DNA of 64,000 nt. Origin: Elsinoe ampelina (lineage: Eukaryota). Both the position numbers and the translations under genes were made by a program. Every line of letters begins with the position of its first letter. The first letter of the stretch is position 1. This document shows, piece after piece, positions 1-64,000 of this stretch. Below the pieces are notes generated by a model. It had not been told where the DNA came from. It did not search any database and saw only the letters and a program-made list of their open reading frames with translations. The stretch spans positions 620,001 to 684,000 of the forward strand of contig ML992504.1 in the NCBI GenBank assembly GCA_010093995.1, read 5' to 3'.

Positions 1-10861: not shown

Positions 10862-13800
10862 GAAGGGGGAGGACGAGGAGGAGAGGGGGTAGAGGGGTCG
10901 CTTACTGCAGTACGAGTGCGAGCGTCTATCGATATATGTAACAGAGCCTAGGTTGTGGCGAGAAGAATGTCTGTCGGGTCCAGATGGGTGAAATCTCAGC
11001 AGCCAGTGACCTGGGCCTGTTCCATCAATGGAATTTGATGTCTCCCTGTGCTCGTTCCACAACGCTGCTGCTCCGCTTACCTGCGTTCTGATAAGGAGCA
11101 GTGTGTGGAACCCCTTGCTCATGTTGTGCGAATGATCCCATGTATATTCATTCCCAGGCCGAGGCTTATCATGGAGCCATTGCTGCCGTGAGCATAAGTT
11201 GTGCTCGGAAATCTCAAACCAGTGCCAAGTTGGGCTGTGGAAGAATAGGGGAGCTTCAGGGGCGACCACTCCGCCACGACTTTCGCATAACATCAAATCT
11301 GGCTTGATGTTTCTAGGCGAGTGCTTCCGTGCCGATAAGATCGTCGCCGTGGTCGTGGTGCTGCCGCCCTGAGTGAAAAGGCCATTTCCATCAAACTTGA
11401 AGCATACCCCTGAACATGTTTTGCCACCTGACGGCAACAATGCCTCCAAGACTTTCCCAGTACTTCCCCAGTGACTACAGCCATCTGCTACACCAAGACC
11501 CTAAGCCACGTGTCGTCTCCTTCACGCGGCCCTGCATTGTGTCTGAAATCGCCAAAAAAGTTTACCCGTCGACGAGTTTTCGACAAGAGATTGTGCCCAA
11601 CCGTCCAGGACGATGAGCAGACACGTTCTCTGATTTCGCTGAGACTCGATCTCAGGACCTTCTGTGTAATAGGACTTTTGTAGAGCCATGTTAGACAGAT
11701 GTGATAACCCTGCATAAGTCAGACAAGTTAGAATGGGTGACCGGGAAAACCCTTACAACTACACCACGAAACCGATGGAATGACCTGATCAAATGATAAT
11801 AGATATTATATCCTATGACGGTAAGCTAGGATTTTGACAGGTCGGGTTGTGCTTGCGACGTGGGCCGGAAGCCTGGCCCCAGAATTCCTGAGAACAAGAC
11901 GCGGGACCGACGCACCTTCGAATCGCGAGCATCAAGTTGAGTGGTGCAAGCAAGCAAAGCGAAATTGCCGTGTGAGCATTTCCGGAATCCCGAGAAGCCG
12001 AGACATTCGGCTATCTCAGGGGCGCTGAGCTCGTCATCTTTGACGTGGGGTCAATCGATGCTTTCTAATTTTACCTCAACAATCCTGGCAGCCTTTGGAT
12101 CAAGCAACAAAGGTGACGAGGAGAGAAACGATACGGCAAAGGAGCGTGGCAGGCGTGACTCCTTGGGGATGGCAACATTACATTGTCTCTTCAGTATCCA
12201 GCCCGCAGTCACCGGCTGATTGTCCAGAAGTCGTCGCCCTTGAGTTCAGACACAACGAGAGGAAATGTCGGTGGCGCAAATGTAGAGAGACACAGCAGCG
12301 TGCTCGAAGAATTTTTGTTGACGACAAAGAGGAAGAAAATGGCTTTGAAACGAGGGACTTACCATGTTCAAAGCTCCCGAATGAAGCCATTCTGTTCTCA
12401 GCATGCGAGTGCTACGCATGGGGATGCCAATATGCCCTCCACTGGTTTCGCTGGTAGACTTGTAGATGTGACGACGATAAGGACTTTGTATCCCCGTTGA
12501 TGCTCAGGTTTACCTGATGGTCTTGTCAGGAGAAGTAAGAGCTACCAAACATGGAATTTGCGAAAATTTGGTCAGGACGTACAATCTACAGTCTTGCTCA
12601 CTGATTTAATAGTACTAACATTTACCCAAAATCGCAGTGGATATGCCAACAGAGCATCATACGACCAGGACTCTAATACTGAGCAAGTCCGCTCTTCGTT
12701 AAGCACCCTCAAAATTCATGTTGCGCAACTTTTCCAATCACGAGGGCGAAAGTACCCACCAGCAAAGATCTTTTCAGCGAGGGGGAGATGTGGAAAAGTC
12801 GAAAAGTCGGACTTCATATGCATTTGCCCAGATTCATGGACTGAAGTCGGGAGAAGCCGGCCACGTGATCCGACGGGACGACCGACATCACCTTGCACTT
12901 TCATGTGTCCTTCACACTCTGATAACACCTCACCCTACGATATGGATACAATATACTAAGATACACCGCTACGGATACAGCGAAGGAAGAGGAGACGTCC
13001 GACGACAACATTCAGATGTTGACTGCCTGGGCCGTTCTGGTTTCAACGAGGACCACACACGGAGCTTTGGACCCATTCATCCACATAAGCATGTTCGCAT
13101 CATTTCAAATCTTCGTCGTTCGCGATTCCAAGGAGGTCCCGATAGTCTTCAACTCGATGCTGGTAGTTTCAAACCGACAGGACACTGTGCAATCTTGAAG
13201 GCTCGGGTACGGTGGCATGAGCTCTGAAGTCTCGTCGTCCGGAGAGCGGACATTGGCAAGATGGGCGCCGACCACGCGGGTTGAAATGATGGAGCCGATG
13301 TCGAGCAAAGAGTTTAAAGACGATGCGGATTACCATTCGGGCAAAATGGTCAGGAGCTTGAATTCGCTTGGCATTGGAACTGAGGGAATGACCCCTATCT
13401 TATCCCAGCTAGTACTCCCACACACCTCTTTTCATCTGACCGTGCGGAAGGATCCGGTGTCAGCTCGTGTGTGCCAGCAGTCACGCTTTCTCCGCAGAGG
13501 AAGAATACGACAGCAATAGCATAATTGCGATCTTGTGGGTGGCCGGCTTCCACATCTCGCGGGAAAATATGACATAGCATCATCGGAGCGTCGTGCTGCA
13601 GCAACTCCCACAGAGCCGTGTGACGGCAATTCGGAACCTTGCAACTCGTCTCACCCAATGCCACGAGGGAGGCAGCTAGAAATGCAAAGGAGCCCTCTTG
13701 GAGAAGATAAAATTCGACAAGCCTGTGGTTGACTAGCACAACGACAGGGTACAGTCTTTGCATGTCTTCCATGCGGCGTTGAGTGTCCGACAATATCGAC

Positions 13801-15255
13801 CACGTTTCGGCGAGGATATCGCTGTCTCTTAGATCTGTCCAAACCACAGAGCCGTTGGAATGCCATCGTGGCTGTCGCTGCGTCGCACTGTCGAATATCG
13901 CGCGAGACACAGCTCCTCTGAGTTCGTTGAAGCTATCTCACTCCGATTTTCGGTACTCCGAGACCTCAACATCCCCAGCGCACACGAACGCGCTATCAGA
14001 CGAGCGTAACGGTCTGGTAGAGATGTAAAGAATTTTGCGACGTCGAAATTCGATATTGGCATCCACGTCAAGCACTGGCTGTCACTTCGGCGATCTGGAT
14101 CGATTTGTTGATGACCATCATCGGCGGCTACATAGACGAACACATCATTGTATGCCCGCTAGCAAGCAATCAGCCACTTCTCCCCTTTGCAGAGATCTGT
14201 GCCTCACGTCACAGGAAGAAGCGCCGACTTCACCGTCCTTGATGGCTGCAGCAAAGCATCTCGTTGATGCACCTGGATATGTCGGTCTGGTATGCAAAAG
14301 AACAAGAGGAAGGACGACCAGCCGTCGTGGAGGTAGTCCTCCAAGTCCAGCATCGATAGACCGGCCTACGGATGCCCAAGACCGATCGTTCCCGTGCGCC
14401 TGAGTGTTACACGCAGGAAGAGTCCGTCGCAAGGTGTGCGCTGGGAAGCTCGGAGTGACGCAGAGGTATACGAATTCCGCAGCCAGTCTACATACCTCAG
14501 GGCGAGGAACCAGAGTGCCAGTCTGGGTCTCACGTAGTCGATAGCGTTGGTTGGTGTGACCGCCGCGTCCGTCTCTTGATCAATGGGGCGGCTGGTACTT
14601 ATGCTGTCGAGCACTTCATCAGGATTCAGGCGAGGTATCGTATCGTAAAGATTTATGGGCTCATACAGCGTAGGAGTGCAACGGAGACGCCAGCGTTGTC
14701 GCATCTTCCGGTAAAATACTCTGTATGGCTTGAGGTGGTGGTATGCCGCAGTAGGAAAATGTTGTCGAGCCGATTCAAAGGCATGGCATGGCCGAGCTAC
14801 AGCTAGACCTCAAGCAGGAGATACGACTGCCAGACTTCCTAGAGATCTGTAACTGTACTGCACTCGGAACAGCCATAGATGCCTATTATGTATCTTGATA
14901 GACGGTTGCTCGGTCAGCTGGTAGAATGAGTGATCCTTTGTGTCCGCTCGTTCGGGAGCAAAAACGGCGAAACAATGGCCGGATCTCTCGCTGCTAGCTT
15001 CACATCAACTCACACACAACTCCGGCGGACAACGAATCCTCCGCCGTGAACAGAGCAACTTGACTTATGAGAACGAATTCTGGCATTGCACCAACTGAGC
15101 CAAGACGCATCGGTACACAAGAACTTTGGCGCAGATTTACTCGGAGTCTTAGGATGCTTATGCACGTATCTCAATGATTGGCAAGGCTGATGGCAAATTT
15201 GTGGAAGGCAGCCCCATGAGTCGCTGTTGAAGGCAGCTGTTCTGGCACAACCTAC

Positions 15256-15879
15256 TCAATCTCTAATGACCTGATGGACACCACTGATGAATTTGAGACA
15301 CCGCTTCCTTGGCTTGATCCGGATCCCCCCAGCCTCGCCCTCCTCGAAAGACCATGTGGTTTCCACATACTCCTCTTCCGGACCCGTATCCCCGTCCGAG
15401 CTCTTTTCCGTCCGCATGCCTCGCCCGTCTGGTAGGAGGCGTTCAACCTCATCATGTTCCCCCCTCGCATGGTTTGGCACAATGCTGATGGTGGACGCCA
15501 GTCCGAGACTGATGAGCGTCGCTTTCAACTCGTTCAGGAACCCTGGTTCGAGTGCTGGCCGGCTTGACGTAGTGATCTCATACTCATATGCTTGGAAAAT
15601 TCCCTCGTGGTTGAGGTAAAGGGAGTGAGGGCGGAGAGACGTCTCGTCCCGAGATGACGCTGTACATTCGTCGTATCCAGACATCGGACGATGAACCATG
15701 ACGGATCCCTCCTGGAGAACAGTGTGGCGATGGAGACGACCTGCAGCATAGTGGTCTTGTAGACCATGGCGCATAAAGATGGTCCCGATGGCTTCCAGAT
15801 CCTTCAGGACAACGCACCCGTGATCGTCGAGAAGGGGCAGATGATTGAAGCGCTCGAAGTCAAGAATTGTCTCGTCCAT
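15256..15879 (-). CDS. Hypothetical protein (cassette gene C)
   Basis: Intact ORF (FNHLPLLD...GRLHRH...PHSLYL...FQAYEYE...WSF), paralogous to 19714-20345. Confidence 0.65.
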   Translation of the reverse strand: MDETILDFERFNHLPLLDDHGCVVLKDLEAIGTIFMRHGLQDHYAAGRLHRHTVLQEGSVMVHRPMSGYDECTASSRDETSLRPHSLYLNHEGIFQAYEYEITTSSRPALEPGFLNELKATLISLGLASTISIVPNHARGEHDEVERLLPDGRGMRTEKSSDGDTGPEEEYVETTWSFEEGEAGGIRIKPRKRCLKFISGVHQVIRD

Positions 15880-16607
15880 GATGCTCTCGTCCTTCCAAAT
15901 CACTTGTCAGACTCGTGGAATGTGTTGATGAACCATTCCAACAAGGATGAGGTCTGCGAGAAGATTCTTCGCCGCCTGTGTAACGTTGGGCACATGGCGG
16001 GGTCTCTTGCGATAAATCAGTGGATCATCTTGTCCCTTTGCTTCTTGTCTCCACCAACCAGTATGTCGTCAGAGATGACGGATTCGACAAGGACATCCGA
16101 AAGTCTTCGACAAGGAGCGGATCTCGAGACTGTCAGAGTGGCTCTGGCTAATCTCAGAGGCAGTAGTCTAACACCTCTGTACACTGTGATTCAACCACCA
16201 CTACCTTTCGTTCTCGAGGGATTCACCAATTCCAGAGCGCCTCGGGCCGTTGCCTTGAGCTGGCAATACGTAGGTCTCGTACACTCGTCTCGTCGCTCCG
16301 GGAAAACATTGATTTCAACAGAGCAAAAGGAATGTTGAACGAGCGGCGGCGTATTTCGGCACGCCTATCCCACTCGAGAACGATATCTTACGAGATTATG
16401 TAGCTATGCGGATCAAGCCTGCGTCCCACGACAGGTTCCTGCAGAACGGACTTCGCGGGCCGGGGTGGAAGCTGGTAGTCATTCCCCTGGAACGATGGGA
16501 CAAATCCAATGGCTCCTGGTTGGACAGGACTCTTGAGGCGGGCGAAGACGTCTTTATCACAGGAGAAGAGCCGGTGACACTACCAAGCACTGGAGGCTGC
16601 CACTTGG

Positions 16608-18175
16608 TCATCTTCTCGTTGAATCTATGAAATCAAAATCGAATGGCTCGTCCCAACCAAAAGAATGATCCGCCGTATTACGCTGGCCCGGAAAACGCTC
16701 AACGCCGTGCTCATACCCAAATTTCTCGTCCCATTGGTCGAATCGATCTTGTGTGCTTCCAGGACACCCGGGTGGTATGCCGGAGTTGTCAGTAAAGACC
16801 GCTGTGTTGTACGGTCCGCTGGTCGGCAAATGTTGTTGAAAGTGACCGTAGAGACTTGAAGATGTGCCTTGCGCATCGCCCGCGATTGGTGACTCGAGAA
16901 GGCTACCGTAGTGTGCCACTGGCTCTGAGCGGAAAGCCTCCTCGCTAGTCACTGCATACAGTACCGATGAGGTCGCTTCGTTGACGCGTGGACCGTTTGG
17001 CTTGTCGCCTCGCTCTTGACAAGCCTGGCTGACTGGAGGATTGGAGTTTTGTAGTCGCAAAGCATCAAGAAGCGGGTGCATGTCAAGCCGTGCGAGAAAG
17101 TCCGAAAGACTGCAACCATCAGCTTTCATTCGAATCACTGCTATAGTGGTAGGCGTACTCAAGGCCGAACATACTGGCGACTGCCAAGTACGGATCCACC
17201 ACGGACAAGTTGGAGTTGGGATGGACCTTCTTCAGTACCTTGACCACAATGCGTTCCATCACCTCTTTGGTAGTCGAGCCATCCAGCATGACGAGCTGCC
17301 AACAGAGACCTCCAGCCTCTATATCGCGTCAGCATCTGATCTTCGGGGGGCTTGCTGACTTACCGCCCACCGCATCTAGCATGGGAATGAAACAGGTCCC
17401 AGCTTCGGATACAAGCGACGAACCAGCCCGCTCACGAGTCTTGCAAATTTTCTCGCTTCGCTGACCCGTTTGTGAGCCTGTAGAATGGATTTTGAAGCCT
17501 TGTCTTCAAACGCCATCTTGTCCGCCTCCAGCATGCAGCCCACGAAGAAGTGATGGTACCAATTCCGGGTACTTTGAGTACGCCACAACTCCGACAATCG
17601 CGCGTCCCTCGATGTGAACCTTGCTTGGATCGAAGACCAGTCGATGGAGCCGAATCCACTCTCCTGGCCGATCAAGTTCTCGAATCGTGTGGCGACGTGA
17701 TTGGCATAGGAGTCTAGGTCCTTCTTCTTCTTCGGGGCGGGTTTCCTGGTGCGCTTCTTGGATCCTACCACGGTGGCCCCATTCTCAGCTTCTTTGTCTC
17801 CGCAGTCGATGACCTTCCATGTTGGACAGATGCGGAACCTTCAAAGTGGATCAGCAGGGATTCTAACAGCGCTCAATTCACCAACGTTTCATCAAGCTGA
17901 GCAGGCTGATCAAAGCGGTCTTTCAAATGGGAGCATATCGTCTCGACATGGTCTCTCATCAAGTCGCGCGATATGCTACCACAGCATGGCAAGCAACAGA
18001 CGCCGGCATTGAAGATGGTCCCGCCTAGCGTTTTGGGCCTGGCAGAAGGGTCAATCCTGAGAGCGAAACCGACTGTGTGTGCTCCAAACTCCTTGTCAGT
18101 AATGAAGTGAGTCACCTTCTTCGCTGGAATGATCTTCGGTAGTCCTTTGAGGGGGTTATGGCAAGAGGCATCCAT
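16608..18175 (-). pseudogene. Degenerate multi-exon hypothetical gene (cassette gene A)
   Basis: Fragments 17873-18175, 17376-17771 and 16608-17110 have intron-like junctions but need frameshifts to join. Similar to 20460-21611. Confidence 0.4.
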
Positions 18176-19713
18176 GACTGTTGGCGTTTCGACAATGATG
18201 ATGGTCGAATTCGTGGATGGGCCGCTATGGAGTTTATAAGGGAGACTGAGGCTGGGGTATCACTGCTATCTCATCACTACCTTGAGGAAGTGATGGTGAT
18301 ACAGCCCCTCACCGCCAGTGGTACCAACGCATGTCAGAGGCGCGGTACCTTTGTTCGACGACAGCTTGACGTGCCTCCATGGGAATAGCTTCAGGGCGTG
18401 TTAATGTCGACGCCATGCAGCTAATATGTCATGCATATTGCATGGAAATATTCCATGGTTGATAAATCGCGGTCCCGAGATGTGACAAAGCAGACAGAGA
18501 TGGGTCGAGATTTCGCGAACCCACACTCAGCCTGCATGGGACCGAAACTACCAAGAGGCATCCCACATATCGACAAAGTGAGTGGAGAGAGCTCTGCCAC
18601 ATGGCTGAAAGCGAGAGTTCAACGCATGTGTCCATGGGTAGATGTCCTCAGCGCCAAATCTACATGATCTATTGGAGTGAGCGAGGAATCACATGCATTC
18701 TTGTGGCGATCGCAATCTCTCCCTGTATTTCATGTGCGATTCTACATCGACCCCTAATTCGCAATTGAAACACTCTTCGCCTGGTACGTAGGACAAGCAC
18801 AAAAACCCACTCTGTCTTGACCGCTGCAGTCTAGTTGCCTCTGCTGACAAGTCATCACGTCATTTGGATTGAGGAACATGGATGTTCAATTTGTGGACTC
18901 GACTATCATGTGATATTTTGCCCGATATCTGGGATCCATGCCTATCACAGGAGAACTTCCTTGAGATCCACCCTCATCATTACTTGCGAATCTCGACCAT
19001 CAAACTTCTCGCATTGGACGTCAGGTTGCGATCTGCGACGTCCCATACCAGTTCTGCCAACCATTACGCCTTCTACGCGCCAGCACGCTGGATCCGCACT
19101 TGATGTGGTGGCACTGAATTCCGTCTCGAAACTGACAGGTAGGCCATCATCGATGCTGGACAGTGTCTTGGAAGTATGAGAGGGACAAGCTCGCTACATG
19201 GTGAAAAGGAGGATCGGATGCCTGCATGAATCAACACTATCGTCGACTTTACTACAGGCTACTGCAGGCTAGACACCTACAATCTCCACTACAGCAACCC
19301 CTCGATCCTTGTGAATACTCTTGGCACCCTGTCATAATTTCAGAATCTACTGACAGGCAGCTCTACCCTGAACGATATCACCGGAAATTGGCCCAATCTT
19401 GGCTTTGGTGGGCAGGTAAGTACAGTAAATTGTGCAGGGGAGAAATTGTCAGCCAGTCTGGGCTCAATTTAGGTCCAGAGTCTTAATGTTTGCTGCAGTC
19501 GCGTAGGATCACGTTTGACGTGGCGTACTACCAGAAACGCAGCCGACCTGGCACTACCGACGACGACCATGGGTTGTGACACATGACTGGCTGTACTCTC
19601 ACCACGTCTTGAGAAAGGTTTGAAAACAATTGACTGCAATGACATTTTCCCCCTGAATTGGCTACACAAGCTACTACAGACCCAGCCCCCCCTTTCTAAA
19701 CCACCGCAACCCT

Positions 19714-20345
19714 TCAATCTTTGTGCACCTCATGCACACCGTTAATCAACAGCACACACTTCTTCGCCTCTCTAATTCCCACCAACCCATTGTCTTGCTC
19801 GGCGAACACCCATGAAGTGGAGACGTCTTCCTCGATCAGGCCGCCGACTCTGGCGCGCGTCTTGACACCATCCGTACGATCGTCTGGCAGGAGAGTCTCG
19901 TACTCTGTTACACCTGGATCCTCGCCGTACGGGACTACGCCGATGACGGATTCGAGGCCCCTGGCGAGGAGTCCTTGGCGGAGGTGTTCTGCGAATTCCT
20001 TGGGTAGGGGAGGTCGGGTGGATGCGTCTGTCACTGCTTCATATTCGGAGGCTTGGAAGGGAATGTCGCCGTTAAGGTAGTACGAATGAGCCGTGAAGTT
20101 GGCATTGTCTGCATGGAGGATAGTGCACTCGTTGTGAGTGTCGAGTTGGCGATGGAACGTGATCTGTCCTGGCTGGAGGAGCACATGGCGATAGAGCAAG
20201 CCAGCAGCGAAATGAGAGTGAGTATTGTGGTGGATGAAGATGCTGCTGATGACTTGGAGATCGGCTTGGGTGATATCGCTCTGGGTGTCGAGCAGAGGTA
20301 AGGCGTTGTATGCCTAAGCTGTGAGGATTTCTGGTTAAGCGCCAT
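19714..20345 (-). pseudogene. Frameshifted paralog of the 15256-15879 hypothetical protein (gene C')
   Basis: YNALPLLDTQ...AAGLLYRH...FQASEYE...WVF...KKCVLLINGVHEV. The ATG at 20345 is out of frame and a TAG precedes the conserved frame. Confidence 0.6.
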
Positions 20346-20459
20346 GGTCGCGTATCTGATAACGACTCGAAGCCGTGGTGCTGCAAACGTGAGCACATTG
20401 AAAAATCCTCGAAAGTTGGCACGTCAGTGATTGGTTGTGATCCCTTGGGCTGAATCGAG

Positions 20460-21611
20460 GGGCCAGTAGGTGAAGGTTACACAGGATGGTGGTGAGGCCA
20501 GACCAGTCCCTTGAGCGCGTCCTCCTGCAATCTGAACCAGTCGTGACGTCGCCCATGGGAATATCCTTGGCTGAGAGGATCGGATACGGTACTGACGCCG
20601 CCGTCATTGCTACTGCATTGGGGAACATCAGAGAGGGCCAATTGACACCTGCGTTCCGTCATGACCACAGGTCTTTCTTCGAAGCTGCTTGTTGTATCGA
20701 GGCTGATAGTGATTGAAAGTCAGGCATCAGAAGTGTCCGGTGGTGACCCTCCAGTGGTTGCATTTCCAGCTGAATCAGAACATAAGAAATGCTACAGCTG
20801 TCAGCTAAGACTCACAAGCGCAAGCAACACAGACTCTTTCCCAAGTATCCTGGCGAGAGCGGAGAAAGGGCTCTCGCAATTTGCTAAAACCAGCTGTCAC
20901 AGCTGTTCAGTGTTGAGACAACTTCGTCCTTCGCGAGGCGCACGGCGAGATCCAGGTCCATATGGGCAACACTGACCCCGACGTGACTGATATCGGTTGA
21001 TGGATCAGCAACGATGAACTCTTTTGCATCATGACAGAACTCATCCCTCATGAGATCCGCCACCACAACAGCCTTCGATCCAACCACGGGAAAGAGCTCC
21101 AGAATGAGCTGGTTGACGAACTTGGCGATCAGAGCCCACAGCTGACGTGACCTGGCAGTGATCTGTGAGGAAGCTTTCTTGGCCCTCGTCAATGGGAACA
21201 CCTCGACGATACATCCGACCAGGTAACGAGGTTTCCAGTCGGTGTTCGAGCTCTTCTCCCACAGAGCCGAGACGAGGTCTTGATGTGTATGGGTCCTCAC
21301 TCCCGGCTCGAGGTCGTCCAAGTTCGCAGACTCACGGTACCTCTGGCGCATGAGTACATATACAACGGTGCCGAAGTCGTCCGCAATGAGCTCTGGGTCT
21401 CTTCTGAAAGAGACTATCTGATTAGGTTGGGGTTGGATCGGTACTTGCCCTGCTGGTAGTAGCTGGCGGAGGATATCACTGAAAGCGACTCGTTAGTGCG
21501 TGGACCGGTATGGAGACAAGAGATCACTCACACGCTCCGTGTCTTCCGAGATCCCTTAGCCGGGTAGGTGTCGGCTGCGAATGGCATCGTCACAGATTGT
21601 CGCGGGGCCAT
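20460..21611 (-). pseudogene. Degenerate paralog of cassette gene A (A')
   Basis: WKPRYLVGCIVE and IAKFVNQLILELFPVVG resemble WYHHFFVGCMLE and FARLVSGLVRRLYPKLG. Contains internal stops; boundaries are approximate. Confidence 0.4.
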
Positions 21612-22257
21612 GTTGTGGTTTGATGTGATTGCTGTGAAGCCGGCTTGAAAATTAGGATCATAATTGCTCGGTCCATCCAGATATCGAGGTCATATATACT
21701 TCAGCACGGCGAGAAAAACGCCGGTATTCCCCACTGTTGCACTCAACTATTGCATGTCAGCAGCGGACCTGTTCGTTTGCGTACGAGAGTAGACAACGAT
21801 TTGAGATTGCTGTCCAACGCACACCTCCTAATGATGCTGTGATGTACCTCAATACTGACCGTAGGGCGCTAAGTAAGTATCACTTTTGCGTCGAGTCAAT
21901 AGGAAGCGAAACGCAGAAGGAGATCTGGGCAGGAGTTGACGCGTTTCGTACTTATTGGTGCTACCACGTTTGCCGATCGATCATTGCCACGCGATGACAG
22001 CCTCGTGTTGATGCAGGATGGATGCGATAGATATCCACTTTCTTCGGGTGTCCAAGAGCCGACACCATGCAAGCCAGGGGATATAGAGAACTAGATATAA
22101 TTGCATAACATCGTGTTACATTAATCTAGTGAGGAATTTGCATGAGTGTTAAGACCAACGATCAGTGCGATCCGTCGTGGCGGCGCATCCTGCGCATCCT
22201 GATTGACCGATTCTGAACTCCTCGCGATGCATAAAGGGTGATGGAGATAGAGCGTCA

Positions 22258-24089
22258 CTACTGGTAGAGCTTCTTGTTGTACGAGTCCAAGCCGTGCACG
22301 TTGCCCTCAAGCTGGGCAGACGCAGTGCGGAGCTCAAACCGGACAGAGCCATCGACGACTCCTTGTCTCAGATCGGTCAAGCTCTTGACGCCGATATCCT
22401 GGAGACTGTGCTGAAGACCAGCGTACAGGTACGGAACGAATCGGGTGACACTGCCACGGTCGAGCACACTGCCGCTCACACCCTGTGCAACAAGCAGCTT
22501 GTCACCCTCGGAGAAGTACCGGGCGGTACCAGCATTTGATGCTTTGGGGTCGGCAGGGTTTGTTGAGCCAACACCAGCCTTCTTGTCCTCCATGGCATCG
22601 ATGGAACCCATGCCACGGTAGGCCTTAACGAGCTTGCCCTCCTGGTTGACAAAGTATTCTCCAGGTGACTCGGTGGTACCAGCAAGAAGGCCACCCATCA
22701 TCACAGTGCTTGCCCCTAAAGCGAGACCCTTGACGATGTGACCGACGTTCTGAATGCCACCGTCTGCGATACAAGGCACGCCAAACTTGGCAGCAAACTG
22801 TGTGACATTGAATACGGAGGCAGCCTGAGGACGTCCGACAGCCATGACTTCCTGCGTGATACAGGCGGACCCTGAACCCATGCCAATTCGTAGACCGTCC
22901 ACGCCGGCCTCAATCAGGTTGGCGGCTTGCTCGCGAGTGACAACGTTACCGCCGATGACGTCCAGGCTGGGGAATGTCTCTTTAATGTAGCGTACCATTT
23001 CGATCTGGAATATGGAGTTGCCCTGGGAGGAATCGAGGATGACAATATCCAAACCAGCATCCACTAGCTTTTGCAGGCGGTTCTTATCGTCCGGGCGGGT
23101 ACCGATCGCAGCCGCAGCGATGAGCTGCTTCGAGTGTGGAAGCTTGGATGCCAAGGGATAGTGAAGGTTCTTCATAAGATCGGATCGGGAGAGCAAAGAA
23201 ACCAGGTTATCACTCTCGTCCACAATTGGAAGCTTGCCCTTCTTTGACTTTGATAGGATGGAGTTTGCTTCTTGAAGTGTAATACCGGTGCGAGCGGTAG
23301 TAAGGTCGGTGGACATGACGGTGGTGACAGGGTCGTCATCTTCGCCGTGGAATTGAATGTCGCGAGGTGTGATTATGCCGAGAAGCTTTGATCGAAGCTT
23401 GCCAGATTCTGAGGAGGATCAGCAAAGCCCTCCACTATATTGCAAACGACGTGAGATGTAGTCAAAAGATCAGACACTAATATCCTCCACAGTATGTCAT
23501 GGACATTGCGGATGAACGAAAGTTATAATATTTTGTTGTTCATCATAGGATCGAAGGAGGATATCATGTAAGACTTACCTGTGACAGGGAACCCGCCGAA
23601 ACCCCACTTATCCTTTAGAGCACGTGCTTCTCTGACTGTAGTCTTTGGGCTGATGACGATAGGATCCAGGATGAAGCCATTCTCGTATCTCTTGACCTTG
23701 CGGACCATCTCGGCTTGGTCATCTGCAGAGCAGTTGTGGTGAATGACTCCTAGGCCTCCCAAAAGTGCCATGTGAATAGCCATGTTGTGCTCGGTGACGG
23801 TATCCATGGGCGAGGATACGAAAGGAGTCTTGAGTGTAATACGCTTCGTCACAGGCGTCTCAAGGTTGACCGCGTTAGCAGGGAAGCCAATGTAGCCCGG
23901 GAGGATGAGGAAGTCGTTGTAGACGAGGCCGCCACGCGTCTTTGAGTCGAGCAGTGTATTGACATCGATTCCATCCTTTTCCTTGTAATCATTCTCAAGG
24001 ACCTGGGTCGCAGTCTTGAAGTCTAGGACTTCTTTCTTCTGCAGGACTGGGACAGACCCCTCCATGCTGTCTCCGTTCAAAATTGGCAT
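22258..24089 (-). CDS. IMD: Inosine-5'-monophosphate dehydrogenase (2 exons)
   Basis: [15 protein letters not shown] region, catalytic [38 protein letters not shown]. Confidence 0.97.
23466..23552 (-). ncRNA. snR54: Intronic box C/D snoRNA, snR54-like (18S rRNA 2'-O-methylation guide)
   Basis: Inside the long IMPDH intron: box C ATGATGA (23546-23540), box D CTGA (23473-23470), and guide TAACTTTCGTTC (23525-23514) complementary to 18S GAACGAAAGTTA. Yeast snR54 lies in the IMD4 intron. Confidence 0.85.
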
Positions 24090-24713
24090 ACTGTGCATCG
24101 GCTGGCGAGAAATGTTGTCCTACAAATGGAGGAAATTGGTCGTTACGGTACACCGCAAGAGAGGATTGATCGGTGACGGAATAAAAAGATAGCAAGCAGT
24201 CGTTCTGGCCGACAAAATTTCTAGACGATGCAGAGTGGGGCAAAGAGACGCGAAAAAAATGTGGAGTTTACGCGAGTCGTGATTGAGGCTCAAATTGATT
24301 CTTGATTGGGCATAGCTCTCGGCTATAGCCGCCGTGCATGAATAGTGGAAGGACCAAGGTGAAGCTTGGTTACGGCTTTGTTGATTTTGTGTGACGGTCT
24401 GTTTACTCCTGGTTCCGCTCACCACCAAAAAGTGCTACAGTCGCAAGACTATTGCTCACCACGAGCACGATCGAGCATCCAACATTGCCCCCTTGTCTTC
24501 GCATGTCTGTTTCAGTCATGCAGAGATAATGCGTCCTGCAATTCCACCGCAGTGGTCAGTGCATGAAAACAGTTGCGGTCTGGGCACCTCGACAAACAAA
24601 GCTCGTCATACACTCTTCAACTTCGATATAGTGCTCTAGAAGAGCTTGCCCGCGGGGGCAGACCGGTAGCAGAGCAACGCGATATCGCGCATCGATTCGC
24701 GACTTCCGCCAAC

Positions 24714-27700
24714 ATGACCTACACCTTCCCGCAGCAGCCGCGGTCGCCCATGGGAAGCCACAATCTACCACTCAGATCTTCACCCAGTCCCCTTCGCCAT
24801 TCTCAAAGTGCGTTATTTGAGGCGGCTGGGAAAGGCACTGCTCCCGACGAGAATGGACACAGTCGTGATGGATCAGTGTCGCGACAATACTCGAAACTCG
24901 GCGCGCGGAGAGAACTTTTCGAGATGAATAGCAGTCCGACGTTAGGAGACGACTACAACCAGGCAAGGCGACGAGAGACAGCTAGGATGCCTGAGCCAAC
25001 ACGAAGTGCTCTCCGACCTCTCAGCCAAGCTCCCAACAGTCACACGTCGCATTCTAGAGGCCAGAGTCAAGAGGTCCGATTTGCAGATGATGAGCCGACC
25101 TCCCCTCCTTCGAAGCTTCGACCTCATTCATTAGCGATCTCACGGGCAGATTCGATACGTGCTCCTGGTGGAGATCGGCGCGAGCGGCCTCTGTCAACCC
25201 ATTTCGCTTCACAACCCGACCTGTCCAATCCCTCACAATTGCAAGTTCTACAGCGATCCACTACGGGGCATCTCCGCACACTTAGTAAATATGCGGAAGA
25301 TAATGGCGAAGAAGACTTTGCGATCAAGTCAAGGGAGCAAGAGGTGGTGGGTCTCCATGGTCGGAGGAGACTCCAAAGGACAATGACGACAAAGCCCAGT
25401 AAAGGGGCCTCCATGAGCAAGTTCGCAAGTGGCTGGCAGACGACCAAATGGATGGATCAGCAACGACAATTCTTGCAAGCATACGAATACCTGTGCCATA
25501 TTGGTGAAGCGAAAGAGTGGATCGAGGACATTATGCAAAAGCAGATCCCTCCGATTGTTGAGCTGGAAGAAGCTCTTCGAGATGGTGTCACACTCGCTGA
25601 GGTTGTACAAGCACTCTTCCCAGAACGGCAAATACGAATCTTCCGGCATGCCAAATTGCAATTCAGACACTCGGACAACATCGCAATGTTCTTTCGCTTT
25701 CTGGCTGAGATGGAATTACCAGAGCTATTCCGTTTCGAACTGGTCGATCTGTACGAGAAGAAAAATATCCCAAAGGTCATTTACTGTATTCATGCGCTAT
25801 CCTGGCTTCTGTTCCGGAAAGGTATCGTGGACTTTCGGATAGGAAACCTCGTTGGCCAGCTGCAATTCGAGGATCATGAGCTGGAAGCGACGCAGAAGGG
25901 ACTGGATAAGGCTGGTGTCAGCATGCCCAACTTCTCTGGTATGAGTGCAAACTTCGATATAGAACCCGAAGAGCCGCAGGAGACAGAAGAGGAACGCATC
26001 GATCGCGAGCTGGCTGAGCAAGAAATGGTCGTGGCGGATCTTCAATCACAAATCAGGGGAGCCTTGATCAGAGTCCAACTCGGCGACAACATGCAAGAAC
26101 TTTGGGATGCAGAATCACAGCTGGTCAAGTTACAAGCCATCATCAGGGGTGACTTTGCAAGACAGATTGCACAGTATCGTCTGGATATGAGATCATTCGC
26201 CGTCAAGCTTCAAGCATCTTCAAGGGGCTATCTGGTACGATCACGCCGACAGCAACGAGAACGATACTGGAAAGACCGAGAACGACTGGTCGTTGCAATG
26301 CAAAGTCGATTTCGTGCAAAGCAAGTCAGAGCCGAGACTAAGCTCATGCAATCCAGCATGCGTCACCATGAGTCGGGGGTCCGGGATTTCCAGGCAGCGA
26401 TACGAGGAGCACTTGCAAGATGGTCTGTCGGAGATCAGTATCATGAGACGAGGGAGAACGAGCAAGGAATCCAAGAGCTGCAAGCTGCGATCCGCGGTGC
26501 GCTCGCTCGGAAGGAAGTGGAGTCCCAGCTGATGGCAATGCATGACTGTGCTCGCCACATCAGTAAGGTGCAGGCCTTCGCCCGCGCCCATCTTGCGAGA
26601 CAGCAGGTGAAACAGCAAAGAACGCAGCTGGAGAGGCATCAAAACATATTTGTCCAACTGCAAAAGAAAGTCAGGGGTGCTGCACTCCGCCAATCTGTGC
26701 AGATCACAAGGCAGGAAGTGCGAGCACAATCTCAAGCCATCTCACTGCTCCAAGCTGCTCTCCGAGGATCGGGCATTCGGAAAGTCCAGGAACAACGACA
26801 AGAAGAACTGCATCACACGATCCCTGAAGTCGAATCACTACAAACAGCGGCCAGAGGATTTCTGCGACGGCGGCAACTTTCAGCGGACAAGCGAGCGCTT
26901 CAATCATGCGCGCCGTCCATCAGAGATCTTCAATCCTTCACTCGAGCGTACCTCACCCGGCAACAGACTTATGACGTTCTTTGTGACCTCAACAATAATG
27001 AAGATTCCATCATACAATTGCAAAGCGCGCTGCGGACCAATCTACTACAACGCAGCATCGGCAATACCCTGGGTGAGCTTACGGAAGAGGAGGACGCAAT
27101 CGCCGAAATGCAGACTGCCTTGCGTGGTTACATGGTCAGGCAGAAGTTTGCAGAGAAGAAGAAGTTCTACAAGCAGAACATGGAAAAGGTCATCAAGATT
27201 CAGAGTTTCGTGCGAGCGAGGCAGCAAGGTCAGGCGTACAAGAGTCTCACGACAGGCAAGAACCCGCCAGTCGGCACCGTCAAGAACTTTGTACATCTTC
27301 TGAATGACAGTGGATTCGACTTTGACGAAGAACTTGGTACGTAGCACACGCACTTCAGATATAGCACTACTAACATTGAGCAGAGTTCGAGCGCATGCGC
27401 AAGACCGTCTCTCAGCATGTCCGCCAAAACGAAATGGCGGAGCAATACATTGACCAACTTGACATCAAGATTGCACTTTTGGTCAAGAACAAGATCACAC
27501 TGGATGAAGTTGTCCGCCACCAACGACAATTTGGAGGTCACGTCGGCAGCTTGCTGAACAACAAGGAAATCGCTTCCAAAGACCCATTCGATCTCCGTGC
27601 TCTCAACAAGAACTCGCGAAGGAAGCTTGAACACTACCAAGAGATGTTCTTCCTGCTGCAGACACAATCTCAATACCTCGCTCGTCTTTTCAAGCGCTTC

Positions 27701-29776
27701 CGTGAACAAGGTCTGCCCGAGAAGGAAAGCAAGCGCACCGAACTACTCATGATGGGCATGTTTGGCTTCGCACAGAAGCGCCGCGAAGAATACTACCTGT
27801 TAAGACTTGTGGCGCGCTCGATGAAGGAGGAGGCAGATGCTTGCAACTCCATGCAAGACTACCTCCGAGGCAACTTCTTCTGGAGTAAGATCCTTTCTGC
27901 CTACCTTCGATCGCCGAGGGATCGGAAGTACATGAAAGATATGTTTGGTCCTATGGTCAGGGACAACATCTTCGAAAGCGAGGGTCTGGACCTCGAGAGC
28001 GATCCTCTCCAGATCTACCGAGCTGCCATCAACGACGAGGAGCTTCGCACAGGACAACGCAGCACGCGCAACCCAGACGTCGGACGAGAGGAAGCTATTC
28101 GGGATCCAGAAACAAGAGACATGTTTATTGCCCACCTTCAGGACTTGCGCGACATCTCTGACCATTGCTTCGCACTTTTCGACGAGACTCTAGCGCGCAT
28201 GCCCTTTGGCGTTCGGTACATCACCCAACAGCAGTATGCGATTCTCCACGAAAGGTTCCCACACGAAGATCAGAATCATCTCCTCCAGATCTGCGGCCAT
28301 TGGCTCTGGAAGAATTACCTACTACCAGCTTTGACCCAACCAGAGATGTGGGGCGTCATCGATCGTGGTCTCAATCCTCAGCAGAAGCGTAATGTTGGTG
28401 AGGTCGGCAAGGTTGTTGGCCAAGTCTTCACCGGCAGACTCTTTGGCGGTGAGAATATCTACCTCCAGCCTCTCAACACCTGGGTATCCGAATCAATCGA
28501 GCGCCTCGGACACACCCTCATGAAGCTGATCAATGTCCGTGACGCTGAAGCACACTTTGACATTGACGAATTCAACGACCTTTACTCCACAACCAAGCCG
28601 ACACTCTACATCAAGATGGCCGACATCTTCGCAATCCATCATCTTGTTACTGACCACATACAGCTTCTGTGCCCATCACAAGATGATCCTCTGCGTGAGA
28701 TCATCAAGGAGCTCGGAAGTGTCAAGTCGAATGAGAACGAGATGATGGGAGTCAGCTCGCAGGAAATTAGCCTCCAGCTTCAGACCAAATATCATGATAT
28801 GCAAGGTATGTCCCCACTTGTTTTAAGTTCGAGGAGATACTAACACTTTACAGATCCGGACGCTGATGTCAAGGCACTCTTCATGGAAACGAAGCGCCTC
28901 GCCCTGTACATCATCCGTGTGCAGTCTGGAGCCAACATGCTAGAGATTCTCGTCAAGCCAATCACTCAAGAGGACGATGACAAATGGCTCGCCTTACTTG
29001 ACGAGGAGTACTCACAGCAGAATGATCTTCGATCTCGGCGGAAGTCAGCTTATGCTCCGTCGATTGTCTCTGCCAATCCTGCGACCACATCTCTGGATGT
29101 GACGACACTGACATACGCGGAGCTCAAGTCGTCGTGTCTTGAGAACATCTTGACGCTCGAACGCCATGGTCGTCTTTCTCGACACAACCACTATCAGGAT
29201 CTTCTCAACGCCATTGCTATCGACATTCGAACAAAGCATCGCCGACGTATACAGCGAACCCGTGAATTGGAAGGCGTCCGTGCCACCCTCGCTCAACTCG
29301 ACGCCAAAGCTGCCTTCCTCGACGACCAATTACAGTCCTACAACGACTATGTGGAGCAAGCCATGGTCACGCTTCAGAACAAGAAGGGTAAGAAGCGCTT
29401 CCTCATGCCTTTCTCCCGACAATACAACCACGAGAAGGAGTTGGCTCGATCTGGCCGAACCCCCAAGTTTGGCAGCTTCAAGTACAGCGCTCGTCAGCTC
29501 GCAGAGAAGGGAGTTTTGGTTAGCTGGACTGGATATGGTGAAGACAAGTGGGGCCGAATCAACATCACCGTCAGTAGTGACGAAGTTGGAGTGTTTCACA
29601 TTGAAGGCAGTACTGGCAGCATGATGATACCCGGGGCAAGCGCCAGTGTCCCTCTCGACGATCTTTTGCAGGCGCAGTTCGAGAACAGCCAGTTCATTCA
29701 CCTGTTCCCGGATGGAGGATTGAAGTTCAACGTCAATTTGTTCTTGAACTTGGTCTACAAGAAGTTCTTCGACTAG
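24714..29776 (+). CDS. IQG1: IQGAP-related protein (CH, IQ repeats, RasGAP, RasGAP_C; Rng2/Iqg1/SepG-like), 3 exons
   Basis: QAYEYLCHIGEAKEWIE CH domain, many LQAxxRG IQ motifs, GKNPPVGTVKNFVHLL, C-terminal KFGSFKYSARQL. Confidence 0.95.
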
Positions 29777-30389
29777 AGTTATTCGAGGAGACACCATGTT
29801 CAGCTATGGCATGGTTTGTTTGGAGGAGGAAGACTGTCGTTGGAAGATGGAACGACTCTCTTTGTGTGCATGATGTCTGTAGCATTTTCTGGCGTAGATC
29901 GATGACCGGCTCTCTGGTGTCGACAAGCATACATAGGCTCAGCATCGTTGATATCATGAATTCTACCTCTTTTGAGACTTGAACAAATTAACCAGCGGTG
30001 CCTTATTCCAGGTCGTTGAATCATAATGATGAATGCTACTGTATGCGATGAGTGTGTGGGGATGCTCCTTTTGTGATCAGGGTCCGACTCATCCAAGCCT
30101 ACTGTTTACCCACCGCATCTTCACACCACGTCACAAATATATTGCCAACAATATCTAGCCCAGCTTACTCTGACTGGTGACACTTGTGGTCATCCTAGCG
30201 ACCATCTGCAAAGATATCTCGTTCTTTGTTGGCACGCAGGACATCGCGTGCGCAAGAACGCCTCCGCGACCGGCCTACTATACAGATTGCTCACATCGAC
30301 CCCTTCCAGCCATCGAAACTATCATCATGATCTCGGAGCAGGACACACGCTGAGTCTAGCAGTACATCTATCATGATGGACAGATAACA

Positions 30390-33300
30390 ATGGCATCTCA
30401 ACATCCTCGACGAGTCTCCACTGCGCCCTTGCCTGGCTTCGAGGCTGTTCCGCCTGCACCTCCGCTTCCGCCACAACAGCAACAACGATACTCGCAAGCA
30501 AAGTCAGCAATCTCCAGAGTGTTCGGCATCGGTGGCAGACAGGTACAGATCGATGATCGTATCCCGGATCGCATCCTCCCACGACATACAACACTATCAT
30601 CCAGTAATGCGACGACCGTTCACAGGACCGGCTTGCCCATCAATTCGCTTTCCATCAACGAGTCTGGCACACATGCTTTGATCGGCGGCAATGGAGTCCT
30701 CAAAACACTTCGAGTCGATGGGGACTCGTGTGTTGAAGATGCCAATATTCGATCTGCCATTGGTACGTATAATGCCAGTCTACCCGATGGCGGAACTGTC
30801 ATCTCACGAGAGAGCTCGGAGATACACGATGTCGCATGGGCGAAGGGCACCACGGGCAACGTCATCGCAGCCGTGAGTAATAATGGTCTGATCCACCTTT
30901 ACGACTTGAACAGACTGGGTGTCGAAGTGGCACGACTAGTGGACCACAAACGCCAGGTCCATCGGGTCACGTTCAACCCTCATGCTGGCCATTACATGCT
31001 ATCGGCAGGTCACGATGGAATCGTCAAGATGTGGGACATTCGAGACTGTCAAAGAAGTATTAGCAGCTTCACCAGCCAGCAATCAACACCTCACTCAAAA
31101 GACCCTATTCGCGATGTCAAGTGGTCACCCACAAACGGTACAGAATTTGCCGTCGGCACCCATGAAGGCTGGATCCAAAAATGGGACACGTTGATGATGC
31201 GGACTGCAAAGGTCAAGATGGCTGCCCATTCTGGATCATGCAGCACCATCGATTGGCATCCTGATGGTAAGCACTTGATGAGTGCTGGCGACGACAAATT
31301 TGTCAGGATCTGGAATTTACCCGCACCAAGCGATGAGAGATTGACCTACAAGGTCAAGACACCGTTCCCAATCCGAAATGCGAGATGGCGGCCGGCGTTC
31401 CAATCCGTACTTCATGGCGACTCTGGAGTCAGGCAGTGCACCCAATTCGTCACATCATACAATGAGATCAACCCAGTCCTCCACGTCTGGGATCTGAGGC
31501 GACCGCTGATGCCGTTCCGGGAACTATTTACCTCTCAAACCTCAGCAACGGACCTTCTATGGCATTCGCAAGATCTGCTATGGACTGTCGGGAGGGAGGG
31601 CACCTTCACCCAGAGCGATGTCAGCTTCGCGAAAAAGACGATCGATCATAGGAATGTACAAGCATTCGGTCTGTCCCCACAAGGTGACATTAATCTGGTC
31701 ACCCAAACCCGCAGACCGAAATCGGAGATTCCCAGAATGTCACCTCAGATTGACAGACCCAGAAGAGTGCAGACAGATATCACCGCCAATAGCACCATGC
31801 CTTCGACGATGGCTCGAAGTGCTGGAGATGACACACTGGACGACAACTTTCTCAGCGTGGTTCTCAAGATCTCAAGACGCAAGTCAGCACCAGCGAATGA
31901 GAGCAGATCATTGACCGAGACGCCACCGTCAGGGGAGATGCTCCGAGGACGTGTCCTGCCGCTTGATAGCAAGACTGAGAGATTCCGAGCTGCGCGACCT
32001 ACCCAAGGAGCTGTCAGAGGCTCCGTTCCGGGATCCATGAATGCCACTCTGTTCACCTACTTTGCTCAAAAGTATAAATTACGACCGTACATGCATCCGC
32101 CTACACTCGAAGCATTCATGAATATTCAGGACATCTTCGAACAGAATGCCGGCTATGCTAAGCTCGCTTCAATGTATCGCCTTTCACAGTCATGGCGGAT
32201 TGTTGGACAGCTTGTGTCGATGGACTTGCGGAAAAGGGCAGAGCTCAACAGACGTCAACGCCAGAAAAGAGGACTGCAAATACAGAGCCAGACCGCCGAC
32301 AGGGCAGAATTAGCAAGCTTGATTCAAATTATGTTGCGCCACCATGCAGTCCGACCATCAAACCCTCCGACGCCGCTCGCGCTACCCGTACAAAAGAAGG
32401 ATGCAATAGCAACGCTTCAGAAAGAGAGCACGTCCGCCATGCCAACCCCACGAGCACGGCCGTCAGGCACCAGGATCAACGGCAACGAGTCCTTTGATCA
32501 AGACTCACTGCCAGACATCGACAGCGATAATTTGGTCCAGCTGCCCCCCAGAGTGATCGAGCCGACTTTACAGAGCTCGCCCTCGACGTTCGATGATATT
32601 AGTATGGACGGGATCGATAGCAGCTCAGACGAGCGGGCGAAGAAAGAACATCTGGCCAATTGGAAGCCAAGAATACGCAAGCCATACGAGCTAGATCATC
32701 AAGCAGGGCCAGCACTCCGTACACCACCTCCACTCGTGAAGCACGACTCAGATGAGAGCTTCGGTGTCTTTCCGCCGTTATCTAGCTCGCGAGCTGCCTC
32801 GCTCCCTGACTCAATGGCGAGCAGTCAATCGCAGCTCATGGCGAATGTGAGCGACAACCTGAGAGAGATGAAAAATGATCCGAGGTATGATCCTAAGAGT
32901 TCTTCGCTGGAGAACTTCGTCCAGCGTTTCTCTGCAGAAGAGGGACAATCGTCGCCCGAAGCCGAACGGCAGAACGAATCACAGCTGCCCAGAATCGATA
33001 CTACAGCGGCAAGCGGACCGGATGACTTCACAAATGTGCCCATTACTGTGCCTGAACGACCCAAGTCTCGAGCAGAAGTCAGTAAAGATATTCAAACCTT
33101 GGCTCGTAACAACCAGGAGAGCTTTGCATCAGATACGGACCTAAATCCGAACAGCCAGCAGAGTCCAGAAGAGCTGTTGAAATTCAGCAAAATCGACCTC
33201 AAGCACGATCTTCCGAAATCGGACGCTGGTCTGGACGTAAGAGATCATGACCGGAGAATTAGCAGTCAAGCATCAGCAACGGTGGTCGGATTTGACATTG

Positions 33301-34604
33301 AGCCGGTCGAGAAGAAGTTGGCAGAACAGGAGCATGCTGTTTATGATGAGCTGACTGTCGATGACTTCCTCACCCAGCCAACCATCGATCAGAATGCTTC
33401 ACCAGAACTGTTCCCTCTCATCACGATGCTCAATCAATTGGTAGCATATCACACCACAAGTCTTGCCGACGCTCAGTCTCTGAGTGCTCTGCTCCTACTA
33501 GTCATGCCGCTACTGCCGGAGACATCATCCCTGCCAAAGGACGTTATCGAAGCTTGCCTGACGCACTATATTGAGCACTTCTCGGATCTTCAAATTCCAG
33601 AAACCAGCATTTCCACCTTTTTGTCCGCTTCAACGAGCCACCTACTCCTGGCAGGGCTGAATCCACTGATGGTCGAATCTGTCATGACGGCTTATCACGA
33701 TCAACTCCGCTCGCTTTCCCTACCCATCAACGCCGCACTTCTTCGTAGGTTAGCATACCCAACATTCCCTGCTCTATACGAAACTGCTCTCAAAGAGAAC
33801 CAAGTCATATTTCGCTGCTCGTCTTGCAGGAAACCTCTTCTTGGCCAATCTCCACTCCGAAACAAGTGCGGATCCTGCCACGCAAGGCCACCGCAGTGCC
33901 CGGTATGCTGGCTCCCAGAATCACCCTACGATCTCCACCGCGGCAAGAAGAAGAGGAAATCCAAGCCACCCGGCGACTCCGCTCTCGAGCGCAACCCTAC
34001 GCTGCTAGACCCACAAGACGCAAGCAGAATCAACAGCGTCTACTCCCACAACTCCACATCGCGCCCCAGCTCAGGCCACGGCCACCACAACCGCCCTCAT
34101 CCCCAACCTCCCTCCACCGACCCCCAAACCACAACCTGGACCCATCCCCCCTCCCTCTTCACCTCCTGCCTCAACTGCAACCACGCAGCCCACGCGGCCT
34201 GCCTCTCCGTCTGGCACGGTCTGGACGCCCACGCCCCCACCTCCTCCCCAGCTCTATTCCCCGGCGGCCCCCGCGGCCCCCGCAGCAGAACCGAGAGCTC
34301 AAGCGGCGGTGTCTGCCCGGTGGAAGGTTGCGGGTGCGCCTGCATCGCTGATCCGGAGACTAGGTTCGGGGAAGTGAAGTATGGTATTGGGGCGGGGGGG
34401 TTGTTGACGCCTACGTTGTCTGGGAGTGTGGGGAGGGAGAGGAGGGCGGTGGTGGAGGATGAGGTGAGGGTGGGGGAGAGTAGAGCTGTTGCGGGGGTGA
34501 GGAGGAAGATGGGGGTTCAGGGGAGAGGAGGAGGAGTGGGAGGTGGGAGTGGGAGTGCAGGAAGTGGGGGTCTGGGAGTGAGGGGGATGGAGGGGTTGAG
34601 GTGA
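30390..34604 (+). CDS. RTC1: WD40-repeat + C-terminal RING protein, SEA/GATOR2 subunit Rtc1/Sea2/WDR24-like
   Basis: Single 1404-aa ORF with WD40 repeats (IRDVKWSP, TIDWHPDGK, VWDLRRP) and a C-terminal CxxC...CxHxxHxxC...CP..GCGC finger. Confidence 0.8.
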   Translation: MASQHPRRVSTAPLPGFEAVPPAPPLPPQQQQRYSQAKSAISRVFGIGGRQVQIDDRIPDRILPRHTTLSSSNATTVHRTGLPINSLSINESGTHALIGGNGVLKTLRVDGDSCVEDANIRSAIGTYNASLPDGGTVISRESSEIHDVAWAKGTTGNVIAAVSNNGLIHLYDLNRLGVEVARLVDHKRQVHRVTFNPHAGHYMLSAGHDGIVKMWDIRDCQRSISSFTSQQSTPHSKDPIRDVKWSPTNGTEFAVGTHEGWIQKWDTLMMRTAKVKMAAHSGSCSTIDWHPDGKHLMSAGDDKFVRIWNLPAPSDERLTYKVKTPFPIRNARWRPAFQSVLHGDSGVRQCTQFVTSYNEINPVLHVWDLRRPLMPFRELFTSQTSATDLLWHSQDLLWTVGREGTFTQSDVSFAKKTIDHRNVQAFGLSPQGDINLVTQTRRPKSEIPRMSPQIDRPRRVQTDITANSTMPSTMARSAGDDTLDDNFLSVVLKISRRKSAPANESRSLTETPPSGEMLRGRVLPLDSKTERFRAARPTQGAVRGSVPGSMNATLFTYFAQKYKLRPYMHPPTLEAFMNIQDIFEQNAGYAKLASMYRLSQSWRIVGQLVSMDLRKRAELNRRQRQKRGLQIQSQTADRAELASLIQIMLRHHAVRPSNPPTPLALPVQKKDAIATLQKESTSAMPTPRARPSGTRINGNESFDQDSLPDIDSDNLVQLPPRVIEPTLQSSPSTFDDISMDGIDSSSDERAKKEHLANWKPRIRKPYELDHQAGPALRTPPPLVKHDSDESFGVFPPLSSSRAASLPDSMASSQSQLMANVSDNLREMKNDPRYDPKSSSLENFVQRFSAEEGQSSPEAERQNESQLPRIDTTAASGPDDFTNVPITVPERPKSRAEVSKDIQTLARNNQESFASDTDLNPNSQQSPEELLKFSKIDLKHDLPKSDAGLDVRDHDRRISSQASATVVGFDIEPVEKKLAEQEHAVYDELTVDDFLTQPTIDQNASPELFPLITMLNQLVAYHTTSLADAQSLSALLLLVMPLLPETSSLPKDVIEACLTHYIEHFSDLQIPETSISTFLSASTSHLLLAGLNPLMVESVMTAYHDQLRSLSLPINAALLRRLAYPTFPALYETALKENQVIFRCSSCRKPLLGQSPLRNKCGSCHARPPQCPVCWLPESPYDLHRGKKKRKSKPPGDSALERNPTLLDPQDASRINSVYSHNSTSRPSSGHGHHNRPHPQPPSTDPQTTTWTHPPSLFTSCLNCNHAAHAACLSVWHGLDAHAPTSSPALFPGGPRGPRSRTESSSGGVCPVEGCGCACIADPETRFGEVKYGIGAGGLLTPTLSGSVGRERRAVVEDEVRVGESRAVAGVRRKMGVQGRGGGVGGGSGSAGSGGLGVRGMEGLR

Positions 34605-34735
34605 GGACCATGAGAAGGATGAACTGATAGGGTATGTAAGCTTGGGCAGGGTTTTGTATAGATAAGGGTTGCAGGGTTGGATGTGATTCTGGAACTGGCG
34701 TCAGAGGGAGGTCAAGGCAGTGATCATGTATGGAC

Positions 34736-35342
34736 TTATGGGAGATGGCAGGTCAGAGTATACCATTTTCTTGAAGGAATTTTTACATTCACCACTTGAA
34801 ATGATCTCTTTCGTTGAAGACGGGATGCCAAGACGGTTGCTTTTGTCCTGCCACAGCGCTCGTCTGGAATGTAGATGTCCTCACTGGCATTGGTAGTGTC
34901 CAGTAGGCTCATGAATATGCCTTCGAGCAAGAAGCACATCTGATTGGAATAAGCTTCCTGGCCAATCAGTATCAGGGGGCGGAGGTTCAGAACATTGCCC
35001 TGCTCTACAAGCGTTTTGACGTGCATTCTGCGGCCTTCACGTTTGCATCCAGCAGCGCTCTTTGCCCGATCGCAGACCACCCAACGACTCAGAATGCCAT
35101 GTTGTGAAGACCCACTGCCCACATAGAGTGCAAGAAATGGCCCGTCGTCTCGCGTGATGATACTTAGATAGACGCCACGCTGCTGTAGAAACTCGACAGG
35201 GCAACCTGGGAGAGCTAGCAGATCTTCTTTCGTGATGTTTGGCCTCCCGAGGACCTTTTGGACTTTCCGGAGCCAAGCTCTCAGCTACGCACTCCCAGAG
35301 ATCCGTCCACGTCATTCTTTTCAGGAGGCGGGCACAACTCAA
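34736..35342 (-). pseudogene. Frameshifted GIY-YIG-like nuclease remnant
   Basis: RGVYLSIITRDDGPFLALYVGSGSSQHGILSRW...FLLEGIFM. The upstream part lies in another frame (frameshift near 35265). Confidence 0.45.
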
Positions 35343-36522
35343 TGACAGTGACTTATCATCCGCATCGTGGTTGTACGCTATAGCCTCACGTTTCCAGACA
35401 GTGAAACAATGATGCAGCCTTCTTCGGAAAGCCTGTAGATGGCCTTGCCCGTCATGATCAGCTTCGGCGATACTAGTATAAGCAAGTCGCCACCTCTCTG
35501 GTTCGTTGTTGCCAAGCCTTGCTGAGACCCAATGACGGCGGGGGTTGAAGAGTTGCGCCTCTTGTAGTATGCCTAACCGTGCAGGTTCTCCTGAATCGTC
35601 TTGGATTCTTGGGCTGGAGTGGTGTTGTGCAGTTGTCCCTCGGTAAGCTACTCCGTTCTAGGATGGTCCAGTTCGCGGGCTCTGGAAACATCATTTCTTT
35701 CGAAGCACCAAGGAGGAGACGACCTCTGACCATATTCATACCATCGGAGAACAGATTATCCTTCGAGGATGTGCCTTGCTTTACTGAGCCTATAGCTGAC
35801 TCTTCATGTGCCCAGTGAGCAGCTGATGCGGGTTTCGTGTCAATCGTCTGCGTAGGACTAGCTTCGGTGATTTGTGTGATCGGTGCCTCTATCAATTGAG
35901 ACTTGCTTGGAATAGGCTTCACCTGGTTTGAAAATCCTTCTATAAAGGTTCTCCTTTGGCAAATACCCGGCCAAGAAATCGTCTGCTGCTTCATTGTAGC
36001 TGGATATTCTTGCAAGCTTCGTAGTCTTGACCTTCTGTAACAGTCTAAAGAAGACTTGTTGTTGCTCATTAAGGTCAATATGTCTACGGCCCGGTATCTT
36101 AGACTTCCTCTGATTACGGATTATCCGCTGTTGTTTAGAGCGCCAGATATTCATGTCATGGACAATGTTATCTAACTCCCGATCATAGAGGGCGGTTGTC
36201 TCTTTCCTATACGTGCACTCTAAATACTGGCGTGTCCACTGATGATTTTGCTTGAACATTGTTATGGAATGCTCCCTCGCTGTAAAGTAGACATGAAATA
36301 TGGAAGGGTTTGAAGGAGACAAACCTGGAAGGCGTACATGTTTCCGTCGCCAAGCAATTAGCAGCCTCGTGTATCGATAAAGTCAGAGATAAGGCACATG
36401 AAGAATAGCCTCCGCGATTTTGTCCATCAAAAGTGGTACTTGTGGACATCTGGTTCTCAAACCCCTGGAGTACGTTCGTTATATGCGGACAATCAAAAAC
36501 GGACAGCGAAGAAAAGGAGGAC

Positions 36523-36527
36523 AAAAA
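36523..36527 (-). terminator. Pol III oligo-T terminator of tRNA-Gly
   Basis: TTTTT starts two nt downstream of the discriminator A (36529). Confidence 0.7.
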
Positions 36528-36528
36528 T

Positions 36529-36767
36529 TGCATCCTCCGGGAATCGAACCCCTTTGCTCATGTTAGTAAGTTGAACATGAAATGGAGAAGACAACCCTAC
36601 GGTCCTGCTGCTCTCAAGTCCTTGATGTGAACGTCTTATGGAAGGCACTGAATCTGTTAGGGATCTTCCACCCAATTAAGCAGTTGATACCTACGCAATC
36701 CTACCTTGCTTGGGTCAGTTGGATTCGACTGAGCCGGCAGGGAACCTTACCAATGGACCAAGAATGC
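36529..36767 (-). tRNA. tRNA-Gly(TCC) interrupted by three spliceosomal-type introns and one canonical tRNA intron
   Basis: Exons 36767-36751, 36704-36695, 36647-36639, 36612-36601 and 36551-36529 join to GCATTCTTGGTCCATTGGTAGGATTGCTGCCTTCCAAGCAGCAGGACCGGGTTCGATTCCCGGAGGATGCA (71 nt). All four stems pair; anticodon TCC at 36642-36640. Confidence 0.9.
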
Positions 36768-36888
36768 CACATCGCTTCATGAGAATGATGGCTGAAGAAT
36801 AACATGACTCGAGTTTCGATAGAATATAATACTAGTATTCTCTGGGAAGCGTGCTCGACGCGGCGCTCAGCTTCGCAGGTAGCTGTTC

Positions 36889-37450
36889 ATGGTTTTCCAT
36901 CACCACCACAGACATCATCGACGACCACGACCTTTTGTACATATACCACGACTCAACACTGCAACAAGCAGCCACTATGGAGCTCGGCTGTCACTTCCCC
37001 CCGGTTTCATAGCCGAACTTGCACGCAAATTACCACAGGATCGAAATCATGGGTGCTGCTCAGATCGGACAGGCCTGTAGAAAGTACGTCAACGGCAAAC
37101 CCTACCCCTTGGGCACCTGTGGTCTCGTGGAGACAGCTAGCCTCCGCTTCGAGGGGATTGAAGTCCCCATTGAAAGCGAAACTCCTGACCTCGAGGGCAA
37201 TTGTGGTGCGGACAAATGTCCTGATGGTGCGGATCTCAAGCGCTGCGGTGACTGTAAGAAGGCTCTCTACTGTACCTAGCTGTGCCAGGAAGCCAATTAT
37301 GGTCCTCACAGCAACGACTGTGACGATGTCAAGGCGGATGCACGTGCGAAGAAGGCAGTCGACAACGCCAAAGCCAAGTCAGCTGTAATGCGTCCTTGGT
37401 CCGTCAAGGAATTGGTCCAGTGGAGGGAATGCTGCACCTTTCTGCCATAG
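36889..37450 (+). pseudogene. MYND zinc-finger protein remnant
   Basis: CGADKC...LKRCGDCKKALYCT*LCQEANYGPHSNDC, with an in-frame TAG at 37277-37279 inside the finger. The N-terminus appears frameshifted. Confidence 0.55.
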
Positions 37451-37729
37451 AGCTTCAACATGGCATCTCTCCGGTCGGACAGAACGCTTCAAGGATTATA
37501 GTAGGGACTTGCTAGTCCCCAGGTGCGATGTCAGCAGGCGCCGACGCGATGGACATTATGCATAGATACCCCGATGCGTGCTTAGTCCAACATGAATGCA
37601 AACACATTAACTGCGTCAGCCGTCACTCTTCTCTGATCTTGTGGTGCTCTCAGACAGCGATGCGGTGGCTCGCCACAGCTGAATCCCGTCAGTGTGTTCT
37701 ATGTGCAATTGTCTACATCCTGTCCAGCC

Positions 37730-39058
37730 TCATGCTTTCAGCTCCGCTACCAAAGCCTTGAATCCTTGCAGGAAGTCGGCCTTGAGGTCTACCACGTTCT
37801 CTACTCCAACACTGACTCTAAGTAGCCGTTCATCAACACCTGCATCGCTCATTCGCCGCCACTCTATCAAGCTTTCCACGCCCCCAAGACTCGTTGCATG
37901 ATGGAACAGTTCAAGCTTGCTTGGTAGCCTCTTCGCCATCTCCATCTCCGCAAGGTACAAACCAAATACTGGTCCGAACCCATTTGGCATCTGTCTCGCT
38001 AGCCAATTGTCCTTACCCTCGGTCTGCAACAGCTCCCTCGCCTGCAGACTGGCATGCTCGACCTTCCACACCACCTTCTTCGCCACCGCCCGGACCTCTT
38101 CATCTGCTTCACTGCCCTCTCCCGCCAGACCGTCCAACCACCTCACCAGCTCCTCCGCATTCCTACTCTGCCGCTCCACCCTCAACTCCAACGTTCTCAA
38201 ACTCCTCACCCCGAGCCACCCCTCCAAACTCCCCACCACGCCCCCCAACAAGAACCTCTCCTTGAACAACTCCCAATACGCTTTCTCCGCTCCCTCCTTC
38301 CCCCTCCTCTCCTGCTCCACACTCAACACCCCACACAACAAATCACTATGGCCCCCAAAATACTTGGTCCCAGAATGCATGACATAATCGGCCCCCCACC
38401 TGAACGGCTCCAGCAGCGGCGGCGGCGCAAATGTCGCATCAATACTCAACCACGCCCCCCTCTCATGCGCCCACGCCGCATACTTCTCCACATCAAACGC
38501 CACGCCCGACGGATTCAGCGGCGTCTCGAGGTGCACTAGATCCCCTTTCCCCAGCGCAAATTCGCGCCCGTCCTCCGTCGTGCCACTCCAGGTGGACTTG
38601 TCATGCACGTCCACCACCACGCACGAGGTGAGTTTGCGGTACACGCCCAGCACGCCGTGGCACCCGTGGTAGCCGTCGCCGATGGCCACGACTTTCGGGT
38701 GGAGGTGGACGAGCAAGGCGTGGAAGGCGGCGAGGCCGGAGGCGTAGGTGAGGGTTGGGCCGTGGAGGAGGGAGGAGAGGAGGGTTTCGAGGCGGGTGGT
38801 GTTGGGGTTGGAGATGCGGGAGTAGATGTGCGGTGGGGCTTCGCCGGGTTGTAGGGAGGCGATTGTGCGGAGGTCGGAGGGGGTGCGGGGGTAGCGGTAG
38901 GTGGTGGCGAGGTGTAGGGAGGGGGCGACGTCGGTGGTGTGGGGGGTGTTGAGGATGTCGTCGGCGTGGATGGCGAGGGTGGCGGGGGAGAGGGACGGTG
39001 GGGCGGTGGTATGGAGGGGCGCGGAGGGGTCGGTGGGGGGGATGGGGGTGTCGTTCAT
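37730..39058 (-). CDS. Cys/Met metabolism PLP-dependent enzyme (cystathionine gamma-synthase/lyase-like)
   Basis: YSRISNP, SGLAA, ETPLNP, DATFAPP, HSGTKYFGGHSD (PLP lysine), ATSLGGVESLIE, LLRVSVGVE. Confidence 0.93.
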   Translation of the reverse strand: MNDTPIPPTDPSAPLHTTAPPSLSPATLAIHADDILNTPHTTDVAPSLHLATTYRYPRTPSDLRTIASLQPGEAPPHIYSRISNPNTTRLETLLSSLLHGPTLTYASGLAAFHALLVHLHPKVVAIGDGYHGCHGVLGVYRKLTSCVVVDVHDKSTWSGTTEDGREFALGKGDLVHLETPLNPSGVAFDVEKYAAWAHERGAWLSIDATFAPPPLLEPFRWGADYVMHSGTKYFGGHSDLLCGVLSVEQERRGKEGAEKAYWELFKERFLLGGVVGSLEGWLGVRSLRTLELRVERQSRNAEELVRWLDGLAGEGSEADEEVRAVAKKVVWKVEHASLQARELLQTEGKDNWLARQMPNGFGPVFGLYLAEMEMAKRLPSKLELFHHATSLGGVESLIEWRRMSDAGVDERLLRVSVGVENVVDLKADFLQGFKALVAELKA

Positions 39059-39530
39059 GTTGGTGAGAGGCGCTGGGTGGTGATGTCAAGTCAGGGTGTC
39101 TCGGGAGGATACAGTAGAGGGAGAAGATGGAGGATATATCGAGTCATGGCGTGATTGATAGGGGTCCATCTTTTGTGCGAACTCCGGGGCCGGAAGAACT
39201 CCGAATGCCTCCGATATATCATGACATGGTTCTATTTGCGATGATGACAATGCATTGTGCTACGGGATATCATTGTGAAGAAAAGTCTGACCAGAAATTG
39301 TCCAACAAGGAGATGTTTGGGACCCCAATTTGTGCTAGATTAATTCCGTTCTTCGTGTTAAACACTCCATGAATTTCGAGATGCAAAAATTTCCTTTTTG
39401 GGACATCCTCCGACCTCGGTCATACACACAACACAGTCCAATACGGAACTCCATACAAGAAAGATACTTTACGATATTGTTGAAAGACCCCCAGAAGTGA
39501 CTTGCGAGCTGATCGCTCAATTCCCGCGCC

Positions 39531-40593
39531 ATGGCTGGTCTCTTCGATGCTCAGATCTTCGAGAGCCTGCAGCAGAAGATTGACGAGGATGCTGCTGTAC
39601 GAGAGGTATGAATGAGTCGCAGGTATGATTCGGGACATTTATTGACTGATGTATCAGGTCATAAGAGACATCGTGCAAAATCTTGAGAAGCAAGGTCAAA
39701 ATTTCCTGCTGCATGCTCCGAATTCCACTAAGACGAACCAGACAGAGCAACACAAGCCATTCTCTCGAGAGCACATTCGACGGCAGCAACAGATTGTGAG
39801 TATCACAAACTCGTCAGCTTCTAACAATAACTGATGCTGGAAGTACCACCCATCCTCGAACAAGCCGAATCATCCATCAAAACCCAGATCGCCACCATCG
39901 CGAAATTGAACGAAGAGGCATCAAAGTACCCCTATTACAAGTACAACTTCATGTGGACACGACAGATGCAGGAGACGGTATCCATCCACATCCTAGACTC
40001 CTCTCGTGTTCGAAGACTGACACTGCAAGACCTTCTCCATCCTCCTTCTAGGCTACCTCCGTGGCTACTCGACCCCATCAGGTGGCACTCTCCTCACCAT
40101 CGACGACGTCGGCGCCACTCTCAACGTCCCTGTCAACCTCAAAGACAGGGATGCGTTTCACCTCACGATTGAAGAGTATTTGCACGCGTTGATCAGTCTG
40201 ATTGACGAGCTGGTAAGCCCATCCTCCCCTCTGTTGCTCTCTCTCTCTCTCACGCTTTCCCTTCTGCTCTATTCCCCACCACTCGGTTCACCCTTCGCGG
40301 CTCAATTACCCCGCCATCTTCTCCCCCGCTAGCTCCCGTATCTTCTTTTGTCCCACGTTATTCGATGCTGACTGCCCCAGACCCGCCTCACCCGCAACGC
40401 AGTCACCCTCTCCAACCACACGGCGCCCTTGCAGATCGCCAAATTCATCAAGGACCTGCACGCGGGCTTCCAGGTGCTGAACCTCAAGAACGATGCGCTC
40501 AGGAAGAGGTCGGACGGGATCAAGTATCGCGTCAAGGAGGTGGAGGATGTTGTGTATGATTTGAGTTTGAGGGGGTTGGTCAAGGCTTCTTGA
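39531..40593 (+). CDS. TSN1: Translin (multi-exon)
   Basis: Spliced: IFESLQQKIDED...YPYYKYN...FHLTIEEYLHALISLIDEL...GFQVLNLKNDALRKRSDGIKYRVKEVEDVVYDLSLRGL. Confidence 0.9.
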
Positions 40594-41223
40594 GAGGTTG
40601 GTGGCTTTGTGCTGTCAATCAAGGGATGGGAAACGGAGGCGGGGAAGAAGATGGGGAGATGAGGAGGATCCGGGGAGGGAGGGTGGCGGGGTGAGGCTGT
40701 GACGAAGGGCAGTCGGGGATGTAGATGTGGGAAAAATGAGACACAGAGGAAATGGAGCAGACGGTGAAGAGCAGTGCCGTGGCAAGATATGTGTCGGAGC
40801 ATGAAAGTCATGGCGCATGGCTGATCGCTGTCTACCCCTAGTTTTCTTGCCCGATCAATACTTCGCCGAGCAATAACATCTCGTCGTGTCCATCCACGAC
40901 CGCGCCAGAAAGAACAACGCCTCGCTCTATCGACCTGTTTAACCCGTAACAAGTCGAAATGGACGGAGTCCTCGCTGCATCGTCAGCATACTCCTCGCCG
41001 CCTCGAGATGCCGATCCCTGTGCAAAGCGGCCATAGCTTTGTTCATCTTCTGCTTCACCGCATTGGTTCTGATTATACCTGACGAGGCCGTCTGCCTGGT
41101 CCCGAGCTGTACCAATGCCAGTGCCGCCCTCATTTCCCGCCAGGTGTATCCCTTGCCATCCACGCTTGAATCATGCCTTGGTACTTCGCTGGAGAGAACT
41201 TCTGATCTGCGTTTCAGTAGCGA

Positions 41224-43147
41224 CTATGCCGTCGGAAGTTCCTGCTCGCCCTCCTTCTTGACCTCTGCCGTATCGCCTTCGCCCTCTGCCATCTCCACAT
41301 CTTCACCTCGCTCACTTTCTGGTGGCGTGACGACGGTGCCATCCTCGGCCTTCTCGGAACCCTCTTCCCGACTGACTGATCCTGAGGCTTTGGCTTCGAG
41401 CACTTCCTTGGCGACTTGGGCGTTTGCTTCTGTGGCGTCGAGTTGCATGTCGTCCGGATCGTCGCCGTCGTCTCGTGCTGATCCAAGGGGTGTGCCGCTT
41501 GCGCTGTCTTCATTTGGTGCGTGTGGGTTCTTGAAGTCCATGATGCCGACTCGTTTCGGTCGCGATGGATCGCCATTGCGTGGTGAGATGCCATTCTTTG
41601 CGGCTCCTTCTTCATCATCACTTTCGTCCAGTTCGTCGTCGCGGGTGACTTTCTTATCCCATCGTCGTTCCGAGTAGCGGCTGTCACCGTTCTGATCCTC
41701 GTCCTCATCGTCTAATCGTGCTTCTCGTTCATCAAGATCCTCGACATCGCCGGCATTCTCGGGGTCATTGGGATTTGCTTCTGTGAAGATGGGTGCGCGA
41801 GGAACATCGGTCATTTGTACTGATGGTGCCGCTGCGGTCATGCGGAGGTTCTCGAATACTTGTGTCTTGATCTTCTCGAGATATTCAGGTGAGTTGGCAT
41901 TGTCCATGTTCGAAGGGCGCACGTCGAGCTCAAAGTCTGGACCGTAGTACTGGGAAAGTCAGCAGATATCGGACTGCGCAAAGCGGGCCTACTCACATCG
42001 TAGTATTCTGTGTAAGGAAGATTCGGGCCGATCTCTTGACCAACAAGATTGCCAGTCTCGAATGCCCATGTGCGGGCAACGTTGCGCATCGTGTACCCTC
42101 CACCTCCAAGGATGAGTGTAGGTAGATTGAAAGATTTGACAAAGTTGACACAGTTGGCGTGACCTTTCATGCTTAGGTTGAAGCATCCAAGTCTGTCTCC
42201 GCTCAAGCTGTCGCCACCACATTGCAGGACTACGGCTTCCGGTTGGTACACTTCCATGATCTTGCCGATGACGGGCTCAAAGATTGACTTGTATGACCGG
42301 TCATCGATGCCATCTCGAAGTGGAAAGTTGATGCTGTAGTATTTACCGCCGCCGACACCAATGTCGCGGAGCTCACCAGTACCGGGGAAGTACTCTCCGT
42401 ACTTGTGGAAGGAGACGCACATGACACGATCGGTAGTGTAGAAAGCTTCCTCCACACCGTCGCCGTGGTGTACATCAATGTCGATATACAGAACACGGCG
42501 CTTGTATCGGAGGAGTTCCAGGATGCCGAGAACAATGTCTGCAATCAGTCAGCCTCAGTCCATTATCTTGGGGGCTTCCAAAATACCATTGATGTAGCAG
42601 AAACCACTGGCTTCACTTTTCTTCGCGTGATGTAGACCTCCAGCCCAGTTGACAGCCACGTCGCACTTGGCCCTGTTCAGTCGGGCGGCGCCCTCCATGC
42701 TTCCACCAGCACTGATGCCACAGAACTCGAATAGTCCATCGAATACCGGACAATCGTCTCCAACATTGTACTTGCCCTGCTCTTTCGCATAGTTGTCCAT
42801 GTTGTCGGGAGTGACTTTTTGTAAGAAGTCTACGTATTCGTCTGTGTGGAACTGGGTCATCTCGTGCCGTGAAGCAGGCTTTGCGCGCTGTGCCAGAGGT
42901 TAGTCTCGCGCTGGTCAAGATGGTATGCGGGGGGCTGGCGCACGTAAATCTCCATCTTCTTGTACAGGCCGTAATTCATGATCAAGCTGTGAGCCATTCG
43001 TATTCTGTGTGGCTTCATGGGATGTCCGGCATTGTATGCGTAGTTGCCGACATCCGAGTCATAGAAATATGCGACCTTCTTTGGTTGTGAGGATCCATTC
43101 AGTCGAGGCTCGTCCAAGGGAGCATGCACGGAACTCTTGGTCGCCAT
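41224..43147 (-). CDS. RPD3: Class I histone deacetylase Rpd3/RpdA (4 exons)
   Basis: [63 protein letters not shown]. Confidence 0.97.
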
Positions 43148-43675
43148 GTTGGCGGGTCGTCGTAGAGTGAGGACTTCAGCACGATATGAATGGAGTCGCG
43201 AGAGGCTGGAGATTGGGATCTTGCACGAGGACCAATCTCCGGCTTCTGAGGAGTCGAGAAGAAGATCCGAGAATATTTGGAGGGGATGAAATGGAGGTGG
43301 GAAGAAGGAAGCTCCAAGTTAGGAACCCTCTGATATTCCACCGCCCGCGAGCTGTCCCGCCGATCATCAGCAGAGCCGCATCTGCAGAGCCGCGTCTGGT
43401 CCGAGCTCGGGCCGATCTCCGACATGAACGAGCAGAAGCTCAAGGAACAATACCATCATCACTTTCGTCGATTATAGGCACGTACTCATCGCCTCACGAT
43501 CACCATCTCGTCTTGGGTTTCCACTGAACATCTCACCCTGTCTCCGGCAACAGAGCAGATAGAAGGCGTCACGGAAGCTTCTACGAGCCCGCCGACCTTA
43601 CCTCCGCGGCAAGCTCTGAAGAGCGCTGTCACCTGTCCATCTCATCCTCATCACCTCATCTAACCACAAATCGCC

Positions 43676-44828
43676 ATGGATCGACTCACACGAATGCTGG
43701 CTGCCGCTCAAGGCATGGGTCAGCATCAAGGCGGCCCAGCTCAAGACACAAACATCATCGACAACTCCGAAACTGTCTACATCAGCTCTCTCGCCCTTCT
43801 CAAAATGTTGCGACACGGAAGAGCAGGTGTACCAATGGAGGTCATGGGCTTGATGTTAGGAGAGTTCGTGGATGACTACACAGTACGCGTTGTGGACGTA
43901 TTTGCGATGCCTCAGTCCGGTACAGGTGTGTCGGTTGAAGCTGTCGACCCGGTGTTCCAGACAAAGATGATGGACATGCTACGGCAGACAGGACGACCAG
44001 AGACTGTGGTTGGATGGTACCATTCGCATCCTGGTTTCGGCTGCTGGCTCTCTAGCGTCGATATCAACACCCAACAGTCTTTCGAGCAGCTCACACCTCG
44101 CGCCGTCGCCGTCGTCATCGATCCGATCCAGTCCGTCAAGGGCAAGGTCGTCATTGACGCCTTCCGCCTCATCAACCCTCAGACTCTCATGCTAGGTCAG
44201 GAGCCAAGACAGACGACGTCGAATGTGGGACACCTGAACAAGCCATCCATTCAAGCTCTCATACACGGTCTCAACAGACACTATTACAGCATTGCGGTGG
44301 GATACTTGAAAGCGCGAGGCGCGACGGCTACCGGCAGCACAAGCGCGATGAGCGCCGGCAACTCAGGAATGGGTGTTGGTGGCGAGGAGGGCATGTTGAT
44401 GAACTTGCACAAGAGCGTATGGACAGAGGCACTCACAATGAACGATTTCAAGACGGAAGGAGAGCGGAATTTGGACAGGCTGAAGAAGCTTGTCGGACTT
44501 GCAGAGGGATACGAGAAGCGCGTCAAGGAAGAGACGGAGTTGACCAAGGAGCAGCTTCGGACGAGATATGTTGGCAAGGTTGATCCGAAGAAGCGTAAGA
44601 CTTTCCTCCTGCCGAACTCTTGCAAAAGCTAACATAATCATAGACATTGAATCCGTCAGCACCGAGCTCATCGAAGACAACATCGTCTCTGTATCGCGAC
44701 AGATGATCGACAAGGAGGCATCCGTCCCGTCGGCAAGTCTCGCAACACTCTCGCTCAACGGGGCAAATGGCCACTCGAATGGCGTACAAGGGGGCGGACA
44801 AATAATGGAGATTGACGAGGAGATATAG
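43676..44828 (+). CDS. RPN11: 26S proteasome lid deubiquitinase Rpn11
   Basis: JAMM motif [31 protein letters not shown]; one intron near 44595-44643. Confidence 0.97.
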
Positions 44829-45280
44829 CAGCCTGCTCTATTCACTCCTCACGGTGAGCCTCTGCCTCCAGCAAGGAACATCACCATGCGTGGGCAGCCC
44901 AGTTCTGCGCCCTCACCGACCAGTCCGCAAAGCGAAGAGGGTTGGGAAGTAGTCGAGCACAGCGAAGCTGAACTATGAATTGGGCCCTCGGACTCATGCA
45001 GGATTAGTCACGACAACCATAGACAACCATTACGCATAGCCGGCACAAGATGCAATGCAATGAAGCATACCATTCATGTCTATGCTAAGATTCATAACCT
45101 CGTGATAACCTCCGTCCAAATGCACAAACGAGTGTCCACCTTGTCTATCCACAAACCAACTCCGAAGAGAAAGAAAGGAACGTGGTATCGAACTCCACCA
45201 TGCTGTCCTCCCTAATCCAACCGTCTTGATCTTCATCTTTCTACTCATCAACCCTCCCCTCCCCCTTCCCATTATCAATC

Positions 45281-47071
45281 CTAAACCTCCTTCCCCTCCC
45301 CCTTCCCCTTCCCAAACCCCACCAGCTCAGTTAACGACGGAAACGTCGCCCCAAACTTCCTCCTCGCTTCCCTCCTCCCCATCACCCCGCCACGCACCGC
45401 CCTCGAACCAATAAACCCCTCATCCCCCCCCTCCTTCTCCTTACCAATCCGTCCCGCCCCAGAAGAAGCTTCGGGCAACGCAGTCGTGAGCACCACCCTC
45501 GGCACGCTCAGTGTCTTGCCCTCCGCGGAAGAAGAAGCAGTAACAGAAGTGACCAACGTCCCCGGCACACGAGACGCACGAACGGTGTTGGCCAGATCAG
45601 CAGATGAATACCCCGCCCTCGTCGTCGGGAGCGAGGGACCAGCGGAGGAAGAAGCAGCGTCCCCCTCGCACGGCGCGGAGGTGGTCACGCCTGGTTCGGC
45701 GGCCAACTCTTCCGGCGTTTTGAGCAGGGACTCCTCGATGGTAGTGGAGCGGGAGAGGAGCGTGGTGCGCGGGATGTCGTCTGCTTGAGCCTTGGTGCTT
45801 GAGCTGGGGCCTGAGCTGGGATTGGCGGGCATAGGAACGGAAGCCGAAGCCGAGGGGGCAGGGGATGGGGAGGGTTGAGGAGATGGTGATGCGGCGGGGG
45901 GGTTCGCGGTGGGGGTTGAGGCGGTGGGCGCGGCGGCTGTGGCGCGCACGCGGGTGGTGACTGTCACGGTGACGAGGACTTCTTCTTCTTCTTCTTCCAT
46001 GGTGGTGGTGGCTGTCAGGGTGCGGGTTTTGCGGGCACGGTTGCGGGTGGAGGGGGGCGGGGTGGGGGTCTCGGTCGCTGGGGAGGAGGGGGGAGGTGAG
46101 GCTGAGACGGAAGCAGAGATGGAGGCGGACGAGCTTGGGTCGCTGGATGCGCCGTCGTTGGCTGAGCCGAAGGGCGTCTTGATGAATGCCGTACGGTCCT
46201 GGAAACCTTCGGGAGCTTTGGTCTGCGGGTCTTGTTGCTCGAGCGTGTACTTATCTGCGACGTTCTTGCGGGATCCTTGCAACTGGTTGGTACCGATGCC
46301 GATTTCTGCGCAGGTGGTGTAGTATTCGTCTTTGCCGTTGGGGAGACCCGGGTCGATGCCTGCCTCGGTGTTCCATTGCCAGACCCAGTAGACGGTAAGC
46401 TTGGAGCCGTCGATGTCGGTGGGGAGCTTGACGTCGGTTTCACACCATTGTTCGACGTTGGAGGTGGGTTGGTCTGGGATGCGGTCGGGGAATTGTTGCT
46501 GACGTTCTTTGGAGATGGCCTCCCCGTTGATTTGGTGGCAGCGGCCGTCGTCGAAGTTTTGGGCTGCGATCATCTTGCCGCGACCGTCGCCGCCTTTGCC
46601 GTGTTGGGTCCATTTGAGGACGTCCATGAGCTTCTCGTCATCCTTGGGAGATGTGGTGCCGTAGACGAAGACGGTGCCGCCTGACTTGGCCTTGCCTTTC
46701 TGGTTGGCGGGGAGGGTGACGTGGCCGTTCTCGAGATACTTCATGGCGACGAAAGCACCGGGCTTTACTGTCAGGATGGGGTACTTGTCGGATTGCTTTG
46801 CAGTGCGCTGGTCGGGATGGCAGAGGAGGTCCTCATCGTTAATCTTGCTGCGGCCAGAGGAGAGAGCAGGGAGAAGGTAGTTCATGGAACCACCATTGAA
46901 GCCAGGGTCGGTGCGAGCGACGTAGCCGCGAGGATAGCCCATGGGACCGACGAAGGAGCCATCCGCCGATATCTCTTGCATCTGCTCGACCCAGCTGTGA
47001 CCAGTGACCGAGCCAACCAGAGTGGCAAGGAGGACGCTGGCCGTGAAAGACATGACTGAAGAGTGACCCAT
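45281..47071 (-). CDS. Secreted protein with a predicted mature N-terminal His, a Cys-containing domain and a long Ser/Thr/Pro tail
   Basis: Signal peptide ...LVGSVTG|HSWVEQ; ENGHVT; NFDDGRC; VYWVWQW; EYYTTCAEI; low-complexity tail. Confidence 0.75.
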   Translation of the reverse strand: MGHSSVMSFTASVLLATLVGSVTGHSWVEQMQEISADGSFVGPMGYPRGYVARTDPGFNGGSMNYLLPALSSGRSKINDEDLLCHPDQRTAKQSDKYPILTVKPGAFVAMKYLENGHVTLPANQKGKAKSGGTVFVYGTTSPKDDEKLMDVLKWTQHGKGGDGRGKMIAAQNFDDGRCHQINGEAISKERQQQFPDRIPDQPTSNVEQWCETDVKLPTDIDGSKLTVYWVWQWNTEAGIDPGLPNGKDEYYTTCAEIGIGTNQLQGSRKNVADKYTLEQQDPQTKAPEGFQDRTAFIKTPFGSANDGASSDPSSSASISASVSASPPPSSPATETPTPPPSTRNRARKTRTLTATTTMEEEEEEVLVTVTVTTRVRATAAAPTASTPTANPPAASPSPQPSPSPAPSASASVPMPANPSSGPSSSTKAQADDIPRTTLLSRSTTIEESLLKTPEELAAEPGVTTSAPCEGDAASSSAGPSLPTTRAGYSSADLANTVRASRVPGTLVTSVTASSSAEGKTLSVPRVVLTTALPEASSGAGRIGKEKEGGDEGFIGSRAVRGGVMGRREARRKFGATFPSLTELVGFGKGKGEGKEV

Positions 47072-48789
47072 GCTGACTGCGCTGAAGATGAGACGAAAGA
47101 ATGTGTATAGATGGCGAGCGAGGTACCGGACCGGCCGGATGTCTGTCCTGCAGAAAGAGTGTAGCTAGTTCGATGCCAGACCGAACGTGATTTGGAATTG
47201 GTGTAAAGAAGGTAAGTGTGGAGATGAATATGCACGAAGGTGACAAATGAAGGGAGAGTTTGATGTAGTGGAAGAGAAGTCTATGGCGCAGGCTCCAATG
47301 GGTGAAATGTCTCGCGACTGGCACCAATCATCAGTATTGACCCGTGAGTGACCAGCACGAACAGGACAATAGCCAGCACAATGCGGTGCCTCAATGTGAA
47401 AACAGAGCAACAAAGAATGAAGAGCGCGGGGGGGGGGGGGACAAAAGCGTACAAAGAAGGTAGACAATGCTTTTGTTGCCTACCATTGATACTCTCCTTA
47501 GCCCATGTGAAAGTTGGAGCCGCCTGGACAAGTGGATTGTTAGAGAAGTCTCCTTGATGCGGCTCTGGCAGGCTCTGGGGAGCCAACTGTCGTGGAGTAC
47601 CAGGTTGCTCGACAGCGCTGGGCCGTGGCAAACCTGGTATTTCCGTGACTGCCATGGTATGGGCGCCTGACAATACAAGGAAAAGGTGTTTTGGAATGGA
47701 CGAAAGAAAAAATAGTGCACGTGTTGACTCGCTGTCGATCTCTCGGCTGCTTCATGAAGACTGCCGTGGAACATACGCAGGGCGGTTCTGTGGAAGCAAG
47801 GGCATAGCCTGGATCTCTTTGTGTCGAATGTTCTGTACACAAGCGCGCTTCGATAGGACGAGATGAATTGTAATGGCGAAGGTGGGCGCGTGGAAGCATA
47901 AATAGGTCGTGGAGTAATTCTGGTGTGATGTTTCACATTCTCTTCGCATCTTTGGCCGTGTGAGGTGAGAAAAACGCGGTGATTGGCTGAGGGTGAATCG
48001 TCAATTCTTTCTCCATCAAAGCTGGCGCTTCGCTTCTTGTTACCTTGGCCACTTTCTGCTTTGCTTCACAAGAGAGAGCACATCACTTGCGCGCTGATGA
48101 TTCCCAACCGTTCCTCGAGACTGCTTGTGGGGCATTGCCTCTGAGCAGCACGAACTTCTTCCACCCAGCAGGCGGTCCGGGTGTGAGAATGAGACAGTTT
48201 GGCTCCGCAAGTGGGACCCAGCACGTGTCGCGAAGATGCAATGCTCCCACAGACTGTTCTACGATAGCGACTGGCGACTCATTCACAGGCCAGACCGCGT
48301 ACATGGGCCGCGTGTCTGCCACAATATTGCGCGGCTACTGTTTGTGATCGCAACGGCGCCATGTCTCGGGAAATGGACTTCACAGCCGAGGCAGGACCAG
48401 TGTGGCTTGTCTAGGGTATCAATGCTCGTGCTGATTATCAAACGATGATATGTGATGGTCTCATTATATTGGGTATCTTGTTATCGACCATGCTGTTATC
48501 TGACCTATGATGGGTCGCGTGCTGCTGTATCCAAACCCAGCACTACCTTAGCATGCTAGGCGACTTTATCCTACAACCATGTTCGTCGCCTCGAGCGACG
48601 TTCTTGATGCTATGCTTTCATTAATGCTTCCTCTAGCTCATTTTGTGTTTGCCGGAAACAACGCCGCGCTGTATGAGGTTTTGTAAACAGGAAATGCTTC
48701 GTGATATTCGTGATGAGTGAGCAGGATCTACTGGCCAGACCGCTGGGAGCTTGTCGACCCGGTGTACTGTTTGCTGGAGGTCTCGTTGA

Positions 48790-49905
48790 TCAAGAGATCG
48801 GCACAGCTGGACCGGGACCGAGAGGTGCTGGTAGCGCAGGAAAGTCGGGGAGTTTGGAAGGTACGGCGGCAGGTGGCTCTGGAGGCTCGTAGCCTGGCTC
48901 TGGTGCAGGCTTCTCCTCTGCCTTTGCAATTGGTATCCAGTCCATGACCTCTTGATCAAAATGATGCTTCTCATAGTCCTTGTTGGTAAGAGAGTTTGGT
49001 CCGTACTCCTCCATGAGGATCTCGGTGTATGCGTAAGGGATGAGAGCTGGAGTGTCTTCGAAGACACTCTCTCGGAGAGGGAAGATCGTGTCCATTGTGT
49101 AGGTGTGGCTGTCCTTGCAGTACATGGCGCCAGCAACGCCAGCTGCTTGCGCTTCCACGTCACGATGCAAGACGGTAATGTCGATGAACAGACCAGACGC
49201 CATGTCGACCCATCGACCGTCGATCTTGTTCAAACCGTCGTGGACACTGGCGTTGGTGTAGTGAGGGTTCATCTCGAGCATGTAATCCCGGCCTATGTTC
49301 CACCCTTCGTGCTTGTAGTGGTGGACTGTCACTGTTGATGGTCAGCGTGAGGATCGCCGACTCTCAAGGAATACTCACTGTTGTAGTACTTGGCGAGGTG
49401 GTCGGCAGACTGCTCAGAGATCATAACGTCCAGATCCGTATCCCATGGCATGATTCGCTTGTTCCACCACCATCCAAGTAGTGAGCCATGCATGATCCAG
49501 GTTTCGGCACCGATCTCGTTCATGGTGGCCAAATATGCTCGAATGAGGGCGATCAAGGTCTCTCTACGATCCTGGTATGGCACCTCGGACTTTGCGAATC
49601 GGCCGTCATAGTGATGATGGAAGCTGGAAGAGGTCAGCCGCATGTGATAGAAGGAGGCAACATTGGCATTACTGTGCTTCGTGAAAGTACTTTCCAGGAG
49701 GATCGGTATCGGAATTGCTGTCTGTCCCAGTGAGGTTGGTCCTGGCTGTGATGATCTCGTGTGTATTCGTAGGTGGCGTGACATCGAGGGCTTCCGGAGC
49801 GACCGAGTGAGATGCAGAATGTGAGGCTTGTGGAGGTAACACAAGTGAGTGAGCTACAGGCAATGAAAGGATCGGCAAACAAGCCGATAGAATTGAGAAA
49901 CGCAT
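48790..49905 (-). CDS. LicD/fukutin-family phosphotransferase (Mnn4-like), 3 exons
   Basis: Signal peptide; KYFHEA|...HYDGRF; TWIMHGSLLGWWWNKRIMPWDTDLDV; IDGRWVDMASGLFIDIT; IFPLRES. Confidence 0.88.
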
Positions 49906-51688
49906 GGCGGCACGCTTTAGACTTTCACTTCTAGTATGGCAGTGAACTCATGATAAGGCCTCGTGGGAGAAAGGGCAACGCTAAAAGATATAACAAAGAA
50001 CAATGAGAAGACATCAAACTCTGTTCGGCCTTGCCCACAATGTCGCGTGCCTGCCCTCCCTCTGTCACTCCCGGAACCGCCGCAAGTCTCTAGCTGGGTC
50101 AAGGCTGAGTAGTGCGTCCCGGTTCATGCATCTTTCAGTAGCGGGACGACAGGGCGACGTCAGCCATTCGAGACGGGTTGCATGTGTTTGGCTGCGTGTG
50201 CGTCAAAGTTGGGCGCGATTAGCGGCCTTTTGGTCGGTCAAGTCACCACACCGTTCCACCCTTGACACAAAGTCTAAACGGTGCTGCTTCTTTATTGTAC
50301 TGCCCTTCTTTCGCAGTGGAATCATCACTCTGTGATGATGGACCGCGTTGCACGGTTGACTCGCACTGGGTATCTTACCCGTATCTGTCAGCCAAGAGAT
50401 CCTGTGCTCCTTCCGTGCCTTCCGCTTAGTTGCTATCTAGCCGCAGCTGATGAGGAATATACACAGCTTCGTAGTGGGTACCTTGACTTCCGGCTACCGC
50501 GTGCCGAAGTTCCCCAAACACATGCAGCCGTTTTCCAGTCGACGCCGGAGAGGGAAAGTCCTCGGTCAGACGGTGAACCTCTGTTTGAACAACGTAGATG
50601 AAAGGTCCAGAAAGTGAGCACTACGCGGATAGCACGGCTTTGTGTGCTGTTACTGCTCGCGAGCAGGTCGAGGTACATCGAGTCAAAGATCAATTTCCTC
50701 TCAAACCATGTCGATCAGAGACTACTCTCGGGCCTTGCATGCGGGCGGGAAGTGAAGGAGGTTGATGTGGCTCATGTTCCTGATTCGTGTGCAGTTCTGT
50801 GCATCTGTGGCTCTGCTTTCCCGCCGCCCACTTGTCATTGTGGAGTCTTGTGAAAGCTTGGCGAAGCTTGGATGCTCTTTGCAACAAATGGAAGCTGGCA
50901 GAAAAAACGGTTGAAACGATTCATCAGACAAGGAGGTTCAGAATTCAGACATGGGGAACGATATATGTCTCGCGCCATCTGGCTGTCTGTAATATCGATG
51001 AACTTTCTCTGATTGCTTGGCTAAGCATGTGCATATCGCAAGGCTGGGGTACTACAGCGGCTTTGTTGTTGTTAGCATTGTGAAACACAATCATGCATTG
51101 GTCCCCTTGGTCCTCCCGCGCAGCTTGCGTGGCCTGCGGTAACGACGTGCCGCTTTTCTGCCATCTTTTGAGAGGTCCTTTAAGCGACATTTGGCCGATG
51201 CGATCATGATAGCAGCCCACAAGTCTTTCTTTTCGGGCCCTGGCAGCCCTTGAACAACCAGGCAAACGGGGCACGCGAGCAATTTCCAGTGTGGGACGTA
51301 TCCGCCCGATGGTCTCCACTAAGCGTCATATCCTTGCGCCTATCAGTACGAGGATTCGATCGAATGTCGGAGCTTGTGCTACAGCAAGGCCTGCTCGAAA
51401 AACAGATCTGCCCCGATCCTGTCTGCCAACAAAATGTCCGTAGATTAAATCCAAGGTTAATCTGCATTTGACACCCGTCAATATTCACCCACAGAAGGTG
51501 TAAGCACGGCAGACCACTTCCCGCTTGTTGTCGAGTGACGATCAATGACCTCAGGCAGCGACACTCCCGAGGCGGGACATATTCCTATCCCAGCTTCCTT
51601 CGAATGTCGCGCAGATGCCAATCACTCCTGGAGGGTGCAGAATGCTTGTCGCGGTCGATCAGGTTTTGTTGACCTGTGAAGTGTTTCT

Positions 51689-52360
51689 TCAGAGACCTCG
51701 CAAAGCCATGGTGCCAATGACGCTGGAAAGAATTGTTGCATCGTCAGTAAGAATTGTCTTCTGGTTGTCCATCTTGAGCTCAAACTTGTACACTTTGCGC
51801 AGACGTGCAATGTCGCGCAACTGGCTCAAGCGATTGTCATTGAGCTCACTTGGTTGCCCCTTGATGTGCTCGAAGAGATGCGACTGTACAGACGCTTGAG
51901 TAATGTCCGGCGTGCTGGCGACCTTCAGAGCTATAATGTTCTTGCTCTCAGGCGAGAGACCAAATCGTCGAAATGATTCAGCAATCTTGCCTGCATCAGT
52001 CATGTTTTGGATAGTCACAGTGGCAAACGTACATTGTTGTTCGGCGACAGGGCAAAGACAATCTCGGAATGGACATTTCTGGTCTTGAGGCGATCATTTG
52101 ACATGTCGTTGATGGCCTTGAAACATGCGGCTAAAAGGTGATCTCTAGATAAGATCTGATGTGGTCAATGATTGATTACACACCTACCTTTACGTATGAC
52201 CTCTTACCATTGAAGCGTCCAAAAAGGTGTACTCGAAATCCGTGTTGCCTTGCAACAGCTGGTCGCGAAGGAAAGAAGCATTCTCGACATTCTCGAACAA
52301 TGCAGCGTAGACCGGATACTGCTCAAGATGAGGCAGAATAATGGTCTCGAGATAGGACAT
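51689..52360 (-). CDS. CGI121: KEOPS complex subunit Cgi121/TPRKB (3 exons)
   Basis: [13 protein letters not shown]...[20 protein letters not shown]...[28 protein letters not shown]...RKVYK. Confidence 0.9.
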
Positions 52361-52815
52361 GGTTGAGGACGGCCCTTGTCATTTCACGAAATATCAACTG
52401 GCAATGTTTGCCAATGTGCGAAACAGTGAGGACGCCAAGACGATCCAGACGGCCAGAATCAAAGTTGGGCAGGCAGATCGTGGCCGTGCGCATCGGTTCT
52501 GGGGCCAGGGGTTCTCGAACATACTGTACCCGGCGGCGAGGCCTTGGGGCTTTGGGCCCTTTCACGTTTCGTGCTTTGAGCCCTGCGAGCATCTGGCCGT
52601 CATTTTGCACCTGCGCCTTCATAACACAACACAGTACTTGGCCAAACTCGTCCGTCCCATGGTCGGCCATGTCGCTCACCCACTTTGACTGTGATGCTAC
52701 CATCCTGTCAACCTGAAACGTCAAATCTCGACCTGTGTTAGCTCCAATTGAGGCAGGTCGGTGGTCGCAGCCGACTTCACGGTACTTTCCAGGTCTGCGG
52801 CACCTGTAACGGAAC

Positions 52816-55713
52816 ATGCCTTCGACCAAGCGTCCCAGCGATGCGCACGACATAACTTCTCCCGTGACGAAGATCCAACGTACTGAAGGTGCAGACTTCT
52901 CTGGCGCCATTAAGAAGAAGCTCTCCGGCGCTAGTCGGACTGGTCAAGCATGTGACCGCTGCAAGGTATAATCACCTCTTTCGTGTATACCAGGACCCTT
53001 TTCTCACTTGACCAGGTCAGGAAAATCAGATGTGATGCCCGACCGGGAGGCTGTTCGCCATGCGCGCAGAACAATACACAGTGTCGGACTACCGATCGCA
53101 TCACTGGTCGTGCCACCTCTCGAGGCTACACCGAGAATGTCGAGACTGAGAATGCGACTCTCAAGCAGCACCTGGCCGATCTCCACCAGCAATTGAAAGA
53201 GCATGGTATAGAACCAAGAGCACAACCCGCATTTGCGTCAAGCTTCTCCCACGAGAGTCCATCGCCAACGTCATCTGGCACAAACCCGAATGATCCACAC
53301 AATCTGTCGCGCATTCTCAACCCTGAAACTCCAAACCCGAAAGGCCGCTCGAGGTCAGCTGTACTTCCAGAATACCAGCCCGATAGTGTTGGGGACAATT
53401 ACCTCGGGGTCGCATCCTCAAATGACTGGCCGAGTCCAGTGGGCGGCATGCAACATATACTCTTCGGCATGAAGCTGGATCTCAAGGATTTCGTTGCCGA
53501 CGATGACAGTGATCTGGCCAGAGCCACGACTTACTCATCCTTCTTGACATATATAGCCCCGAACAAGGCTGTCATCCCACCTGAATTACCGCCTTACCAA
53601 CAATGCCGTACCATGGTCGAGTGGTTCCTCAAAATGCCTGGCTCCTGGCTTCCCATTCTACACAAGCCAGACCTCATGGCACTGCTGGACCGAGTATACA
53701 ACGTGCCAAACTACAACGCTACAGTCCCCGAGACGGCTCAATTGCATCTGGTCTTGGCTACTATGTTGTACCAGTTTTCTGCGCGTAACCCTGTGGCTGC
53801 TCAATTCAACTGGAGTGATCATTACCGATATGCGTTGAGCTTCTTCATCGACCTATACCGGCAGAATACCCTACCGGCACTGCAAGCTCTCGCTATGGTC
53901 GTGCTCGTACTGCGAGCATTTCCTAAACCAGGTGCTGTTTGGATTGTCTCGGTTGGCGTATTGTCCAAGGCTGTCGAGATGGGTTTACATCGATCGGTGA
54001 ATGCGTGGTCTGCATCAGAATCGCAAATGTCGTCTCACGAGGTTGAGATGCGAAAGCGCGTATTTTGGAGCCTTTTATTGCCACATATTACGGCTGGTGC
54101 TCGGTTAGGACGACCATTCATGATCAGACTTGAGGATTTCGACGTCGAGTTACCAGAAGCTATTCCTGACAACTTGCCTGAAGAAGAACATCTGCCATTG
54201 CATAGGAAGTGCTCTTTCACACCGGGTCTGGCTGGGTTCAAGTTTCTGGTCGTGCAGCTACAGATGTATAGCAATCTGTACACCATCAGACCGGTACCCC
54301 AGCCATACGAACAGGTTCAGAAGAAATTGAGCAAGGAGATCGATGTGTGGTTCCAGTCACTGCCTCCAGAGTTTCAGAACGACAATCTCAGCACAGTCGA
54401 GGATCGAGGGGTGAAGATCTACATGGACTTTGGACATCAGAATTTGCGCCTACTCCTGTATCACCCATCACTTCTCAAGAAGCCTGATCCGGAACAAATG
54501 TCTCGGAACCTTGATGTCTGTCTGGATGCAAGCTCGAAATTGCTCGCCATTGCTCAAGAAATGCGTCACCTTCAGATTCTCGACACGACGTGGTTCAATT
54601 CGTCCTACTTTTTGGCAGCCATGTTCACAACCTTGTTCGCTTATTCTGAACGTAAAGATAGGCTGTCATCAGCAGAGGTCAAGGCCTTGAAGAAGGAGAT
54701 GGACCAGTGGATCGATGTCATGGGCGACATTGGTTCGTTACTTGGTATGTCTTACATTTCTCACGCAAGGAGAATCAACTATTGACTTTGCAGGATCTGG
54801 CCAACGTCTGCCAAATGCTCTTCGACAGATCTCTTCTGCTGTCATCAGCGATATCAATCGACATATAGCAGCTAAGACCGCCTCTGCGGCGTATGCCACG
54901 GCCAACAGTAATGGCACAGAGGCACGCGATACACCCATACAACATATGAAAGTCGAGACTACGGCAACACATCGTCCTGCAGAGACACGTCGTCCACATG
55001 TCACCTTCAACATGCCGTTTGCTGCTGAGACCAGCAATGCTTCGCAACAATATCTGCAATCTCCCGCGGATGCTTATCAAGCGCAGCAATCATTCTATCC
55101 CGATCCATCCTCCTCTTCGATGCCTCCTTACACAAACTCGGTGTACCCAGACTCCTACGAGCAAGACCTCAAGCCTGATATTTCTACACTTGCACAGAAT
55201 GCAGCTCTGGCCGCTCAATCGGCCCAATCAGCACACGCAAATCACTCCACAGCGACCCAAAACTTCTACGGCTACCCCAACGGTACTGCCATGAATACTG
55301 GCACCGTTGCCTGGCGGAACTTTACCGACAATATGATGAGCTCAATGGCCACGCCCAGCCCACACTGGTCCGCCAACGCCCTGATGAGCCTCCAGCAAAG
55401 CCCAGCAGTCAAAACCAGTCCAAGTAGCATGGCAGGTCAGCCATCGGACATGAACGGAGGGCACACGAATGGTCATGCAACGCATCCTAGCGTAGGAACG
55501 AACGGAGTTCCCGGCGCAACTGGTCTCCCAAGTGTAGCCGCTCACTCGACCGGCGTAGCGACCACGGCCGGCGCAACAGCAGGTATGAACAATGGCGTGG
55601 GCATGTACGACGGGATGCAGAACGGCGGGATGGGGACAGGAATGGGACAAATGCAGTCAAGCATGGGGATGACCGCTTGGCCGAACATGGGTCTCTACGC
55701 CGGCGGACAATAG
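52816..55713 (+). CDS. Zn2Cys6 fungal transcription factor with Fungal_trans domain (Acu-15/FacB-like family)
   Basis: ACDRCK|VRKIRCDARPGGCSPCAQNNTQC cluster; MGLHR and EMRKRVFWS...LGRP; 2 introns. Confidence 0.9.
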
Positions 55714-56351
55714 GGATAGGACGACGACAACGATACCAGGAACCGGGACGTGGGATTCGGCAACGGGACGAGACGGAACGCGGCACGTCTCGACTTTTTT
55801 TTCTTTGACATTTGGTAATGACCAGGGACAACAGAATGGTTATGCGGCAAGTTGTTTTCGAGCGGTATATTAAGAGCAGGATTAGCGGGTGTGTTTGGTT
55901 GCTTTTTGCGGCTACTTTATGATATCTACTCCATAGGGACATGCTAGGGTGATTGGGGCTCAGATGGCTTTGTGTGATGAGGTTGAGCGTAGCTTCTATG
56001 ATCCCCTTCTAATAGGATGGGGTCGAATGTATTTTTCATGACTTCGCCTGGTCTGGAACGAGATGGGATGGCGGCGATCACCTTGGGTGCAGCGCTGATG
56101 CATGAGATCTAGGCACGCCGGGAGAAGACAGTTCTCATAAGAAGTGAACGAACAGCACGACTGTACAATGAGGGTATTGCGAGAGTGGCTGCGCACATCT
56201 GTGTTCTGTACCTGTTCTACACCCTGCGTAATCTACACTGCCCTCCCTCCCCTCCCATCTCGTCCACTTCCCATGTGCACCGTCCCCCTCTCCCCTTTCC
56301 CCCCTCCCCTTTCCCCCCTCATCCGCCCCTCATCTCCACCCCTCTGCACAT

Positions 56352-57360
56352 CTACCTATACTCGGGCCTAATAAAATCCGCCATCGTCTTCGGCTCCTCA
56401 TACGCATGATGATCACCATGGTCATCATGTCCGTGCTCGCCGTGGCCATGTCCGTGCGCGTCCTCCTGCGGCCCGACGTACTCCATCTTGTACACCGATC
56501 CGCACTCGGGGCAACGCTCGACGGGGCGTTCGCGGGAGCAGGTCAGCCAGATGACGACGTGGGAGTCGGCGGGGCAGCCCGTGCAGCCGACGTATTGCTC
56601 GTCGCCGAAGGATTTGACGGTGATGGGGTTGTCGAGTGTGCCTTTTTGGATATGTCAGCGGGATATGGGGGGGTGTGCAGTGGGAGGGAATGGAGGGGGA
56701 GGAGGGATGGTGGGAGGTTGAGGAGGGGATGAAAGGGAGGGGAGTGGGATGTACCTTTCCGGCTGGCGTCCAAGGGGCGCATGTCGAAGATGTCTACGCC
56801 TTGCATTTTACCGAGAATCTCGAGACGTTCGAGACCGGTGGCTTGCTCGAGATCGGTGGGGACGACTCCGGGGGGAGCTCCAGGGGGCATGAGGTCGGAT
56901 TCGGACTCGATTTCTGAAGGGAGGGGTTAGCTGGGTGATCTTGATATTGGTCTGGCATGACGAGAGAGATTGAGAGGTTGCTGATTGCGACGATAGGTCC
57001 GCAATCGCTGTCGCGGTCGTCTTTCATCTCTCTTTCGTTGCCGGTAAAGGTGCAAGGAGCTTGGTGTTCTCATACCCTCAAACGGCTTCATGTACTTGCT
57101 CGACTCGCCCGGCGTCGGCGAGGCATCCTTGTCTTTCCTCGCATCGACTGTACCTAGTCAGCCAGAGTTCTTTCGCCCATATCCGCCCACCCAATTCCTC
57201 GTCTCCCACTCTCGTCCCGGATCTTGAGGCCAAACTTTTCTTTGGCAAGAGTAAACGTACATCGAGCGATGGAGGAGCTGAATGGGCGCGCGACGGCCGG
57301 TCGGATGATTGTTCGTCTCGTCACGGCGAGCGCTGAGCGGCGCAGGAAGAGTGACGACAT
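56352..57360 (-). CDS. COX4: Cytochrome c oxidase subunit 4 (yeast Cox4 / mammalian Vb), multi-exon
   Basis: Mitochondrial presequence MSSLFLRRSALAV; PTDLEQATGLERLEILGK; zinc ligands GCTGCPADSH...ERCPECGSVYK. Confidence 0.93.
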
Positions 57361-57708
57361 GGTTGTGGTGGTCAATTGCTGTATGCACGGGTTATATCGG
57401 GGAGAGCTTGACGCATGTTGTTTGAGATTGGACGACGGGTGCTGACTAAGCGTTGGTCAGAGGCGGGTTCGCGGCGACGTGACAGGTCATGGTCACTCTC
57501 TTCAAGCGTGAATGATGGCACTGCGACATTCTAGTAATTATGCAATGATTTGAGGGTATAGTATCGTTTTGCAAGCAATACAATGGCAACACATCTCTTC
57601 GTAGATGTCGAATCATCCCTCAAGAGGACGCGTTAGGAGATCACTCTTTTCACCAACAACCACACATCCAAAGCCATATAATATTCATCAAGAAGTAACA
57701 CCACCAAC

Positions 57709-59352
57709 TCAAACCTCCCCAATTAACCCCGGACAGCTCTCCATCGCCGCTTCCCTCCACTCCTTGAACTGCTGATAAAACACCGGGTGCGCGTTCGGCC
57801 GACTCGCAATCACGTTCGGCAACGACCACTGCCACGGCTTCCCCAGTGCGAAGAAATGCAGCACCGCGGCGTCGGGATATACTTGATATAGCTCTTTGTA
57901 TAGCGGCCTGTCTTCTTTCTTGGGCACCTCGGGCACCGTGGGCTGGTCGTCTACTACGGTGACTGATTCGCTTTCTTGCTCGTCTGAGCCTTGGTCGCTG
58001 TCGGCGTTGTTGTGCGGTCGTCGGAGGATGGGCTTGGGGAAGACGCCCTCCTTGGTATCTTCTGCTGGTAGGGTGTCGAAGCGGCGCCTAAGCTGGACCG
58101 GGCTTCTGCGCCAATGACGCTGAGCATTGTCCGGTGGTGGATGGAAGTTATGGCCGGCGTGACCCGCGACGTCGTCTACTTTCTCACCGTGGATCTCGGC
58201 GTTGGCGTCGACAGGGATGGCTTCTTCGACTTTGAGCTGCGACCAGTCTTCTTCTTTGTGCCACCACTTTGGTAGGTCCCATGCTTCCCAATGTGAGTTG
58301 ATGGTCACGTAGCGTCCGGTAAGAATCATGGCCGTGGTGTTGAAGAGGTCGTTGACTATGTCCATGTCGTATTTGTCGTCGGCGATGGTTTTGGTTGCTT
58401 CTTCGACGCGCTTCCACGTGCGTTCGGAGAGATTGATTAACATAAAGGTGCTGCTGAGCATATTACTGCCTAACCAGTATGCTCTAGGGGCAGCGAGATC
58501 CACTTCTGGTAGAGTGGTGAACAAGTGGTCCAGGTTTTGCAGGATCAATTGATCCGAGTCGATGATCAGGATCCGACGCAGGCTTTTGTCGATGTGATGC
58601 ATCTTGAACGCAAAAAGCTTCACCATGCAATTGATGTAGTATTGCGCCGAACTCGACGGCATTTCCGGCGCTGTCTGAATTGACACCGTCACTCCCCGCG
58701 CCTTGAATGCGTCCAAATATGCCTTGGTCAGGTCTCTCGTGGCGAGTACAAATATGCGATGCTTCGTCTTGAATCCCTTCTGTAGCCGGTCGATGTTGAC
58801 CAGAACACTACACGCGTATGCGTCTTCCGTAGCATAGAAGACGTAAGCGTATGGTCCTGGCTCTCCCGATGCTTCCTGCTTCCCCGGTGTTCCGACTACA
58901 CCTGCCTCCAACTTTTGATCGTGCGCCTTGCTGTCCGTGCCAATTGCATGCCCGTCTATCGTCGGCCCAGGGTCAATTTTCGAACCTCCCGTCCCCTCTT
59001 GTTGCGACGATGTGTGTCCCTCCTTGCTCTTGTCCGCTGCAGCAGTACCGCTTCTCTCCTCCCCACTTTGCACTCCGCTCAATGCATCCTCGGTGTTCCG
59101 TTGTGCGGTCGACTCTTCCTGGCTCTTTCCACTCGGATCTCCCAGCCTCCCATATCCCTTCTTCCACCCCTCCTCGGTATAACCCAACGGCGTCTCAGGC
59201 TTCGGCTTGTAAACATAATGCGACAACCTCCATTGTTCACCCTCGTCTGTGTGGAACGGAATCAAGGAAACAATCGTGAAGAAGAGGAGGACAACAAAGG
59301 AGATGCGCAGCCCGCGGTTCAAGAGGTAGGAGGTGACCGAGCCGCGGTGCAT
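57709..59352 (-). CDS. Type II membrane glycosyltransferase family 8 (Gnt1-like)
   Basis: N-terminal TM; YAYVFYAT; LIIDSDQLILQNLDHLF; LAAPRAYW; YDMDIVN; VLHFFALGKPW. Confidence 0.85.
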   Translation of the reverse strand: MHRGSVTSYLLNRGLRISFVVLLFFTIVSLIPFHTDEGEQWRLSHYVYKPKPETPLGYTEEGWKKGYGRLGDPSGKSQEESTAQRNTEDALSGVQSGEERSGTAAADKSKEGHTSSQQEGTGGSKIDPGPTIDGHAIGTDSKAHDQKLEAGVVGTPGKQEASGEPGPYAYVFYATEDAYACSVLVNIDRLQKGFKTKHRIFVLATRDLTKAYLDAFKARGVTVSIQTAPEMPSSSAQYYINCMVKLFAFKMHHIDKSLRRILIIDSDQLILQNLDHLFTTLPEVDLAAPRAYWLGSNMLSSTFMLINLSERTWKRVEEATKTIADDKYDMDIVNDLFNTTAMILTGRYVTINSHWEAWDLPKWWHKEEDWSQLKVEEAIPVDANAEIHGEKVDDVAGHAGHNFHPPPDNAQRHWRRSPVQLRRRFDTLPAEDTKEGVFPKPILRRPHNNADSDQGSDEQESESVTVVDDQPTVPEVPKKEDRPLYKELYQVYPDAAVLHFFALGKPWQWSLPNVIASRPNAHPVFYQQFKEWREAAMESCPGLIGEV

Positions 59353-59831
59353 GGCTGCCAGTGGAGGAGAGTGTGTCGAAGGAGGTGCGACGAAGGTAGA
59401 AATCGTAGATTAGGAGAGACAACCTGCATTGTGTCGGATGCACGGTGTGGGTGTAGTTTGGCTCAGGGCTTGAACGGTAAAAACGGCGAGAAAGTGTCAA
59501 ACAACGAGATATATACTTAGCCCGTGGGAGGGGACAACGGCGGTGGTGATTTATGGTTAGGGACGAGATGGCTTTAAGCGAAAGTCAATTGATGTCAGCT
59601 GGGAGATAAATGGGAAGGTGAAGGTGTAAAGGATGGCTGGAGAGTTGAGGATGGAGGACAAAGGCAGCGTTCCATCCGAGGTAAAGTTTACACCATGCCA
59701 ATGAGGCGTCTTTTAGAAGCAAGCCAATTCTCACGTAATGATCTCGACTTTCGCGTGTCGAGTCAGTCTGAGAACATGTGTGCTTGCATCCGAACAAGAA
59801 CGTAACTCAAACATTCGATGTGATATTTGCC

Positions 59832-61083
59832 CTATAATTTGCCCTTTTCTCTCCCTTCGGCCACGACCTCACTCCTCTTCCTGACCTCTACCCGTCGTGG
59901 TCCCTCTTTCTTGAATTCTACCAGCACAACATGATCCTTCTCTCCCTCTCTGATACCCTTCAATTCAGGCCCCGGCTTGTCCAGTCCTAAGATCTGCCTT
60001 CCATCCTCACGCTTTCCGCCATGCGCCGGCGGTAGAGCGATAGGGCTAATGACCTTCTCAGCCCATGGTGGAGTGCCGCCCTTCAAGAATTCCAGCATGG
60101 CTTTACGTTGCTGTTGTCGCTCTTCGTAGCTCGGTATCGGCGCATCTGCATTCTTTGGGTTGTGCGGTGATAGGAAAGGGGATAATTGATGGAGTAGGAA
60201 GAACTGTGGAGGGAACATGATGATCCGTCCAGACTGTGCGAGTTCGAGCCATTTCGATGGCGGGAGGAAGCGAGCTGCTGTATGCTCCTTACCACCGTCA
60301 TGTGTTGGAGCCGGAATGACCACTTCCGAGCCTCCAGCGTCTGTTGAGCCCGATCCTTTGAGAGAGGACGATGAGTCGTGTGACAGTGGTAATAAGTAGA
60401 CATACATCTGTGTCGTGAAGCGTTTGGCCAAGTTTGTTGGCGTCACCCATCGGGTGAAGGGGATGAGGCTGTCGGTGTCTGCTCGACCACCCTTGCCAGC
60501 GAGCCATTTACGGAATTCGACCTTGTTAGAGTGCACAAGCTGTCGGCCCTCCTCTCGTTCAGCATCGTTGACCTCGATGAGGCGACCGAACCCATTGTTC
60601 TTGGCGAGAATGATGCCGCTTTCCTCAAAAGTCTCTCGAATGGCCGCTAAGCGATAGGCTTCGCTGTCTTGATGCCTCGAGTGGTCTTCTGGCGGAGGAA
60701 GATCTCCGTCGTGGAAGCTGCTGACGTTGCCACCTGGGAACACATATGCTGAAGCAAACGAAGAAGAGGTCTTGACGCGGCGTAACAGAAGTACTTGATT
60801 CTCAGGTGAGACTAGTATTACACTGTTGACGTCAGCTACACTTCCACAGTGTCGTATGATCTTTGCGGTGGAATCGTAACGATGGTTATGAAGCATACCT
60901 TGAGCTTGGTCGTGGTATGGCTACCGGCTTCTTCTCCTTCGGGGGCATATCTGCAGTGGTAGACTGAGCTCGCACCTGGTGGGCAAACCGCTTATTCTTC
61001 GGTATCAACCGTGATATCCTATCGCTTCGCAGAACTAGAGCCGTGTTGTTGATCCGCCGGACACATGTGACGGAGCTGTGCAT
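59832..61083 (-). CDS. Nudix hydrolase (NUDT19-like acyl-CoA diphosphatase family)
   Basis: PRPSS|SVILVS, VLLLRR, YVFPGG, AAIRETFEESG, PFTRWVTP...KRFTT, IMFPPQ. Alternative start at 60948. Confidence 0.85.
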
Positions 61084-61419
61084 TGAGGTACAGCCATGTG
61101 GTCGTCGGGCGCAGAGCATCGTCACAAGGAGGAGACAAACATGCCTCGGCTCGTTCACTCAGCAAATCCAAAATCTGGGGGCGCCCGCTGCAAGCCGGGG
61201 TTAAACTATGGGGTCGTTCTTGGTTAAACTTTTGCCCGGTTTAACCACTTCTTCAAGACGCTGAGTATGATTGACCAGGACCGGAACCTCAAATGCATGA
61301 ACAATATTAAAAGAGCTGTATTCGTTCAACAAATTTTTATACAAAGACATTAGAGTAGTCATCTACGATAAGGTATCTTGAACCGTACTAGTTACAGCAA
61401 AATTCTCCAAGCACACACT

Positions 61420-64000: not shown

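Follow-up and report, generated by a model that had tools for sequence, protein, structure and literature searches.

A tRNA-Gly(TCC) gene interrupted by four inserted segments lies on the minus strand of Elsinoe ampelina at positions 36529-36767 of the window, by which we mean the whole 64-kb stretch of DNA analysed. The locus is 239 nt long and consists of five exons separated by three segments with GT..AG ends and by one 26-nt segment (Table 1). When the four segments are cut out by joining the five exons with a script, ARAGORN recognizes the remaining 71 nt as a tRNA-Gly(tcc) without defect, with stems of 7, 4, 5 and 5 bp, the D-loop ATTGGTA and the T-loop TTCGATT. By eye we counted zero stem mismatches and found A14, G18, G19, A21 and TTCGA all present, and the product has the cloverleaf, the conserved nucleotides and the correct anticodon of a tRNA-Gly(UCC). 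Regarding the 26-nt segment, it sits at 37/38, and its third-last base, a G, could form a pair with C32, as read from the sequence; both the position and the pair between position 32 and the third-last intron base are those of a SEN-type intron. With only this segment left in, the locus is reported by ARAGORN as tRNA-Gly(tcc) i(37,26).

Table 1. Parts of the two interrupted tRNA loci, in window positions. The branch-site-to-AG distances of introns 1-3 were counted by hand.
Locus	Feature	Positions	Strand	Length (nt)	Location and signals
Gly(TCC)	5′ leader	36768-36777	minus	10	X1 contig record 1 ends at 36777
Gly(TCC)	exon 1	36751-36767	minus	17	acceptor 5′ strand, U8, D-stem 5′ strand, D-loop to G18
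Gly(TCC)	intron 1	36705-36750	minus	46	GT..AG; D-loop, between G18 and G19; GTAAGG start, branch-like ACTGAC 10 nt to 3′ AG, AAG end
Gly(TCC)	exon 2	36695-36704	minus	10	G19-A21, D-stem 3′ strand, position 26, first 2 nt of anticodon stem
Gly(TCC)	intron 2	36648-36694	minus	47	GT..AG; anticodon stem, between positions 28 and 29; GTAGGT start, branch-like CCTAAC 9 nt to 3′ AG, CAG end
Gly(TCC)	exon 3a	36639-36647	minus	9	remaining anticodon-stem 5′ strand, loop to A37, anticodon TCC
Gly(TCC)	canonical-position tRNA intron	36613-36638	minus	26	at 37/38; ARAGORN i(37,26)
Gly(TCC)	exon 3b	36601-36612	minus	12	A38, anticodon-stem 3′ strand, 4-nt variable loop, first 2 nt of T-stem
Gly(TCC)	intron 3	36552-36600	minus	49	GT..AG; T-stem, between positions 50 and 51; GTAGGG start, branch-like TACTAAC 11 nt to 3′ AG, AAG end
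Gly(TCC)	exon 4	36529-36551	minus	23	T-arm remainder (B-box GGTTCGATTCC), acceptor 3′ strand, discriminator A73
Gly(TCC)	T5 run, Pol III terminator-like	36523-36527	minus		2 nt beyond discriminator base
Val(AAC)	exon	11757-11773	minus		
Val(AAC)	GT..AG segment	11710-11756	minus	47	D-loop, between U17 and G18
Val(AAC)	exon	11689-11709	minus		
Val(AAC)	37/38 intron	11667-11688	minus	22	
Val(AAC)	exon	11631-11666	minus		

In its genomic form the locus escapes detection: ARAGORN finds 0 genes in it and Rfam gives 0 matches at the gathering score, while at E<=10 Rfam returns three weak matches, zero of them in any tRNA family. An earlier note on this DNA had described the split gene from the letters, claiming that precise removal yields an intact tRNA and that standard tRNA scanners would be blind to the locus. 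Its anatomy and coordinates are all correct on the minus strand, with the stems and loops as it gave them, and both claims are borne out by the contrast between the 71-mer and the raw locus.

Other interrupted tRNA genes and chance controls

We deleted from the window all combinations of up to three intron-like GT..AG segments, which were 40-65 nt long with GTRNG at the start and YTRAY close to the 3′ end, and then ran ARAGORN on what remained. The minus strand gave 15 matches from 296 combinations, 14 at the Gly locus and 1 near 11.7 kb, and the plus strand 0 matches from 191. The same procedure on 60 dinucleotide shuffles of the window, on both strands and with ~206 combinations per strand, gave 0 tRNAs, which excludes chance as the source of the two loci in the real window. 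A B-box motif taken alone is not significant, since the window holds 1 match where 0.69 would be expected.

The match near 11.7 kb is a second interrupted tRNA gene, newly found here by this removal and scanning with ARAGORN: a tRNA-Val(AAC) at 11631-11773 on the minus strand, which carries a GT..AG segment in the D-loop and a 37/38 intron. The GT..AG segment starts with GTAAGG, contains TTCTAAC and TCTGAC, and ends in CAG; its insertion point is one nucleotide apart from that of the D-loop segment of the Gly gene, and the two D-loop introns show a weak resemblance to each other (z = 2.5). The Val gene also has oddities, namely a T-loop ATCGAGT (A54) and a T4 inside its GT..AG segment, and the first T run downstream (T6) comes 72 nt beyond the 3′ end. 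Given A54 and the distant terminator, this gene may be decaying. A wider scan, in which 58,976 GT..AG segments of 30-150 nt were removed singly and 286,227 pairs were also tried, gave no third hidden tRNA in the window, and ARAGORN with its intron search on found no uninterrupted tRNA gene within the 64 kb. As they stand in the genome, 0 of the 2 tRNA genes of the window are detected by ARAGORN and none by Rfam.

Whether the genome also holds an uninterrupted Gly(TCC) gene, a check proposed in the earlier note, is answered in part by another Gly(TCC) locus of this organism, present in contigs of runs X1 and X2. This paralog is without intron 3. Were the 37/38 intron its only insert, 37 letters would be expected between the matched parts; it has 87, and these do not align to the locus at 36529-36767. 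On one side of them it matches exon 1 and the 14-nt 5′ flank (31 nt) with 2-3 differences, and on the other a 21-nt match with 1 difference takes in exon 3b together with the final 8 nt of the 37/38 intron and a single additional base. Besides, its loose end repeats the last 17 nt of exon 4. As judged from these alignments, the Gly paralogs appear to have kept their exons while their introns differ or are absent. Together, the Val(AAC) gene and the second Gly(TCC) locus suggest a genome-wide habit and not a single accident.

Outside this genome, a metagenome scan with the 3′ exon gave no interrupted relative. Its sole match was a contig of a GC-rich organism (L001) with an uninterrupted eukaryotic tRNA-Gly(TCC), in which the 23-mer of exon 4 is identical and to which the spliced 71-mer aligns without gaps at 55 of 71 identical positions. 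Searches of prokaryote genome contigs with exon 1 and the intron start, made separately for Gly and Val, returned 0 matches each.

Contigs and transcription signals at the tRNA-Gly locus

The result on precise removal comes from one contig of one run, X1, whose library kind is unrecorded and which we take as RNA by a guess (it may be DNA); for all nine runs the kind is either unrecorded or guessed. This contig (record 1; 2109 nt, depth 29.9) shows no differences over the ~880 nt aligned, exon 1 included. It passes from 36647 to 36695 and skips exactly 36648-36694 (47 nt, CT..AC on the plus strand), which is intron 2. It also joins 36600 to 36550 with a skip of 49 nt, again CT..AC; a cut placed at +1 fits equally well, giving 36552-36600, which is intron 3. 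Both joints have 48 nt on their shorter side. Record 1 is the sole contig spanning intron 1, which it retains, and among the X1 contigs neither joints nor loose ends are listed at the intron 1 borders. Without introns 2 and 3, it still contains the 26-nt intron at 37/38. The earlier note had all three GT..AG introns spliced out, and this holds for introns 2 and 3, removed at their exact GT/AG borders if X1 is indeed RNA, and not for intron 1.

One could argue that X1 is a DNA run and that its joints reflect a strain or allele without introns 2 and 3, that is, a presence/absence polymorphism. The run is RNA only by our guess and, since no well-supported mRNA intron falls in the 2 kb compared, it carries no positive control for splicing. 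However, the adjoining X1 contigs have depths of 29.9, 179.1 and 318.8, which argue for RNA: record 3, which starts at 36772 and adjoins record 1, is sixfold deeper (179.1 against 29.9), both contigs being single-copy. X1 coverage also breaks at 36772-36777, and the X1 word share of 0.91 is what remains after the loss of the words over the two introns and over this break. Besides, the skipped parts end exactly in GT..AG, and the X1 flanks are identical over ~1.9 kb, whereas other runs differ at 36078. We therefore regard a polymorphism in a DNA run as very improbable. As for the remaining runs, X3, X6 and X2 gave no contig over the Gly locus, apart from a 202-nt X2 contig at 36348-36549 and the X2 contig of the paralog; this is neutral.

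Position 36777, where record 1 ends, would be the transcript start. The signals of a Pol III gene, judged against consensus motifs, are all found at the Gly gene: the A-box (positions 8-20) is intact in the DNA because the first three bases of intron 1 repeat those of exon 2, the B-box is present, a T-run terminator follows the gene, and no run of T4 or longer occurs inside the 239 nt. More T4/T5 runs follow at 36515 and 36499. The distance from A-box to B-box in the DNA is ~210 nt, which is unusual and far off the usual value. The boxes, the T5 run, the lack of an internal T4 and an RNA start near -10 are compatible with Pol III. From 36777, record 1 extends to 35800, past the T5 run by at least 730 nt, which is compatible with Pol II or with read-through.

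This extension opens another reading, in which the spliced RNA is a long Pol II transcript and the tRNA pieces are mere leader: a relic tRNA gene would lie in its 5′ leader, the leader introns would be spliced without yielding a functional tRNA, and intact genes elsewhere would supply tRNA-Gly(UCC). The course of record 1 from its start past the T5 run speaks for it, as do the 202-nt X2 contig, which covers sequence downstream of the T runs, the retention of intron 1 in X1, a TATA-like string that precedes the tRNA 5′ end by ~55-65 nt, and the Val locus with its A54 and no nearby terminator. However, it would require three independent insertions in a gene that, when they are removed, is restored to the nucleotide each time, while a dead gene should have drifted. 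The aligned parts of the paralog are near-identical although the introns differ or are absent, and the T5 run follows directly after position 73 with no T4 or longer run in the 239 nt before it. Moreover, 0 of the 4 open reading frames downstream of the tRNA have a Pfam family, which leaves an mRNA host unproven, and a contig assembled across two transcripts is no proof of a single RNA. On balance, we find a relic in a leader unlikely.

According to these results, the observation of an interrupted tRNA-Gly(TCC) gene is confirmed as real, with partial support from RNA.

Identity, origin and proposed removal of the GT..AG segments

The GT..AG segments closely resemble the mRNA introns of the window. 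The three Gly segments measure 46, 47 and 49 nt and the Val segment 47 nt, and 9 of the 11 best-supported mRNA introns of the window are 44-56 nt long. Examples of well-supported mRNA introns in the window are those at 27337-27380, 28806-28853 and 54745-54793 on the plus strand. All four segments have GT..AG ends, and the three of the Gly gene start with GTRNG and carry CTGAC, CTAAC or TACTAAC 9-11 nt ahead of the AG; branch sites of the CTAAC/CTGAC type are also found in those mRNA introns of the window whose 3′ ends were inspected. At position +6 the two sets differ: 3 of the 4 tRNA segments have G, and 6 of the 11 best-supported mRNA introns have T. The GT/AG ends, the extended 5′ site with its branch motif and the size class of the host are together those of spliceosomal U2-type introns, and on size and signals we agree with the earlier note, which had likened the segments to the mRNA introns of this window.

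Could the tRNA splicing endonuclease instead cut all four inserts through motifs of the bulge-helix-bulge (BHB) kind, as in Cyanidioschyzon merolae, nucleomorphs and archaea, with GT..AG a coincidence? Multi-intron tRNA genes interrupted in the D-loop, the anticodon stem and the T-arm do exist in those lineages, according to the parts of the source that we draw on (PMC3978253). When the borders of intron 1 are moved by 3 nt, which gives the same product, the h/H/h′ pairs number 2/4/3, and their sum of 9 exceeds the 95th percentile of random borders (8). However, as read from the sequence, this shifted helix is made of three G-T wobbles and one T-A pair. At the GT/AG borders themselves, we did not find the two 3-nt bulges around a 4-bp helix, with cuts in the bulges, for any of introns 1-3: the central helix has 2 of 4 pairs for intron 1, 3 of 4 for intron 2 and 1 of 4 for intron 3. 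The strict test also rejects the 37/38 intron (3/1/2), which means that it discriminates poorly in this organism. Still, all three segments have GT, AG and a branch motif, spaced and sized as in mRNA introns, and record 1 of X1 lacks two of them yet keeps the 37/38 intron, the true endonuclease substrate. We give this explanation hardly any weight.

Our preferred reading, which we consider probable, is that of a nuclear tRNA-Gly(UCC) gene with three spliceosomal U2-type GT-AG introns and an ordinary 37/38 intron, spliced by the following pathway. The minus-strand transcript would begin ~10 nt upstream of the tRNA. The spliceosome would take out introns 2 and 3, whose removal is seen in the X1 contig, and then intron 1; removal must be sequential because exon 2, at 10 nt, leaves no room for two adjacent spliceosomes. 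The X1 contig, with intron 1 in and introns 2 and 3 out, fits an intermediate of such sequential splicing. Only after the GT-AG introns are gone would the cloverleaf fold, allowing RNase P and RNase Z to trim the ends, the endonuclease and the ligase to excise the 26-nt intron, and CCA to be added. That the 37/38 intron remains in the X1 contig is expected if a different enzyme acts later. Judging from the signals and the positions of the segments, the tRNA would need both the spliceosome and SEN.

More tentatively, we entertain a broader form of this reading. The spliceosome might be obligatory for several tRNA families in this fungus (Gly(UCC) twice, Val(AAC) and probably others), perhaps acting on Pol III transcripts as with fission-yeast U6; the genome would then hold a set of tRNA genes invisible to scanners, with introns that may have been acquired by reverse splicing or by internal duplication.

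Regarding the origin of the introns, we rejected an introner-type repeat, as the four GT..AG segments have no second copy longer than 14 nt in the window. Intron 3 aligns end to end with the part of its own gene that begins at G19 and runs through the 37/38 intron, with a score reached by 2 of 500 shuffles; on the same target, 6 of the 253 other intron-like segments in the window do equally well. No signal of self-duplication was obtained for introns 1 and 2 or for the Val intron. A birth of intron 3 by self-duplication of gene sequence is a weak lead.

Significance and comparison with known splicing systems

Textbooks and reviews describe two separate splicing systems in the nucleus, and in their account the spliceosome handles mRNAs and a small number of genes for snRNA and rRNA. 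If our reading is true, a tRNA that depends on both systems breaks this division, and tRNA supply hinges on spliceosome activity. The locus would also be a natural setting in which to ask whether splicing can act on Pol III transcripts or across internal exons as short as 10 nt. The few non-coding RNAs known to have acquired spliceosomal introns would then include tRNAs, which are abundant but lie outside the spliceosome, and this bears on how introns are born. For genomes of this kind tRNA gene counts would be wrong, as in this window, where both genes are missed by ARAGORN and by Rfam.

The literature searched holds no tRNA gene with spliceosomal introns, in agreement with the earlier note, which knew of no described case. 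The nearest precedents are fungal snRNA and rDNA genes that carry introns of the mRNA type. For the latter, Bhattacharya et al. reportedly found spliceosomal introns in ascomycete rDNA in 2000. In those fungi as well, introns of spliceosomal type interrupt genes that a polymerase other than Pol II transcribes, namely the rRNA genes of Pol I.

For the former, spliceosomal introns are described in fungal snRNA (U6, U2, U5 and U1) and rRNA genes, with mRNA-type introns in U6 of Schizosaccharomyces pombe and other fungi and in U2, U1 and U5 of Rhodotorula hasegawae; the portion consulted of that review lists the U1, U2, U5 and U6 snRNAs and rRNA genes, and not tRNA (PMC5855946). As far as this portion goes, the Gly locus is like those snRNA genes in having short GT-AG introns with branch sites in a small structured non-coding RNA gene, several introns per small gene are possible in both, and fungal U6 is a host transcribed by Pol III. 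Reverse splicing into abundant RNA is the origin proposed there for the introns of snRNA genes (PMC5855946, in the same portion). Unlike the snRNAs, a tRNA is a host outside the spliceosome that already has a protein-only splicing system, and one RNA would need both.

Among tRNA genes, those with multiple or permuted BHB introns are the closest in layout. The sections consulted of one source report them from Cyanidioschyzon merolae, Ostreococcus, Thermoproteales and DPANN archaea, where most tRNA genes of a genome are sometimes affected (PMC3978253). Like the Gly gene, they are cut at non-canonical places (D-loop, anticodon stem 27/28, T-stem 50/51, T-loop) and are invisible to scanners; in contrast, their introns are defined by structure and cut by the tRNA endonuclease, without GT-AG or a branch site, again within those sections (PMC3978253). 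Introns 2 and 3 of the Gly gene present no convincing BHB, and in their ends, branch motifs and sizes they match the mRNA introns of the genome. Finally, canonical eukaryotic tRNA introns lie at 37/38 and are removed by SEN and a ligase, as stated in the excerpts used of two further sources (PMC10275265, PMC13149111). The 26-nt segment fits this type by its position, by its possible C32-G(-3) pair and by outlasting two GT-AG introns in the X1 contig, whereas the three GT..AG segments lie at sites outside the cuts of the SEN ruler.

Structure of the interrupted tRNA-Gly gene

We re-read the sequence of the tRNA-Gly(TCC) locus and joined its exons by script, and all the coordinates of the earlier note, including those of the four inserted segments, were correct. 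Five exon pieces of 17, 10, 9, 12 and 23 nt are separated by three GT..AG segments and by a segment at tRNA position 37/38. Once joined, the exons gave a 71-nt tRNA-Gly with anticodon TCC in ARAGORN. It has an acceptor stem of 7 bp, a D stem of 4 bp, anticodon and T stems of 5 bp each, a 7-nt D-loop with the conserved GG and the T-loop TTCGATT. With only the 37/38 segment kept, ARAGORN still called tRNA-Gly, with an intron at 37. An uninterrupted 71-nt tRNA-Gly(TCC) was found on a GC-rich metagenome contig (L001, 55-125, minus strand) with a long T run directly 3'; it has the complete 23-nt 3' exon in common with our spliced product, and 55 of the 71 positions are identical in an ungapped comparison, so that it serves well as a comparator. 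Judged by its sequence, the spliced product is a normal eukaryotic tRNA-Gly(UCC), and a working tRNA is the predicted output of the locus.

Coordinates of the features (branch-site distances counted by hand)
Feature	Positions	Strand	Description
tRNA-Gly(TCC)	36767-36529	-	239 nt
Gly intron 1	36750-36705	-	46 nt; starts GTAAGG; ACTGAC, 10 nt before used AG
Gly intron 2	36694-36648	-	47 nt; starts GTAGGT; CCTAAC, 9 nt before used AG
Gly intron 3	36600-36552	-	49 nt; starts GTAGGG; TACTAAC, 11 nt before used AG
Gly 37/38 intron		-	26 nt
B-box-like string in Gly intron 1	36721-36729	-	9 nt; GTCGAATCC
TATA-like string	~36824-36831		
tRNA-Val(AAC)	11773-11631	-	cloverleaf after removal of one 47-nt segment
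Val GT..AG segment	11756-11710	-	47 nt; starts GTAAGG, holds TTCTAAC and TCTGAC, ends CAG
Val 37/38 intron	11667-11688	-	22 nt; within tRNA-Val(AAC)
Four overlapping open frames	34736-36382	-	different phases; downstream of tRNA-Gly
Cys/Met-metabolism PLP enzyme	37730-39085	-	Pfam PF01053, E = 3.1e-59

The A-box can be read unbroken in the DNA because the first three bases of intron 1 are also those of exon 2. Two bases 3' of the discriminator base there is the start of a T5 run; the gene itself has no T run of length four or more. The B-box-like string in intron 1, about 31 nt past the start of the A-box, recalls the fission-yeast U6 intron, which holds a B-box; the probability of such a match by chance is about 0.05 by rough estimate, and the string is a hint only. 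A TATA-like string is also listed in the table.

Standard scanners were expected to be blind to the unspliced locus, and they were. ARAGORN returned no genes from the whole window with the intron search on or off; Rfam gave no match at the gathering score, and when the limit was relaxed to E = 10, the stretch 36300-37000 gave no more than three weak matches, all to families other than tRNA. We then defined intron-like segments (GT..AG, 40-65 nt, with a GTRNG start and a YTRAY motif near the 3' end), deleted all combinations of one to three neighbouring ones and passed each product through ARAGORN. On the plus strand of the window, 116 segments in 191 combinations yielded no tRNA. On the minus strand, 150 segments in 296 combinations yielded 15 matches, 14 of which are variants of the Gly locus, with the exact combination of the earlier note among them, and the remaining one lies at a second locus. 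No match came from 60 dinucleotide-preserving shuffles of the window on both strands, where each strand offered around 133 segments in some 206 combinations. A looser scan of single GT..AG segments of 30-150 nt (29,720 and 29,256) and of segment pairs (150,372 and 135,855) found no tRNA beyond the Gly and Val loci. The structure of the Gly locus is real, far beyond chance.

Regarding the likeness of the three GT..AG segments to the mRNA introns of the window, the claim held for size and signals. Candidate mRNA introns were collected with a frame-joining heuristic, which returned 32 that do not overlap; the 11 best supported are flanked on either side by an open frame of 100 codons or more. Nine of these 11 measure 44-56 nt, and in the mRNA introns whose 3' ends were inspected, a branch motif of the CTAAC or CTGAC type precedes the AG at a short distance. 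The two sets differ slightly at position +6: with Val counted, three of four tRNA segments have G there, versus T in six of the 11 best mRNA introns. Besides, the first bases of all four GT..AG segments resemble tRNA positions 19-26, and intron 3 aligns end to end with its own gene from G19 through the 37/38 intron (36601-36647 and 36695-36704, minus strand). The score of this alignment was reached by 2 of 500 shuffles, but by 6 of 253 other intron-like segments, and it hints that intron 3 may have been born by internal duplication of its own gene.

A second interrupted tRNA gene and a Gly paralog

The second locus is a tRNA-Val(AAC) gene, also missed by ARAGORN and Rfam. In its D-loop, the GT..AG segment separates U17 from G18; the Gly site (G18|G19) is offset from this by one nucleotide. 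Three features of the Val locus call for caution: the T-loop has an A at position 54, a T4 run lies inside the GT..AG segment, and the first T run downstream of the gene is a T6, 72 nt away. Both tRNA loci in the 64 kb are interrupted, and ARAGORN found no uninterrupted tRNA gene in the window.

Contigs from two public sequencing runs (X1 record 2, 1287 nt, depth 318.8; X2 record 6, 287 nt) derive from another tRNA-Gly(TCC) locus of the same organism, outside the window. Matched to the Gly locus, they show 2-3 differences over 36751-36781 (exon 1 with 14 nt of its 5' flank) and one over 36600-36620 (exon 3b, the final 8 nt of the 37/38 intron and a single additional base); at the loose end, the final 17 nt of exon 4 recur and lead into a different trailer with a T6 run. 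This paralog is without intron 3. Between its two matched parts lie 87 letters, versus 130 at the Gly locus and 37 if the 37/38 intron stood alone; the approximately 50 extra letters are the size of one more GT..AG intron, which they may represent. That the matched exon parts are kept across two loci while the inserts differ would fit selection on the tRNA, a pattern that gene conversion could mimic. The second tRNA gene in the window and the second Gly locus show the same habit, the Val gene on sequence grounds.

Splice joints, order of removal and transcription

We aligned four public runs (X1, X2, X3 and X6) over 35800-37800; none of them is recorded as RNA, and these 2 kb hold no well-supported mRNA intron as positive control. 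The splice evidence comes from one contig of one run. This contig (X1, organism A, record 1; 2109 nt, depth 29.9, no differences from the window) runs from 36777 to 36695, then from 36647 to 36600, and then from 36550 to 35800 and onward. It skips exactly the predicted intron 2, and also 36551-36599, where a cut one base to the right fits equally and gives the predicted intron 3. At both skips the ends read CT..AC on the plus strand and hence GT..AG on the minus; each joint has 48 nt on its shorter side. In this contig, removal of the mRNA-type introns, as proposed earlier, was therefore seen for introns 2 and 3 at the predicted borders and not for intron 1, which the contig retains together with the 37/38 intron; contigs show presence, not absence, and a retained intron 1 is compatible with its removal in other molecules.

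One could argue that X1 is DNA from a strain lacking the two inserts. We disfavour this: abutting X1 contigs differ in depth (29.9, 179.1 and 318.8), coverage breaks between record 1, which ends at 36777, and record 3, which begins at 36772, as no 31-mer links the two, and the flanks are identical. The share of sampled words in X1, 0.91, is by our own arithmetic the remainder after loss of the words over two introns and the break. Because of the unequal depths, the break and this word share, we read X1 as RNA. On this reading, two of the three mRNA-type introns have been spliced out of an RNA, and the borders are those predicted. An X6 contig ends at 37680 with a T8 loose end, the poly(A) site or tail of the neighbouring minus-strand PLP-enzyme gene; therefore, at least X6 is RNA. 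An A>G change at 36078, present in X2, X3 and X6 and absent from X1, may be strain variation between samples.

What INTERMEDIATE suggests is that introns 1 and 2 would have to be removed sequentially, because the 10-nt exon 2 cannot seat two spliceosomes on both at once. A molecule with introns 2 and 3 out and intron 1 still held would be the intermediate left by such an order. The 37/38 intron would be removed by a different enzyme needing the folded tRNA body, which would fit its persistence after the GT..AG introns are gone. The inserts might instead be endonuclease substrates with bulge-helix-bulge (BHB) motifs, as described for red algae and archaea (PMC3978253). The central 4-bp helix at the GT/AG borders reaches at most three of four pairs for intron 2, two for intron 1 and one for intron 3; only with the intron 1 border shifted by 3 nt are there four, three of them wobbles. 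This test weighs little because the true 37/38 intron also fails it in its strict form. More weight against BHB introns comes from the signals, which are of mRNA type, and from the order of removal observed in the X1 RNA.

The spliced contig ends at 36777, ten bases upstream of G1, which is the usual start site of Pol III on tRNA genes. At 36772-36777 the X1 contigs overlap by only 6 nt with a six-fold difference in depth, as if two transcripts started here in opposite directions, one of them 10 nt before the tRNA 5' end. The spliced contig passes the T5, T4 and T5 runs and extends for 730 nt or more, and a 202-nt X2 contig lies at 36348-36549; hence, the signal may come from a Pol II transcript, from read-through, or from two overlapping transcripts that the assembler joined. 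None of the four open frames downstream has a Pfam family. The spliced contig covers the aligned part of this region (35800-36382) and is long enough to span the rest. The region may hold a gene, either lineage-specific or degenerate, or else give rise to a non-coding transcript.

The passage through the T runs and the retained intron 1 favour a relic tRNA gene inside the leader of a Pol II transcript. Against such a relic speak a perfect tRNA restored after three independent insertions, a paralog in which exons are kept while inserts differ, and the Pol III-style signals at the locus. We lean towards a functional tRNA gene that would need both the spliceosome and the tRNA endonuclease.

Relation to known intron-bearing RNA genes

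The earlier note knew of no described case, and in the full text searched, mostly outside subscription journals, we likewise found no tRNA gene described as carrying a spliceosomal intron. In the accessible part of a U6 review, such introns are known from U6, U2, U5 and U1 snRNA genes and from rRNA genes, with reverse splicing discussed as their origin, and no tRNA is named among the hosts (PMC5855946). A 2023 tRNA review sets the two splicing systems against each other (PMC10275265), and, for disrupted tRNA genes, the accessible text of a further review (PMC3978253) describes only BHB-based cases. What would be new here is the presence of mRNA-type introns in a host RNA class for which we found no report, the tRNAs; in this the Gly locus differs from the fungal snRNA genes, whose mRNA-type introns are already known and which it otherwise resembles in the way it works.
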